DNA from: a virus
Lineage: Duplodnaviria; Caudoviricetes
Length of the DNA: 62,496 nt
IMG/VR virus record: IMGVR_UViG_3300025773_000007
Location: 1 to 62,496 of that record
Strand: one strand, 5' to 3'
Part shown: one piece after another, positions 1 through 62,496 of the stretch
Numbering within the stretch: position 1 is the first letter of the stretch
Layout of the letters: the number at the start of each line of letters is the position of its first letter
Position numbers and translations under genes: made by a program
Notes under the pieces: generated by a model
The model's database searches: none
Told to the model about the DNA's origin: nothing
What the model saw: the letters and a program-made list of their open reading frames with translations, nothing else

Positions 1-434
1 GTTATTCAGTTCTCGGAGAAGTGGATCATCCAGATGATCTAAAAATTAACCTGGACCGTGTGAGTCACATGATAGTTAATATGTGGATGGACGGTCCTAA
101 CGGTTACGGGAAGTTGAAAATACTTCCAACACCAATGGGACAACTAATCAAGACAATGCTGGAAAGCGGAGTCAAGTTAGGTGTTTCAAGTCGCGGATCC
201 GGGAACGTTAGTGATAACGGTTCCGGTGAAGTATCGGATTTTGAGATTATCACAGTAGATATGGTAGCTCAACCTAGTGCTCCTGGAGCGTATCCTACAC
301 CAATTTATGAACACTTGATGAATAATCGCGGTGGATTCAATGCCTTGCGTATAGCGCAAGAGGTGAAGGGCGATCCTAAAGCACAGAAATATCTCAAAGA
401 GAGCTTATTGAATATAATAAGCAAACTCCAATAA
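1..434 (+). CDS. gp21: Prohead core protein protease (T4 gp21-like), 5'-truncated by the window edge
   Basis: Frame is open from base 3 (YSVLGEVDHP...). Contains the GExDHP and GVSSRGxG motifs of gp21 proteases and lies directly upstream of scaffold and capsid genes. The track start at 21 is not the real start. Confidence 0.92.
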   Translation, partial: YSVLGEVDHPDDLKINLDRVSHMIVNMWMDGPNGYGKLKILPTPMGQLIKTMLESGVKLGVSSRGSGNVSDNGSGEVSDFEIITVDMVAQPSAPGAYPTPIYEHLMNNRGGFNALRIAQEVKGDPKAQKYLKESLLNIISKLQ

Positions 435-447
435 CAAGGAGAATCAC

Positions 448-1542
448 ATGTTGGATGCGCTAAAATCGTTATTTGAAAGCAATGTGATTTCTGAAGAGAT
501 CCAAGAGTCAATTCAAGCAGCTTGGGATTCAAAAATAAATGAAGCCCGTGAACAAGTTGCTGAACAACTACGCGAAGAATTCGCACAAAAATACGAACAC
601 GACAAAAACACAATGATTGAAGCTGTTGATCGCATGATCAGCGAGCAACTTTCTTCTGAAATTGTTGAGTTTGCCGATGACCGTCGTCAGTTAGCTGAAA
701 TGAAAGTTAAGCTAGCCAAGGAAAAGAAGAAGACAGCTGAAGTAATGAAGGAATTTGTTACACGTCAGTTAGCTACTGAAGTCCGTGAATTACACGAAGA
801 TCAAGTTGTAATGGCAAGCAAGTTCGGAAAGTTGGAACAATTCGTAGTTGAGGCTCTAGCTCAAGAAATTACAGAGTTCTTCAAGGACAAACAAGACCTA
901 GCAGAAACTAAGGTACGCCTAGTTCGTGAAGGTCGCAATGAAATCAAGAAGGTAAAACAAGAGTTTGTAACTCGTGCTGCTAAGATGGTTGAATCAGTTG
1001 TGACTCAGAATTTAAATTCTGAAATCCATGCACTGAAAGAAGACATCGAAGCAGCTCGTCGTGCAGATTTTGGTCGTAAGTTATTCGAAGCTTTTGCTGC
1101 TGAATACTCGACCAGCTACCTAAATGAAAAATCGGAAACAGCAAAATTACTCAAGGTCATAGACTTGAAAGATTTGGCAATGAAGGAAGCAGCGCAAGCT
1201 GTTGTCAAAGCTGAACAAATCCTAGAAAGTAAAGAATCTGAAATCCGTACTCTTAAAGAGAGTCAAGAAAGAAAAGAAATCATGAGTCAATTACTAAGTC
1301 CACTTAACAGTGAACAACGTGAAATCATGAGCGAATTAATGGAGAGCGTAAAGACTACTAAGTTGAACGAAAGTTTTGACAAGTATCTTCCAGCCGTAAT
1401 AGCTGGCAAAGCTCCGCAGAAGAAACAGGCACTAGTAGAGGCTAAAGAAATAACCGGAAATAAAATTTCCAACAACCCACGTAGCAGCGAGATGGATTCG
1501 AATATTATCGATATCAGAAAGCTCGCAGGACTAAAAATTTAA
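448..1542 (+). CDS. gp22: Prohead core scaffolding protein (T4 gp22-like)
   Basis: 364 aa, Glu/Lys-rich and coiled-coil-like, with many L/I-x-E protease-type sites (LFES, IQES, LKES, LMES, LNES). Sits between protease and capsid genes. RBS AAGGAG upstream. Confidence 0.85.
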   Translation: MLDALKSLFESNVISEEIQESIQAAWDSKINEAREQVAEQLREEFAQKYEHDKNTMIEAVDRMISEQLSSEIVEFADDRRQLAEMKVKLAKEKKKTAEVMKEFVTRQLATEVRELHEDQVVMASKFGKLEQFVVEALAQEITEFFKDKQDLAETKVRLVREGRNEIKKVKQEFVTRAAKMVESVVTQNLNSEIHALKEDIEAARRADFGRKLFEAFAAEYSTSYLNEKSETAKLLKVIDLKDLAMKEAAQAVVKAEQILESKESEIRTLKESQERKEIMSQLLSPLNSEQREIMSELMESVKTTKLNESFDKYLPAVIAGKAPQKKQALVEAKEITGNKISNNPRSSEMDSNIIDIRKLAGLKI

Positions 1543-1553
1543 GGAGAATTTAA

Positions 1554-2729
1554 ATGTCAGAACTACTTAATGGACGTTGGGCAGAAACAAAAGAAGCCCT
1601 ATTAGAAGGCTTACAAGGCACTAAAAAATCAGTAATGGGTGTGACCCTTGAGAATACTCGCAAGTATTTGATGGAATCTCCAACTGCTGGTGCTACTTCT
1701 GCTGGCAACGTTGCAACTTTAAACCGCGTGATTCTTCCAGTAATCCGTCGTGTTATGCCAACCGTTATCGCTAACGAGTTGGTTGGTGTACAACCAATGA
1801 CTGGCCCAGTCGGCCAAATTCACACATTGCGTGTGCGTTATGCAGACTCATCAAGCGGTGCTAATGTACTAGCTGGTGAAGAGGCACTAAGCCCATTCAA
1901 GATTGCGGCTGCTTACTCTGGTAACCAACAAGACGCAGTTGCTAAAGCAGCTACTACAGCTTCTTTAGAAGGTCAAGCTGGTAACAGAATGAGCATTCAA
2001 ATCTTGAAACAAACAGTTGAAGCTAAGACACGTAAATTGTCTGCTCGCTGGACATTTGAAGCTGCTCAAGACGCTCAAGCTCAACAAGGTATCGACGTTG
2101 AAGCTGAAGTTATGGCTGCTTTAGCTCAAGAAATCACAGCTGAAATCGACCAAGAAATTATCGCTTCGTTGACTTCATTAGCTGGTACAGCTACACAAAC
2201 TTATGACCAAGCTGCCGTTAGCGGTACAGCTACATTCGTTGGTGATGAGCATGCCGCTTTAGCTGTTCAGATCAATCGCGTAAGCAACTTGATCGCTCAA
2301 CGTACACGTCGTGGTGCTGGTAACTACGCTGTTGTTAGTCCATTCACATTGACTATCCTTCAGTCTGCTACAACTTCAGCATTTGCACGTACAACAGAAG
2401 GTACATTTGAAGCTCCAACAAATACAAAATTCGTTGGTACATTGAACGGTGCTATGAAGATTTATGTTAACAGCTATTCATATGACAATGCTCCAGTTCT
2501 AATTGGATACAAAGGCTCAAGCGAGAGCGATGCTCCTGCTTTCTATTGCCCATATATTCCATTGATGAGCAGTGGTGTTGTATTGGATCCATCAACATTT
2601 GAACCAGTCGTATCATTCATGACACGTTATGGTTATGTTGAGTTGTCAAATACAGCTTCTTCTCTAGGTAACGCAGCTGACTATCTAGGTCTAGTTGCTA
2701 TTACTAACGGTAACGTCAAGTTCAGCTAA
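1554..2729 (+). CDS. gp23: Major capsid protein (T4 gp23-like)
   Basis: Hallmark gp23 motifs: RRVMPTVIANELVGVQPMTGPVGQI, EAKTRKLSARWTFEAAQD, EITAEIDQE, FYCPYIPL, DPSTFEPVVSFMTRYG. RBS AAGGAG. Confidence 0.97.
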   Translation: MSELLNGRWAETKEALLEGLQGTKKSVMGVTLENTRKYLMESPTAGATSAGNVATLNRVILPVIRRVMPTVIANELVGVQPMTGPVGQIHTLRVRYADSSSGANVLAGEEALSPFKIAAAYSGNQQDAVAKAATTASLEGQAGNRMSIQILKQTVEAKTRKLSARWTFEAAQDAQAQQGIDVEAEVMAALAQEITAEIDQEIIASLTSLAGTATQTYDQAAVSGTATFVGDEHAALAVQINRVSNLIAQRTRRGAGNYAVVSPFTLTILQSATTSAFARTTEGTFEAPTNTKFVGTLNGAMKIYVNSYSYDNAPVLIGYKGSSESDAPAFYCPYIPLMSSGVVLDPSTFEPVVSFMTRYGYVELSNTASSLGNAADYLGLVAITNGNVKFS

Positions 2730-2759
2730 TTCAAACCTAAACAGTTTATTAGTAAAAAT

Positions 2760-2783
2760 AAAAAGGACCTTCGGGTCCTTTTT
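2760..2783 (+). terminator. Intrinsic terminator with C(UUCG)G tetraloop after the capsid gene
   Basis: AAAAAGGACC-TTCG-GGTCCTTTTT: perfect stem, UUCG loop and T tract. The A tract on the left makes it potentially bidirectional. Confidence 0.92.
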
Positions 2784-2790
2784 GTTTGGG

Positions 2791-2796
2791 TAAATA
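2791..2796 (+). promoter_or_regulatory. T4-like late promoter core (TAAATA)
   Basis: GGTAAATA immediately after the terminator and 4 nt before ATG 2801. No Shine-Dalgarno in between. Confidence 0.6.
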
Positions 2797-2797
2797 T

Positions 2798-3385
2798 ATG
2801 ATGCCTACAACTATATTTTATTCTCCGACTAGTATACAACAAATAAGTTCTGTTGAAGAAGCTACTGGACGTCCTAGTATTCCTTGGACACACAGCGAAC
2901 TAGTTATTAGTAAAGATAGCTATGCTGTATCGCAACAACCTTTATATTGTATTAGCGGATTATGGATGGAAAAATTTCGTAGTAAAACTAATGCATTATG
3001 GTGTACTGGTTTTAATATTCCCAATGTTAATTCTGCAATATTAGGCATAGAATTTCAATTAAACATACAACGTGCCGGACGTATACAAGACTTAATAATT
3101 CAATTAACTAAAGACGGTTTGACACTTGCAGGGGAAAATCGCGCAAGCGAAATTAATTCTGTTCAAACAGATATGAATACTGGAGATTTTACTACTCCGC
3201 TACACCCAGTCGGTGATTTCAATGTATACGGTAGTAGTACAGATTTATGGGGCGATACTTGGACTAGCACAGAAATATCTAGTTCAACGTTTGGAATTGT
3301 TATTAGTTTTCAAAGTAATCCGATAATTCCTCATAGAGACTTAGCTTATGTTGACCAAGTAGCTTTAAGAATCACCTACGCATAA
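2798..3385 (+). CDS. Hypothetical protein, probably virion-associated
   Basis: About 195-aa ORF (track starts at TTG 2786; ATG 2798 or 2801 is more likely), behind a late-promoter motif. No recognisable catalytic motif. Confidence 0.6.
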   Translation: MMPTTIFYSPTSIQQISSVEEATGRPSIPWTHSELVISKDSYAVSQQPLYCISGLWMEKFRSKTNALWCTGFNIPNVNSAILGIEFQLNIQRAGRIQDLIIQLTKDGLTLAGENRASEINSVQTDMNTGDFTTPLHPVGDFNVYGSSTDLWGDTWTSTEISSSTFGIVISFQSNPIIPHRDLAYVDQVALRITYA

Positions 3386-3388
3386 ATA
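3383..3388 (+). promoter_or_regulatory. T4-like late promoter core (TAAATA)
   Basis: CATAAATACA overlapping the upstream stop codon, at the head of a 90-nt intergenic region. Confidence 0.65.
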
Positions 3389-3397
3389 CATAGTACG

Positions 3398-3455
3398 ATC
3401 CACATAGGGTGGATTTTATGCGGAAATCCAACCGCGTACGGCCTAGAACGCCGTG
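3398..3455 (+). other. Structured 5' leader (three hairpins with an alternative pairing)
   Basis: ATCCAC/GTGGAT (3398-3414), TATGCGG/CCGCGTA (3417-3438) and ACGGC/GCCGT (3438-3454). The loop AAATCCA (3424-3430) is complementary to TGGATTT (3410-3416). Confidence 0.55.
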
Positions 3456-3476
3456 TTTTCATAAGGAGAAAATAAA

Positions 3477-4523
3477 ATGGGACGTCCTCTAAATAAGAAA
3501 TATTTTGGTAATCGTAACGTCGGATCTGATGGAACATTCGCATCAGGTGCTACTTTGTCTAATACCAGCGCAGAAATTGGTGGTAAGAGCATCTCCAGTT
3601 TCAACATTACAAACCGTGGTTCATGGTTATCAAACAACGTAAGTCCAAATGTGCCTGTACTAGGTTTGGCAGTACCAGCTCCACAAATTGCTGATGGTAT
3701 CCAAGCAACTTGGTCAGTGACTTATTGTATTGACACAGTAACAACTAATGCTGGAAAAACAGGATTGGTAACTGGCGATACTTATACAAGCTCAATATTC
3801 CCAGGATCAATAATCACTGTTGGCGACCTAAGCGGAGCAAATGCTTTGTTTACAGTTACTAATGCCGGTAGCACTGGTAACATTCCACTTGATACAACAA
3901 CAGTTAGTATTACTCAATTAACTGGTACAGGGGCTGCTACTTCTTTTACTGTTGATATTCATACAAAATTAGCCACAGCCAATATTAACAATGTGGGTTC
4001 TGGTTATACAGAAGAACAAGTGTTTACTATTACATTAGCAAACGGTGCTACAGGTACTCCTCCAACAATCAGTATTGTACTAACACAACCAGATCCAACA
4101 CAGGCTGCAGGTAGCGTTGGTGATCGTGAGCCAGCTATTATTGCTTATGCTTGGTTAAGCGGTGCGCCAGCAGAAGTTGATATCGTTCGTCAAGTGTCAA
4201 CAGATCGTTATCGTATAAACAAAAATGGCGAGTATACACGCACAGGCGCACACACTGGTAAACTAAAAGAAACTGGTTTAGTAAGCGGAACATTTACTGG
4301 TAATGAAGGCGCAGAAATGAATATCTGGGCATTTGATGCAAGCGGCAATTCATATCTTGTTAAGAAATTAACAGCTCGCAAGGCAGTAGTTTATCCAGTT
4401 GCTTGTGCTCGTTTAAACAAGTCTGCTGGTTCAATATTTGCTGCAGGCACAGCAGTTCCTTGGAAATTCTTCCCAGGACAAGCAAACGCTAGTGCAGGTT
4501 ACGTGAAGATTGAAAACGCTTAA
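3477..4523 (+). CDS. Virion structural protein (unknown role)
   Basis: 348 aa, basic N-terminus MGRPLNKKYFG, Thr/Gly-rich middle with a GSGYT motif. Strong RBS AAGGAG and late context. Confidence 0.6.
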   Translation: MGRPLNKKYFGNRNVGSDGTFASGATLSNTSAEIGGKSISSFNITNRGSWLSNNVSPNVPVLGLAVPAPQIADGIQATWSVTYCIDTVTTNAGKTGLVTGDTYTSSIFPGSIITVGDLSGANALFTVTNAGSTGNIPLDTTTVSITQLTGTGAATSFTVDIHTKLATANINNVGSGYTEEQVFTITLANGATGTPPTISIVLTQPDPTQAAGSVGDREPAIIAYAWLSGAPAEVDIVRQVSTDRYRINKNGEYTRTGAHTGKLKETGLVSGTFTGNEGAEMNIWAFDASGNSYLVKKLTARKAVVYPVACARLNKSAGSIFAAGTAVPWKFFPGQANASAGYVKIENA

Positions 4524-4538
4524 TAGTTAAGGACTAAG

Positions 4539-5639
4539 ATGTCAAGAATACTTAAAGTCAGTAACGGTGATTACAGAATACAAGTACAAGCTGTTTCACC
4601 TAGCGATACAACTCCTACTATCTTTTTAGATACAGGAGCGTTGCAAGGCCGAGTTGTTATTACTGGTAATCTTGACGTTAAAGGTTCTACAACCACTGTA
4701 GAAAGTCAAAACACAACTATCAAAGATAGTATTATTACTCTAAACAAAGGCGAAACCAGTGCAGGTGTTAATAGTTTATTATCACCTGCATATCAATCTG
4801 GTATTGAAGTTGACCGTGGCACTTTAAACAACAATGCACGTTGGGTTTGGGACGATCATAATGTTAACTGGTATGATAACAAATCAGCTGCAACATCAAA
4901 TGGTGCATGGGTTGCTTATAATGTTACAGACGGCACATCATCTGCCGTAGCAGAAGGTATTAAAGTAAGCAAAATTCAGCCATCAAATGGCGGAGATTTA
5001 CAAGTTGATTTAGGCGGCGGCGATGGTGTATTACGTGTAACACACTACGATGTTAGTGCAGGCGCCAGTTATGCCAGTAGAATTCAAAACACAGATTACG
5101 ATACAATTCCAAACGTTCAATACTTGCAACTTTATGTGGCTAGTACATATTCACCGGGCAGCGGACAAGGACAAGCTATTGTACATAGCATACAAGATAC
5201 TACAAGTGGAACAACTAGTTTAATAAATGCAACAACTAATTTATTAACATTTACTGTAGGTGGAACTTCGTCTACCATGACATCTAGCGGATTATATCTA
5301 GGTGGACAATTATTAACTTATAACGTACAAGTAGCTGGAAATACAACTCCAAATACTATTACAACTATTGGTTCAGGCAATCCTAAACATGTAGTATCTA
5401 CTAATGATAATTTAATTTTAACATCAAATAATACTACAGTTGAAGTAAACGGTGTAATACAATTAGACAATCATTCAGTTCCAGCAAGCAGTGTTTCTGG
5501 AGCAAGTTTAATATATTCAGGAGACCCTGGAACTGGTGTTGGTACACCAGGAAAGACAGGTTTGTATTTTAAAAATACACTGACAACAGACGAATTAATC
5601 AGTAAGAACCGAGCAGTACTTCTAAGTATTTTACTATAA
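4539..5639 (+). CDS. Virion structural/fibre protein
   Basis: 366 aa with the ITGNLDVKGSTTTVES...IITLNKGE...SGIEVDRG fibre-type segment. Hydrophobic C-terminus (RAVLLSILL). Confidence 0.65.
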   Translation: MSRILKVSNGDYRIQVQAVSPSDTTPTIFLDTGALQGRVVITGNLDVKGSTTTVESQNTTIKDSIITLNKGETSAGVNSLLSPAYQSGIEVDRGTLNNNARWVWDDHNVNWYDNKSAATSNGAWVAYNVTDGTSSAVAEGIKVSKIQPSNGGDLQVDLGGGDGVLRVTHYDVSAGASYASRIQNTDYDTIPNVQYLQLYVASTYSPGSGQGQAIVHSIQDTTSGTTSLINATTNLLTFTVGGTSSTMTSSGLYLGGQLLTYNVQVAGNTTPNTITTIGSGNPKHVVSTNDNLILTSNNTTVEVNGVIQLDNHSVPASSVSGASLIYSGDPGTGVGTPGKTGLYFKNTLTTDELISKNRAVLLSILL

Positions 5640-5649
5640 GGAATAGAAC

Positions 5650-6000
5650 ATGGCATTAAGCGCAACTCAAATTACAGCAACCGCAGTTACAAGTGGAAGT
5701 CCTAACGGAACCGTAGTGTATTCTAGTTCTGGTAATAACGCTATTACTAGTATTATAGCTTGTAACAATCATAGTTCTACAACTATCAATTTGACACTTT
5801 ATGCTGTTCCAAGCGGAAAGAATCCATACGGAAATCCAGAAACAACTATAGTTTCAGCACTACCGATTCCTCCTGGAGAAACTGTAAGTTTTGATCAAGA
5901 AAAATTAGTATTAGGCAACGGAGATCAACTAGATGCAATCGCCAGTGTAGCATATTCAGGCACAGGTGTAAGCATAGTTGTAAGTACATTGGCGGTATAA
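5650..6000 (+). CDS. Small structural protein, 110-120 aa family (copy 1)
   Basis: Shares a pattern (N...T..L; IPPGET...KLVL..GD) with the ORFs at 11446, 29596 and 54493. Confidence 0.6.
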   Translation: MALSATQITATAVTSGSPNGTVVYSSSGNNAITSIIACNNHSSTTINLTLYAVPSGKNPYGNPETTIVSALPIPPGETVSFDQEKLVLGNGDQLDAIASVAYSGTGVSIVVSTLAV

Positions 6001-6602
6001 TGAGATACTTAAAAAGACAAACAATTAATCGCAGAATTGCTAACGATCCACAATTTTTTGTAGATCCTACCAACGCGGCTATAACGTCTAGTAGTTCTAA
6101 TGCTGTGTTTGGATCAACAGCTAATATTGTTATGGGTGTGACAAATAATTTAATATTACCAACAGGAACCGTTGCACAACGTCCAAGCTCACCATTAAAC
6201 GGAATGATTCGTTATTGTACAGATTTAAATGGCGGTCAAGTTGAAATTTATCAAGCAGGAACATGGCGTAGTTTACGTTTCAAAGAACCTGTTGTTGTTA
6301 CAAGAGAAACTTATACAGGAGATGGGTCCAGTACAGTATATGGTCCATTGAACCCTCAACCTCCAATGTATACTGGCGGTAGTGTACAAGATAATGCTAC
6401 ATGGACCGGTGATAACTTAGTGGTTATTGTTGGTAACGTGTATCAAACTTGGTCAACAAACTATCTGATTCAAACAGGAACAACAATTGGTGTAGCACCG
6501 TTTAATCAAGGTGCAAATGCCTCTAAGTACTATATCAAATTTACATCTGCTACACCGGGACTAAGCACACCAATAGTAATATTGCACGGCTTTGACAGTT
6601 AA
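6000..6602 (+). CDS. Virion structural protein
   Basis: 200 aa. The LPTGTVAQRP...GMIRY...EIY...W module is also found in the next two genes. Start overlaps the upstream stop (TAATG). Confidence 0.6.
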   Translation: MRYLKRQTINRRIANDPQFFVDPTNAAITSSSSNAVFGSTANIVMGVTNNLILPTGTVAQRPSSPLNGMIRYCTDLNGGQVEIYQAGTWRSLRFKEPVVVTRETYTGDGSSTVYGPLNPQPPMYTGGSVQDNATWTGDNLVVIVGNVYQTWSTNYLIQTGTTIGVAPFNQGANASKYYIKFTSATPGLSTPIVILHGFDS

Positions 6603-6616
6603 GCTAGGAGCTGACC

Positions 6617-9010
6617 ATGGGGCGAGAACTTGGTAGAATAAGCGGCCCGTTACTAGCAGAAAATCTCAAACGTAACGGCGTTGATCTTGCCTTTGAAAAT
6701 ACTTTATTATATTTTAATGTCACAAACAATTATGTTGGCATTAACAATAGCGGCCCTGCGTACGACTTAGATGTCTCAACTTTTACTAATACAAGCGGTA
6801 CAAGCACTGGTTTAACTAGTACTGACTGGTTAATTGTAGACAACAACGCTTTTTTAGCTAACCTCGAGTTTACAACCAATAACGTACAAAACGTAACTGG
6901 ACCAATAGTTATTAGTCCTAATCAGTCTTCTAACCCTACGATTGTAGTTCCAAATTTAAAAGCTACAGATGTTTATTTTAGCGGTAACAGCATTACCAAT
7001 TATACCGCTAGCGGAGATTTAAATTTAACTCCTACTGGACAGATAGTAGTCAATTCTAACACATTAGTAAATGGTGATCTACATGCCACTGGCAATGTAA
7101 CATTTGATGGTAACATAACTTTTGGTAATGCGCCAACTGATACTATTAATTTTAAAGCAGAAGTCAATAGTGATATACTACCTAGTATAACAAATACAGA
7201 TAGTTTAGGATCATCGACATTGGTATGGAAAACATACTATGGAAAGATCACAGTTAGTACTATACTAACATCTACTTTAGATGTGACTAGTACTTTTACA
7301 GCTACGGGCACTAACACATACAATAATAATTTTACAGTAGGTTCGTCTAGTTCTGATACAGTAAGAATTCGATCTACTTTTGATAGTAGTTTAATTCCTA
7401 GTGCTAACGGAGTTTATAATTTAGGATCAAGTAGTTTATATTGGAATAATTTATTTGTAAACAAAATAATAGTTAGAGGTAATACTGTAATTACCAATAA
7501 CTCTATAGCAACTACTAATACTGATAGTAACCTAGTATTAGTTGCAAATGGATCTGGGTTGGTAAGAGTTTATCAGTCTAGCTTACAGCTTGATCAGAAT
7601 GCAATTATTAACGGAAATTTGCTAGTAAATGTTAATACAACACTAGGCAATACAACCTCTAAAGCAATTACACAGACTGGTAATTTTAACCAGACTGGTA
7701 GTACTACTATCAGTGGTTTACTTACAGCATCTGGCAATATTACAATTTCTGGTGCAAATACTTACTTAGATGTAGGTAATTTTGATTTCCGTGGAAGTAC
7801 AATAACAAACACATCAGCTAACGCTGATATAACTTTGTTAACAACTGGTACTGGTAAGATTGCTATACCCAGTAGCGCACAAGTTGGAAAAGATATTAAT
7901 CTTGTACAAAATTTATCAGTAACTGGAACTACTAATTTACAAAGCCTAGTAAACACTGGTACAATAGCACAAACTGGAGATTATTCTCAGTACGGTAATA
8001 CTAATATAACTGGTACTCTAGTTTCTAATAATTTTATATTTCCAACAACTGGATCTTATATCAATATAGGTAATTTCCAAATCAGCGGAAATACCATACA
8101 AAGTATAGCATCGAATAGTGATATATCATTTTTAGCAGCTGGCACTGGGTCTACTAATATTGAAAAATTAACTATTACTAATAACAATATTAGAAATACA
8201 TGGACCAGTACTTCTGAACAATTGATAACCCAAGATGCTCAGTTAATTGTAACTCAAGATGGAATTATACTTACAACCGAGTTCTTTAATACTAGTATTT
8301 CACAAAAAAGTATTTACTTAACTCCTACCGGAACAGGTAATGTTTATACAAACTCTTATACAAGTTTAGTTTTACCTATAGGGGACGATCAAGTAAGATC
8401 TATGATATCTAACGGAGAAATTCGTTATAATGATATTTGGAATAACTACGAAGGTTTTAGTGAAACTGGTTACGTAAATTTCATAGGACTAGTAAGCCAG
8501 AATCATCTAACATCTGCCGTTGCTAATAGCTCGGCTGAAACCCTAAATTTCACAGCAAATAATATACTAACGACTACTATAGATTCAACTAAACTGTTTA
8601 ATAATACTTTGCTAGCTGACACTATACAAATTAACTCAAATAATATCGATAATACAAATTTATCTACAGATTTATTCTTAAATCCAACCAGTCAAGTTAA
8701 TTTTGTCAATACAAATATAAAAGTTAATGGTAACACAATAAACGTTATAAACAATCCTCTAACATTTTATAGTACAGATTACGGACATGTAAGATTTACA
8801 GGTTCGAACGGATTTATACTACCTATTGGAAGTATCAATAATAGACCAGCAACTCCTGAATTAGGTACAACTAGATATAACTCAAGCTCACAAGTTCCAG
8901 AGCTTTGGAATGGCACACAGTGGGTACAATGGAACGGAGCTTCAGCCAAACTTACCAAAGAAGAAGTGAGTGACGTCTCCTATACTTGGGCCCTTATCCT
9001 GGGGTTATAA
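6617..9010 (+). CDS. Virion structural/fibre protein, paralogue of 9141..11441
   Basis: 797 aa. N-terminal GRISGPLL..NL.RNGVDLAFE shared with the next gene, Asn/Thr-rich beta repeats, two LPxG...RYN modules and a hydrophobic C-terminus (WALILGL). Confidence 0.7.
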   Translation: MGRELGRISGPLLAENLKRNGVDLAFENTLLYFNVTNNYVGINNSGPAYDLDVSTFTNTSGTSTGLTSTDWLIVDNNAFLANLEFTTNNVQNVTGPIVISPNQSSNPTIVVPNLKATDVYFSGNSITNYTASGDLNLTPTGQIVVNSNTLVNGDLHATGNVTFDGNITFGNAPTDTINFKAEVNSDILPSITNTDSLGSSTLVWKTYYGKITVSTILTSTLDVTSTFTATGTNTYNNNFTVGSSSSDTVRIRSTFDSSLIPSANGVYNLGSSSLYWNNLFVNKIIVRGNTVITNNSIATTNTDSNLVLVANGSGLVRVYQSSLQLDQNAIINGNLLVNVNTTLGNTTSKAITQTGNFNQTGSTTISGLLTASGNITISGANTYLDVGNFDFRGSTITNTSANADITLLTTGTGKIAIPSSAQVGKDINLVQNLSVTGTTNLQSLVNTGTIAQTGDYSQYGNTNITGTLVSNNFIFPTTGSYINIGNFQISGNTIQSIASNSDISFLAAGTGSTNIEKLTITNNNIRNTWTSTSEQLITQDAQLIVTQDGIILTTEFFNTSISQKSIYLTPTGTGNVYTNSYTSLVLPIGDDQVRSMISNGEIRYNDIWNNYEGFSETGYVNFIGLVSQNHLTSAVANSSAETLNFTANNILTTTIDSTKLFNNTLLADTIQINSNNIDNTNLSTDLFLNPTSQVNFVNTNIKVNGNTINVINNPLTFYSTDYGHVRFTGSNGFILPIGSINNRPATPELGTTRYNSSSQVPELWNGTQWVQWNGASAKLTKEEVSDVSYTWALILGL

Positions 9011-9018
9011 CCAAAACC

Positions 9019-9030
9019 GATAAATACTAT
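9019..9030 (+). promoter_or_regulatory. T4-like late promoter (GATAAATACTAT)
   Basis: Intergenic. The identical 12-mer recurs in the intergenic gap at 19959-19970. Confidence 0.75.
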
Positions 9031-9133
9031 TACTGTAAAATCTGACCAAGGTTTTACGATATTCAACAGTGGTAAACCCGCTAAGAGCGTCCAGCTGAAA
9101 AAGTGGTTAACCGTGAAACACGGGGTATACGGG
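9028..9133 (+). other. Structured 5' leader / candidate cis-regulatory RNA
   Basis: TATTACTG/CAGTGGTA encloses GTAAAATC/GGTTTTAC (9035-9057). Then CGCT-AAG-AGCG (9079-9089) and CCGTG-AAA-CACGG (9111-9123). GC-richer than the flanking genes. Confidence 0.55.
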
Positions 9134-9140
9134 AGCGTAA

Positions 9141-11441
9141 ATGGCTGTTGGTCGAATTTCGGGTCCGCTCTTAAAGGACAACCTCCTACGCAATGGCGTA
9201 GACTTGGCCTTCGAGACGAGCCTTCTTTACTTGGATGTTACAAACAGCCGCGTAGGTATTAATAATGCCACACCCGCTAGCGACCTCCATGTAACTGGAA
9301 CCACCCGTACTACCAATCTATATGTAACAAATCAAACACAAATTGGCCAACCTGGCAGTATGTTTACTGTCAGCGGCAACACTATTGCCAGTGATAATTC
9401 AACAATTAATCTAACCCCAAGCGGATCAAACGCTGTAGTTTATCAAGGGTTAATCAGTGTTGGACAGTTGACTATTGGAACAAATAACATAAGTTCCACT
9501 GGTACAAATACAGATATAAACATAAATCCAAGCGGCACTGGCCAACTAGTTGTTGGTACTGTATCTGCAAATCGAAACGTATTAATCAACGGAAACTTAC
9601 ACGCAACTGGCGTAATCACAGCCGACGGTAATATTCAGCTGGGTAATCAAACTAGCGACACCGTTACATTTGATGCCGAAGTAAACAGCGATATTATACC
9701 TAGCACAAATAACTATTACAACTTAGGTTCTAGCTCAAATGCTTGGAAAAACTTGTATGTTACTAATGTAAGTGCCACCGGAATTACCACAACTGATTTT
9801 ACATCAAGCGGTAATTTAACTATAAATGGCACTACTACTATTAGTGGTACTACTACAATTGGTGCAGATAGTACTAATTTGCTAAATGTAATTGCTAGAA
9901 TTAATAGCAATTTAATTCCTAACACAACTTTACTCTACGATTTAGGAGCCAACGGGTTATACTGGAATACAGCATATATTAATACCGTAACTACTAGCGG
10001 CTTAACTATTACAAATAATAGTATTACCAGTACAGCCACTAACAGTAACTTGTTACTAAGCGCCAACGGTATTGGTCAAGTTTATATTCCAAGTAATAAT
10101 CTACAAGTAGATAATAATGCCAATATACAAGGCAATTTAACTGTAGGCGGAACAACTAGTTTACAAAATGTTGGAATAACTGGCACCTTAACCCAAACTG
10201 GTAATTTTACACAAACTGGTAATTTTACAACCAGCGGTAATGTACAAGCAGGTAGCCTTAGTGTTTTTGGAACTCTTACAATTCCTAATTTTATAATTAG
10301 CGGTAGCACAATTACTAGTACTACTAACAATGCTAATTTTAATTTAGTAACTACTGGATCTGGACAAGTCTACATACCTAGTAGCCTTTTAATTAGTCAG
10401 AATCTTGCAATCCAAAATAACTTAATAGTTTCTGGAACTAGTACATTAGCTGGTACTAGTATAAATGGTACAGTTGGACAAACTGGTAATTTTAATCAAA
10501 CTGGTAATTTTACTACCAGCGGCAACTTAACAGTTACTGGTAATGCTAGCATTTCTGGCAACTTAACTATTCCAAATATCACCATTGGCGGAAGTACCAT
10601 TGCTACCAACCAAGGTAATTTAGATCTGAACATTCAAGGATCTGGCACAGGTAGTGTTATAGTAGAAAGTGTTAAATTCACAGATAACAATATTCAAAGT
10701 GTTGGAACAAATGCAAATTTATTATTAACACCTCAAAGTAATGCCAGTGTTATTATAAACAACAACGGTAGTTTTGTACTACCAGTTGGAACAACAAGCC
10801 AGCGTCCTGATCCTGCTAGTAACGGTATGATCCGTTATAATACTGATTTAAAAAGATATGAAGGCTACAATGTAGATAACTGGTATAAATTGGGCGGAGT
10901 AGAAAGTGCTGATGGAAAAACAAGAATAACACCAGAATTAACACCTGGCGCCGGTGATAATATTATTAGATTCTTTGCAAACAATGTTCTTGTAGCAACA
11001 ATAGACCCTGCTAAATTATACACAATTGATTTTCAAACAAGTAATTTAGACATAAGTAATAATACAATTAGTGCAATCTCGCCTAATACAGATATCAATT
11101 TAAACACATCAGGTTCTGGTGGAGTTCTTATAGGAAATCTGCGTTTTGCGGGCAATAGCATTACTAATGTAGCATCAAACGCGGTAACAGAATTTGTAGA
11201 AAACGGTAATGGATATGTTAAAATATCCGGAACTTACGGACTAGTAATACCAAGCGGCGATGAAAATCAGCGCCCTGCTTTGCAATATACTGAAGTCGGT
11301 ATGACTCGTTATAATACTACATATCAATATGTTGAAGTATTCAACGGCGTTAGTTGGACCAGCGTTTCTGGTACAAGTACTGGTGTTACATTTAATGATG
11401 CAACTGATATTGGTATTGAAGCTGCACTAATGATAGGATAA
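9141..11441 (+). CDS. Virion structural/fibre protein, paralogue of 6617..9010
   Basis: 766 aa. MAVGRISGPLLKDNLLRNGVDLAFE, VGINNATP, about 95-aa internal repeats, two LPxG..QRP..GM.RYN modules, C-terminus IEAALMIG. Confidence 0.7.
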   Translation: MAVGRISGPLLKDNLLRNGVDLAFETSLLYLDVTNSRVGINNATPASDLHVTGTTRTTNLYVTNQTQIGQPGSMFTVSGNTIASDNSTINLTPSGSNAVVYQGLISVGQLTIGTNNISSTGTNTDININPSGTGQLVVGTVSANRNVLINGNLHATGVITADGNIQLGNQTSDTVTFDAEVNSDIIPSTNNYYNLGSSSNAWKNLYVTNVSATGITTTDFTSSGNLTINGTTTISGTTTIGADSTNLLNVIARINSNLIPNTTLLYDLGANGLYWNTAYINTVTTSGLTITNNSITSTATNSNLLLSANGIGQVYIPSNNLQVDNNANIQGNLTVGGTTSLQNVGITGTLTQTGNFTQTGNFTTSGNVQAGSLSVFGTLTIPNFIISGSTITSTTNNANFNLVTTGSGQVYIPSSLLISQNLAIQNNLIVSGTSTLAGTSINGTVGQTGNFNQTGNFTTSGNLTVTGNASISGNLTIPNITIGGSTIATNQGNLDLNIQGSGTGSVIVESVKFTDNNIQSVGTNANLLLTPQSNASVIINNNGSFVLPVGTTSQRPDPASNGMIRYNTDLKRYEGYNVDNWYKLGGVESADGKTRITPELTPGAGDNIIRFFANNVLVATIDPAKLYTIDFQTSNLDISNNTISAISPNTDINLNTSGSGGVLIGNLRFAGNSITNVASNAVTEFVENGNGYVKISGTYGLVIPSGDENQRPALQYTEVGMTRYNTTYQYVEVFNGVSWTSVSGTSTGVTFNDATDIGIEAALMIG
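10194..10514 (+). repeat. Intragenic 18-bp tandem repeats (QTGNF[T/N]) at two sites 285 bp apart
   Basis: CAAACTGGTAATTTTA-xx twice at 10194-10229 and twice at 10479-10514. Related copy at about 7673-7699 in the paralogue. Confidence 0.8.
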
Positions 11442-11445
11442 AATA

Positions 11446-11778
11446 ATGACAACAGCTTTTAAAAACGTATTGAATTCAGGATTAGGAACAAGTCCTACTA
11501 CTGTATTAACCACAAATAACACTGCACGAACTACAGTAATTGGTTTAAGTTTGACCAATACAACTTCTGGCATTATTTTAGCCAGTGTACAATTACAAGA
11601 CACTGTGGCTAGTACTAGCGCCTATTATGTTCAGAATATTGTTATACCTCCTAATACAAGTGCTAGAGTAATTAACGGCGGCGAAAGACTAGTCTGTGGT
11701 CCAAGTACAAATATTATAATAACATCTAATACAGCAAGTAGTATTGATCTTGTTATGAGCTACGTTGAAATAAGCTAA
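11446..11778 (+). CDS. Small structural protein, 110-120 aa family (copy 2)
   Basis: VIGLSLTN...IVIPPNTS...GERLV...MSYVEIS. Follows a gene ending in a hydrophobic helix. Confidence 0.6.
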   Translation: MTTAFKNVLNSGLGTSPTTVLTTNNTARTTVIGLSLTNTTSGIILASVQLQDTVASTSAYYVQNIVIPPNTSARVINGGERLVCGPSTNIIITSNTASSIDLVMSYVEIS

Positions 11779-11788
11779 GGATAAAATT

Positions 11789-12172
11789 ATGACCTATTAT
11801 GTTGGTAACGAATACAATTTAAATGATTTGCTAGGAGATGGAAACCCTAGATATTTTTACGCTCTACAAAGATTAGACGACGGTACTCTTTATTTTTATA
11901 AAGTTGATCAGTTAAGTAGCTCAGGAACAATCACGGTAAACGTTCCAGGTTTAAGTCAGAATAATTTTGAAAATTTTGAATATGGTGTAGATTTCTTTGA
12001 TGGACGATTGGCAACTGACCATAGTCGTCCATATCCTAATTTACAATTTGATCAATATCGATGGGACAATAAAAATTGTTATTATTATCTAGATACTGCA
12101 ACTGGACAGCTAGTTGTTAGAATTAATCAAGCGTATACATATTCGCAAGCTCAAATAATTAGTTCAAATTAA
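11789..12172 (+). CDS. Hypothetical virion protein
   Basis: 127 aa, aromatic/acidic, with RBS AAGGA inside the structural operon. No motif I can name. Confidence 0.55.
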   Translation: MTYYVGNEYNLNDLLGDGNPRYFYALQRLDDGTLYFYKVDQLSSSGTITVNVPGLSQNNFENFEYGVDFFDGRLATDHSRPYPNLQFDQYRWDNKNCYYYLDTATGQLVVRINQAYTYSQAQIISSN

Positions 12173-12187
12173 TAGGAAAAGAATAAA

Positions 12188-15100
12188 ATGGCAGCAGAAT
12201 TTAAAATTGGAAGACTAAAATTTACCTGGGAAGGTCAGTGGACGCCAAATACTTTTTATAATCGCGATGCGGTTGTTGGGTATCAAGGTAAAACCTATGT
12301 ATGTCTAGTTCCTAACACATCAAACAGTACAAATTTTTACACAGACTTGTATTCTAGTCCGTATCCTTATTGGAATTTAGTACTCGACGGCAAAACTTTT
12401 TCTGGAGCATGGACTACAGGAACAGCTTATAGTCTAGGTAATTTAGTTATCAGCGGCGGTGTTATGTATTATTGTAACACTAATCACACTAGTTCGACAT
12501 TTGCAACTGACGCTGCTAAGTGGGCCATCTACAATGAATTTTTCTCTTGGCATACTACGTGGACTACTAGCACAGCTTATAGTCTAAATGATATTGTAAA
12601 GTATGGTGGAATTGTTTACAAGTGTATTGTTAACCATACTAGTGCTTCGACTACGGCTCTTGGTTTAGAAGCTAATCAAAGCAACTGGAGTACATTCTAC
12701 AGCGGAATTGAATATAAAGGCAATTGGCAATCTAATTACAGATATAAAGCTAATGATGTTGTAAAAATTGGAGCAGATTTATATCAAGTTACAGTTGGAC
12801 ATACATCTTCAAGCATTCCTGCTTCAGGAAATTTCACAATGTATATACCAGGCCAGGAAGAGCAAGGTGCCTGGAGTTCTTCAACAGTTTATCAAAAGGG
12901 AGATATTGTTAATTACGGTGGATATAGTTATATCTCAAATACATTTGACAATACAAACAATACTCCGTCAACTGATACTACCGATTGGAGTGTACTAACA
13001 CAAAATTATTTGTTAATGGGTGACTGGGCATATAATGTTGCTTATCAAGTAGGAGATGTTGTTCGTAAAGGCGGAGAAGTATTTGTAGCAATACAAGATA
13101 ATTCAGCTCAAGACCCTACCAGTTTTAGTTATACTACTAACTATAACTCAACAGGTAGTAGCGGAACCACGCTAGTAGTTACTTCATCATTAGGAATTGT
13201 ATTAGGAATGACAGTGGTTGGTAACGGTTTTGCTAGCGGACAATATGTTACTAAAATTATTAATAGTACAACTGTATTATTAAGTTCTCCGCCCGATACA
13301 GCTTTAGTTAACGCACAAAATTTAACATTTTCAGGTGTAAGTCCTTACTGGAGTGAACTATCTCCAGGTGTTCGCTGGAGAAGTTTTTGGTCAGCTGGTA
13401 CACAATATACTATCGGTGACCTTGCCTTGTATAAAAATTATACATATCGTTGTATTACAACACATGTCGGTAGCGTATTAAATCGACCAGATGTAGATAC
13501 AAATAGTAGTTTCTGGGTAGTATATACTAGACATGCTACACGCAATGCATTAGTCAAACAAGGTGATATTGTTACATATAGTAACGGTGCTACAACCAAT
13601 ATACCAATTGGTACAAACACGTATTTGTTAAAATCTAACGGAACACAATCTAATTATTCAACTATTTTAATAACACCGAATGTTTATTATGTTGCTCCTA
13701 ATGGTGTTGATAGTCTTACCGCAGGTACTTCTTGGGATCAACCTTGGAAGACTATTAAGTATGCATGTAACTTTTTATTAAAAGGTACATTAAATCCAAA
13801 TGCATCAACTTTGTTAACTTCTAATAAAGAATTTATTGTTCAAGAAGTTTATAATTATTTACAATACACATACAGTACAAATGTTAGTTCGTCTACAGGT
13901 ATATTATTCACTTGTGCTTCAACTAGCAATTTTGTAGTTGGCATGCCAATTGCATTTGGCGGATCAGTGTTTGGCGGCGTGACAACTAATACACAATACT
14001 TTGTTCAAAATATTGTTAACCCAACAACATTCTCAATTAGTACTACATTAGGCGGCTCTGCTGTAGCATTAAGTAACGCCAGCGGTGCTATGCCGGCCTA
14101 TTATTATAATCCAACAAAAACACAACGCGATGCTAGATTAATTATCGATTCAATAAATTATGATCTAGTAAGGGGCGGGAATAGCCAAACAGTTGCGGCT
14201 ACATTGGCTTTTTTTGCTTACGGTAGTTCAACAACTTATATTAATACAAATGTAGCCACTCAGATACAGTATTTTATCGCTGCTTTAAATTATGCATATA
14301 CCCTTATCCCAAGTGCTATAAATCAAGGTCAGCCAGCACGAAATTATCAGGCGTTGAATAATGTTGCAAGTCCAGCATCACAAATTGTAAATTTTTCTGT
14401 TACAGCTGAATCTGGTTCGCTATCTACCATACAATCTTTGTTGTCAATAATTATTACAGCACTGACTAATCAAAGTACCGCATCTGTTCCTACATCAAAT
14501 TCAGGTATTAGTGCTACAATTTATATTAAGTCTGGTACGTATAACGAAACATTACCTATTACTGTTCCTGAAAATGTAGCATTAGTAGGTGATGAATTGC
14601 GCGGCACGGTGGTAAGTCCAAATGTTATTATTAACACTTATGTGACTTATACCAATGGCAATACCAATTTAATTACAGCTAGTACAACTAATGGATTGTA
14701 TGATCAATGTCCTATACAATTCTCTGGAACAACATTTGGTAATTTAGCAACCGCCACTACTTATTATGTGATTGGTTCAACTATTTCCGGAAATCAATTT
14801 GCTATTAGTATTACACCGGGCGGTGGCCCATTACAACAACAAACAGCGGTTGGATCAGTAAGCATGTTTGGCGGTGATGCTATACAAAACATGTTCTTGA
14901 TGCGTAACGGTACTGGTCTACGAAACATGACTCTACAAGGCTTATTGGGAACATTAAGTATTGCTGATTCAAACGGCATTCAACAAACTACCGGTGGTGC
15001 TTATTCTAGTCTAGATCCAGGTGCTGGACCTAATGACACTACCACATGGATTTTCCGTCGTAGTCCGTATTGTCAGAACGTTACACTATTTGGATCTGGT

Positions 15101-18100
15101 TGTGTCGGCATGAAAATTGACGGTAGTTTACACAACGGTGGAAATAAATCCATGGTGGCTAACGACTATACTACATTGATACAAGACGGTATTGGGGTAT
15201 GGTGTACCAATAGTGATGCAAAAACTGAATTAGTATCCGTGTTTGCCTATTATAGCTATGCAGGATATTACGCTCAGAACGGAGGACGTATTCGTGCTAC
15301 CAATGGTAATACTTCGTATGGAACATATGGTGTTATTGCTGAAGGATACGACTCAACAGAAATTCCAATTTCTGGTAATGTATATAACCTGAGCGGACAA
15401 GCCAGTGCTAGTGTAGTTAGTGCGTTTACTAATAGTGGAGCAATACAAAAATTACAATATTCAGATGCTGGTGTGAACTATACACAAACTTCTACAAATT
15501 TATTGCAAAATAGTAATAACTTTGGAACAGGTTGGTCAAACGATGGTAATGTTTCATTCAGTCAAAATCCTACATCTCCGTTTGGAGTTACTGATGCATG
15601 GACCTTAACTGGAACAAATTCTGTTGCAAATCAAGGCTACTTATATCAAACCATATCAGTTAATCCACAAGGTGCCACTTATACAGGATTGAGCGCAAGT
15701 AATTTAAGCGGTAGTGGTAGTAATGCTACTTTTAACGTTACAGTTACAAGTACAGCTTATGTTGTAACAGCAAACTTTGGTGGTAGCGGATATGCGACGA
15801 CCAACCAGTTAAGAATTTACGGTAGTGTATTTGGAGGTATAACTGGTGTAAATGATTTAACTATTACTGTTACTGGTTTATCTGGTAGTAGTATTTTAAA
15901 CGTTACTGGAGCAGGAGTAGTTCCAGCTGGTAGCGCATTAAATTATACATTTAGTTTATATGTACAACAGGGTACAGCATCTAGTATAGATATACAAGGT
16001 GTGTTTTCTGGTAGCAATAATTCTGGTGGCGGCATAAACTATAATTTTGGATCTGGAGCAATTACAACAACAACTAGCGGTGTAGGAACAGCTCCTACGC
16101 TGTACGGAGTTAATACTATAACAAACGGTTGGTATCGCATTTGGTTTGCTTTGAACGATACAACTGGTTTGAATACATCTTTAACTTATAATATCTATCC
16201 AAGAAGTATATCTGGAACTAGCGGATACACTATATGTTACGGACCGCAATTAGAAATAAATTCAAGCCCAAGTTTTTATTTAGAAACATCTACTGGAACT
16301 TATACAGCCTATGCTAACTATAAAATAGTAGGTGCAGGTGCAGGTGCAAACTTGTTAGGTGATGAACTTCGTTCAAATGCTGTGTTCTCAACCCGTGTTA
16401 CTGATCCAGGATCTGGAGCTGGAGGTGCAGGATATAAAACAGCTAGTAACAATGCGCAAGGCGGAGCTGGTACATATATCATTCTTTCAGGCGCTGATAC
16501 TGGAACAAGTAGTCAATATACTGGATTACGAATATTTCTTAATAGTGGAACAGGTGCTGGACAATATGGTTACATTTCTAGCTACAATGCAAACACCAAG
16601 TATGCATATATATTAAAAGAAACATTTGTTCCTGTAACTGTAACAGCTTCGACTGGTAGCGGAACTAATACATTGACATTGGGTTCTGGAGATGTAAACA
16701 CATTATATGCCAATCAACCAATACAATTTATTCCTACAATTAATACAACAACAGTTACTGCAACAAACCAAGCATCTACAATCGCATCAGTAACTATAGG
16801 CGGAACAACTAGTACAATAACTGTCAATAGCACAGCACAAATGTATTATAACCAACCAATACAATTTTCAGGAAATGTGTTTGGTGGCGTAGTAACCGGA
16901 TACACATACTATGTTTATGCTGTTATTGATAGCCAGACAATTCAAATTAGCCAACAACTATATGGCAACCTGTGGCCTCTTACCAACGGCACTGGATCCA
17001 TGACAGTTACTTATTCTGCTGGAACTAGCTATTTGTATGGATTAAATGCCACAACTTCAATGAGTGTGAATCTTGCAATACAGTTTGTTGGATCAACATT
17101 GGGCGGAGTAACAACTGGTACAACATATTATGTTCAAGAAATACTTGATTCAAATACATTTACTATTTCAAATAGTTTAGTAACGGTTACAGCTAGTACT
17201 ACAACTGTATCTACAGATGGTACAAGACCTAATCAAATTACTGTTGATAATGCTAGTAATCTTGTGAGTTTAAATCCAATTATATTCACAGGCTCGACAT
17301 TTGGTAATATAGTAGCAGGACAAAAATACTGGATCAGTTATGTTCCTGATACAACTCACTTAACAGTGACTAGTAATATTATTGTGCAAACAGCTACTAA
17401 CACAGCTATTACGTCAAACTTGATTACAGTTGGTTCGACAGCAGGATTTATACCAGGAAATCCAATCAGATTTACAGGTAACGTATTTGGTGGCGCCAAT
17501 TTAAAAGTAGATACAACTTACTATATTTTAGTTGTTAACGATGCATTTACATTTACAATTAGTACACAGCCAAATGGTTCTGCTATTAATTTATCCACAG
17601 CCGTTGGATCGATGACAGTTAGAACAGCAGGAACCACCGTAGCACTTACCACAGCTAGTGGCACAATGACTGGTACTACTACAGCAGGAAAAACTACACT
17701 AACAGCTGGATCGGGCACCATGGTTGCTCAGTTCTCCACACCAATATTTGGTGGAGTAACAGCTGGTACAACTTATTATATCATGACTATTACTCCTGGT
17801 AGCCCTAATACTATACAGATTACGGCTAGTTCTGGAAGCCAAAGTCCAGTATCGTTGACAACAACTACTGGATCCATGCAATTTGGTACAGTTGGTTGGG
17901 ACCATGTGAATTCAGGAACTCCTGCGGCGGCTAACTTGGATACATCGACATTATATTATATTGAACCTCGTGTTACATATAGTGCTCCAGGATTTAATCA
18001 GTCAGCTGTTTACGGATTACCGGCATTAAGCGGAATAACTTATGCAGGTTTTGCGGCAGGTGACGGTTATTTCATGTGTGTTGCTGCGTCAGGAACAACT

Positions 18101-19951
18101 ATTGGATTATCTTCAGACGGCGGTACTTGGACACCGTTAACATTGCCAACTACAGGAACCTGGACTGGTATTGCTTACGGAAATAAAACTTGGTTTATTA
18201 TTTCAAATACAACAACTGGTTTATGGTCGAATAGTAATGGCTATAGTTGGCATACTGCATCATTACCAAGTGCTTCTTGGAATAAGATTGCGTACGGAAA
18301 TAACTCGTTTGTAATTATGGCAAGCGGTACTAGTTCAGCTGTTGCATATAGCAATAACAGAGGAGCCACTTGGTCTAGCGGGACTGGTTTAAGTTCTGCA
18401 GCCTGGACTGGACTTGCGTTTGGTGCTGGCACATTTGTAGCGGTAGCATCTGCTAGTCAGACTGTTGCTTACAGCACCAATAACGGAGCAACGTGGACTA
18501 CATTAACTTCTGCATTACCAACATCAGCTAGCTGGACAGCAGTATCTTATGGAAACGGAAGATTTGTTGCTATTTCAAGCGGATCAGTTTCGGCATATAG
18601 CTTCGATGGTATAACTTGGTATAGTTCTAGTTTGTCAATTGGCGCATCACGTTTAGTCTATGGTCAAGGTGTATTCCTTGCTTTAGGATCTACCACAGCA
18701 TACACCAGTGAAGATGGTATCAACTGGGTAACTAGAAGTGTAACTGGCGATACATATAGTGCATTGGGATTTGGATTTAATTCTTCTGGACAAGGTATAT
18801 TTGTTACAGCAGGTTATAACTCTGTTAACAGTTCTATAATTGGAAGTCAGATACAAGCAGGTGGCCGAGCAAGAGCTCGTGCAACTGTGGCCAGCGGAAC
18901 TATTACATCTGTTAATGTATGGGATCCTGGATCAAATTATACCAGCACTCCAACAGTGACTGTTACAGATCCAAATGTAACAACGTTTGTTGTTTTAAGT
19001 GCTAATACAGGAAATGGTTCATTAGGTAGTCCAACATTATTAAACACTGGATTGTCTTACGCATTTAGTACAACTGCTATTACCATTTGGGGTAGCGGTT
19101 ATGCTAACGAATATCAAACAGGTTATAATGTTGTTTGTAATAATATTACGGCATTACCAACACCAGGGTGTGATGTGATCTTTAACGGAAACAGTACAAT
19201 TTATAAATGTACTAGTGCTACACCTTTATACGGAACTGTGGCACCGTATTTGACATGTTCAATTGCACTAAGTCCTAGTATGAGTACAGCATTAAGTCCA
19301 GCTAATGGCACTAGTGTAATTATTAGAACTAAGTATAGTCAGTGTCGCTTAACCAACCATGACTTTTTAAATATTGGACTGGGTGACCAAGTGTTATCTA
19401 ACTACCCTGGATTACCAACTACAACATCGGTGCAACCTCAAAATCAAACTATTGAAGTAAACAACGGTCGTGTATTCTATACAAGTACTGACCAAGATGG
19501 TAACTTCAAAGTTGGTAATCTATTTGGAGTTCAGCAAAGTACAGGTATTGTTACATTAAGTGCAAGTCAGTTTGGACTTACTGGTTTGAGCCAGTTGTCA
19601 CTAGGCGGTATTAGTGTTGGTAGTTCAAGTGTTGTTATTACACAGTTTAGTACAGATCCTACATTCTCAGCTAATAGTGATAATATTATTTCAACACAAA
19701 AGGCTATCAAATCTTATGTAACAAGTCAATTAAGTCAAGGTGGTAGTAATACTACAACCGGCCAGTTGACAGCAGGCACTGTAGTAGTTGGAGGACCAAA
19801 TCTTATTACTAGTTCTATTCCGCAGGGAATTTCAGGATCCACTGTTAAGATTAACGTAAAGGTGAATATAGTTGGATCTAACGGAGCAGTAGACGGCAAT
19901 CTTGCAGCATTGAATTTCTTTATAAAAAATGCTTCAAGAAAGACACGTTAA
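12188..19951 (+). CDS. Giant tail fibre/spike-like structural protein (2587 aa)
   Basis: Seven N-terminal W...T.Y..gD.V.YgG..Y.C repeats (CBM5/12-like), a VYYVAPNG.D...GTY.E.LPITVP..V.LVGDELR beta-helix entry, repeated GMPI.F.G..FGG...TTYYV modules, W..IAYGN..FV propeller repeats and a C-terminal HDFL.IG...STDQDGNF...FSTD...TQKA domain. Confidence 0.8.
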   Translation: MAAEFKIGRLKFTWEGQWTPNTFYNRDAVVGYQGKTYVCLVPNTSNSTNFYTDLYSSPYPYWNLVLDGKTFSGAWTTGTAYSLGNLVISGGVMYYCNTNHTSSTFATDAAKWAIYNEFFSWHTTWTTSTAYSLNDIVKYGGIVYKCIVNHTSASTTALGLEANQSNWSTFYSGIEYKGNWQSNYRYKANDVVKIGADLYQVTVGHTSSSIPASGNFTMYIPGQEEQGAWSSSTVYQKGDIVNYGGYSYISNTFDNTNNTPSTDTTDWSVLTQNYLLMGDWAYNVAYQVGDVVRKGGEVFVAIQDNSAQDPTSFSYTTNYNSTGSSGTTLVVTSSLGIVLGMTVVGNGFASGQYVTKIINSTTVLLSSPPDTALVNAQNLTFSGVSPYWSELSPGVRWRSFWSAGTQYTIGDLALYKNYTYRCITTHVGSVLNRPDVDTNSSFWVVYTRHATRNALVKQGDIVTYSNGATTNIPIGTNTYLLKSNGTQSNYSTILITPNVYYVAPNGVDSLTAGTSWDQPWKTIKYACNFLLKGTLNPNASTLLTSNKEFIVQEVYNYLQYTYSTNVSSSTGILFTCASTSNFVVGMPIAFGGSVFGGVTTNTQYFVQNIVNPTTFSISTTLGGSAVALSNASGAMPAYYYNPTKTQRDARLIIDSINYDLVRGGNSQTVAATLAFFAYGSSTTYINTNVATQIQYFIAALNYAYTLIPSAINQGQPARNYQALNNVASPASQIVNFSVTAESGSLSTIQSLLSIIITALTNQSTASVPTSNSGISATIYIKSGTYNETLPITVPENVALVGDELRGTVVSPNVIINTYVTYTNGNTNLITASTTNGLYDQCPIQFSGTTFGNLATATTYYVIGSTISGNQFAISITPGGGPLQQQTAVGSVSMFGGDAIQNMFLMRNGTGLRNMTLQGLLGTLSIADSNGIQQTTGGAYSSLDPGAGPNDTTTWIFRRSPYCQNVTLFGSGCVGMKIDGSLHNGGNKSMVANDYTTLIQDGIGVWCTNSDAKTELVSVFAYYSYAGYYAQNGGRIRATNGNTSYGTYGVIAEGYDSTEIPISGNVYNLSGQASASVVSAFTNSGAIQKLQYSDAGVNYTQTSTNLLQNSNNFGTGWSNDGNVSFSQNPTSPFGVTDAWTLTGTNSVANQGYLYQTISVNPQGATYTGLSASNLSGSGSNATFNVTVTSTAYVVTANFGGSGYATTNQLRIYGSVFGGITGVNDLTITVTGLSGSSILNVTGAGVVPAGSALNYTFSLYVQQGTASSIDIQGVFSGSNNSGGGINYNFGSGAITTTTSGVGTAPTLYGVNTITNGWYRIWFALNDTTGLNTSLTYNIYPRSISGTSGYTICYGPQLEINSSPSFYLETSTGTYTAYANYKIVGAGAGANLLGDELRSNAVFSTRVTDPGSGAGGAGYKTASNNAQGGAGTYIILSGADTGTSSQYTGLRIFLNSGTGAGQYGYISSYNANTKYAYILKETFVPVTVTASTGSGTNTLTLGSGDVNTLYANQPIQFIPTINTTTVTATNQASTIASVTIGGTTSTITVNSTAQMYYNQPIQFSGNVFGGVVTGYTYYVYAVIDSQTIQISQQLYGNLWPLTNGTGSMTVTYSAGTSYLYGLNATTSMSVNLAIQFVGSTLGGVTTGTTYYVQEILDSNTFTISNSLVTVTASTTTVSTDGTRPNQITVDNASNLVSLNPIIFTGSTFGNIVAGQKYWISYVPDTTHLTVTSNIIVQTATNTAITSNLITVGSTAGFIPGNPIRFTGNVFGGANLKVDTTYYILVVNDAFTFTISTQPNGSAINLSTAVGSMTVRTAGTTVALTTASGTMTGTTTAGKTTLTAGSGTMVAQFSTPIFGGVTAGTTYYIMTITPGSPNTIQITASSGSQSPVSLTTTTGSMQFGTVGWDHVNSGTPAAANLDTSTLYYIEPRVTYSAPGFNQSAVYGLPALSGITYAGFAAGDGYFMCVAASGTTIGLSSDGGTWTPLTLPTTGTWTGIAYGNKTWFIISNTTTGLWSNSNGYSWHTASLPSASWNKIAYGNNSFVIMASGTSSAVAYSNNRGATWSSGTGLSSAAWTGLAFGAGTFVAVASASQTVAYSTNNGATWTTLTSALPTSASWTAVSYGNGRFVAISSGSVSAYSFDGITWYSSSLSIGASRLVYGQGVFLALGSTTAYTSEDGINWVTRSVTGDTYSALGFGFNSSGQGIFVTAGYNSVNSSIIGSQIQAGGRARARATVASGTITSVNVWDPGSNYTSTPTVTVTDPNVTTFVVLSANTGNGSLGSPTLLNTGLSYAFSTTAITIWGSGYANEYQTGYNVVCNNITALPTPGCDVIFNGNSTIYKCTSATPLYGTVAPYLTCSIALSPSMSTALSPANGTSVIIRTKYSQCRLTNHDFLNIGLGDQVLSNYPGLPTTTSVQPQNQTIEVNNGRVFYTSTDQDGNFKVGNLFGVQQSTGIVTLSASQFGLTGLSQLSLGGISVGSSSVVITQFSTDPTFSANSDNIISTQKAIKSYVTSQLSQGGSNTTTGQLTAGTVVVGGPNLITSSIPQGISGSTVKINVKVNIVGSNGAVDGNLAALNFFIKNASRKTR

Positions 19952-19958
19952 ACAAAAT

Positions 19959-19970
19959 GATAAATACTAT
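19959..19970 (+). promoter_or_regulatory. T4-like late promoter (GATAAATACTAT)
   Basis: In the 35-nt gap between the two giant genes, identical to 9019-9030, followed by RBS AGGA. Confidence 0.75.
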
Positions 19971-19986
19971 CACAGGATGATATAAA

Positions 19987-22900
19987 ATGGCAGAATTTAA
20001 ATTAGGTAGAATTAAGTTTGTATACCAAGGAAATTGGGCATCAAATACTTCATATGTAGTCGATGACGTAGTTACTGTTGGCGGAAAAACTTACATCTGT
20101 ATTTTAAGCAATACAAGTTCAAGTAATTTTTCTAATGATTTGAACAATATTACACCATACTGGCAATTAATGGCAGATGGAACGTTATGGCGTGGAACTT
20201 GGGCAAATAATACTGCTTATAATATTGGCGATTTGGCACAGTATGGCGGAACAATTTATCTATGTAACGTTGCTCATACTAGTGTAACTTCTACTTTAAC
20301 ACTTACTGCTACATCATTTACAGTTAATGCGGGAACAGCCACATTGGGCTATGCCGCACAACCTGGTACACCTTTTGTTCCAGGACAGACTATTACATTG
20401 TCAGGATTCAGTCCTACAACTACTACTAGTCCATCAAACAATATTAATACAACATTTACAGTTTTAACATGTACTACAACTCAATTGACATTTGCATTGA
20501 GTGGCACATATTCTAACGTAACACTAGGTACAGTAGCAGGAACCGGAGCTCTTGAATCAGAAATAAATGATTGGACAGTATTTGGAACTAACATTAACTG
20601 GTCAAACGCTTGGGCCACAAGTACTCGTTATAAAGTAAATGACTTAGTTTACTATGGCGGATACACTTATGTTTGTAATACCGCACACGTATCTGCATCA
20701 ACAATATCTTCTGGACTCGAATCTAATCAAAGTTACTGGTCTACATTTAATGCTGGTATTTTTTATCAAGGTGCATGGACTACCGGTACTCGTTATAAAG
20801 TAAATGACATTGTTACTTACGGTGCAGACGTTTGGATCTGTACAACATATCATACATCTAGTGGATCTACATTAGATGCTACCAAATTTACAATTTTAGT
20901 AAACGGTTTCCAATTTGTAAACAGCTGGAGTAATGCAACCGCATACAAAGCAGGTGACGTAGTAACTTATGGTGGATATAGCTATACCGCTATTCAGAAC
21001 AATACTGGTCAAACACCGTCAACCGCAACAACTTATTGGCAAGTGTTTACAACAGGGTTTGTATACCAAGGAGCATGGAGCGGATCAAACTCTTACTTAA
21101 TTGGTAACGTAGTTAGTTATGGTGGATATACTTATGTTGCAGTTGCAGATAATGCAAACTCATCTATTACAATCACAGCAACTACAGTATCAACAGATCC
21201 TACTAGACCAAATCAAATTACTACATCAAGTACAAGTAATTTAGTAGCAAATTTACCAATCATTTTTAGTGGAACTACTTTTGGCAATATTGTGTCTTCA
21301 ACAACTTATTATGTAAGTTCAGTAGTAGATGCTACACATTTCACAATTAGTGCAACAGCTGGCGGTCCAGTATTTGCTCTTACCACAGCTACTGGTTCAG
21401 CAACTGGCGCCACACAAACACAACCGCCACTTAGTGCATATTGGGGTTTGTTAAATTCAGGTGTTCGTTGGACTAACAATTCACAAACATTTACATCTGT
21501 TAGTGGTACAAACATTTCTAGTTTAGGAACAGGTGCATCGTTTGATGTTACTGTAAACAAAACAATTTACACAGTAATTCCGCACAGCGGATCTGCTGGT
21601 AGCGGTTACGTTACTGGCGATACTATTAAAATTTTAGGAACAAACGTTGGCGGCCTGAGCCCAGTTAACGATGTCACTTTAACTGTAACAGCTTCTGGCG
21701 GTGCTATTACATCATTAGTAGCAACAGGTGTTGCTGTTACATGGAGTACAGGTGTTACTTATGTTTTAGGCGATGTTGTATTATTTGGAGCTAACAACTA
21801 CATTTGTATTCAATCACATGTAGCAACAACCGGAAGCCGTCCAGATAACGATACTACCGCAACGTATTGGAATTTATTCACTGCAGGTTCTGAACCTGCA
21901 ACATTGACCACAGCAGGTGACATGTTCTATTATGGACTAAATGGTCCAACACGTTTACCAATTGGTACTAACGGCCAAATTTTACGTTCAACAAACGGAT
22001 ACCCTACATGGGCAACTTACGGTATTATCAACAACGTTGTGTATGTTGGACCTACTGGTACAGACAGTCCTGCCCCAGGTTACGGTTTAACAATTGACAG
22101 CCCATGGGCATCGATTCGTTATGCTTGCCAACAAGTTGAAAATGGATATTTAAATCCTAATGCTACTCAGTTACTTGCTAAGAATAAACAATTTTTCTTA
22201 AAAGAAGTTAATAACTATGTTCAGTATACATATACTGTTACAGTTTCAGCAGCAAGTACAACTGTATTCACAGCTGGATCAACAACATCATTATATGTTG
22301 GTATGCCAATTAGTTTTACAGGAACAGTTGGCGGAGTAACTGCTGGTACAACTTACTATGTTCAAGCAATTGGTAGCACAACTACATTTGCAATCTCAGC
22401 AACATTTGGTGGAAATGCATTGCCATTAACAGCTGGATCAGGTTCGATGACTGGTACTTATGTTTATAGTGCAAGCAAAACTGAAAGAGATGCAGGCATT
22501 GTTATCGATGGAGTAATATTTGATGTAAGCCACGGTGGAACATTAAACAGTACTACGGCTGCTAATGCATATTTTTCAAATGGTTCATTAATCTCTGGAG
22601 TTAACTCTTACGATATTATTCCGTTTGTTGCTTCATTAACTTATTTAGGTACTAAATTATTCCCTGCAATTTTATCTAATACAGCTCCGTCAAGTAACTA
22701 TCAAACACTAAACAGTATTAGTTCAGGTAATCAAGCAAAACAAATTATCGATTCAACATTAACAGCAGAAAGTGGATCGACTACTTTAGCTGGCAATTTA
22801 GTTGCTATCACATACAATGCATTAAATGCACAAACTAGTACTGTTATTGCTACAGCTATTGTGCCTGATACAACAATTTATGTTAAAACAGGAACATACA

Positions 22901-25900
22901 ACGAAATATTACCAATCAGTATTCCAAGAAATACAGCAATCGTTGGAGATGAATTGCGTAGTACAGTAATTCAACCAGCACCTGCAATTCCTAATTTAGT
23001 AAATGATAAACCTAAATCAATCTTAGCTTTGAATCATACTAAGGCATTGTTGAGTAATTTAATTTCAAATACTACAATTACACCGACTACTGGAAATACA
23101 CAAACACAAGTTACTACATTACCAGCCGGCGATCAAGGATCTCAAACCGCTGTTAATAGTGTTTTAACAAATGCTGCGTTAATCCAAGATATGATAAGCA
23201 ACGGCTTACCACAAGCTCCTGCATTTGTATTGCCTCAACCTACTGGTTACAATACATCATTCTTGTCAACATACGGCAACGGCGTAACACAAATTGTTAA
23301 CAATTATTTGTTCATTAAAGCAGAAATCGCTGCTTATTTAAATACCAATTATAATACAATTTGGACTAGTACCGCATTTACTACTGGCGGATATCAAGCA
23401 GAAACTATCAGAGACGTTAGTTTTATATTAGACGGACTACAGTACGATTTAACCTACGGCGGTAATGTACAAAGTAATATCAACGGTAGTTCATATTATT
23501 CTCTAGGTTATAGTCAAGTTCAAACAGCATATACTCAAATTTTTAATGCAGCCTTGACTCGTTTAAAAACTATTATTGGACAAATTGTTCAAGGTCAATC
23601 AGTATCTGCAACTTCTGGTAATAGTGTAACTCAGTATACTACAGCACCATACGGTAATTCAACAGCCGCAAGTGCTGCACAAGGTTTGATACAAAATATT
23701 TTAAACTGGATTGCAAACGGTTACGGAGATACAACTGTATATCCAACAGTTGCTATTGCTCTAGCAAGTAGTCAACTACAAACATCGTTTAACTTGTTAC
23801 AAGCAAGAGCTAGTGAAATTGCAGCAGATGCTCAAGCATGGGTTAAAAAGTATTATCAATCAAGTAATATTAGTACTTCATTAACTAATCGTGATGCTGG
23901 ATATATTGTTCAAGCACTATCATACGATTTAGTATTTGGCAGCAACTTCAATAGTATTGCGGCAGGTAGAGGTTTCAACAGATTAAACACTAGTGCCCAA
24001 GCATTATTAGCAAATACAAATAATGAATTATCAGCAACACTGGGTGCAATTCAATTTATTGCTAACAAAGCAAAACAATATGCGGCAGGTGGTTCAGCAA
24101 TCCAAGCAACAGCTACAATCAATGATGTAATATCATTAATTAATGGACAAGCTACAACTACATTAACTACCGCAACAACAAGCACAAACGTATTAACTGT
24201 GTCTAGTACATCAGGTATGTATGTTGGCCAGCCAATTCAGTTTACTGGATTGCCAGCTAATATTACTACAACAGCCACAGCTACTACAACAAGTACTAAC
24301 GTAATTACACTAGGAGCTACAGCAAGTAGTTTAGGTATTGTTGCTGGACAACAAATTTATTTTACAGGTTCTGTATTTGGTAATATTGTACAAAACCAAA
24401 TGTATTATGTTTTAAGTCCAAGCGGAAGCACTATTCAAGTTAGTTTAACATACGGTGGAAGTGCTGTAGCTTTAGTAACAGCTTCGGGTACAATGTCAGT
24501 TGTTGTTAACAATGCTGGAGGTTTGTGGAATAACAATGTCTATTGGATCAACACTATTCCAGGTACTACAACTTTAACTATTACAAGTAGCTATGCAAGC
24601 GGAACAGCTTATACTATTACTAATACAAAAACTGGTATGACTGCTAGTGCAGTAGCTGGCGATTCTTCTAATATTTTAACAAATGGTTCTGTAACTTATA
24701 ATGACACATTAACTACAATTAATGGAGCAGAAATACTACGTGCTAATAAAAACTTTATAGCTTATGAAGCAGCTGCATATATCAGTGCAAGTTATGGTGG
24801 AGGTTCTGGTGCTGTAACAACTACTGCCTCTACAGGTAATTTAGTTACAACATCTAGTGCTCATAACTTTGTAGCAGGCGATCCTGTAGTATTCAGTGCT
24901 GTTACAGTAACAACTACAGCAACTTCTAGTATTGCAAGCACAGACGGCAGTCGTCCAAATCAAATTGTTGTAGGAACTACAACAGGAGTTGTTGCTGGCA
25001 TGCCAATTAGCTTTGCTGGAACAAACTTTGGCGGTATAAATTTAAGTACTACTTACTATGTTAAAACAGTAGTTGATAGTACACACATTACCATTAGCGC
25101 AACTTATAACGGAACGGTACTGACTCTTACAACTGGTACTGGTTCAATGACAGCAACCATTGGCGGAATATTTGGTGGATTGACAGCAGGCGTTGAATAT
25201 TATGTATTGTCTGCAGGTCTTACACCAACATCATTTGCTGTTACGGCAACTCAAGGAAGTACAACACCAGTTACTCTTTCACCTGCAAATGGAGTTGCTA
25301 CAGTTAACTATTATTATAATTTAACTAAATGTATTCGTGATACTTCAGAGTACATTAACGCATTGATTTATGATTTAAATTACCCAGGTAATTACAAATC
25401 ATTACGTGCAGCAACATTGTACAATAATGCAGTGAGTGGATCAACTACAAGTAACATGTTCTTTGCTAGAAACGGATCTGGTTTAAGAAACTGTACCATG
25501 AACGGATTGACAGGAACATTGACAGCAGCTAATAGTTACGGTACAAAACGACCAACAGCAGGTGCGTATGTTTCATTAGATCCAGGATTTGGACCAAACG
25601 ATACTAACGTATGGATCAACAGCCGAAGCCATTACAGTCAAAACTGTACTATGTTTGGTACAGCTTGTACTGGTGCTAAAATTGATTCAGCACTGCATAG
25701 CGGTGGTAATAAGTCTATGGTTAAGAATGACTTTACCACAATTTTAAGTGACGGTATTGGTGTATGGTGTACAGGTTCTGGATCATTAACAGAATTAGTT
25801 TCAGTGTTCAACTACTACGGCTATGCTGGTTATCTAGCAGAGCTAGGTGGACGTATTCGTGCTACCAACGGTAATAGTTCATACGGTACGTATGGTGTTA

Positions 25901-28900
25901 TTGCTGAAGGCACAGATACTTTTGAAACTCCAATTTATGCAAACTTAAACAATCATAATGCTCAAGCATATATTACTAACGTAGTAACAGATGCAGTTAA
26001 CAACGTATTACGTATTGAGTACGAAAATGCTGGTAACGGTTACACAAACTATCTACCAGGTATTAGTGGATCAGGTTATAATGCCGCAGCAATTGGAGAT
26101 GAATTTAGAGATTCCGCTGTATTTGAAACACGTTTAATTGATAACGGTGACGGTACAAGCACAAGCGTAGGCGGAACAAGTTATGTAGCAGCAACTAACA
26201 CTGGACAAAACGGCGGTGTTGGTTACTTTACAATTGCCAACACCGACCAAGCATTAAGCACAGCGTATGTTGGTATGAGAATACAACTAACAGCTGGTAC
26301 AGGTGTTGGTCAGTATGCTAATATTTTAACTTATAGCAACGGAACTAAAACTGCTCAAATTTACAAAGATAGTTTTGCTACATTAACAATAACAGCAACA
26401 ACACAAGGTACTCCTAGTACTGTTACAGTGGCAAGTACAGCAACATTATATACCAATATGCCATTCTATGTAGCAACTACAGTGGGCGGTTTGTCGGCAG
26501 GTACAGTTTACTATGTTCAATCAGTAGCAAGTACGACAACATTTACAGTAGCGTTGACAAGCGGTGGAGCAGCGTTAACTACCGCAATAACAACTACTAC
26601 AAGCCAGTCAGTAGCATTGTATGCAGCAGGTTGGGATCATGTTGTTCCAGGAACACCTATTACTAATGCATTAGATTTAACAAGTACATATATTATTGAA
26701 CCTCGTATTAACTATACTGGTCCAGGATTTGTTTCAAACGCTAGAACACTTCCATCAAGTACAACATGGCAAGCTGTTACATACGGTGCAGGTTATTTCT
26801 TAGCTGTGCCAAGTACTGGTACTGGTACCGCAACTAGCACTGATGGTAAAACATGGACAGCTGGCGGTTTATTACCAAGCAGTCAATCATGGGTAGATGC
26901 TGTTTACGGCGGCGGACAGCTAGCAACAGCAACAGCAGTTGTTGGCGGCTTAGGCGGAACTGGTGCAACATTTACAGCCACTTTAGGTACTGGTTTATTA
27001 TCAGGACAAGTTGTAGGTATCACAGTTGTTACTAGCGGTTTAGGTTATACTACACCTCCGACTATTGTAATCAGCGGAACAGGTTCTGGTTGCGTAGCTG
27101 TAGCTCAAGTATTGAACGGATCCGTAACTAATGTTACAGTTACAGTTCCAGGATCAAATTATACAGTTGCTCCTACTGTAACAGCGGTTACTAGTACTGT
27201 TACAAGTATCACAGCAAATACTTGGGGTAGAAATTATTTCTCAGTTCCAACAATTACAATAAGTGCTCCATTTACTGCAACATTATGGACAGCAAGCGGA
27301 ATTGCTACTAGTGGTACGTATTACTACTACAATAATGCTGGTGTTACTAACTATTATTTGGCAACTAGTAATGGTACATTTACCACTACAGGACCAACAT
27401 TTACAAGTGGTTCAACAACTAACGGTACTGTAAGTTTAACTTATTCAGGTACACTAGCAGTAGCTACAGCTACATTAAGCAATAATGGTGTAAATGCATT
27501 TACTATAACTAACGGTGGGTATGGTTATACAACAACTCCAACTGTAAGTATTACAGATACTGGAGCTAACTACGTTGTTATTTCTGGTGCAAGTAATAAT
27601 ACAGCATATCAACTTACAGGATCATTGGGTTCAGCATGGACAGCAGGTCCATCAACTGGTAAGACAAACTTGTATTCTATTGCTTATGGTAATGGTATCT
27701 ATATAGCAGTTGGTGGTGCAAGTGGAACACCTAGCGCAGTTTCAAGTACTAACCCAGGAAACGGTGGATCTTGGATTGACCGTTCAGGCGTAATTACTGG
27801 ACTATCGAGTAATTATTATTCAGCTGTTGCTTATGGTAATGGTTATTTTGTGGCCGTACAATATGGCGGAACAGTAACTTCGACAACTACAAACGGTACA
27901 AGTTGGACTACTGGAGGTGTACTTCCAAGTTCAGCCAACTGGGTCAGCATTGCTTACGGTAATGGTCGTTTTGTAACTATTGCTACTGGTAGTAACAGTG
28001 TAGCATACAGTTATGATAAAGGCGTCACATGGATTGCTAGCCCAGCAGGATTGCCATCGAGTCAAAGTTGGACTAAAGTAACCTACGGCGAAGGTTTATT
28101 TGTTGCTATAGCCAGCGGTACAACTGTATGTGCTACAAGCCCAGATGGTGTGACTTGGACAGTTCAGGCAATGCCAGGAAGCAGTAGTAACTGGAAAGGA
28201 ATTGCATTTGGAAATACATCTTTAACAGCTGCAGGTCCAGTGCCAATTTATGCAGCGGTTTCGGCAACATCTGGAACTACAGCCGCAAGTATCCAAACAG
28301 GTGCTACACCTTTAGGAAGAATGAAAGTTACAGCAGGTGCTATTGCAGAAGTTAGAATGATAGAACCTGGTTCTGGATTCAGCAAAGGAGTTGTGACAGC
28401 AACTACTAGTTCTACTAACGTTATAACAGTTGATAACACAATTCTATTGTCTAATAATCAACCGGTGATATTCACTGGAGCAAGTACCGGTGGATTAGCA
28501 GCTAATACATATTATTATGTAATTGGATCAAGTATTACAGCTAGTAGTTTCCAAGTAGCAGCAACAAGTGGTAGTTCTACACCTGTTACATTATCAACTG
28601 CAACTGGCTTAACTGGTACTTTCAGAGCAAGTCCAATCGCAACAGTAACTGAACCAAACCACGTTAAGACAGCATCGTTAGCAGTACGCACAAATGATGG
28701 TGCAATAGCAAATCCAAGTTTCAGTAATAGAGGTACAGCTAATACATCGGCTACAGCTTCGGTTCAAGGTGACGGATATGCAGACTTGTATCAACCTAGT
28801 TCGTTTATCGCTGTATCTAATTTATACTCATCACCGACAGCAGGTGCTAACGTAGTATTCAGTACTATTCCAAATACTTGGTATAAACTAGTAAGTGTAA

Positions 28901-29580
28901 CTAACGTATTAGGTCTGGCAGGAAACTACACAGCTACATTCCAAATTAACCCAGCGTTAACTGTAGCTCTTGCTCCTCCGCATAATACATTGATTACAAC
29001 CACACTAAAATATAGTCAGGTACGTTTAACAGGACACGACTTCTTGTATATTGGTACTGGTAATCAAACTCAGACTAATTATCCAAACGTTAATCCGGCT
29101 ACCGCTATCCAAGCTAATCAAACTAATAGTTCGGGCGGTGGTCGTGTGTTCTTCACGAGTACCGACCAAGACGGTAACTTCAACGTGGGTAATTTGTTTG
29201 GAGTTCAGCAAGCAACTGGTACAGCTACATTGAACGCTAGTGCGTTTAACTTGTCAGGACTACAATCCTTACAATTAGGTAGTGTAGCAGTTGGTGTTGG
29301 AAGTGCTGTGATCACACAGTTTAGTACTGATCCGTACTTCACAGCTAATAGTGATAGCATTGTTCCAACACAAAAAGCTATCAAATCTTACATTACATCA
29401 CAAATTGGTGGTGGTGCAAGTAGTTTGAACGTAAATACACTAACGGCTGGTATCATTTATATTGCTGGTAACACAATATCAACAACTAGCGGTGCAAGTA
29501 TTAACGTTAAAGCAAAGATGAATTTTACAGGTGGTATTGATGGTGCTCCGGTTGCACTAGCATATTTCAACCAAAAATAA
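19987..29580 (+). CDS. Giant tail fibre/spike-like structural protein (3197 aa), paralogue of 12188..19951
   Basis: Same order of modules as the upstream gene (MAEFKLGRIKF start, seven CBM-like repeats, beta-helix, propeller, HDFL/STDQDGNF/FSTD C-terminus), plus extra helical RD...I.D.L.YDL..GGN repeats. Confidence 0.8.
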   Translation: MAEFKLGRIKFVYQGNWASNTSYVVDDVVTVGGKTYICILSNTSSSNFSNDLNNITPYWQLMADGTLWRGTWANNTAYNIGDLAQYGGTIYLCNVAHTSVTSTLTLTATSFTVNAGTATLGYAAQPGTPFVPGQTITLSGFSPTTTTSPSNNINTTFTVLTCTTTQLTFALSGTYSNVTLGTVAGTGALESEINDWTVFGTNINWSNAWATSTRYKVNDLVYYGGYTYVCNTAHVSASTISSGLESNQSYWSTFNAGIFYQGAWTTGTRYKVNDIVTYGADVWICTTYHTSSGSTLDATKFTILVNGFQFVNSWSNATAYKAGDVVTYGGYSYTAIQNNTGQTPSTATTYWQVFTTGFVYQGAWSGSNSYLIGNVVSYGGYTYVAVADNANSSITITATTVSTDPTRPNQITTSSTSNLVANLPIIFSGTTFGNIVSSTTYYVSSVVDATHFTISATAGGPVFALTTATGSATGATQTQPPLSAYWGLLNSGVRWTNNSQTFTSVSGTNISSLGTGASFDVTVNKTIYTVIPHSGSAGSGYVTGDTIKILGTNVGGLSPVNDVTLTVTASGGAITSLVATGVAVTWSTGVTYVLGDVVLFGANNYICIQSHVATTGSRPDNDTTATYWNLFTAGSEPATLTTAGDMFYYGLNGPTRLPIGTNGQILRSTNGYPTWATYGIINNVVYVGPTGTDSPAPGYGLTIDSPWASIRYACQQVENGYLNPNATQLLAKNKQFFLKEVNNYVQYTYTVTVSAASTTVFTAGSTTSLYVGMPISFTGTVGGVTAGTTYYVQAIGSTTTFAISATFGGNALPLTAGSGSMTGTYVYSASKTERDAGIVIDGVIFDVSHGGTLNSTTAANAYFSNGSLISGVNSYDIIPFVASLTYLGTKLFPAILSNTAPSSNYQTLNSISSGNQAKQIIDSTLTAESGSTTLAGNLVAITYNALNAQTSTVIATAIVPDTTIYVKTGTYNEILPISIPRNTAIVGDELRSTVIQPAPAIPNLVNDKPKSILALNHTKALLSNLISNTTITPTTGNTQTQVTTLPAGDQGSQTAVNSVLTNAALIQDMISNGLPQAPAFVLPQPTGYNTSFLSTYGNGVTQIVNNYLFIKAEIAAYLNTNYNTIWTSTAFTTGGYQAETIRDVSFILDGLQYDLTYGGNVQSNINGSSYYSLGYSQVQTAYTQIFNAALTRLKTIIGQIVQGQSVSATSGNSVTQYTTAPYGNSTAASAAQGLIQNILNWIANGYGDTTVYPTVAIALASSQLQTSFNLLQARASEIAADAQAWVKKYYQSSNISTSLTNRDAGYIVQALSYDLVFGSNFNSIAAGRGFNRLNTSAQALLANTNNELSATLGAIQFIANKAKQYAAGGSAIQATATINDVISLINGQATTTLTTATTSTNVLTVSSTSGMYVGQPIQFTGLPANITTTATATTTSTNVITLGATASSLGIVAGQQIYFTGSVFGNIVQNQMYYVLSPSGSTIQVSLTYGGSAVALVTASGTMSVVVNNAGGLWNNNVYWINTIPGTTTLTITSSYASGTAYTITNTKTGMTASAVAGDSSNILTNGSVTYNDTLTTINGAEILRANKNFIAYEAAAYISASYGGGSGAVTTTASTGNLVTTSSAHNFVAGDPVVFSAVTVTTTATSSIASTDGSRPNQIVVGTTTGVVAGMPISFAGTNFGGINLSTTYYVKTVVDSTHITISATYNGTVLTLTTGTGSMTATIGGIFGGLTAGVEYYVLSAGLTPTSFAVTATQGSTTPVTLSPANGVATVNYYYNLTKCIRDTSEYINALIYDLNYPGNYKSLRAATLYNNAVSGSTTSNMFFARNGSGLRNCTMNGLTGTLTAANSYGTKRPTAGAYVSLDPGFGPNDTNVWINSRSHYSQNCTMFGTACTGAKIDSALHSGGNKSMVKNDFTTILSDGIGVWCTGSGSLTELVSVFNYYGYAGYLAELGGRIRATNGNSSYGTYGVIAEGTDTFETPIYANLNNHNAQAYITNVVTDAVNNVLRIEYENAGNGYTNYLPGISGSGYNAAAIGDEFRDSAVFETRLIDNGDGTSTSVGGTSYVAATNTGQNGGVGYFTIANTDQALSTAYVGMRIQLTAGTGVGQYANILTYSNGTKTAQIYKDSFATLTITATTQGTPSTVTVASTATLYTNMPFYVATTVGGLSAGTVYYVQSVASTTTFTVALTSGGAALTTAITTTTSQSVALYAAGWDHVVPGTPITNALDLTSTYIIEPRINYTGPGFVSNARTLPSSTTWQAVTYGAGYFLAVPSTGTGTATSTDGKTWTAGGLLPSSQSWVDAVYGGGQLATATAVVGGLGGTGATFTATLGTGLLSGQVVGITVVTSGLGYTTPPTIVISGTGSGCVAVAQVLNGSVTNVTVTVPGSNYTVAPTVTAVTSTVTSITANTWGRNYFSVPTITISAPFTATLWTASGIATSGTYYYYNNAGVTNYYLATSNGTFTTTGPTFTSGSTTNGTVSLTYSGTLAVATATLSNNGVNAFTITNGGYGYTTTPTVSITDTGANYVVISGASNNTAYQLTGSLGSAWTAGPSTGKTNLYSIAYGNGIYIAVGGASGTPSAVSSTNPGNGGSWIDRSGVITGLSSNYYSAVAYGNGYFVAVQYGGTVTSTTTNGTSWTTGGVLPSSANWVSIAYGNGRFVTIATGSNSVAYSYDKGVTWIASPAGLPSSQSWTKVTYGEGLFVAIASGTTVCATSPDGVTWTVQAMPGSSSNWKGIAFGNTSLTAAGPVPIYAAVSATSGTTAASIQTGATPLGRMKVTAGAIAEVRMIEPGSGFSKGVVTATTSSTNVITVDNTILLSNNQPVIFTGASTGGLAANTYYYVIGSSITASSFQVAATSGSSTPVTLSTATGLTGTFRASPIATVTEPNHVKTASLAVRTNDGAIANPSFSNRGTANTSATASVQGDGYADLYQPSSFIAVSNLYSSPTAGANVVFSTIPNTWYKLVSVTNVLGLAGNYTATFQINPALTVALAPPHNTLITTTLKYSQVRLTGHDFLYIGTGNQTQTNYPNVNPATAIQANQTNSSGGGRVFFTSTDQDGNFNVGNLFGVQQATGTATLNASAFNLSGLQSLQLGSVAVGVGSAVITQFSTDPYFTANSDSIVPTQKAIKSYITSQIGGGASSLNVNTLTAGIIYIAGNTISTTSGASINVKAKMNFTGGIDGAPVALAYFNQK

Positions 29581-29595
29581 TAAGGAAAATTAAAA

Positions 29596-29928
29596 ATGGC
29601 AACAGGTCGATTTACAACACCCCAGGCTTCGATACAGCTTGGAACAACAAATACTACATTGTACATAGTACCCGCTGGTTACTATAGTGTATTCAATGTT
29701 TCATTGACAAATACTGGTACAACAGCGGTGACAATTCAATTAGCACTTTCGGCAACTAGTACACCAGGTACAAGTGACTGGATCGAATTTGGTACAACTA
29801 TTGCTCCAAAAGGAGTTTTTGAGCGTACCGGTCTAGTAGCAAATGCTGGTTTATATGTAGTAGGCTTGTCTAGTACGGCTGCACAAGTTAACGCAACTGT
29901 GTACGGTATCGAAACTTCAACATCATAA
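29596..29928 (+). CDS. Small structural protein, 110-120 aa family (copy 3)
   Basis: TTLYIVPAG...NVSLTN...TIAPKGVFERTGLV...VYGIE. Confidence 0.6.
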   Translation: MATGRFTTPQASIQLGTTNTTLYIVPAGYYSVFNVSLTNTGTTAVTIQLALSATSTPGTSDWIEFGTTIAPKGVFERTGLVANAGLYVVGLSSTAAQVNATVYGIETSTS

Positions 29929-29948
29929 TAGTATAAGAGAGATAACAT

Positions 29949-31082
29949 ATGGGACGATATAATACGGTAATAGCGACGTCAACCGCTATCGCAGGCACAT
30001 ATACAATGCCAGCACCTTTTGCTGGTATTCAAGAACTTGGAGGTACAGCACCCTATACGGTTACAATGCCTAGCCCTGTGTTATTTCCAGGTACTACACA
30101 AACTTTTTACAATACAACAAGCGGCGTAGTAACATTGTCATTGAGCGGTGTAACTCCTGCAGGTAACATTATAGGACCAGCAACTAACAATACATCTGTT
30201 CAAACTTATGCTATGCCTACTGGTGCAATTTTTACAGTTTACTCAGATGGTGTAAATTGGTTAAGTATAAACAATGACAGCGGTGGTCCATTCTATGCTA
30301 CTACAGGTAGTTTTAGTGGAGTGTTGACCGCTACTGGCGGCATTTCAGCTACTACAGGTGGCAACAATCAAACTTTTAGTACAACTGGTAGTGCTACAAT
30401 CAGTTTAAGTTCGGGCGGTATTGGTAGTATTGCCAACATGACCATTGGTAGTAGTAGCCCTCAATCGGGTGCATTTACATCTTTAAGTGCCAGCAGTGCT
30501 GTAACACTAACTGGCGGTGGTGCTGCAACAGCTTATAATACATCGGGTGCAGCGTTATTAGTAACAGGTGGTGCTGGTATTAGCGGTGCTTTGTATACAA
30601 ACAGTACAGCACAATTTGCCAATACATTAACTGTAACTTCAGGCGGAGCAAGTATTACAGGAAGTGTATCATTACCAACTTCTAGCGGTACTACACTTAC
30701 TGTAAGTTCAACAGCCCAAGGTTCAAATGCCAGTACTGGTAACGCATTGCAAGTTGCAGGTGGTGTAGGTATTCAAGGAACATTATATACTGTAGGTTTA
30801 ACAGAAACATCTAGTATAGCATTTAAAGAAAATGTTATGCCAATTGGTAATGTATTAGATCGAGTAATGAACCTAGTTGGTGTCACTTATGATCGTAAAG
30901 AAGGTCGTAAAAACGAAGCTGGTTTAATTGCTGAAGAAGTTTATAAAGTTATTCCAGAAATTGTTAGCACTGACAAAGAAGGCAAACCTTACGGTATTCA
31001 ATATACAAAATTATCAGTATATTTGTTAGAAGCTATTAAATCATTGAAACAAGAAATCAATGAATTAAAGGGATCAAAGTAA
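29949..31082 (+). CDS. Tail fibre protein with C-terminal Peptidase S74 intramolecular chaperone
   Basis: C-terminus TSSIAFKENV...GVTYDRK...GLIAEEV..VIPEIV...IQYTKLSVYLLEAIKSLKQEINELK. Shaft repeats AL.V.GG.GI.G.LY. Confidence 0.85.
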   Translation: MGRYNTVIATSTAIAGTYTMPAPFAGIQELGGTAPYTVTMPSPVLFPGTTQTFYNTTSGVVTLSLSGVTPAGNIIGPATNNTSVQTYAMPTGAIFTVYSDGVNWLSINNDSGGPFYATTGSFSGVLTATGGISATTGGNNQTFSTTGSATISLSSGGIGSIANMTIGSSSPQSGAFTSLSASSAVTLTGGGAATAYNTSGAALLVTGGAGISGALYTNSTAQFANTLTVTSGGASITGSVSLPTSSGTTLTVSSTAQGSNASTGNALQVAGGVGIQGTLYTVGLTETSSIAFKENVMPIGNVLDRVMNLVGVTYDRKEGRKNEAGLIAEEVYKVIPEIVSTDKEGKPYGIQYTKLSVYLLEAIKSLKQEINELKGSK

Positions 31083-31083
31083 C

Positions 31084-32115
31084 ATGGCAAATTTGCAAAG
31101 CACTACGGCTACCTCGTTAACAATTAACAGTAACACAGTTTGGACCACAAATAATACAACTGGTCAAAACTCAGGTGTTAGTGCCGACTTGATTGGCGGT
31201 TATGACATAAGATATATTTCTTCGTGGAATAGTTTTAATAACGGTGTTTGGCAAAATATAAATAGTTTCAGTTTGGGCGGATCTACAAGTAACTGGTACC
31301 CTATGATTATCGATGGTGCTAGAAATGCTGACGGTACTAACGGTCTTGACATCAGACGTTTAAGTGTTCACCAAGATGGAAGTAGTTACGGTGCATTTTT
31401 TGGTACTATTCGTTATCGTGCAGGAACTACTAACTTCTGGGAAGTTACAGAAAACTGGGGTTCAGGAACTTACTATCCATTTTTAGCAAACGTACAATGT
31501 TCTACTACAGATACTAAGGTAGCTGTATGGTTGCGTGGCGGACTAAGTTATTACTATAGATTCCATAGTGCTGAATCTTTTACAGATAATAGTGCTACAG
31601 TTCCTAAGAGTTTTAGTGGCGGCACTGTTACCAGTGTTGCTAGTAGTAGTATTCCTAGTTCAAGTCATTATTATCAACATAATATATGTAGTCAAGGTTA
31701 CAACTTAGGACAAAGCGGTTATGGTTGGGGAACAGTATGGAGTGTTAACACAATCAGTACTAGTTCTGACCTTAGATTAAAAGAAAGTTTTGACGTTAGT
31801 TTTGGTTTAGAATTTGTTATGTTACTAAAACCCAAGAGCTTTACTTGGAAAGCACATCCGCATTGGGATGAACCTGTAGTTAACAGCATTGATACAAGAC
31901 GTCATCATGGATTTGTAGCTCAAGAAGTTAAAGAAGCAATGGATCAATTAGGCATAACAGAAGATGAATTTGGTGGGTTAGATACACGAAATCCAGATTT
32001 CTATTATGTTAGATATCAAGAATTTGTTCCAATTTGCACACAAGCTATACAAGAACAACTAGCAGATCTAGCCGATGCTGAAGCACGAGTAGCAAGATTG
32101 GAGGCAATGGTATAA
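31084..32115 (+). CDS. Short fibre/receptor-binding protein with S74 chaperone (paralogue 1 of 3)
   Basis: SSDLRLKES...LKPKSFTW...HGFVAQEV...VRYQEFVP plus terminal coiled coil. N-terminus MANLQST. Confidence 0.85.
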   Translation: MANLQSTTATSLTINSNTVWTTNNTTGQNSGVSADLIGGYDIRYISSWNSFNNGVWQNINSFSLGGSTSNWYPMIIDGARNADGTNGLDIRRLSVHQDGSSYGAFFGTIRYRAGTTNFWEVTENWGSGTYYPFLANVQCSTTDTKVAVWLRGGLSYYYRFHSAESFTDNSATVPKSFSGGTVTSVASSSIPSSSHYYQHNICSQGYNLGQSGYGWGTVWSVNTISTSSDLRLKESFDVSFGLEFVMLLKPKSFTWKAHPHWDEPVVNSIDTRRHHGFVAQEVKEAMDQLGITEDEFGGLDTRNPDFYYVRYQEFVPICTQAIQEQLADLADAEARVARLEAMV

Positions 32116-33149
32116 TGGCATCATTACAAAGTACAGCCGTAACAGGATCACTTACCGCAGGCGGATATGGTGTTTGGTATCATGGAAACGATGGCACTGG
32201 AACGGGTCTTAACGCAAACGATATTTGGGGATATGACCTAAGATACTTAGACGCAAATCGTCGATTAACTTACGTAGATTTAACAAGTGGTAGTACTGGT
32301 ACATTTTATCCTATGACATTTGCTTCGGCAGGTGTTGCTCCTGCTAACAATACAAATTCCAATCAATGGGGTTCTGGTGTTAGCGCACTACATATTCGTC
32401 GTACAAACGTTCACCAAGAAGGTGGAGGTTACGGTAGTTTATTTGGACGCTTGCGTTATCGTTCTTCACAGTGGGGACATCATCAGTCTTTCTGGGAACT
32501 AACGGAAAACTGGGGCAATGGAAGCTATTACCCTTTTATAGCGGGAGCAGCACTACAAGGCGAAACAAGTTATGCTTGTATTTTCCTTAGAGGAGGTTTA
32601 AGTTATTGGTATAGATTTGATAGTCCAGACCAATGGGAAAATTCTTCAGTGGCAACAACAAAGCCATTTCCTAACTACAATAATACAACACTAACTGTAA
32701 GTTCAGTGACTACATCTAGTATTCCAAGCAATGCTAGATACTATGCACAAGGTGTTAGTGTCAAAAGCGGATACAATTTTGGGGATTCAAACTTTAGATG
32801 GAACGTAGTATATGCAACAGCAACTAATGCTAGCTCTGATGCAAGAATAAAAGAAAATATTGGAGTAGTATTAGGAACAGAATTTTTAAGTTTATTGAAA
32901 CCTGTAAGTTATGTTCGAATAGGAGATGCTGATCAACGCAGAGCTCATGGGTTTGTAGCACAGGAAGTCAAAGAAGCTATGGATCAATTGGGTATTCCGC
33001 TGTTTGGCGGATATGATGATGCTAGTCCAGATAAGTTAGCATTGCGTTACAGTGAATTTATATCAACATTAATTAAAACTCTACAAGAAAAACGCGAAAG
33101 AGTTGTAGCTCTTACAGCTAAAATTACAGCATTAGAGGGTAAGGCATAA
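32115..33149 (+). CDS. Short fibre/receptor-binding protein with S74 chaperone (paralogue 2 of 3)
   Basis: SSDARIKEN...LKPVSY...HGFVAQEV...LRYSEFI. N-terminus MASLQST. TAATG overlap with the upstream gene. Confidence 0.85.
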   Translation: MASLQSTAVTGSLTAGGYGVWYHGNDGTGTGLNANDIWGYDLRYLDANRRLTYVDLTSGSTGTFYPMTFASAGVAPANNTNSNQWGSGVSALHIRRTNVHQEGGGYGSLFGRLRYRSSQWGHHQSFWELTENWGNGSYYPFIAGAALQGETSYACIFLRGGLSYWYRFDSPDQWENSSVATTKPFPNYNNTTLTVSSVTTSSIPSNARYYAQGVSVKSGYNFGDSNFRWNVVYATATNASSDARIKENIGVVLGTEFLSLLKPVSYVRIGDADQRRAHGFVAQEVKEAMDQLGIPLFGGYDDASPDKLALRYSEFISTLIKTLQEKRERVVALTAKITALEGKA

Positions 33150-34249
33150 TGGCATCGTTAAAATCAACTAATATAGCAACCAGTGCAACTGTTGGCGGCG
33201 GGGCAGTTTGGCACACAGGTAATCAAGGCAGTACAAGCGGAGCAGATACAGGTTTAAATGCTGGACAAATTTGGGGTTGGAATGACTACGAGTTTGACAT
33301 TCCATCTAGGACCACTGCACTTACATTAGGTGGCAACACTAGTAACTATTATCCAATTATATTTGCACAAAATGCATGGGATGCTGGAAGTTATGGAACG
33401 CCTCTTATTATGGATATCCGTCGTACAGATGCTGACCAAACAGCTGACGGTGCAGGCACCGGTACATTCTTCATGAAGTTGAAGTACAGAGCAACTAACT
33501 GGGGATTCCATCAGAATCACTGGGAAATTTTAGAAAACTATGCCAGCCCAACCGCAACACAATATCCATTTGTTGCTAACGTAGCACAACCTGGAACCAG
33601 TGCCTGGCTGGGCGTATGGATGAAAGGCGGTTTGCACTATCACTTTGCGTTTGGTACGCAAGCAGCTGTATTTGATAGTAACTGCACTACGTCACGAAAC
33701 AAAGGTGTAGGTAACGGATCTGGCAGTTATTTAAACGGTGATAGTTTCTGTTGGGAAAACCCAACACTAACTGGTGGTGGTGTAGGTTATCAAACTACAT
33801 TAAGTGTTCCTAGTTATGCTACCTACTTCCAACAAGATTTGTGTTCAAAAGGTTATGACTTAGGACAAAGTAGTTTCCGTGCAAGTAACGTATATGTAAC
33901 TAGTACTAGCATAAGTTCTGACGAAAGAGTTAAAGACAATTTCGGTGTTACATTTGGAACAGAATTTATAGAATTATTAAAACCAGTTAGCTATACATTT
34001 AAAGGCGACTGGGACGATGGTAAATTACACTATGGTCTACTAGCACAAGATGTTAAAGATGCTATGGATCAGTTAGGAATTACAGAAGACGAATTTGCTG
34101 GATACGATGGAAGAAATCCTGATATGTTAAGCCTGTTGTATGATGAATTCATTCCTATTATTGTAAAAACCATCCAAGAAGAAGAAAATATTATGACAAA
34201 TTTAAAAACAAGAATATCAGCATTGGAGGCAAAACATGGCGGTGTATAA
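33149..34249 (+). CDS. Short fibre/receptor-binding protein with S74 chaperone (paralogue 3 of 3)
   Basis: SSDERVKDN...LKPVSYTF...YGLLAQDV...LLYDEFIP. N-terminus MASLKST. TAATG overlap. Confidence 0.85.
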   Translation: MASLKSTNIATSATVGGGAVWHTGNQGSTSGADTGLNAGQIWGWNDYEFDIPSRTTALTLGGNTSNYYPIIFAQNAWDAGSYGTPLIMDIRRTDADQTADGAGTGTFFMKLKYRATNWGFHQNHWEILENYASPTATQYPFVANVAQPGTSAWLGVWMKGGLHYHFAFGTQAAVFDSNCTTSRNKGVGNGSGSYLNGDSFCWENPTLTGGGVGYQTTLSVPSYATYFQQDLCSKGYDLGQSSFRASNVYVTSTSISSDERVKDNFGVTFGTEFIELLKPVSYTFKGDWDDGKLHYGLLAQDVKDAMDQLGITEDEFAGYDGRNPDMLSLLYDEFIPIIVKTIQEEENIMTNLKTRISALEAKHGGV

Positions 34250-34532
34250 TCTTATAAAATCTGCAGATTCAAGCAGTGTTACTATTTTAAATAACGGTAT
34301 TGAAGTAAGTCTCTACACAGATGTTTTTGATACTGGCACAGATATTCATGGCTGGGGCGGCTGGAAAGGCTCTCCTGATCAAATCGCATTTGCATTATGC
34401 TATGATTATACTAAAGATTTAGAAAAATCCAAAGCAGCTTATCCTACCTTAGCTCAACTCATAATCAACGCGGCACCTTTTGAATTAAACATAAGTACTG
34501 GGTCTATAGATTTTGCACTTAGCCAGATTTAA
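34236..34532 (+). CDS. Small hypothetical protein, DUF6166-like
   Basis: GWGGWKGSPDQIAFALCYDYTKD...AY resembles the WGY.GSGP.QLA.ALL.D pattern I recall for DUF6166. RBS GGAGG. Confidence 0.5.
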   Translation: MAVYNLIKSADSSSVTILNNGIEVSLYTDVFDTGTDIHGWGGWKGSPDQIAFALCYDYTKDLEKSKAAYPTLAQLIINAAPFELNISTGSIDFALSQI

Positions 34533-34572
34533 TCCCGTTAAGTGCTATCTAGCACTTAATTGAGGATTTTTT
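34531..34572 (+). promoter_or_regulatory. Long hairpin plus T tract overlapping the next RBS (terminator/attenuator candidate)
   Basis: TTAAGTGCTA-TC-TAGCACTTAA (34538-34559), extendable by AATCC/GGATT, which covers most of the GAGGA RBS. TTTTTT follows, then ATG 34573. Confidence 0.6.
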
Positions 34573-35259
34573 ATGTCTGTGAAAATTGGTTGGTTTGTAA
34601 ACAGTGAACCAGCATGGAACGAGTTGGTATATCAACAACCCGAACCGTTAGCATTGAATCAAGATCATTCTGCTCAATATGTTCGTTGTCCTGCTACAGC
34701 ACATTATTGTAAAAATACGTTTATAATTAGATCAGGTTACGATCTACATCTACGTTTTGATAAAAATACCAAAACGATCAAATATATCGACGGCAGTCTC
34801 GATCCTAGTTATGTAAAAGAATTACTAGTTCAATTTCACCCCAACGAGTGGCGCAACCCGCACACTCCTATTTTTCAACTACATTTAGATAATGGATTTG
34901 TTGCAGACGAACCTGTCTGGATGGAAGTTTTTCCAGCATTTTATCAAGCTCCTAAGATTCCGGGACATATAATTCCAGGAACATTTGATATCTATAGTTG
35001 GCAACGTATGCTTAGTTATAGTTTTGAATGGATGAATCCTGACGAAGACTATCACATTAGTCGAGGTGATCCACTGTATAGTGTTAGATTCAGATCAAGG
35101 GATCCGGGAGATAGTTTTAAAATCGAAACAATTAAAATGGACGACCGATTAAAAAACGATATTGGAAAATGTCAAGGTGTTAAGTTTGCTTTAAAAAATT
35201 ATAGCTGGCGCCTAATGGCCTTAAATAGAACACTACGCCCAAGGAGATACATTAAATGA
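34573..35259 (+). CDS. Uncharacterised phage protein (DUF6065/dUTPase-fold-like family seen in oxygenase islands)
   Basis: CPA...KNTF.I.S.YD, IIPGTFDI..W.R and I.RGDPL..VRF pattern. Assignment from memory of the family only. Confidence 0.45.
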   Translation: MSVKIGWFVNSEPAWNELVYQQPEPLALNQDHSAQYVRCPATAHYCKNTFIIRSGYDLHLRFDKNTKTIKYIDGSLDPSYVKELLVQFHPNEWRNPHTPIFQLHLDNGFVADEPVWMEVFPAFYQAPKIPGHIIPGTFDIYSWQRMLSYSFEWMNPDEDYHISRGDPLYSVRFRSRDPGDSFKIETIKMDDRLKNDIGKCQGVKFALKNYSWRLMALNRTLRPRRYIK

Positions 35260-36032
35260 ATATGGAATTAATCGACATTTATCCTGTTAAAATTGCTACT
35301 TATGATCTAAAGCAATTATTAACAGTTGATGAATTTATTTCACTACAAGACGCAATTGAAAATACAAGTGCAGATACACACGAACGTTTGAAAAAACCAC
35401 AAAGCCCGCCAGCAACAACTGACAGTACTTTGTTTTTAAATGAAAATCATTCTGCTCTTATGAAAGTTAAAAAAGATTTTCATGAAAGTTGTATTGCACT
35501 TCATGAAGCAAAGTTTCCAAATTTAGCTGGAAAGTTTCATGTTTACGATAGTATTTGTAAAGGTATTGTTATTAACTCAATGACAACAATGCAAGATACT
35601 ATGAGCAACTATCCATGGCACTATACTGGAATTGCTGTTATTAGAGCTCCTGAAACTTTACCCGAAGGACAAGGGGATATTGTGTTTGTTGATCCACTAC
35701 CTGTTAGTGAAAAAGGCGACCAACATGGTGTAATTGCAAAACGCGGCAATATGACTATATTTCCATCATGGTTGAAATATCGTTTTAGACCAATTGCGTA
35801 TCAAGAAACTGAATACGATACTGTCATGATACTAGTTATGAATAGTTTTGTTGTTCATGAAAGATTAGAAGACTATGCAGCTAAAGAACGTGCGGCCTAT
35901 AAAGGCGAACCAACAGAAGCTCCACTATTCCAATTAGGGCCAACAGGTGATCGCGGAGAAACTGAAATTGATATTAAACCTCCTACAGATAGTTCACTTC
36001 CATCTGAGGGGATAGATATTGGCCGTTTCTGA
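35256..36032 (+). CDS. 2OG-Fe(II) oxygenase-fold protein lacking iron ligands
   Basis: TGIAVIRAPE...GDIVFVDP...GNMTIFPSWL matches the TIGR02466-type scaffold, but the distal His is Tyr (FPSWLKY) and no HxH/HxD is present. Confidence 0.6.
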   Translation: MNMELIDIYPVKIATYDLKQLLTVDEFISLQDAIENTSADTHERLKKPQSPPATTDSTLFLNENHSALMKVKKDFHESCIALHEAKFPNLAGKFHVYDSICKGIVINSMTTMQDTMSNYPWHYTGIAVIRAPETLPEGQGDIVFVDPLPVSEKGDQHGVIAKRGNMTIFPSWLKYRFRPIAYQETEYDTVMILVMNSFVVHERLEDYAAKERAAYKGEPTEAPLFQLGPTGDRGETEIDIKPPTDSSLPSEGIDIGRF

Positions 36033-36592
36033 TGAAACACATTGTAGTTGACAACATCGTACCTTTACCTTTGCAAGATCAATACGAATATGCTTGCCAA
36101 GGGTTTAGCTGGAATTATCTTATATCTACATATAAAGGTACAAATCCAGGTTCTAAGGAAACTGAAGAAATATACGATGTTGGCCAACTAGTTTACCCTA
36201 TTCATTTTAGAGATTATACGACTAGCTTTTACTCTCAATTAGATCCGTTAATATCGGCTATATCAAAGATTAAACCTTTATATAAAGATTTGCTAAAAAT
36301 AAAAGCCAATCTGTTGTGGAGAACTAGAGATTCCAATAACCGTTGGAATACACCACATACTGATATAGATAGTGTTGCCAATAAGGATGACATTTTTTGG
36401 TCATGTGTGTATTATGTAAATGACTCGGACGGTGATACTTGTTTATTTTACGAAAACGAAGTAGTACGAGTATCACCTAAAAAAGGCCGAGCTGTATTAT
36501 TTCCTTCTAGTTTGTTACATGCAGGATCTAATCCTACTGTAAGCCAGCAACGTGTGGTCTTTAATATAGTATGGAAAACAACACATGATTAA
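36032..36592 (+). CDS. 2OG-Fe(II) oxygenase
   Basis: PHTD...VYYVNDSDGDT...PKKGRAVLFPS.LLHAG...RVVFN: HxD...H triad and 2OG-binding Arg. Confidence 0.88.
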   Translation: MKHIVVDNIVPLPLQDQYEYACQGFSWNYLISTYKGTNPGSKETEEIYDVGQLVYPIHFRDYTTSFYSQLDPLISAISKIKPLYKDLLKIKANLLWRTRDSNNRWNTPHTDIDSVANKDDIFWSCVYYVNDSDGDTCLFYENEVVRVSPKKGRAVLFPSSLLHAGSNPTVSQQRVVFNIVWKTTHD

Positions 36593-38093
36593 AAAAATTG
36601 TTATTGTCGGAGGCGGAACAGCAGGCTGGATTGTAGCTAACTGTATGCAATCATTTACTTTAGACGATATGGAAATTAGTCTATTAGAAAGTGATAAATT
36701 ACCTACAGTTGGAGTCGGTGAAGGAACTAGTAGCCACTTTTGGGCATTTTTAAATCGTTGGTGTCCTTGGTTAAATGAAGCAGAATTTATTCGAGAAACA
36801 AATGCTACATTTAAAATAGGCAGCAGATTCGAAGACTGGACACATCCAGGTAGTGTATATACAACTCCTAACGATAATATCGGACATCCTATGGAGTCTA
36901 ATAACTATTGGCCTCCAGATTTTGATGCTATGCGAGCTTATGCTGTCTTGCACGGGTTATCAACAAACCCTAGTATTCAAAGTAAATTGATGGACACATT
37001 AAAAAGTCCTTATTTTTCAGGACAAAGCACTGGACATAGTTACCACTTTGACGCTGCCTTAGCACTAAAATATTTTCATAGTAAAGCAGAAGCTGCAAAT
37101 ATTAAAAGAATTATCGGAACAGTAGTAGATGCAGATGTAGAAGAATCTGGTCTAGTCAAATGTTTGAATTTAGATGATGGCAGAAAAGTCTATGCTGATA
37201 TGTTTATCGACTGTACAGGCTTTTTAAGATTATTTCCTAAGATATTTAATATTAAATTTATTAGTTGGAAGGAACATATCCTCGTAGATCGCGCCATTAA
37301 CTTTCCTATCCCAATTAAAGAAACTGAAAAAATACCTACACATACACTAAGCAAAGCCATGCCAAACGGTTGGCTATGGCGAGTACCTACTTTTACCAGA
37401 TATGGATCTGGTTACATTTATAGTAGTGATCACATTACAACTGATCAAGCATTTGATACACTACAAAAAGACTTTGGTGCAGATAGATATCTACAAGAAA
37501 TTAAGTTTGATACAGGATATTTAGAAAAAGGATGGGTCAATAATGTTTTATTCAGCGGATTGTGTGCTGGATTTGTTGAACCTATGGAAGCAACTAGCTT
37601 GCACAGTAGTATATGTAACCTATTAGTGTTCATGAAAGACTATTTTAGACCCGACATGGATTTACTTGATACAAATTTACATAAACGCTACAACGAAAAT
37701 TACTGGAAACCCTATTGGGAAAGTGTACGAGATTGGATATTACTACACTACATGGGCGGAAGAGAAGATACTGAATTCTGGCGCACAGTGAAGAATATGA
37801 AATTGCCTGATAGTCTTGAAAGTAAAATGCAACTATGGAAATTTAGACTACCAAGAATTATTGAAACTAGCCACATGGATCAAGTGTGGCAACATACACT
37901 AGTATACGGTGTGTTAGACGGTTTAAAATTGTTAGACAAAAATCTAGCAAAAAAAGAATTAGCCTACTACGATTTAGAACATATAGGTAAAGAGATTTAC
38001 GAAAAATATAATAATTTAGCAAATAAATTATATCTAGGAGCAAAGGATCACAGGAGACATTTAACTGAGATTAGAAACGGGGCCAGTACATGA
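36585..38093 (+). CDS. Flavin-dependent halogenase (tryptophan halogenase, PrnA family)
   Basis: GGGTAGW FAD motif, GVGEGT, catalytic Lys in ATFKIG, FIDCTGF, GWLWRVP (WxWxIP), GFVEPMEATSL. Confidence 0.92.
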   Translation: MIKKIVIVGGGTAGWIVANCMQSFTLDDMEISLLESDKLPTVGVGEGTSSHFWAFLNRWCPWLNEAEFIRETNATFKIGSRFEDWTHPGSVYTTPNDNIGHPMESNNYWPPDFDAMRAYAVLHGLSTNPSIQSKLMDTLKSPYFSGQSTGHSYHFDAALALKYFHSKAEAANIKRIIGTVVDADVEESGLVKCLNLDDGRKVYADMFIDCTGFLRLFPKIFNIKFISWKEHILVDRAINFPIPIKETEKIPTHTLSKAMPNGWLWRVPTFTRYGSGYIYSSDHITTDQAFDTLQKDFGADRYLQEIKFDTGYLEKGWVNNVLFSGLCAGFVEPMEATSLHSSICNLLVFMKDYFRPDMDLLDTNLHKRYNENYWKPYWESVRDWILLHYMGGREDTEFWRTVKNMKLPDSLESKMQLWKFRLPRIIETSHMDQVWQHTLVYGVLDGLKLLDKNLAKKELAYYDLEHIGKEIYEKYNNLANKLYLGAKDHRRHLTEIRNGAST

Positions 38094-39535
38094 AGAAATT
38101 TTTTATAGCAGGTGGTGGAACAGCAGGGTGGGTAGTAGCTAGTATGTTAGCTGCACTTTATAAAGGTTGTGATATTACTTTGGTAGAAAGTCAAGATATT
38201 GGCACTATTGGTGTTGGTGAAAGTACAACTCCTGCTATATTAGATTTTTTAAATCTCAGCGGAATTAATCTAATTGATTTTATAAATTATACCGACAGCA
38301 CTATTAAAGTTGGAATTAATTTTGAAAATTGGACAGGCACTGATAACAAATATTTTCACGGTAATAGAGATTATCTACACAGCTTTGATCTTACTAAACA
38401 AAATGATTTCTGGGGAGTAAGTTACTTACACGATTTTTTAGAAGACGAACACAAGTACAGTAATTATGTAAGAGATAATCTAGTTCCTTTTAATCGTAAA
38501 GGATATCAAGTTGGCGCCCATGCTCTTCATATCAATGCCAACAAATTAGTAGAATATTTGCGTAAATTCTTACAAGGAAAAGTAACTGTAAAAGAAGGGT
38601 TGATTACAGAAGTTAAAAAAGACGAACAAGGAATCTCTAGTGTAAAATTAGAAAGCGGTGAGGTATTTTCTGCAGATGTTTATTTTGATTGTACTGGATT
38701 CAAGCGTGTAATACATCAACATGTCGATTCAAAATGGCATAGTCTTAAAGATTTGCTACCAGTAAATAGGGCTATCCCAAGTCCATTTGATTGGAACGAT
38801 CCTATGAATACTACACACTCTAGTGCATTGTCATCTGGATGGGTATGGCAAGTTCCGTTAAGCAATCGTGTAGGTTCAGGATACGTATACAGTGAAGAGT
38901 TTAGCAAGGACCCAGAAGCAGAATTTGTAGAATATATTAAACAAAAATATAATCGAGTTGTAGAACCTACACGTACAATTAAATTCGAAGCAGGGTATGT
39001 AAAGAACCCTTGGTCAAAAAATGTGGTATGTGTCGGTTTAAGTAGCGGGTTTGTAGAACCATTAGAAAGCACAAGCATACACATGATGTTTCATCAGATT
39101 ATGTGTTTTTCTCAACTATATGATGGCTTAATTAGTGCTAACATCAATAATGTTTACAATAGTTATATGATAGACATGTACGATGATACAGCTAGCTTTG
39201 TTAAAATGCACTATCTTGGCGGTAGAAATGATACTGAATTTTGGAAGTATATGCAGAATTCAAAAAATACTCCTAGGCTAGACAACTTATTATCTATATG
39301 GAATAATCATTTCCCAACAGCAGATCATATTGGACAAAATAAAGACCGTGTAGTCGGTTATAGATTGTTTGCATTACCTGCCTGGATACAAGTATTAGTT
39401 GGGATGAAAATTATTGACAAGTCTTTGATTAAAAAATATATCGATTTTAATCAAATACCTAAGAGTGAAGTAGTAGAAGAACAGTTAGTTACACAACGAG
39501 AGTTCTTAAAGGCTATACAAAATCGGGCCCAATAA
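38090..39535 (+). CDS. Flavin-dependent halogenase (tryptophan halogenase, PrnA family)
   Basis: GGGTAGW, GVGESTTP, STIKVGINFENW, FDCTGF, GWVWQVP, GFVEPLESTSI. Confidence 0.92.
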   Translation: MKKFFIAGGGTAGWVVASMLAALYKGCDITLVESQDIGTIGVGESTTPAILDFLNLSGINLIDFINYTDSTIKVGINFENWTGTDNKYFHGNRDYLHSFDLTKQNDFWGVSYLHDFLEDEHKYSNYVRDNLVPFNRKGYQVGAHALHINANKLVEYLRKFLQGKVTVKEGLITEVKKDEQGISSVKLESGEVFSADVYFDCTGFKRVIHQHVDSKWHSLKDLLPVNRAIPSPFDWNDPMNTTHSSALSSGWVWQVPLSNRVGSGYVYSEEFSKDPEAEFVEYIKQKYNRVVEPTRTIKFEAGYVKNPWSKNVVCVGLSSGFVEPLESTSIHMMFHQIMCFSQLYDGLISANINNVYNSYMIDMYDDTASFVKMHYLGGRNDTEFWKYMQNSKNTPRLDNLLSIWNNHFPTADHIGQNKDRVVGYRLFALPAWIQVLVGMKIIDKSLIKKYIDFNQIPKSEVVEEQLVTQREFLKAIQNRAQ

Positions 39536-40109
39536 CCCAGCCAACTAAAGACTTTCTTACACCTTTAGTAACAGGAGTTACGCTATGAGGTAAGAACGAA
39601 GGGAAGAACACAATCTCATTTTGTTTTAATCTAACAATATTACCAGGATTGGAATCGTGAAATACTAAATTTCCACCTTCAAATTCACTAGGATCATTTA
39701 GTTGGATACTGAAAGATAACTTTCTGCATCTACCGTTTTCTCCTTTAAGAGTTGCATCGGTATGCATGTCGTAAAATCCTTGATCTTCCGAACGATATAT
39801 AGAATACTGTAGTGTTTGAATATGTGTTAGTGCAAACTTATAATAGCCAGCATTAACTTCATTTACAGCATCGGATAATCTTTTATAGATGTTGTCAAAT
39901 GTAGGAGTTTCTTCTAAGAATACGATATCTGTTCTGCGAAGTCGACTATTTCTAGATCCACCGTTTTCTTTTATCTTAGCAGAAATTATTTGCTCAGGAT
40001 GTTGAGATATATAATTTTCTATAAAATTGTGTTGCTCTTGAGTAAAAATATCTCTTGATACAACACACCATGCATCTTTAGTTTTAGATGGATGTTCTAA
40101 AGCCCACAT
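39513..40109 (-). CDS. PKHD-type / prolyl-4-hydroxylase-like 2OG-Fe(II) oxygenase
   Basis: FYDMHTD...RKLSFSIQLNDPSEFEGG...FPSFLPHSVTPVTKGVRKSLVGW. ATG at 40109 preferred to the track's TTG 40124. Confidence 0.9.
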   Translation of the reverse strand: MWALEHPSKTKDAWCVVSRDIFTQEQHNFIENYISQHPEQIISAKIKENGGSRNSRLRRTDIVFLEETPTFDNIYKRLSDAVNEVNAGYYKFALTHIQTLQYSIYRSEDQGFYDMHTDATLKGENGRCRKLSFSIQLNDPSEFEGGNLVFHDSNPGNIVRLKQNEIVFFPSFLPHSVTPVTKGVRKSLVGWVIGPDFV

Positions 40110-40110
40110 A

Positions 40111-41031
40111 TCACTTATTGCCAAAAGATCCTGGTAGATTCTTTGGAATGTTTACACTAGTTCTAAAACTCATTAAGTTTTCGTCGATTATAAAACCAAG
40201 TTCTAGCTCAGTTTTTTCTTCCATAATTGTATATTGGTTAAATCTTAAAAAACTATTACCCCAGTGACGTTCAATCGAAGGACGATACAAATTTAAACGA
40301 GAGCCGTTAGATACTATATAAGGCTTGACCCATATACTATCGATTCTAGTAGATTTTTTGAATACGTTACGTTGTTCTAATATACCTTCGGGGTAATTGT
40401 AAAAATCCCAAGGACCAAAATTAAGCCAATCATTATGGTCGTCTGGTATTACATCCTCGACAATAGTTTGCCCAGTTTGCATTGCTTCTTCAAATGTAGA
40501 ACCTAAAGAATGTATATAGTTTATAGAATCAACATTGTCGCTATCATAAAATTTAAATTCAAATCCAAAACTATCAGGTACTAGTTTACCATCAGGCTTG
40601 AGCCATTTTTTAACATCGTTTAATGTATGCAGACACATTTCGTCTAATAAAAATGGTCCAAAAATTTCATGAATAATTACATCTACCTGTTCAGGCAACT
40701 CTAGTGCCCAACTGGCAGATTCTATAATTTCAAGATTATCTAATTTTTCTTCGTCTTTTAATTTTTGCAATACTTGTACGGCTACTGGATTTGCTTCGAC
40801 AGCATACACTTTACTAGCGCCTGCTCGGATAGCATACAAAGATAGTAAACCTAATCCTGCACCGATATCTAACACAACTTTTCCCTTGCAAGAATGTTTG
40901 ATAGACTTTTCGTAGAATAAATTTCTAGTCTTATCTGTCATTAATCCTCGATACGAGCCAACACCTGTGTAATAGGCTTGTATTTGCCCCATTCTAAAAT
41001 TTTGAAAATCTTCTAGTTGTTCTTTATTCAT
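40111..41031 (-). CDS. SAM-dependent methyltransferase, protein arginine methyltransferase (PRMT)-like
   Basis: LMTDKTRN..Y, VVLDIGAGLGLLS, VYAVE, VDVIIHEIFGPFLLDE (double-E loop), LKPDG.LVP and a late RHW (THW-loop equivalent). Confidence 0.85.
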   Translation of the reverse strand: MNKEQLEDFQNFRMGQIQAYYTGVGSYRGLMTDKTRNLFYEKSIKHSCKGKVVLDIGAGLGLLSLYAIRAGASKVYAVEANPVAVQVLQKLKDEEKLDNLEIIESASWALELPEQVDVIIHEIFGPFLLDEMCLHTLNDVKKWLKPDGKLVPDSFGFEFKFYDSDNVDSINYIHSLGSTFEEAMQTGQTIVEDVIPDDHNDWLNFGPWDFYNYPEGILEQRNVFKKSTRIDSIWVKPYIVSNGSRLNLYRPSIERHWGNSFLRFNQYTIMEEKTELELGFIIDENLMSFRTSVNIPKNLPGSFGNK

Positions 41032-41639
41032 TTTAAGTCCACATTAAAAGCGATACATCTTCGTTCGCCGTCACCCTTGAAAGGATAAACTGTATGCATT
41101 ATATATGCCGGAAATATGTACATATCCCCTACTCTTGGACAAATTGCTCTTGGGCCAAGATTTTGTAAACTAGGAACATGAAAATTGCCAAATATAAAAT
41201 GCAAACAACCATCCAAGCCGTTATTACCATTTTTTTGTATAGTGTTGTATGAGTCTTGAATTTGTTTTGGAACTTTAAGATATAAAATACCACTGAGTAA
41301 TGCATCGTGTGTATGTACTGGATTATAGTCACCGGCATATTGACTAACAATCCAAGATTTTCTAACTTCTAAATGCCTAGCTTCTATGTTTCTAAAAAAT
41401 GGATCATAACTAGATTTTAAATAATCCACAACATATGGTAGTACATCAAACGATTCTGAAAACTCAAATTCTCGTTGTTCGCCTTCTTGTATTAGCCCAG
41501 CTAAAATAGGGCTCATGTCTGCACCTGTTTTAAGGTATTCGTCAGACTCTTTTAATAAACTATCTATTTCAGTTTGTTTTAATTTGGCCTTTAAAATATC
41601 TAAGGACCAAAGTTTACTAATCTCAGCAAATCTAGCCAT
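41028..41639 (-). CDS. Putative 2OG-Fe(II) oxygenase
   Basis: WIVSQYAGDYNPVHTH...LSGILYLKVP...GDMYIFPAYIMHTVYPF...RRCIAFN. Confidence 0.88.
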   Translation of the reverse strand: MARFAEISKLWSLDILKAKLKQTEIDSLLKESDEYLKTGADMSPILAGLIQEGEQREFEFSESFDVLPYVVDYLKSSYDPFFRNIEARHLEVRKSWIVSQYAGDYNPVHTHDALLSGILYLKVPKQIQDSYNTIQKNGNNGLDGCLHFIFGNFHVPSLQNLGPRAICPRVGDMYIFPAYIMHTVYPFKGDGERRCIAFNVDLK

Positions 41640-42252
41640 TTAATAATTCCTTTTTAATTAATTGCTTTAAGGACGAACGCATAGTATTGAAACTAATTGT
41701 AATTCTTTCTTTAGTTTTGTTTCTTTCTGTATAATGTAATAACCAGCTAGGAAATAATACTAGCATTCCGGGCTGACATGGAAATTCTATTTGTCCAGCG
41801 CCGTATGTTGTTTCTTTAGCTAGTATGTCGTTCATTTTAAAAGGGCGAAGCGGAGTTTCAAAAAACAAACTACAACTACCAGATTCTGCATATGGGTAAA
41901 ATGCTCCGCTTATAACACTACCTTCATGTCTGTGAGGAGTTACTTTACCATCTTGTCCAATGATATTAAACCAACTATCAGTGACCACACAAGTCTCTAA
42001 CCCAGTTTTATCAGTATAAGTATCTAGGGCAATTTGTACGTCTGTAAAAAAATCAGATAATTCAGGAACATTTTTTAAATTCTGGTCAGCACCGCCGTAA
42101 CTAGATTGGCCGTTTACGACTAATACATGCTCACGAGTATTCATAGACCGTATTGTATTAACTAGTGTTGAATTGGTATGTTTGGTAAAATCAAAACCTA
42201 TAACAATAGTTGGAAATAATTCGTAAACTTTATGATTTATTTTCTTTTCCAT
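41632..42252 (-). CDS. Putative 2OG-Fe(II) oxygenase (TIGR02466-like)
   Basis: SWFN...PHRH..SVISGAFY...GMLVLFPSWLLHYT...RITISFN. Confidence 0.88.
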   Translation of the reverse strand: MEKKINHKVYELFPTIVIGFDFTKHTNSTLVNTIRSMNTREHVLVVNGQSSYGGADQNLKNVPELSDFFTDVQIALDTYTDKTGLETCVVTDSWFNIIGQDGKVTPHRHEGSVISGAFYPYAESGSCSLFFETPLRPFKMNDILAKETTYGAGQIEFPCQPGMLVLFPSWLLHYTERNKTKERITISFNTMRSSLKQLIKKELLNG

Positions 42253-42791
42253 ACTGTATTCAATGTTAACCTATATTGATCGGCTTCTAATGGCGGTTGT
42301 GTACCTACATGCGGAATAATACTATCAAACATAGCAACTCTTCCGGGAACAAAATCCGATACAAATTCAATATCAGATAAATCATTAGTTCTCCATACTG
42401 TGGGACAGTGCCAGTTTACATTCCAAGAGACATTTAAATAATAAAGAACACTAACAAAGCCTTCAGTTCTTGAATCGCTATGATAGCGAAGTCGATCAAT
42501 TGGTGTTGCTAAATTCATCCATGACCTGCTAAACTCGTAGTCTTTTAGCTGATCAGTAACGACTTTCATACCGGGTAAACTAAACAATCCAAATGATTTT
42601 AAACTTTCTTCGGTCCATAGAGATTTAATTAAAAAACTGGCTTTTTGATCTGTTAGTAGTGTATCAAAACCGGTCGAAATCATAAACGGAATTTGTCTTA
42701 TTTGCTCAAACAAACTGCAACGTTCGTGATAACTTAATAAATTATCATAAAGTTTAATGCTATGTCCAGATTGTGTAGTATGTTCTTTCAT
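42237..42791 (-). CDS. 2OG-Fe(II) oxygenase
   Basis: YHSD...SVLYYLN..W...PGRVAMFDSIIPH...RLTLN. Confidence 0.82.
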   Translation of the reverse strand: MKEHTTQSGHSIKLYDNLLSYHERCSLFEQIRQIPFMISTGFDTLLTDQKASFLIKSLWTEESLKSFGLFSLPGMKVVTDQLKDYEFSRSWMNLATPIDRLRYHSDSRTEGFVSVLYYLNVSWNVNWHCPTVWRTNDLSDIEFVSDFVPGRVAMFDSIIPHVGTQPPLEADQYRLTLNTVWKRK

Positions 42792-43363
42792 ATAAAATTA
42801 AAAGCAATTGATATTCTAGCATCATTTTTATCAGTTGTCAAGTTCTGTCCTACACTATGACGAACCCAACTAGGAAATATTACCAATTTTGATTCTTCTG
42901 GCTCTAGCATCAATGCCTGAGCGGTATATTCATTTTCTTGTTCAAAAAATTGGAGGAAAAATTCACTATCGTCTTGTCTTTCTAAAATAAGATCACCACA
43001 ATTTACAGGACATTTTACATAATAGGTACAACTAAAAAATGACAAAGTATGATTGTGAGATATATTATAATTGTTTCGATTGTTTACATTGAACCAATAA
43101 TTAGATAACTTAGGAATCCTGCTATTTCCAAATTTTTCATATATAACTTTTAATCTGCCTTGTATTTCAGCAATTAGTTTTTCGGTAACAGGTCCAACAG
43201 GTTTAGATAACGGGCGACTTTGCCACCCTCCATTATTGCTTACTTGTATAGGTGTATTTTTTTCAGAATAAATTTTTCTGCATTCTTCAATCAACTGAGC
43301 ATTGTCTATATTTGTAATATAGTCTTCGTATATTTCTGTTGGGAATAAAAATGCACTTTTCAT
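42788..43363 (-). CDS. Putative 2OG-Fe(II) oxygenase (TIGR02466-like)
   Basis: SNNGGWQS, WFNVN...SHNH...SCTYYV, FPSWVRHSV...RISIAFN. Confidence 0.88.
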   Translation of the reverse strand: MKSAFLFPTEIYEDYITNIDNAQLIEECRKIYSEKNTPIQVSNNGGWQSRPLSKPVGPVTEKLIAEIQGRLKVIYEKFGNSRIPKLSNYWFNVNNRNNYNISHNHTLSFFSCTYYVKCPVNCGDLILERQDDSEFFLQFFEQENEYTAQALMLEPEESKLVIFPSWVRHSVGQNLTTDKNDARISIAFNFI

Positions 43364-44805
43364 CGTAATATACTATCAATAAATTTTCTATGATCTACAG
43401 CCCTAGTGAGATCTTGTGCCCTACGCTGTCTAATAGAGTAGGATTCTTGCCTAGCACGTTCTAATAAATTTCTTTGTGTTAATATTTTCTTTATTTTATC
43501 TCTATTGCATTTTTTAAGACCTACTGCAACTCTTGTAAAATTTCCAAAACTAAACATTACACCTAAACTATCATAAAATGTTAAAAAATCCATTTGAGCT
43601 TTTTCATCTAGATCTGCAACTATGCTTGGAGTATTATTGGTCATATAACGCCAAAACTCGCTATCTGTTCTCTTTGTAGTATAACAGAATCTCAAATACA
43701 AGTATACATTTTCATAAAATTCTTGCATAATTTTATTGTAATTAATTCTATCTAAACTACAATAACCTAAACTGTTTAAATGTACAAACTGCCTAACTTG
43801 CTCAACTGTGTGATGTATGTTTGTTGCTTCTAATGGTTCTGTGAATCCGCTTGCTAGTCCAACAGCAATACAATTTCCAACCCATTGATCCTTCCAGTAT
43901 CCGCTTTTAAAAGATAGTACACGGCTAGTGTTGGTTAAATCTTTTTGATAAGTTTGTTTAGTCCACTGAGAAAATTTACTAAATGCTTCATCGTCGGATG
44001 TAAATTCGCTAGAATACAAATAACCTGCTCCCCAACGATTGCTTAACGGTACTTGTAGTATCCACCCATCTGCGCTTGCTTCTGACGTTGTATAAGGAGG
44101 TTGTTTTGTAAATTCATATTCAACTGGATTAGGAATACAGCGGTCGATTGGCAACCAATCACTTTTGTCAACCCACTCTGTATTCATGTGTTTCATCAGT
44201 ACAGTTTGAAATCCGCTAGCATCTATATAAAAATCAGCTGATAATTTACGCCCGTCATTTAGTACTATATGATCTATATTTTCATTATTCTTTACTACTG
44301 AGTCTACAACACCGTCTGTAATAGTTAATTCATTTCGAAATTTATTTTCAATATAACGACTAAACAATACAGCATCTATATGTAGTGCTTGTCCTGCATT
44401 TGGATCTCCAGGAATTAATCCATTGTCCATATATGCGGCATTATACGAAGTATCTGAATCATACTGGTTGTGTGCAATGTCATAAGCAGCTACTAAATTG
44501 TAGTAACTGTCTTGATACTGGCTAAAATTATGATAATAATGTTTACCATCATTTAACCAATTTTTAAATTTAAGTCCTAATTTAACAGTGGCATTAACAT
44601 TTTTAATTAGTTCTTCTCTTGTAATTCCTACAAGATCTAAATATTCATAAATTACAGGAGTAAGACTTTCCCCAACACCAATTCCAGGTTTGCTGTGGTC
44701 ATATACTAGTGTAACATCTACATTAGATTTCCAATATTTTTTAATATAAGTGGCGGCCATAATACCTGCGGTACCCCCACCTACAACTAAAATTTTATAA
44801 GTCAT
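43360..44805 (-). CDS. Flavin-dependent halogenase-family protein (PrnA-like) with variant WxWxIP motif
   Basis: GGGTAG, GVGESLTP, ATVKLGLKF, YIDASGF, GWILQVP, GFTEPLEATNI. Confidence 0.9.
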   Translation of the reverse strand: MTYKILVVGGGTAGIMAATYIKKYWKSNVDVTLVYDHSKPGIGVGESLTPVIYEYLDLVGITREELIKNVNATVKLGLKFKNWLNDGKHYYHNFSQYQDSYYNLVAAYDIAHNQYDSDTSYNAAYMDNGLIPGDPNAGQALHIDAVLFSRYIENKFRNELTITDGVVDSVVKNNENIDHIVLNDGRKLSADFYIDASGFQTVLMKHMNTEWVDKSDWLPIDRCIPNPVEYEFTKQPPYTTSEASADGWILQVPLSNRWGAGYLYSSEFTSDDEAFSKFSQWTKQTYQKDLTNTSRVLSFKSGYWKDQWVGNCIAVGLASGFTEPLEATNIHHTVEQVRQFVHLNSLGYCSLDRINYNKIMQEFYENVYLYLRFCYTTKRTDSEFWRYMTNNTPSIVADLDEKAQMDFLTFYDSLGVMFSFGNFTRVAVGLKKCNRDKIKKILTQRNLLERARQESYSIRQRRAQDLTRAVDHRKFIDSILR

Positions 44806-45398
44806 TTAGTTAAAGCAAACCACGAAGACAATATATACTTGGTGTCTTTAAGTGGAGGATTGCCCCTGTGTGTATGCGTAAACGAACTAGGAAATATAAC
44901 AACAGTCCCTTGACGAGGAGGAATTCTCACACTTTGATGAATGAATTCTGTTTCGCCACCGTCATTGATGTCGTTCAAATAGATAATAATACTTAAAAGT
45001 CGATTGGCTTCTTGTATACTGTTTTGTTCATGATGCCACATATGATAACCTTGACCAGGTTTTGTACGCTGTATCTTAAATGGCAATATTTGTAAATTTT
45101 TAGCAAGATGACTAACACCATTTACCGTGTCTGCATACATGGCAATACATTTAGTTACCGCTTGTATTGCAGGACCAGCTAACTGTCCATTAGTCAACAT
45201 TCGATTAGTGTCTAGTTCTTCTCCTAGATAGTATTGTTGATCGTCCTTGGCACTGATAGGAACTTGGTCTACTTCTTGTCTGTTAATAGTTAAATCGTAA
45301 CCATTTAAATATTCAAAGTAAGAACAAACTTTATTACAATACTCTTTTGATAGCTCATTAGGAAAAACTCCAATTAAATTTTCTATAGTCGATGTCAT
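44802..45398 (-). CDS. Prolyl-4-hydroxylase-like 2OG-Fe(II) oxygenase
   Basis: KIQRTKPGQGYHMWHHE...IIYLND..DGGETEF...GTVVIFPSSFTHTHRGNPP...KYI. Confidence 0.9.
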   Translation of the reverse strand: MTSTIENLIGVFPNELSKEYCNKVCSYFEYLNGYDLTINRQEVDQVPISAKDDQQYYLGEELDTNRMLTNGQLAGPAIQAVTKCIAMYADTVNGVSHLAKNLQILPFKIQRTKPGQGYHMWHHEQNSIQEANRLLSIIIYLNDINDGGETEFIHQSVRIPPRQGTVVIFPSSFTHTHRGNPPLKDTKYILSSWFALTK

Positions 45399-46012
45399 TC
45401 GTTATCCTCGTAATGCGAACTAACGCTATTTTTTCCAAGATTACGAACATTAAAATTATAAGCAACACTGATTCGTTCGTCGTCAGTTAAATTATTAGGC
45501 GTAGTACCATGTATTGTACTACTTCTAAACACAATACACAACCCCTCTTCCGGATCTATGCAAGTTTGGGTACTATTATCCACAGTTGGCCCAGCATGAT
45601 CCGGATCAATTGAATGCATTTGAGGGCATGGATGCATAAACATCAGTTGTCCACTACCTTTTGGTGCTCGGGGATAGTATACAGCACTGATGAAACTGTT
45701 TGAATGGCCATGTGGAGGATGAGTAGTAGCTGTGGCTGTACTAATGTTGGCCCAACTATCCGCAATATACAGCTCATTAAACTCTATATCGTATCCACAT
45801 TCTTTTACAAAATCAAATACAGCACTTTTTACAAAATAATTTACTTTTTCAAATTCTTTAAATTTATGAACACCTGTTTTAGTTTGAAAAAAGTTAGAGC
45901 TACTAGTTAATAATTTGTCTTTGACAACTTCTTTAACATCAGCATGTATGGAAAAATCTAGATTATTATAAAACCCTACGGTAGTAGGGAACATACGAAC
46001 AATTTCTTTCAT
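45395..46012 (-). CDS. Putative 2OG-Fe(II) oxygenase (TIGR02466-like)
   Basis: SWAN...PHGHSNSFISAVYYP...VFRSSTIHGT...RISVAYN. Confidence 0.88.
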   Translation of the reverse strand: MKEIVRMFPTTVGFYNNLDFSIHADVKEVVKDKLLTSSSNFFQTKTGVHKFKEFEKVNYFVKSAVFDFVKECGYDIEFNELYIADSWANISTATATTHPPHGHSNSFISAVYYPRAPKGSGQLMFMHPCPQMHSIDPDHAGPTVDNSTQTCIDPEEGLCIVFRSSTIHGTTPNNLTDDERISVAYNFNVRNLGKNSVSSHYEDNE

Positions 46013-46458
46013 ATCAACTCCACTAAGTCGAATACAGTTTGAAGTTTTGTACGTATTGTTTTGCTCGAAAAGCTATTACGCAGACCTTGGTGTAAGGGTT
46101 TAGGCGCACGGTCGATAGTTGCCCATGCCCAAGCAATGTGTTCATCACTTAGTTCAGGAACAAATTCTTTTTCTATAACACAGAGATAGGTATGAAAGTT
46201 AAACACTTTATCATTTGATACAAATGTTTCTAACGGAATTGTTTTTAAGATTTTTGGTATTGTACCAATTTCCTCAGCAATTTCTCGTTGTAAGCCCTGC
46301 CATGGAGTTTCGCCAGTGATATTAGTACCACCAACTAAACCCCAAGTTCCTTCATGCTTGCCATGTGCTTTTTGTAACAGTAAGAATCTTCGTGTAGATT
46401 TGGCGTAGAACAATGCTCCGCTACAAACTATCGATTCTTTTACAAGACTAGACTCCAT
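46009..46458 (-). CDS. NUDIX hydrolase
   Basis: Nudix box G-x5-E-x7-REIAEEIG preceded by GTWGLVG. Also LSDEH..WAW. Confidence 0.92.
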   Translation of the reverse strand: MESSLVKESIVCSGALFYAKSTRRFLLLQKAHGKHEGTWGLVGGTNITGETPWQGLQREIAEEIGTIPKILKTIPLETFVSNDKVFNFHTYLCVIEKEFVPELSDEHIAWAWATIDRAPKPLHQGLRNSFSSKTIRTKLQTVFDLVELI

Positions 46459-47945
46459 TGACCTGATGTATATACACCCTCAAAACTCTTTGCCCAGGAA
46501 ACTCCGTTCCACAGGTATTGTACTCCAGTGTATATATTCGTTTGCCACACTAAGGTGTCTTTGTCTTGGTTTGCGTGGAAAACTACAGTCCATGTTTCCC
46601 CTGTCCACTCGATGATGTCGTTTACTTCTGCTACGAAATCATGTCCATAGATGTCCTGCCATGCACTAGCACCTTTGCCTGGTGCATTGTGTGTACTACC
46701 TATTTCGTCAATTATCAAGTATCGTGTGCCCACAGCAATAGGCTGATCTGTATCTTGTTTTTGAGGACGTTTTGGATTAAATGATTGTGGATTTATAATA
46801 GCATCAAATGTGCCAGGACTATTAGGTCTATAGCAATGTGATAAATCGTAACCTAATTCGTGATCTAGTAAACCCGCACTATCAATTCCTGTGTTAGATG
46901 TAAGTGTATCAGGATTCCATTGAACATGCATGATTGTATAGTTCAACGGATCGATAGCCACAGTACCTACAATTTGACTACCATTTGCTTGTGTTAAAAA
47001 TAGTCTACTTGAACCTGCAACATATTTTCCAGGGTATTGTTGCATAATGGCCATCCAGTCTACTGGTGTGCCTTGACGTTCTGGAATATCTAATGTAGGC
47101 TCCAATGGAACTGTACTTTCGTGTGGCTCTAATAAAATAGCTTGATTGTTGTATACTTCTAATTTATAACCAGTAATACTGATAGTCAATTCGTCAAATT
47201 GATTTTGAAAAGTTGTAGTCGATCCTAATGGGTCGCTTGATGAACCTAACCCTTCAATATAAGTTCCGCTATTAACAGCAGAACCATGCATGTTATTAAT
47301 AATTTTTGTAATAACACCCAAATGTTTGACCTTAACTGGCGGATTAATCCATATAGGAGTATCTAGTGTTATGGTAGCAATGTCAATTGGTGTGTCATTG
47401 CCTACAGGAACTGTTCGACTATCCCAGTTAATATCATTTAAGTTTAATACAGTTAAACTGGTCCAGTCAATATAATTGTCTGTAGTTTGTAGTTCTAGAC
47501 TAGGATTGAACAAGACTAAAATCTGTTCAAGTATTTGTAATTTTTGATCTGTATTGGCACTCCAAATATCGCACTTCATAGTAAGTTTGAATGGTGTTGG
47601 CATCAAACGTTCAATGGTATAATTTTTACCTTGTTCAGGCAAGTATTTGTTAGTGCGAGGATCTATAGCACGTTCGCGAATATTAACTGTATCTACAAAA
47701 GTTTGATCAGCTAGTCTATCTCGATCCAATGCTAGAGCTGTAACATAGATACTGATACGTGGAACAGAGTTTACAATATTTTCACTGTTTTGTCTAATAA
47801 TGCTAGCTACTTGACGTTCAGCATCTCCATACATTACAGGTATACGATGTAAACTACCGTCACCGTATTTTACCACAAAATTACTAAACGCACGAATAGT
47901 CTGCGTAATATATCGTCTGATTTGCGCATCGTAGAAGAATTGTAT
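46440..47945 (-). CDS. gp15: Tail sheath stabiliser / tail terminator (T4 gp15-like) with C-terminal extension; anomalous start
   Basis: The frame extends upstream of the track's GTG (47876) as IQFFYDAQIRRYITQTIRAFSNF, resembling the gp15 N-terminus (FY...RRY...FSN). Also IPVMYG, PRIS, PTPF.L, QILEQILVLFNP. The nearest upstream in-frame ATG (47996) is followed by an in-frame TAA at 47963-47961. Confidence 0.82.
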   Translation of the reverse strand: MQFFYDAQIRRYITQTIRAFSNFVVKYGDGSLHRIPVMYGDAERQVASIIRQNSENIVNSVPRISIYVTALALDRDRLADQTFVDTVNIRERAIDPRTNKYLPEQGKNYTIERLMPTPFKLTMKCDIWSANTDQKLQILEQILVLFNPSLELQTTDNYIDWTSLTVLNLNDINWDSRTVPVGNDTPIDIATITLDTPIWINPPVKVKHLGVITKIINNMHGSAVNSGTYIEGLGSSSDPLGSTTTFQNQFDELTISITGYKLEVYNNQAILLEPHESTVPLEPTLDIPERQGTPVDWMAIMQQYPGKYVAGSSRLFLTQANGSQIVGTVAIDPLNYTIMHVQWNPDTLTSNTGIDSAGLLDHELGYDLSHCYRPNSPGTFDAIINPQSFNPKRPQKQDTDQPIAVGTRYLIIDEIGSTHNAPGKGASAWQDIYGHDFVAEVNDIIEWTGETWTVVFHANQDKDTLVWQTNIYTGVQYLWNGVSWAKSFEGVYTSGQWSLVL

Positions 47946-47995
47946 AATAGTACAACGGCGTTAAACCGAAGCCTCCTTGTTTATATAGATGTGCA

Positions 47996-49450
47996 TTATA
48001 AATCCGCCTTTGGTCTAAGCACTTTGCTGATGCTTTGTCTTTGTTCTTCTCTATCGTTGTATAAGGTAATAGTCCATTGTCCAGCGTAAGGAATTGTCTG
48101 TTGTTCACCGCCAATTACAGGTAAATTAATTCTTAACAACAATGGACTTGATGGAGTTTTTCTATAAGTTGTAATTAAGTTTGGATAATCACTGACAGCA
48201 TAATCAATTAGTATGTTGTCTAGTTTTAAAACTACATAAATTCCCACTGGAGCAGATGGTAAAGTTGTACTGATAAGACTAACTCCTGCATCAATTTGAT
48301 CTTGTGTAAATGTTGCAAATGTTGTGGCAATTGCATCTGAATAAGTCCAAAGATTATTGTTGATAAATCCAGTTTTAAGTGTGCTACGAGTATCAGTTTG
48401 TGTCATAGTCATGCGTACACTATCTTCTACAGCTACCCATCCGCCTGTGCCAGAATCAAATCTAAACAATCTGTTAGGTAAGAAATCTACACGCAAGAAA
48501 AAGTCATTGTTAGCTGGCGCCGCTGGAAAATTAACACCAAATCCAAACGCATATCCGTTAACTGGAAAACCATCTCCAACCAAGTATCCTGTATAACCTG
48601 TACGCAATGGTACACCGTACGTACCACTGGCAAGTTGTCCTGCATTGCTAGCATTGACAGTTTCATCATCTGCGGCCTGTAGTGTAGTTTGCCCGCCAGT
48701 AGCACTGGCCGCAAGAGTATAAAATTGACGAGTTTCATAACCACTCTTAGGAGCATCTGCTTCAGCTTGGGCAACAACTTGATTGTTAATTTCAATTTCT
48801 TTATTATATGTACTGAGCAAATCTTTAAGAGTAGTTCCTGCAACTGGATCTCCATTGGCATCCAAGGCTTGCTGATTAAAGATTTGTGCAAATTGCTGAC
48901 TATCTGTAATTCGTTTAAGTTTTAATCTGTACAAATGTGGATACCAAGTTACGCTAAATCCTTCGCTAGCACGGCCTACATCTTCGATTACATAATAACG
49001 TGGTAAACTAAAGTCAAAATCGTTAAGAGCAAAATCGTCACGCAAATGCGGAAGTTCTATAACGTCCCCACTGATAGGTTTGCGCCCAATATACTTGATA
49101 AAATCGTTAATGTGTATGGTCATGTACAGGGTATCGTTGTCAATAAACAGGCCAAATTGGCTCAAATTAAAATCAATATTTTGTACATTATAAAGCCCGC
49201 GAATTCTGTAGATTTCCGAGTCGTATTTTCTGTCACGATTTTCTAAAAATAGCAAATCTTGTATGTTTGTTACTGCTGTATTAGCATAATTAGGCTGATC
49301 AGCTGTAGCATTAGCTGGGTCTGTACCAGCACCTAAGTATTTGTGCAGATAGACATCGGTTCCGCCAGCTTGAAACATCTCGCTGGCTTGGCGGTCAATG
49401 AACTTGTAGTCATTGCCCTTTTCTGGTTTATAAAGTGATAAGCGTGGCAT
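47996..49450 (-). CDS. gp14: Neck protein (T4 gp14-like) with C-terminal extension
   Basis: G.DVYLHKY, DLLFLE and LSQFGLFIDND...P..GDVIELP parallel gp14 motifs. Located between gp13-like and gp15-like genes. Confidence 0.75.
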   Translation of the reverse strand: MPRLSLYKPEKGNDYKFIDRQASEMFQAGGTDVYLHKYLGAGTDPANATADQPNYANTAVTNIQDLLFLENRDRKYDSEIYRIRGLYNVQNIDFNLSQFGLFIDNDTLYMTIHINDFIKYIGRKPISGDVIELPHLRDDFALNDFDFSLPRYYVIEDVGRASEGFSVTWYPHLYRLKLKRITDSQQFAQIFNQQALDANGDPVAGTTLKDLLSTYNKEIEINNQVVAQAEADAPKSGYETRQFYTLAASATGGQTTLQAADDETVNASNAGQLASGTYGVPLRTGYTGYLVGDGFPVNGYAFGFGVNFPAAPANNDFFLRVDFLPNRLFRFDSGTGGWVAVEDSVRMTMTQTDTRSTLKTGFINNNLWTYSDAIATTFATFTQDQIDAGVSLISTTLPSAPVGIYVVLKLDNILIDYAVSDYPNLITTYRKTPSSPLLLRINLPVIGGEQQTIPYAGQWTITLYNDREEQRQSISKVLRPKADL

Positions 49451-49455
49451 AATGA

Positions 49456-49474
49456 TATTTATCGAAGCTAAATA
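49456..49474. promoter_or_regulatory. Back-to-back divergent late promoters
   Basis: TATTTATC (49456-49463, GATAAATA on the minus strand, 5 nt from ATG 49450) and CTAAATA (49468-49474, plus strand). Confidence 0.75.
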
Positions 49475-49491
49475 TGTATGAGGAACTAATT

Positions 49492-50277
49492 ATGGACGAT
49501 TTCGCACCTACAACGCTATCCGACCCAACAGCTGAAAGAAATAAGGTATTTGACTATGTCAAACTAATGCTAGGCGACGGCATGGTTGAGGTGGAATTAG
49601 ACCCAGCACACTATGAAGCAGCACTGGATAGAGCACTAAATCGCTATAGACAAAAAAGCCCAAATGCTGTGGAAGAAAGCTATTTGTTTATAGAACTAAT
49701 TCAGGATACAAATGAATATAAATTGCCCGACGAAGTTATTGAAGTTCGTCAGGTATTTCGTCGTGCTATCGGTTCAAGAAGTGGTATGGGTGCAGGTGGA
49801 ACATTGTTCGAACCATTCAACTTGGCGTACACAAACACTTACTTGATGAGTGGTAGCATGATGGGCGGACTAGCAACTTATGAAGCATTTGCTGGTTATC
49901 AAAAACTAGTTGGACGTATGTTTGGTAGTTATATTGAATTTAAATGGAAACCAACTAGCCATTTACTAACAATTCTACAACGTCCGTTTGCACAAGGCGA
50001 ACAGATTCTTGTACAAAGTTATAATTTCCGTCCAGACTGGGTCTTGTTACAAGATGTATATGCCAAGCAATGGTTGAAAGACTATACCTTGGCTGTTTGT
50101 AAACAGATGTTAGGTGAAGCACGTAGCAAGTTTGCCAGTATTGCTGGCCCAGGAAGTCCAATTCAGATGAATGGATCTGATTTGAAATCAAGTGCCAAAG
50201 AAGATTTTGACCGTCTAGACAAAGAGCTAGACACTTATGTAGCAGGCGGAAGCGGCTACTATTTTGTACTAGGATAA
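49492..50277 (+). CDS. gp13: Neck protein / head-tail adaptor (T4 gp13-like)
   Basis: DYVKLMLGDGMVEVELD..HY..ALDRAL parallels the gp13 N-terminus. Also WLKDYTLA..K..LGEARSKF...PG....NG. ATG 49492 has RBS GAGGA, whereas the track start 49474 overlaps the promoter. Confidence 0.85.
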   Translation: MDDFAPTTLSDPTAERNKVFDYVKLMLGDGMVEVELDPAHYEAALDRALNRYRQKSPNAVEESYLFIELIQDTNEYKLPDEVIEVRQVFRRAIGSRSGMGAGGTLFEPFNLAYTNTYLMSGSMMGGLATYEAFAGYQKLVGRMFGSYIEFKWKPTSHLLTILQRPFAQGEQILVQSYNFRPDWVLLQDVYAKQWLKDYTLAVCKQMLGEARSKFASIAGPGSPIQMNGSDLKSSAKEDFDRLDKELDTYVAGGSGYYFVLG

Positions 50278-50281
50278 TTGT

Positions 50282-50608
50282 ATGTCAATTAAAATTACAG
50301 ATCTGCCATCAGAATCCACGCTATCTGGCGCCACTATAATCTATGTAGTAGATCCAGCAGGACCAACTAGCTATCAAAGTACGCTATCCAACGTTGCTAC
50401 TTACATGAAAGGAGCATTGGCCACTACGATGGTACATGCTTTTGTTGTAGATGCTAGTGGAAATTTGCAATACACACAAATAACTGATTCAAATGTACAA
50501 CTACAGTCTGGCGGTTCAGATTTATATGCCACAGTAGATGTCGGAACAAACCAATATAGCTATAGCATTGACGCCAGCGGCAATTTGATTGCCACGTATA
50601 GTTATTGA
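50282..50608 (+). CDS. Small virion protein
   Basis: 108 aa. MSIKITDLP....L.....YVVD....SYQSTL type N-terminus, common in phage fibre-associated proteins, and two VDASGNL-type repeats. Confidence 0.55.
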   Translation: MSIKITDLPSESTLSGATIIYVVDPAGPTSYQSTLSNVATYMKGALATTMVHAFVVDASGNLQYTQITDSNVQLQSGGSDLYATVDVGTNQYSYSIDASGNLIATYSY

Positions 50609-50614
50609 TAAATA
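50607..50614 (+). promoter_or_regulatory. T4-like late promoter (GATAAATA)
   Basis: Overlaps the upstream stop, 18 nt before ATG 50633. Confidence 0.65.
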
Positions 50615-50632
50615 TTAGAAATTGGAAAAACT

Positions 50633-53600
50633 ATGAGTATAACCACTGTAAACTTAGGAAAAATTAGATTAAACTGGCGTGGCAATTGGGCAACCACCAC
50701 AGCTTATAGCATAAACGATGCTGTATATTACGGCGGCAACAGTTATGTTTGTGTAACAGCCAATACATCCAGTTCTTGGTCCACTGATCTTTCATCAGGT
50801 TTTTGGCAAATCATGGCCAGCGGAGCAACAGCCAATACAACAGCTGGTGATATAACTTACTATGGCGGAAGTGGCAATACCAATTTGCCTATCGGTAGTT
50901 ATGGCCAAGTACTAACAGTTGGTTCCAGTGGATATCCTATTTGGCAAAGTCCAGTTATCGAAGGCGATGTATTTTATGTTAGTATCAACGGTAATGACAG
51001 CAACAACGGCACTAGTTTAAACCAAGCATTTAAAACATTAAAATATGCCTGTAGTCAAGTTACAGGACCAGCAACAATTTATGTTAAGACTGGTACATAT
51101 TACGAAACTTTACCTATCACAGTGCCTGCAAACGTTTCTATCGTTGGCGACAGTATGCGTGATACTGTTATTGCAGCATTAACAGGAACTGCTAGTACAA
51201 ATTATGTCAGCGGTGGTAATACAACCACTCTAGTTGTTTCGTCTACCAGCGGTATTTTAGCAGGCATGACTGTGACCGGTACAGGTTATTCAAGCGGGCA
51301 AAAAGTTGTCAGTGTAACTAACAGTACAACATTGGTAATGAGTGCAGTATCGAATTCAACACCAAGTGGCACATTAACATTCACATATCTAAGTACAGAT
51401 GCTAGTCCAGTAGTTAATAATTTAAGTACCATGTTCTATCTAAGTGACCAAACTTTACTACAAGGTTTGTTACTAACTGGTATGACTGGTTTTGCTATCA
51501 ACGGAAGTTATCCAACTGATATTACCCGTGCTACAATTGGCGGTGTTTATTTAAGATTAAATCCTAGCTCAGTAATTACAAAAAGTCCATATGTAAAAGA
51601 CTGTACTGCAAAGAGTACAGGTGGTGTTGGTGCTATTGTAGACGGAAGCGTTCAAGCAAGCGGCAACAAGAGTATGGTGTTCTGGGCCTACAACATGGTG
51701 CTTGACGGCGGTGTAGGTTTATGGTGTGCAAATGGCGGTAAAGCAGAAGCTGTATCAGTGTTCACGTACTATTGCTACATGGGCTATACAGCCAGCGGTG
51801 GTGGTCTGATCCGTAGTATTGCAGGTAATAACAGTTATGGTACATATGGTGCTGTTAGTTTAGGTTATCTAAGTACAGAAACAGCAATTACTGGTACAGT
51901 ATACGGCGGTATGTTAACCTATAACACCGCACTATCAACCGGTACATTCACACAAGGTGAAACAATTACACAAGCAACTAGTGGCGCTACTGGTGTAGTT
52001 ACTAGTGTGCAAACTGGTTACTTGTACTATAAAGCTACCAGCGGAACATTCAATACAACCAACTTAGTAACAGGTGGTTCTAGCGGAGCAACTTTAACTC
52101 CAACAGTAGTAGGCGGACAATCAAATTATGTATTAGTATTGAGTGGAGTAAGCGGAACTATTAGTGCAGGTGCAAGTTTGCAATTTGCATCAGGCGATAC
52201 TAGTGCTTATGTTGTCAGTGCTGTAAGTACAGCTACAGTTAACAGTACAGCGGTTACTATTTTAACTCTAGCACAACAAAAAACCGTGGCTAGTAATGAT
52301 GGTGTTGGAGTTCAAGTTCGTTATAACTTTAGTTTGATTAGATTACAGTCGCATGACTTCTTGCAAATTGGTACTGGCGGTATTGCTACGACAAACTATC
52401 CAGGGACACCAACACAAGGTCCTACTCCAGCTAACCAAATTAACTACACATTCCCAGGTCGTGTTTATTATGTGTCAACAGACGAACTTGGTAACTTTTA
52501 TGTAGGTAACTATTTCAGCGTTAACCAAGCAACTGGTGCAGCTACATTGAATGCTAGTGCGTTCAACTTGAGCGGTTTGACCAGCTTGCGACTAGGTTCA
52601 ATTGGCGCACAACTTGGCGCACAGATTAACGAATTCTCAACAGACGGGACATTAAGTCAAAACTCAGACGTTAAAGTTCCAACACAACATGCGGTTACAA
52701 CTTACTTAGGTGCCGCGTATCAAAACATTAGTCCTGCTGTAGATACAGTAGTGACCACAGCAACAGCAAGTAGTGGAGCAAATATTACAGTCGGAACAAC
52801 AACTGGTATGGTTGTTAACATGACTGTAGTGTTTGGTGCTAACTTAGGTAGTTTGACAGCACAAACTGTATACTATCTATTATCAGCCAGCGGCACAACA
52901 ATCACTGTTAGTCTTGCACCAGGCGGCGCAGCTGTTACAGTTGGAACAACAACTGGACAAAACGTTGCCGTAAACACTGGTTATAGTTTAGGTGTTGCAA
53001 GTAGACGTTGGAGTCACTTGTACGTGGGTCCAGGATCAATTACACTAGGATCTATTACAATTAGCGATGTCAGTGGTACACTACAAGTTACCAGCTCTGG
53101 TAGCAATGCCAATGCAAATATTAACAGTATTCAAAATGGTACTAGTAATGTCACTGTAGCTAACAACGGTACTGTGACAATTGCTTCAGCAGGTACCACA
53201 GCAATTACAGCTACAGCAGTCAGTACAACAGTCAACAACAATTTGATTGTAAGCGGAACACTAACTGTTAGCGGTGCTACTGACTATGTTGGAGCTACTA
53301 ATACAGTTTATACTGACAATTTGATTGAACTACATGCACCATCAGGTGGTGTAGGTGGCACATGGGCTACCAATGACGGTAAAGACATTGGTTTACGTAT
53401 GCACTATTATGCTAACAGTGCTGATCAAAATGCTGCATTGGTATTGGCCAATGACAGTGGTTATTTGGAATGGTACAACACTGGTACAGAAAACGTTAGT
53501 GGCGACTTTGTATCAGCCTCATATGGTACTATCAAGGCCGCCTCATTTTTAGCAACAACTAGTGTGGACAGCAGTAGCACATCATTTAATCTTGTAAACA

Positions 53601-54472
53601 CCACAGCTACAACGTTAAACATTGGCGGAGCGGCAACTACAATCGGTATTGGTGCTAGCACTGGTACAACCACCGTCAATAATCAATTGACTACTAACAA
53701 TGCTGTAGTGAACACTTTGCTAAAAACTGGTTCAACCATTGGCTATACTGATACTGGTATATTGGCCACTTTTGCCAACAGCACAGCTGGATACAACCAG
53801 ATTATTTTACAAAATACCAGCAACAACTCTAGTGCAAGCACAAACTTTAACGTAAGTAATAATTTAGGATCTGCCACAACCAACTACGGTGAGTTTGGTA
53901 TGAACTCTAGTACGTTTACTGGATCTGGCGCATTTAATACAGCAGGCAATGTGTATCTAGCCGCGGCTAGTACTGATTTGGCCATAGGCACATATGGTTC
54001 AAATGCTATACACTTTGTTGTGAATAGCGGCGCAACGGATGCTGCAACTATTTCAAGCAGTGGTGTATTTTCAACCACTAGTCCATCGTTTACAACCAGC
54101 GTAACCACAACTAGTACAACATTTGGTATGTACAATGCCAACGCTACAACAATCAATTTTGGCCAAGCTGCAACCACAATGAATATTGGAGCACCAGGTA
54201 CTACTGTGTACATTGGGCAAAATACTGGTAACTCAATATTGAGTATACTGGGCAATACATCTAGTGGAACAGCAGCCATTACTACCAATGTTACATCTGG
54301 CACATTGAACATAGGTGCAGGTGTCACAGGAACAGTTGTAATTGGCGCTACAGGATCAAACATTTATTTAGGCGGCACAACAACTAGCGATACAACTTAC
54401 GCATACGTGGGTAATAACAAAGTAGCCACTATGGGTCGCAGTATTGCAATGTCCATGGTATTCGGTGGATAA
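50633..54472 (+). CDS. Tail fibre/spike-like structural protein (1279 aa), third paralogue of the giant proteins
   Basis: NLGKIRLNWRGNW start, one CBM-like repeat, FYVSINGNDSNNG...GTYYETLPITVP beta-helix, HDFLQIG...STDELGNF...FSTD...PTQHA, a fibre shaft and C-terminal SIAMSMVFGG. Confidence 0.8.
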   Translation: MSITTVNLGKIRLNWRGNWATTTAYSINDAVYYGGNSYVCVTANTSSSWSTDLSSGFWQIMASGATANTTAGDITYYGGSGNTNLPIGSYGQVLTVGSSGYPIWQSPVIEGDVFYVSINGNDSNNGTSLNQAFKTLKYACSQVTGPATIYVKTGTYYETLPITVPANVSIVGDSMRDTVIAALTGTASTNYVSGGNTTTLVVSSTSGILAGMTVTGTGYSSGQKVVSVTNSTTLVMSAVSNSTPSGTLTFTYLSTDASPVVNNLSTMFYLSDQTLLQGLLLTGMTGFAINGSYPTDITRATIGGVYLRLNPSSVITKSPYVKDCTAKSTGGVGAIVDGSVQASGNKSMVFWAYNMVLDGGVGLWCANGGKAEAVSVFTYYCYMGYTASGGGLIRSIAGNNSYGTYGAVSLGYLSTETAITGTVYGGMLTYNTALSTGTFTQGETITQATSGATGVVTSVQTGYLYYKATSGTFNTTNLVTGGSSGATLTPTVVGGQSNYVLVLSGVSGTISAGASLQFASGDTSAYVVSAVSTATVNSTAVTILTLAQQKTVASNDGVGVQVRYNFSLIRLQSHDFLQIGTGGIATTNYPGTPTQGPTPANQINYTFPGRVYYVSTDELGNFYVGNYFSVNQATGAATLNASAFNLSGLTSLRLGSIGAQLGAQINEFSTDGTLSQNSDVKVPTQHAVTTYLGAAYQNISPAVDTVVTTATASSGANITVGTTTGMVVNMTVVFGANLGSLTAQTVYYLLSASGTTITVSLAPGGAAVTVGTTTGQNVAVNTGYSLGVASRRWSHLYVGPGSITLGSITISDVSGTLQVTSSGSNANANINSIQNGTSNVTVANNGTVTIASAGTTAITATAVSTTVNNNLIVSGTLTVSGATDYVGATNTVYTDNLIELHAPSGGVGGTWATNDGKDIGLRMHYYANSADQNAALVLANDSGYLEWYNTGTENVSGDFVSASYGTIKAASFLATTSVDSSSTSFNLVNTTATTLNIGGAATTIGIGASTGTTTVNNQLTTNNAVVNTLLKTGSTIGYTDTGILATFANSTAGYNQIILQNTSNNSSASTNFNVSNNLGSATTNYGEFGMNSSTFTGSGAFNTAGNVYLAAASTDLAIGTYGSNAIHFVVNSGATDAATISSSGVFSTTSPSFTTSVTTTSTTFGMYNANATTINFGQAATTMNIGAPGTTVYIGQNTGNSILSILGNTSSGTAAITTNVTSGTLNIGAGVTGTVVIGATGSNIYLGGTTTSDTTYAYVGNNKVATMGRSIAMSMVFGG

Positions 54473-54475
54473 ATA
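54468..54475 (+). promoter_or_regulatory. T4-like late promoter (GATAAATA)
   Basis: Overlaps the upstream stop, followed by RBS AAGGA and ATG 54493. Confidence 0.6.
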
Positions 54476-54492
54476 TACAAAAGGATTAGAAA

Positions 54493-54867
54493 ATGACAGC
54501 TCCAAATATAGTAAACGTACAATCAATTACAGGAACAACCAGTACTGTAGCGTTGAGTACTACTAGTATTACTAGTTTAGTAAGTAACGCAGCCAGCAGT
54601 AACCAAGTGTTAAAGATTAATAATGTTATTGTTTCCAACACAAACGGTACAAACGCTTGTAACTTTACATTGAGTTATTGTAGTGCGGCCAGTGCAGGCG
54701 GTACAGCAAGCCCAATGGCTAGCACCGTTAGTATTCCAGCTAACGCTTCGTTAATTGCATTAGACAAAAGCACACAAATTTACTTGCCAGAAAATACCAG
54801 TTTAGGTGTTACAGCAGGTACAGCCAGCGTCTTAACGGTAACAGTCAGCTACGAAATAATTAGCTAA
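54493..54867 (+). CDS. Small structural protein, 110-120 aa family (copy 4)
   Basis: MTAPNIVNV..I.G.T...KINNVIVSN...TVSIPANASL....IYL.E...VSYEIIS. Confidence 0.65.
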   Translation: MTAPNIVNVQSITGTTSTVALSTTSITSLVSNAASSNQVLKINNVIVSNTNGTNACNFTLSYCSAASAGGTASPMASTVSIPANASLIALDKSTQIYLPENTSLGVTAGTASVLTVTVSYEIIS

Positions 54868-54880
54868 GGAGCTCCTTAAA

Positions 54881-57800
54881 ATGGCAAACCGTTTTATAGG
54901 TGGCGTCTTAACTAGCCAAAAACAACCTACCACAGGCTTTGTCAGTCGTGCCAGCACAGGCACATATTTTAACAGTAGTGGTGTATTAACCACAGCTGCT
55001 ATTAATCAACCTCGCTTAAATTACTCTTATGTGAACGGTTCTTGGACTCAACCGACAGTATTGATTGAACCAGCAAGTACTAATATTGTTACCGGTAGTT
55101 CAGATTTTTCAAATGTTACTTACTGGTCAACAAATAACTCTACTATAGCGACAGCCGCTGCTGTCGCCCCTGACGGTACTACTACCGCTTGTAAAATTCA
55201 AGAAACTACTGCAAATACTCTGCACGGTGTTGAAAACCAATTGGGTTCAACCAATGGTTTAGCATACACACTTAGTATTTTTGCAAAAGCCGCAGAGCGT
55301 AGTTGGCTCATTATTGATAATACGCACCAAGGCGTTGCTAATTATAGAAATTATTTTAACTTATCAACTGGTGCTACTGGAACAATAGCAGGTGGAAATA
55401 GTCAATTAAGTATGGTGCCTGTTGGGAACGGATGGTATCGCTGTAGTGTAACTCGACCAGCAGGAACATACGGAACTCATCGGGTTTGTATATACACTAC
55501 TACTGGAGATGCTACTCCAACATACACAGGAACATCGGGGTCAGGGATTTATATTTGGGGGTGTCAGTTAGAGTATCAATTAGGGACAACAAGTTTTATT
55601 CCTGTAACCAGTGTTGCAATTACTCGCGCACAAGACGATGTAGGTCCAATATCTGGCGGAATATATAGATTAGAAGAATTACAAAATCAAAGTAGTATAG
55701 ATGATCAATATACTATACAAAGTTTTGTTAACCTAGGATCAAATTACAACTGGACTTGTCCACAAGATGTTACTAGTGTAGAAGTTCTAGTTGTAGGTGG
55801 TGGCGGATCTGGTGCAGATAATGGAGCGGGAGGAGGTGCTGGTGGTGTTGTATATAATTCAAACTATCCAGTTATTCCAGGAAATACTTATACCGTTGTA
55901 GTTGGATCAGGTGGATCCGGTTCTACAGCAGGATCAAACGTTAACGGTACTAGTGGCCAATATAGCCAATTTGGAACATTAGTTGCAAACGGCGGAGGGT
56001 TTGGAGGTTCTGGCGGAACCCCTGCCCAAGGTGCCGCCGGTGGATCAGGTGGAGGCAGTGCTGCATTATTGGCCTCAACAACATTAAATGGCGGTCCAGG
56101 AACTGCTGGACAAGGGTTTAGTGGTGGCCAAAGTTACGGCGGAACAAGTCCTTATCCTGCAGGTGGTGGTGGCGGTGCCGGAGGCAACGGCGGCAATGCA
56201 TCTGGAAATGCACAAAATGCATTTAACCTTGGCGGTCAAGGTGGAGTTGGATTATACTTTCCGCAATTTAGTGCATACGGAGCAAGCGGATATTTTGGTG
56301 GCGGTGGCGGTGGCGGTGGCAATATTGTTGTTACACCATACGGCGTTGGTGGGTTAGGAGGCGGTGGCTCAGCTGGTACTGGGACCGTTTCTGCAAAATC
56401 TGGCGCAACAAATACAGGCGGAGGTGGTGGTGGAGGTGTTGGATTAACCGGCGGCGGAGCTGGCGGATCTGGTGTAGTATTAGTTAGATACAAAAGAACA
56501 AATACACAATTATCAGCCGTAAGCAACGAATCTTTAATAAGTCAAAAATTCATAACATCTAATTATTGGACATGCCCACCAGGTGTTACACAAGTAGAAG
56601 CACTTGTAGTAGCCGGTGGCGGTGGCGGTGGTGGAACTAACGGTGGTGGTGGATCAGGAGGTGGCGCTGGCGGCTTAATTTATAATTCATCAGTGTCAGT
56701 TACTCCAGGAACAACATATCAACTTATTGTTGGCAATGGTGGCCCTGGAGGTTCTTTAGGCATTGGATATAACGGTTATGCTAGTGCATTAGCCAGCGGA
56801 ACAGAATACAACACAAATTATTCATTCAGTGCAACTACAGGGTGGAGTGCTCAATCAAGCGCAACAGTAGGACTATTTACAGGAAACGGCCCTAACGGAG
56901 GCGGAAGTGTAGTGTTAACTTCTACTGGCGGTAGTAATGTCTATTCAACGTTTCTTGTCTCGGGATTAACAAATGGTACACAATATGTTGTTAGTTTCTG
57001 GGCTAAAGGAAGTTCAAATTTCAGCACAGGAACTATTTCATTTACAGACAACGCATACAATAGTGGAAACACGTTAGCAACAGCTACAAGCATTCCATCT
57101 TTAAGTTTAACCTGGTCTCAGTATAGTTTTATTTTTACAGCCAACTCATCTAACCAAATATATGTTTCATTTTTTACCGGCGGCACAAGTACAAATTACA
57201 TGTATGTTAGCCAATTAAGTGTTCGTGCAACTATTATAGGTACAATCGGCGGAGGTGGCGGAGCACAATTTGGAGGAACTGGAAATTCTGGTGGATCCGG
57301 CGGAGGAGGCACTGGTGGAGTAGGTTCTGGAACATCCGGTCAAGGTAACAGTGGTGGTTTAGGTTATAACTGGAGTGTAACTAATGGCAATGGCGGTGGT
57401 GGCGGCGCAGGCCAAGCAGGTCCGCAAGGCGGAACCAAAGATCAAATGCAAAGTGGCTGTGGTGGTAATGGTCTATCATTCACAATAACAGGAAATTTAG
57501 AATTCTATGCAGGCGGCGGCGGTGGGGGAACTTATGCCGCTACTAGTAACAGTTATGGAAGTACGCCTGGCGTAGGCGGAGCCGGCGGCGGCGGCAATGG
57601 TTCATTTAGCGGAGTTGCAGCTCAGCCAGGCGCACCAAATACCGGAGGCGGTGGCGGTGGTTGCGGTGGTAATGGAGTTACTGTTGGAGCCGCTGGAGGA
57701 AGTGGTGTCATTGTGCTAAGATATCGTGTGCCAACCTATGCTGTATTCCAAGATTCAGGATATTGGACTTGTCCATTGGGAGTTACTAGTGTTCAAGCTC

Positions 57801-58513
57801 TTGTAGTCGGTGGTGGAGGTCCCGGTGGACCACCAGGCGGTGCCGGTGGCGGTGCCGGTGGATTAGTTTATAGTTCTAGTGTACCAGTAATCCCAGGACA
57901 AATTTATTCAGTAGTTGTTGGTGTTGCAGGCGGAACATATAGTCCAGGAGTGTACGGAAATAGTTTAGGAAGCAATGGCGGAAATAGTAGTTTTGCCGGA
58001 ATTGTTGCATATGGCGGCGGAGCAGGAGGCGGCAATAGTCTAGTTCCAGCTGGAGGCGGATCTGGAGGCGGCGCTAGCGGAAATCAAACACCTTATACCG
58101 GTGCTGGCGGTACTTATGGACAAGGTAACGCAGGTGGAACAGGAGTTACTGGAACATATCAAACTAACGGCGGAGGCGGCGGCGCAGGATCTGTTGGCGG
58201 TGCTGGCACCGGTACAGTAAGCGGAGCAGGCGGAGCAGGATTGACTTATAGTATTAGTGGAACTTCGACTACTTACGCTGGCGGTGGTGGAGGCTCTGGT
58301 GGCTCTGGCACTTCAGTAACAGGAGCCGCTGGTGGATCCGGCGGTGGTGGCGCAGGCGGAACTGGAATGCCAGGAGCAAGTGGTAGCGGTACTTCGAATC
58401 CAAGTCCAGGACTTCAAAATACTGGCGGAGGCGGTGGTGGCTTAGGTAATGGAAGTAACCCTGGAGAACGCGGCGGATCGGGCATTGTAATCATAAGATG
58501 GAATGGCGGTTAA
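54881..58513 (+). CDS. Glycine-rich adhesin-like virion protein (1210 aa)
   Basis: N-terminal RAS.GTY...LIEPASTN...APDG...NGWYRC...IWG.QLE domain, followed by three WTCP..VT.V..LVV.GGG...GGSG.V..RY glycine-rich modules. Confidence 0.8.
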   Translation: MANRFIGGVLTSQKQPTTGFVSRASTGTYFNSSGVLTTAAINQPRLNYSYVNGSWTQPTVLIEPASTNIVTGSSDFSNVTYWSTNNSTIATAAAVAPDGTTTACKIQETTANTLHGVENQLGSTNGLAYTLSIFAKAAERSWLIIDNTHQGVANYRNYFNLSTGATGTIAGGNSQLSMVPVGNGWYRCSVTRPAGTYGTHRVCIYTTTGDATPTYTGTSGSGIYIWGCQLEYQLGTTSFIPVTSVAITRAQDDVGPISGGIYRLEELQNQSSIDDQYTIQSFVNLGSNYNWTCPQDVTSVEVLVVGGGGSGADNGAGGGAGGVVYNSNYPVIPGNTYTVVVGSGGSGSTAGSNVNGTSGQYSQFGTLVANGGGFGGSGGTPAQGAAGGSGGGSAALLASTTLNGGPGTAGQGFSGGQSYGGTSPYPAGGGGGAGGNGGNASGNAQNAFNLGGQGGVGLYFPQFSAYGASGYFGGGGGGGGNIVVTPYGVGGLGGGGSAGTGTVSAKSGATNTGGGGGGGVGLTGGGAGGSGVVLVRYKRTNTQLSAVSNESLISQKFITSNYWTCPPGVTQVEALVVAGGGGGGGTNGGGGSGGGAGGLIYNSSVSVTPGTTYQLIVGNGGPGGSLGIGYNGYASALASGTEYNTNYSFSATTGWSAQSSATVGLFTGNGPNGGGSVVLTSTGGSNVYSTFLVSGLTNGTQYVVSFWAKGSSNFSTGTISFTDNAYNSGNTLATATSIPSLSLTWSQYSFIFTANSSNQIYVSFFTGGTSTNYMYVSQLSVRATIIGTIGGGGGAQFGGTGNSGGSGGGGTGGVGSGTSGQGNSGGLGYNWSVTNGNGGGGGAGQAGPQGGTKDQMQSGCGGNGLSFTITGNLEFYAGGGGGGTYAATSNSYGSTPGVGGAGGGGNGSFSGVAAQPGAPNTGGGGGGCGGNGVTVGAAGGSGVIVLRYRVPTYAVFQDSGYWTCPLGVTSVQALVVGGGGPGGPPGGAGGGAGGLVYSSSVPVIPGQIYSVVVGVAGGTYSPGVYGNSLGSNGGNSSFAGIVAYGGGAGGGNSLVPAGGGSGGGASGNQTPYTGAGGTYGQGNAGGTGVTGTYQTNGGGGGAGSVGGAGTGTVSGAGGAGLTYSISGTSTTYAGGGGGSGGSGTSVTGAAGGSGGGGAGGTGMPGASGSGTSNPSPGLQNTGGGGGGLGNGSNPGERGGSGIVIIRWNGG

Positions 58514-58516
58514 ATA
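58511..58516 (+). promoter_or_regulatory. T4-like late promoter core (TAAATA)
   Basis: Overlaps the upstream stop, 4 nt before ATG 58521, with no Shine-Dalgarno. Confidence 0.6.
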
Positions 58517-58520
58517 ACGT

Positions 58521-61500
58521 ATGGCTAAAAATAATAATCCAGGAAGAATTCTAAAAGGTACAAAAACTCAACCCTCACTTAAAGGTGCTAGTGGTATTTG
58601 GACTTTGGATGAAGCACTACAATATCATCGCGCCAACCAATGGCCTATACCTAACCTTTATCAACCTGTGTCAAATAGCGTAAGAAACAGCCTCGCTAAG
58701 ACTTCTTATTTTACATTTACTCCTAATCGAACAGGAAGCAATCGACGATTTACTATGAGTTGGTGGTTCAAATTGGGACAGTTGTCAGCAGCTGGCGGCA
58801 CACAGCGACATCTTTTTTACAGTTATGATGGCTCAAATTTATTACAAGTATTTTTAGAAAGAGCCAGCGGAACTAACCCTGATTACATTTGTTTTTATGG
58901 TGGCGGCACAGATTTACGATTCAGTCCTATATTAAGAGATACAAACGCATGGTACCATTTGGTTATAAGTGTTGATATCAATCAATCAACTTCTTCTAAT
59001 ACTGTTAAAGGATGGTTAAACGGTGTTCAAATGACCATGGCTGGTAGTCAAGCTTCGAGTACTCCTACATATCCAACTGGTTCAACTTATTGGCCTATTT
59101 TTCAACCTTATGCATATCAACGTGTAGGCGGCAATTCCAGTGGCGGTACATTCGATGGTTATTTTTCAGAAGTAAATTTTATAGACGGTTACGCTTTACA
59201 ACCATCATTATTTGGTCAATTTGATAGCAACAATACGTGGGTACCCATTCCTTATACAGGTAGTTATGGAACCAACGGTTTTTATTTGCCATTTACTAAC
59301 GCACAAACAAGTCAGACTTTAGGGTATGATGCTAGTTTAAATGGAACTCCTACTTATAGTGCAGATCAAGATCCTTATCGTAGCAGTGTTACAATGCATT
59401 TTGATGGTAATGGTTTTCCAGGGTCAGTTGGAACATCGACAAATACACTTATATTAGACAGTAGTTCTAATAACTATACAATCACAACCAGTGGCTCAGT
59501 AAGTCAAGGAAGTTTTAGTCCATATCCATTTGCTCCAACATCACTTTATAATCCTATAGTTCATGGAGGAAGTGCATATTTTCAAGGAACATCTTCTAGC
59601 TATCTAACAGTTCCAAGTAGTTCCAATTGGGCTATTGGTAGTACTGGCACTATAGAAATGTGGGTTTACCCTACAGCCAATAATGCCGGTAATGTAAGAT
59701 TCTGGTGTGTAAACAATAACTCCTCAGGGTTAGATGCATACTTTAATGGCGGCGCAACTACAGTCTATATGCACGGTGGAGCTGTAGGAACAACTACTTC
59801 CATGTCATTAAACACTTGGACACATTTAGCAGTAGTTTATAATAGTGGAACGGTATCGATTTATTTTAACGGTATTAGTCAAACTCTGACTGGTACTACA
59901 ACTGGATATAATATTACCAATAATGGTACTTTATATATTGGAAACTTCAACGCCCCGGCGACCGGTTATGCATACACTGGATATATGAGTGGTGTGCGTA
60001 TTACAAAAGGTGTAGCCATTTATACCGGTAATTTTGTTCCAACTAATCGACCATTCGGCACACTGACAAATAATTTAATTACATTTAGCGAAGATTTTAC
60101 TAATAGTTTCTGGATACCATATAATCTTACAGTTACTACTGGAGCTGGTATTGCTCCAGATGGAACTCCTACAGCTACATTAGTTACTTCTACACAAGTA
60201 TTTTCAAATTCAAATATTGCGTTTTCATATTCGTCTACTAGTAATTCTTCTCCATACACTTACAGTATCTATGCTAAAGCCGGTACATTGTATTCATTTA
60301 GACATCGTGTAGCATTTACAGGCGGTACTGGGTTAGGTTACAGTATTGATGTTAATTTACAAACTGGAACATATCAAACAGGAGAATCTGGATATACAAA
60401 CGCAAGTATAGCATCAGTAGGTAATGGGTGGTATCGTATTAGTATCACTGCCAGCAATAACGGTACTGGTAATACTAATTATATTGGCCAGTGCTATTTA
60501 GGGTCATTGCAAGGCACATCTACAGGTTCGATATATATCTGGGGAGCTCAATACGAACAATCGAGTTCATTAAGTACTTACACACCAACTCCTGCTAACT
60601 ATTCAACAACACCTAGTTTATTATTAACCTTTGCCACAGCGGCAATTGTAGATGTTGCTGGAGCAAATAACGCAACACCAAGCGGTATTGTTTCGATAAC
60701 ATCTAATAGTAAGAATGGTGCCGGCGCTATAACATTTAATGGTAGTACTGATTATCTAACACTGAATGGATCAACAGGTACCACTTATTTTGGTACAAAT
60801 AATTTTACTGTAGAATGTTGGTGGCAAGCTAATGGAACACAAACTAACTATGCCCCAATTATTAGTCAAGGATTTACAAGTTCACCACCATCAGGAACAT
60901 GGGGATTAAAAGTTGCAGGCGCTAGTACTACTAATCTTCAATTTACATACGATGCTGGTCTTGTAAACGTTGGACAAAATATAAATTCATCTATAAACCC
61001 TAATGATGGTAACTGGCATCATCTTGCGGTATCTAGAAATTCTTCAACATTAAACATGTATATCGATGGTATACTAGTTGGAAACGCTTCAATTCCTGCC
61101 AGCGAAGTAGTAGGAAATACTACTACTCCTATTATTATTGGGTACGAGTCTCGAGATGGAAGCTATTTAAAAGGCACAATAGATGACTTGCGTGTGACCA
61201 ATGGAGTGGGAAGATATCCCTCGGCATTTAGTCCACCTGCTCGAAGCTTGCCTAATATTGGGGGCAAATCTTTTGTTGCACAAAACATCAATGCCGGTGT
61301 AGTACAAAAATTTACTACAGTTGGTACGAATTCATGGACAGCACCGTCAGATGTTACACAAGTTGAAGTACTAGTAGTAGCTGGCGGCGGCGGAGGTGGT
61401 TCTCGTATTGGTGGCGGAGGTGGAGCCGGTGGTTTAATCTACAATAGTCAATATCCAGTTACACCGGGACAAACATATACAGTCACAGTCGGCGCTGGAG

Positions 61501-62496
61501 GATCATCAGCAACATCTATGCCTGGCACACAAGGCGGTAATGGCGGAAATAGTGTTTTTGGAAATTTAACAGCAATCGGTGGCGGTGGCGGTGGCTATTA
61601 TAATACCTCGAGTGCAACTTTAGGATCGTCTGGTGGTAGTGCAGGCGGCAATGGCGGATACTATACAAACAGTGGGACTAGTGGCACCGCTGGCCAAGGA
61701 TTTAGCGGTGGTGGAAGTACAGCAAGTCAAGATGCTGGTGGTGGCGGTGGTGGCGCAGGCGGATCTGGAGCTACTGGAGTTTCTGGACAAGGAGGTGCTG
61801 GCGGCACTGGATTACAATTTAGCATTAGCGGCATACCAACATACTATGCAGGTGGTGGCGGCGGCGGCCAAGGAACATCAGCAGGTGCCGGCGGATCTGG
61901 TGGCGGTGGTGCAGGTTCTACTAGTAATAATAACGCCACTGCTGGAACAGCAAATACAGGCGGTGGTGGTGGTGGAGCAAGAAATTCTTCTGATACGTCA
62001 AACGTGGTATCAGGTGCCGGCGGTTCAGGAATTGTATTAATTCGTTATACAACTACAGCCGTAGCAAATACTAGTGATTTAACTACAGATAATTTACTAG
62101 ATAGTCCAACACTATATGGACATGATTTAGGCAATGGCGGAGAAGTGGTCGGCAATTATGCTACATGGAATCCATTAGATAATTTTTTCAGTGGCGATCC
62201 TACCAGTGCAGGCGTGGTTTGGCAAAATAGTAATTTAACTATTGCCAATAATTCAGCATCGTGGTTAGGTCAACGTGCAACCATAGCATACCCTTCAAGT
62301 GGAAAATATTATTATGAAGTACATATTGACAGTGGTAGTGGCCCAGGTGTAAGTAGCGGTGTTGAGATAGGTATTACTCAAGCATCTAGTTATCCAGCAG
62401 CCGCAAACACTTATATAGATAACACAGCTAGTACATACTGTTATCGATTAAACGGTAGTGTTTACACCGCCGGCTCGCTAGCTAGCTCATCTGTTC
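58521..62496 (+). CDS. Large LamG/concanavalin-like + glycine-rich + SPRY-like virion protein, 3'-truncated (>1325 aa); absent from the ORF track
   Basis: Hand translation: MAKNNNPG...SGIWTLDE...FTMSWWFK...RDTNAWYHLV; TIEMWVYP...NTWTHLAVV; FTVECWW...DGNWHHLAV; WTAPSDVTQVEVLVVAGGG; GNYATWNPLD...SGKYYYEV. Start and end segments are in the same frame, and omission from the track fits the lack of a stop in the window. Confidence 0.85.
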   Translation, partial: MAKNNNPGRILKGTKTQPSLKGASGIWTLDEALQYHRANQWPIPNLYQPVSNSVRNSLAKTSYFTFTPNRTGSNRRFTMSWWFKLGQLSAAGGTQRHLFYSYDGSNLLQVFLERASGTNPDYICFYGGGTDLRFSPILRDTNAWYHLVISVDINQSTSSNTVKGWLNGVQMTMAGSQASSTPTYPTGSTYWPIFQPYAYQRVGGNSSGGTFDGYFSEVNFIDGYALQPSLFGQFDSNNTWVPIPYTGSYGTNGFYLPFTNAQTSQTLGYDASLNGTPTYSADQDPYRSSVTMHFDGNGFPGSVGTSTNTLILDSSSNNYTITTSGSVSQGSFSPYPFAPTSLYNPIVHGGSAYFQGTSSSYLTVPSSSNWAIGSTGTIEMWVYPTANNAGNVRFWCVNNNSSGLDAYFNGGATTVYMHGGAVGTTTSMSLNTWTHLAVVYNSGTVSIYFNGISQTLTGTTTGYNITNNGTLYIGNFNAPATGYAYTGYMSGVRITKGVAIYTGNFVPTNRPFGTLTNNLITFSEDFTNSFWIPYNLTVTTGAGIAPDGTPTATLVTSTQVFSNSNIAFSYSSTSNSSPYTYSIYAKAGTLYSFRHRVAFTGGTGLGYSIDVNLQTGTYQTGESGYTNASIASVGNGWYRISITASNNGTGNTNYIGQCYLGSLQGTSTGSIYIWGAQYEQSSSLSTYTPTPANYSTTPSLLLTFATAAIVDVAGANNATPSGIVSITSNSKNGAGAITFNGSTDYLTLNGSTGTTYFGTNNFTVECWWQANGTQTNYAPIISQGFTSSPPSGTWGLKVAGASTTNLQFTYDAGLVNVGQNINSSINPNDGNWHHLAVSRNSSTLNMYIDGILVGNASIPASEVVGNTTTPIIIGYESRDGSYLKGTIDDLRVTNGVGRYPSAFSPPARSLPNIGGKSFVAQNINAGVVQKFTTVGTNSWTAPSDVTQVEVLVVAGGGGGGSRIGGGGGAGGLIYNSQYPVTPGQTYTVTVGAGGSSATSMPGTQGGNGGNSVFGNLTAIGGGGGGYYNTSSATLGSSGGSAGGNGGYYTNSGTSGTAGQGFSGGGSTASQDAGGGGGGAGGSGATGVSGQGGAGGTGLQFSISGIPTYYAGGGGGGQGTSAGAGGSGGGGAGSTSNNNATAGTANTGGGGGGARNSSDTSNVVSGAGGSGIVLIRYTTTAVANTSDLTTDNLLDSPTLYGHDLGNGGEVVGNYATWNPLDNFFSGDPTSAGVVWQNSNLTIANNSASWLGQRATIAYPSSGKYYYEVHIDSGSGPGVSSGVEIGITQASSYPAAANTYIDNTASTYCYRLNGSVYTAGSLASSSV

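Follow-up and report, generated by a model that had tools for sequence, protein, structure and literature searches.

At the junction of its gp14-like and gp15-like genes, this T4-like phage carries 51 nt that comparison with related phages identifies as the stump of a GIY-YIG homing endonuclease gene (HEG), inserted right after the ancestral gp15 ATG. To judge from the related sequences, the arrangement is common to dozens of phages. In them gp15 genes that bear the cassette lack a canonical start codon, the endonuclease relic is kept in frame, and a module at the 3′ end of the cassette, consisting of an SD-like element, a hairpin, a spacer and the start position, is conserved. We think it probable that the stump has captured the ATG and that gp15 starts instead on AUA or AUU, driven by the module as a split SD/hairpin site and coupled to translation of the relic.

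Features at the gp14-gp15 junction; positions are those of the window, which is the whole 62,496-nt stretch of viral DNA that was analysed.
Feature	Position	Strand	Basis or remark
gp14-position virion structural gene	47996..49450	-	ORF list; phrog_11591 'virion structural protein' 2.9e-89
GIY-YIG homing endonuclease relic, MHIYINKEASV + TAA (11 codons)	47961..47996	-	both ends match intact genes in relatives
SD-like AAGGAGG	47972..47978	-	inside last relic codons, 26 nt 5′ of AUA
Hairpin CUUCGGU-UUAAC-GCCGUUG	47953..47971	-	predicted; directly 3′ of SD-like element
Spacer UACUAUU (7 nt)	47946..47952	-	between hairpin and start position; in-frame AUU 47948-47946
AUA, proposed initiation codon (or AUU one codon upstream)	47943..47945	-	position of AUG in cassette-free relatives
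gp15-type tail sheath stabiliser / tail terminator, 501 codons from AUA	46440..47945	-	PF16724, phrog_11196, phrog_227

The stop codon of the gp14-like gene (TAA, 47998-47996; 'gp14' is a label from gene position only, the ORF having no Pfam match) overlaps an ATG (47996-47994) as TAATG on the minus strand. The frame from this ATG reads ATG CAC ATC TAT ATA AAC AAG GAG GCT TCG GTT TAA, with the stop (47963-47961) in frame with gp15, and continues CGC CGT TGT ACT ATT (47948-46) ATA (47945-43) CAA TTC TTC TAC GAT. The earliest ATG, GTG or TTG of the gp15 frame is the GTG at 47876, and removal of the 51 nt gives MQFFYD, the N-terminus seen in relatives. Apart from the N-terminus of relatives, these points had been made in a sequence-only reading of this DNA and are all reproduced, the overlap, the stop and the lack of a start codon also in independent assemblies; its string of ten coupled downstream genes likewise corresponds to ten ORFs that overlap by 4-19 nt. 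What escaped that reading is that the insert derives from a homing endonuclease gene, since decayed.

The origin is evident from relatives in which intact genes for proteins of 169-188 amino acids occupy the same site, starting M(H/Y)IYKFTH and ending EASV at the stop codon; the relic retains the first four to five and the last five codons of such a gene. Two of the intact genes score 29 and 24 bits with Pfam PF01541 (cut-off 22.6) and 1.6e-26 and 9.1e-29 with phrog_314, 'homing endonuclease'. Beside these there is a graded range of deletion derivatives with 69, 63, 44, 41, 33, 28, 19, 17, 15, 14, 12, 11, 10, 9, 8 and 5 codons, all of which keep N-terminal MHIY and C-terminal EASV with its stop. 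In a protein-based sample of gp14-gp15 junctions, 67 of 75 are free of the cassette and have ATG at the gp15 start position, and the eight with it have ATA or ATT there. Its presence changes at least three times among close gp15 relatives (56 distinct proteins), and ten times across 116 proteins, as against 32-45 times with shuffled labels. No paper in the open-access literature searched describes an AUH-started gp15 or an endonuclease gene lying between gp14 and gp15.

That the downstream ORF is a homologue of T4 gp15, as had been proposed, is supported by its match to PF16724 (1.8e-22, 80 bits, cut-off 25), the profile starting at FFYD, and to the T4 gp15 structures 4HUH and 3J2M (E 6e-6), where chain 4-146 aligns with query 3-151 and so chain residue 4 with query residue 3. 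Full-length matches were found at 80 loci with identity down to 57%, and the N-terminal FFYDGQIRRY is kept among relatives with synonymous changes. This bears on another reading of the gene, a truncated gp15 begun at the GTG at 47876, which is the first canonical start codon in frame, with the 23 codons upstream untranslated. The stretch so skipped, QFFYDAQIRRYITQTIRAFSNF, is the most conserved part of the family and varies synonymously, it aligns with T4 gp15 from residue 4 onward and with the first positions of the Pfam profile, and at the GTG position relatives have codons for V, L or I. Homologues starting at this GTG had been named as a possible refutation of an unusual start; initiation there is extremely improbable.

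A dead gene or sequencing artefact would account for the lack of a canonical start codon. The letters of the insert are, however, identical in two other viral contigs (L001, L002), and between positions 47940 and 48000 no letter differs in contigs of four further freshwater runs, none of them flagged as a possible source. The 501-codon ORF is intact, and the same architecture recurs in at least 48 distinct variants, some of them with both an intact HEG and an intact gp15. The chance of a dead gene or artefact is practically nil, and the earlier proviso that the insert might be unique or an assembly error falls away. A 26-nt core of the junction occurs once in the window (0 expected), and all 45 exact matches to it in the viral collection lie directly 5′ of a gp15 gene; the junction DNA has no match in the annotated phage collection. 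An Rfam scan of 47700-48200 (E up to 1) returned only a chance snoRNA match below threshold, a tRNA scan of the window found none, and sigma-70 pattern sites were no more numerous than in shuffles. The stretch TATATAAA inside the relic was considered as a candidate T4-type late promoter.

The 48 variants on which most counts below are based are pattern-found cassette copies; looser scans with 14-15 nt patterns gave mostly chance matches, with at least 25 new cassette copies among the matches listed. On its 5′ side the extent of the insert ranges from 0 to about 560 nt; RNA excision, one of the routes of the sequence-only reading, finds no support. The core at the 3′ end is invariant while the HEG proteins are mutually 59-85% identical and gp15 identity goes down to 57%. 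The SD-like sequence had been pointed out before, and it is kept as GGAGG, GAGG or GGGGG in 48/48 variants; in the window 26 nt, i.e. more than 20, separate GGAGG (end 47972) from AUA (47945). The hairpin is predicted with UUAAC, which includes the relic stop, as its loop. A C(UUCG)G tetraloop had been proposed instead, and UUCG is not a loop in the predicted fold and is replaced in diverged copies (CAUCGG, CGUCGG, CAGCGG or ACUUGG). Only the inner 4 bp are predicted in the window (-3.3 kcal/mol), and shuffled versions of the junction fold just as well (z 0.9 and -0.4). A G/A polymorphism retains pairing as U.G or U-A (23:22), and diverged copies form full helices of 6-7 bp through paired changes (L356, L365, L336, L360/L372, L359). 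On the pattern-selected alignment, where the core was fixed by the pattern itself, counting pairs tells nothing; diverged cores were aligned by covariance model, MAFFT having misplaced 1-nt bulges. Pairing is found in 80% of cells in register and in 18-52% when the strands are slid, and three pairs have changes on both sides, while 56/500 shuffles reach the observed score and 47/500 the observed percentage paired, so that the covariation lacks statistical significance. The G that closes the extended helix is retained even without being demanded by the search pattern, and in 47/48 variants it stands 10 nt from codon 2, the sequence between varying freely. We infer a role for the hairpin in gp15 initiation.

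At the start position, directly before gp15 codon 2, the window has AUA, and the 48 variants have ATA (11), ATC (13), ATT (7), TCG (16) and one odd codon, i.e. AUH in 31 and UCG in 16; AUG, GUG or UUG is there in none. One diverged core-bearing copy, L359, has ATG. An in-frame AUH follows the last stop in 34/48 variants, often in tandem. One lineage of 13 loci (L324-type) has SD, hairpin, 7 nt and AUC, the HEG stop overlapping AUA AUC AUC, and in L372 and L365, where the spacer is 1 nt longer, AUU shifts along with the gp15 frame. These regularities suggest that AUA, or the AUU before it, initiates gp15; non-canonical initiation on AUA is the sole one of the four routes of the sequence-only reading to survive comparison with relatives. 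As for what such codons can do, a preprint gives AUA, AUC and AUU initiation in E. coli as 1-2% of that at AUG, and in work in vitro AUA mRNA with an optimised initiation region behaved like AUG mRNA. Counting against an AUH start are reports that near-cognate starts can, according to the construct, fall to 0.02% of AUG, and that in an SD-less coupling reporter with UAAUG changed to UAAua ribosomes did not restart on AUA in the presence of active ribosome recycling factor.

Also counting against AUH initiation are the 14/48 variants of the UCG class with no in-frame near-cognate codon, some of which carry intact endonuclease together with intact gp15. They imply that there is a second mechanism, or else that the mechanism actually at work does not depend on the codon. 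The latter could mean that geometry (SD plus hairpin, 7 nt) sets the P site and that any triplet there serves as start, a reading we regard as rather unlikely. Were it true, those 14/48 UCG variants would represent an essential gene naturally initiated on a non-cognate codon, the sole reason for keeping the relic uORFs in frame would be to deliver terminating ribosomes to the site, and the endonuclease leftover, since it cannot go without recreating the ATG, would be an addiction module. Alternatively, the UCG class might start through the 4-base AUCG, or by way of a two-codon mini-ORF followed by a +1 shift. A frameshift on a U run was dropped because EFFYD-type variants have no U run. A special tRNA was also considered and rejected, none of the 41 tRNA genes of a related 221-kb phage having the anticodon CGA. 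The same phage has one CAU tRNA with an initiator-like 1:72 mismatch.

The UCG class is one reason to consider initiation at UUG (47955-47953), directly past the inner hairpin, with a +1 frameshift within four codons, by which that class would be unified with the others. A NUG stands 13 nt before codon 2 in 41/48 variants and shifts with the gp15 frame in four +1-spaced ones, and in 18/48 a mini-ORF of the form NUG-(0-1 codon)-NNN-UAA ends 0-1 nt before AUH or at AUCG. Against this, 6/48 have UCG or GAG in place of NUG, all six with an in-frame AUH; only the G is invariant, which fits the C-G pair closing the helix; and there is no common shift site, the window reading UUG UAC UAU UAU A with neither stop nor slippery run. 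We judge this route quite improbable.

Hopping of the T4 gene 60 type, in which the relic would be translated, with take-off at the stop and landing in the AUA region so that the relic peptide heads gp15, was another proposal of the sequence-only reading. The insert length is a multiple of 3, the stop lies in or next to a small CUUCGG-containing hairpin close to an SD-like sequence, the element is part of a mobile endonuclease cassette as is the T4 bypass, and in the UCG class the UCG of the core matches the UCG before codon 2. Set against features of bypassing given in a preprint by Manning & Atkins, the junction fares poorly. A stop does follow the putative take-off codon (UAA after GUU), as is trivially true of any ORF end, but take-off GUU has no matching landing codon, downstream GUN triplets being all out of frame, and in the UCG class it is GUU, rather than a stop, that comes after the UCG that matches. 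The matched ATA codons and complementary ends that had been noted in the window are missing in relatives, e.g. L003 and L088. No GAG, GGG, GGA or AGG lies 5-7 nt 5′ of AUA, where the spacer could have held a mini-SD, and the UUCG is not kept in diverged copies. The upstream ORF is an endonuclease or its relic and not a gp15 N-terminus, no nascent-peptide signal is conserved because the upstream peptide is a nuclease varying from 5 to 188 residues, and in five variants no ORF enters the core in that frame. Bypassing can scarcely be credited here.

Readthrough of the UAA, or in-frame continuation after termination, would yield an N-terminally extended gp15, and it gains from gp15 being in frame with the core UAA in 44/48 variants and from the in-frame relics described below; it is also favoured by a report that ribosomes can continue in frame with UAA when the recycling factor is missing. 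However, gp15 is out of frame with the UAA in 4/48 variants, 16/48 have, past the core UAA and ahead of codon 2, a second stop (UGA) in frame with gp15, and five variants lack an upstream start. An intact HEG would give a nuclease of 169-188 amino acids fused to a tail protein, and the six linker codons show no conservation at the amino-acid level. The gp14-like gene itself ends at TAA, and therefore TAA is a stop in this phage. Readthrough, another of the earlier proposals, is very improbable.

What the in-frame arrangement does point to is coupling. The ATG overlapping the gp14 stop is in frame with the core UAA in 27/28 relic variants, or 20/21 if each distinct deletion architecture is counted once (binomial p 4e-9 at 1/3), and therefore ribosomes terminating at the upstream UAA may be taken to help gp15 start. 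The course of events that we propose is that a free-standing GIY-YIG HEG once inserted immediately 3′ of the gp15 ATG and captured it; as this ATG overlaps the gp14 stop as TAATG, the HEG would be translationally coupled to gp14. Expression of gp15 would then have relied on a substitute initiation region brought in with the 3′ end of the cassette. Internal deletion has since reduced the HEG of this phage to 11 codons, whereas the 3′ module would have been indispensable to gp15 and so could not be lost. The predicted hairpin would shorten the 26-nt gap to ~13 nt (inner stem) or ~7 nt (extended stem), and a near-cognate Ile-type codon, in the window AUA preceded by AUU, would be read by initiator tRNA. 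Ribosomes terminating at the UAA in the loop, 15 nt upstream of the start, probably open the hairpin and pass to the weak start. Coupling of relic to gp15 would result in a low output, fitting a protein needed in few copies per virion. The T4 virion contains six copies of gp15.

Across dozens of T4-like phages from freshwater, gene callers would, on the proposed AUH start, be clipping 23 codons off gp15 or overlooking where it starts. Beside introns and inteins and the gene 60 hop, there would be a third way for a HEG to sit in or against an essential gene and leave it functional, namely by capturing its ATG and supplying a replacement initiation region. The in-frame upkeep of otherwise meaningless relic ORFs would be a signature of selection on translating rather than on the product. 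The cassettes offer some 50-60 natural sequence variants on a probable non-AUG start with defined SD-hairpin surroundings, one AUG variant and a class without a near-cognate codon among them, and are ready material for work on start-codon selection, coupling and reinitiation.

Several known systems share features with the one proposed. In T4 genes 38 and 25, according to a review, a hairpin between SD and AUG shortens their distance from 22 to 5 nt and from 27 to 11 nt, and the comparison, already drawn in the sequence-only reading, appears apt: the SD is distant here too (26 nt), with a predicted hairpin between that would bring it within workable reach of the start, and here too the phage is T4-like and the site falls where two late structural genes meet. 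The start there is AUG and here would be AUA or AUU, the present hairpin is weaker and holds the stop codon of the upstream ORF in its loop, and the module is on a mobile cassette in scattered lineages and not inherited within one clade. With T4 mobA/gene 60, whose bypass belongs to a mobile endonuclease cassette of a kind that sometimes carries GIY-YIG enzymes, the likeness drawn earlier stands for the cassette and fails for the mechanism. In both, an expression-rescuing RNA module travels with a HEG to one site of one essential gene, and the endonuclease decays while the module stays; here there are no matched take-off and landing codons, conserved nascent peptide or landing-site mini-SD. 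Since the insertion was at the very start of the gene, a new initiation site would suffice, with no hop. As with mobE between nrdA and nrdB, which a review describes as starting at UAAUGA overlapping nrdA, and with free-standing seg and mob genes, the HEG start overlaps an upstream stop between conserved genes, which by analogy suggests coupled low-level translation; the present HEG differs in using the downstream gene's own ATG, depriving gp15 of a canonical start. The E. coli genes infC and pcnB have natural AUU starts with low or regulated output. Here an in-frame AUH likewise occupies the position of the homologous AUG, with no canonical start, and a near-cognate Ile-type codon is the proposed genuine start of gp15. 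The difference is that AUA and AUC are involved too, in a phage structural gene on which the codon would have been imposed by a mobile element, and autoregulation of the IF3 type is not implied for gp15.

Past the stop codon of the eleven-codon ORF that begins at the gp14 stop, the same frame of the window continues as RRCTII-QFFYDAQIRRYITQTIRAFSNF... for 506 codons, and the first ATG, GTG or TTG in it is a GTG at 47876. The long ORF encodes a tail sheath stabiliser of the T4 gp15 type (PF16724, 1.8e-22, with the profile starting at FFYD; it also matches phrog_11196 and phrog_227). The T4 gp15 structures 4HUH and 3J2M match it with E 6e-6, chain residue 4 aligning with residue 3 counted from the ATA codon. 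Were translation to begin at the GTG, the protein would lose its most conserved part. The sequence-only reading, which had described a conserved gp15 N-terminus without a canonical start codon, transcribed the sequence correctly. The junction is identical in two other viral contigs (L001 and L002), and Logan contigs of four additional freshwater runs, none marked as a potential assembly source, cover 47940-48000 with zero differing letters. The ten downstream ORFs it had pointed to are also there, following gp15 at 39513-46458 on the minus strand with mutual overlaps of 4-19 nt.

Features at and around the gp14/gp15 junction of the window
Feature	Position	Strand	Remarks
gp14-position gene	47996..49450	minus	phrog_11591 'virion structural protein'; no Pfam match
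gp14 stop TAA	47998-47996	minus	overlaps ATG 47996-47994
Relic ORF MHIYINKEASV	starts ATG 47996-47994, stops TAA 47963-47961	minus	sequence reading
NUDIX hydrolase, first ORF after gp15	46009..46458	minus	PF00293 4.9e-16; overlaps gp15 end by 19 nt
1279-aa ORF	50633-54472	plus	opposite strand, adjoins gp14-position gene; T/S/G/A/N repeat-rich; resembles a fibre or a large structural protein

Related gp15 loci number 80; in five of them the match began inside the gene and these were set aside, leaving 75 that include the N-terminus. The junction is plain in 67 of the 75, with gp14 stop and gp15 start overlapping as TAATG and a protein beginning M(Q/E/L/D)(F/H/W/Y)FYDGQIRRY, so that the MQFFYD-type start anticipated for insert-free relatives is indeed what they have. 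The remaining eight (L001/2, L003/4/65, L014/15 and L056) carry an insert with a 3′ part that hardly differs among them, despite gp15 identities of only 57-100%, and all eight have ATA or ATT exactly where the others have ATG. This shared core comprises AAGGAGG and a small potential hairpin with TAA in its loop; a spacer follows it. An exact scan of the viral collection for its 20 specified bases gave 45 stretches, every one directly before a gp15 gene; looser scans added at least 25 copies, and the window has one. Short contigs from two runs on the same lake samples (X21 and X22) match only the core (window 47939-47979) and run into different flanks encoding other gp15 N-termini, from which it follows that several cassette-bearing phages co-occur.

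The origin of the insert is apparent from relatives in which the core TAA closes an ORF 169-188 codons long, running from M(H/Y)IYKFTH.E...CYIGQT to ..EASV*. Its product is a GIY-YIG homing endonuclease (PF01541 at 29 and 24 bits, cut-off 22.6; phrog_314 'homing endonuclease', 1.6e-26 and 9.1e-29), and the ORF begins with the ancestral gp15 start, the ATG in the TAATG where gp14 ends. Internal deletions, graded in extent, have spared both ends and left 69, 63, 44, 41, 33, 28, 19, 17, 15, 14, 12, 11, 10, 9, 8 or 5 codons, examples being MHIYKFTHIESGRSYIGQRVWYQKEASV, MHIYKFTHTKEASV, MHIYINKEASV in the window and MEASV; in five variants everything 5′ of AAGGAGG is gone. That the insert is the relic of a decayed endonuclease gene is very likely, with little room for doubt. 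When 116 distinct gp15 proteins are placed on a tree, plain TAATG versus anything else requires at least 10 changes, as against 32-45 with shuffled labels, where the non-plain label takes in 11 rows with an endonuclease gene and a canonical gp15 start; a protein-based sample (50 plain, 6 cassette) gives three state changes. This patchiness, the near-identical core in diverged hosts and the core-only lake contigs fit a mobile cassette.

Translation of the relic seems to matter for what it does at its end. The gp14-overlapping ATG is in frame with the core UAA in 27 of 28 relic variants, the exception being L119. Counted as distinct deletion architectures, 20 of 21 are in frame (binomial p 4e-9 against the one third expected of neutral deletion, assuming independent events). 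The middle of the relic peptides is without conservation, the core UAA lies 15 nt 5′ of the gp15 start position, and in the five variants lacking a relic ORF the gp14 stop is itself 16-22 nt before the core UAA. What is selected seems to be that ribosomes enter the core and terminate at its UAA. L119 (5222-5330) also has TGA where close relatives such as L099 carry TGG.

Among 48 unique cassette variants, the codon equivalent to the plain ATG is ATA in 11, ATC in 13, ATT in seven, TCG in 16 and TCG with an extra codon in one; ATG, GTG or TTG occurs there in none. An in-frame AUA, AUC or AUU (AUH) follows the last in-frame stop in 34, often in tandem (AUU-AUA in the window), and 14 have no near-cognate codon. 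In 47 of the 48, codon 2 lies 10 nt from the invariant G at the 3′ end of the core, with spacer sequence freely variable. In this census readthrough of the core UAA, one proposal of the sequence-only reading, fails, since a UGA follows the UAA in the gp15 frame in 16 of the 48 and gp15 is out of frame with the UAA in four. The hop over the insert proposed by analogy with T4 gene 60 fails as well by the criteria of Manning and Atkins: matched take-off and landing codons are absent, the landing site has no preceding mini-Shine-Dalgarno (SD), neither nascent peptide nor tetraloop is conserved, and the upstream ORF is missing in five variants. RNA excision of the insert is not supported either, and of the mechanisms suggested earlier non-canonical initiation is the one that stands.

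A second search took the endonuclease protein as query in place of the core; it covered 75 loci with 47 unique junctions and revealed other starts at the same site, among them ordinary TAATG, TAGTG, ATGA or SD with ATG. A diverged lineage typified by L324 (13 loci, L324-L335 and L381, about 2017-2061 in each) has an SD, a hairpin, 7 nt and then AUC; a 1-nt loss shifts its endonuclease stop downstream, where it overlaps a tandem AUA AUC AUC in the gp15 frame. One core-bearing copy, L359, has ATG exactly at the position in question, and in two others (L372 and L365) the spacer is 1 nt longer and the AUU shifts along with the gp15 frame. Together these solutions identify the ATG-equivalent position as the gp15 start. 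Low output would be in keeping with a protein of which each virion needs only a few copies (six in T4). The scarcity of AUG could, speculatively, reflect selection against over-expression or shielding of the cassette junction from the endonuclease.

Immediately 3′ of GGAGG is CUUCGGU-UUAAC-RCCGNNG, with the relic UAA in the loop of the potential hairpin. The UUCG earlier taken for a tetraloop is part of the 5′ arm and is not itself conserved. In the window, prediction gives just the inner four pairs (-3.3 kcal/mol), and its junction folds no better than shuffled sequence. A G/A polymorphism preserves U.G or U-A (23:22), and diverged cores have full helices of 6-7 bp via changes on both strands (CGUCGG/CCGACG, ACUUGG/CCAAGU, CAGCGG/CCG-a-CUG and CAUCGG/CCGGUG). 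In a covariance-model alignment (47 matches, 27 distinct rows) in-register pairing holds in 80% of cells, as against 18-52% with the partner slid, and three pairs have both-sided changes. As column shuffles reached the covariation score in 56 of 500 cases and the percent paired in 47 of 500, a hairpin between SD and start is plausible, not demonstrated.

Two kinds of variant stand apart. In the UCG class (14 of the 48: L083, L085, L093, L094, L113, L116, L128, L167, L171, L173, L209, L103, L082 and L100; L321, L336, L341 and L375 came from the endonuclease-based search), some members of which have both endonuclease and gp15 intact, the sequence is ..NUG NAC UAA AUC G directly before codon 2, that is, a two-codon mini-ORF and then an AUC 1 nt out of frame, with no in-frame near-cognate codon. 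The pattern is constant except for UAC in place of UAA in two variants, and AAAUCGR is able to pair with the core UCGGUUU. In L355 (1501-2060), L319 and L323 the endonuclease stop is followed by the SD GGAGGG, 6 nt and a GUG 1 nt out of the gp15 frame, after which comes a run of seven U (GUG GAU UUU UUU AUG versus GGA UUU UUU UAU) on which slippage may occur. For both kinds the candidates are a geometry-placed non-cognate start, a +1 shift where the mini-ORF ends, and slippage. Initiation at UUG with a +1 shift into the gp15 frame would unify some of these oddities, as in 41 of the 48 variants a NUG precedes codon 2 by 13 nt and tiny NUG..UAA mini-ORFs occur in 18; against it, a common shift site is absent and six variants lack the NUG. 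No anticodon CGA was found among the 41 tRNA genes of a related UCG-class phage. These are clustered in L418 (G001:C1:5000-19500, in the 221-kb record that holds L375), where the CAU tRNA at L418:13440-13513, one of three, is mismatched at 1:72 (U.U) and has an anticodon stem without three G-C pairs, and a 90-nt 'tRNA-Ile(UAU)' (L418:9501-9590) has a long extra arm.

The most economical reading is that gp15 would be initiated at a split SD/hairpin site like those known from T4 genes 38 and 25, with AUA or AUU as a near-cognate start codon whose use is coupled to the end of translation of the relic or endonuclease ORF upstream; we regard this as probable, short of confident. The SD-to-AUA distance in the window is 26 nt, which the inner stem would shorten to about 13 nt and an extended stem to about 7; according to a review, structure brings 22 nt down to 5 in T4 gene 38 and 27 nt down to 11 in gene 25. 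According to a preprint, AUA, AUC and AUU reach 1-2% of AUG activity in one E. coli system and range over 0.02-3% elsewhere, and other codons reach 0.1-1% with N-terminal Met still placed; in an in vitro study with an optimized initiation region, AUA mRNA behaved as AUG mRNA did. Against pure coupling, AUA failed as a restart codon at an SD-less UAAua junction with recycling factor active, according to a published reporter study.

No description of an endonuclease gene at the gp14/gp15 junction, or of an AUH-started gp15, was found among the open-access papers searched. What is new is the combination: an endonuclease gene captures the ATG of its host gene, and in dozens of phages an essential structural gene probably has no choice but to start on AUH. 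The result is a large natural variant series for studies of non-AUG starts, including a subclass without a recognizable start. Among known systems, the mobA/gene 60 cassette is closest in logic, with an endonuclease gene carrying an RNA module that rescues a disrupted essential gene and, there as here, a module that outlives the endonuclease; mobE at nrdA resembles the takeover of the overlapping UAAUG start; and the split ribosome-binding site of T4 genes 25 and 38 is closest in mechanism.
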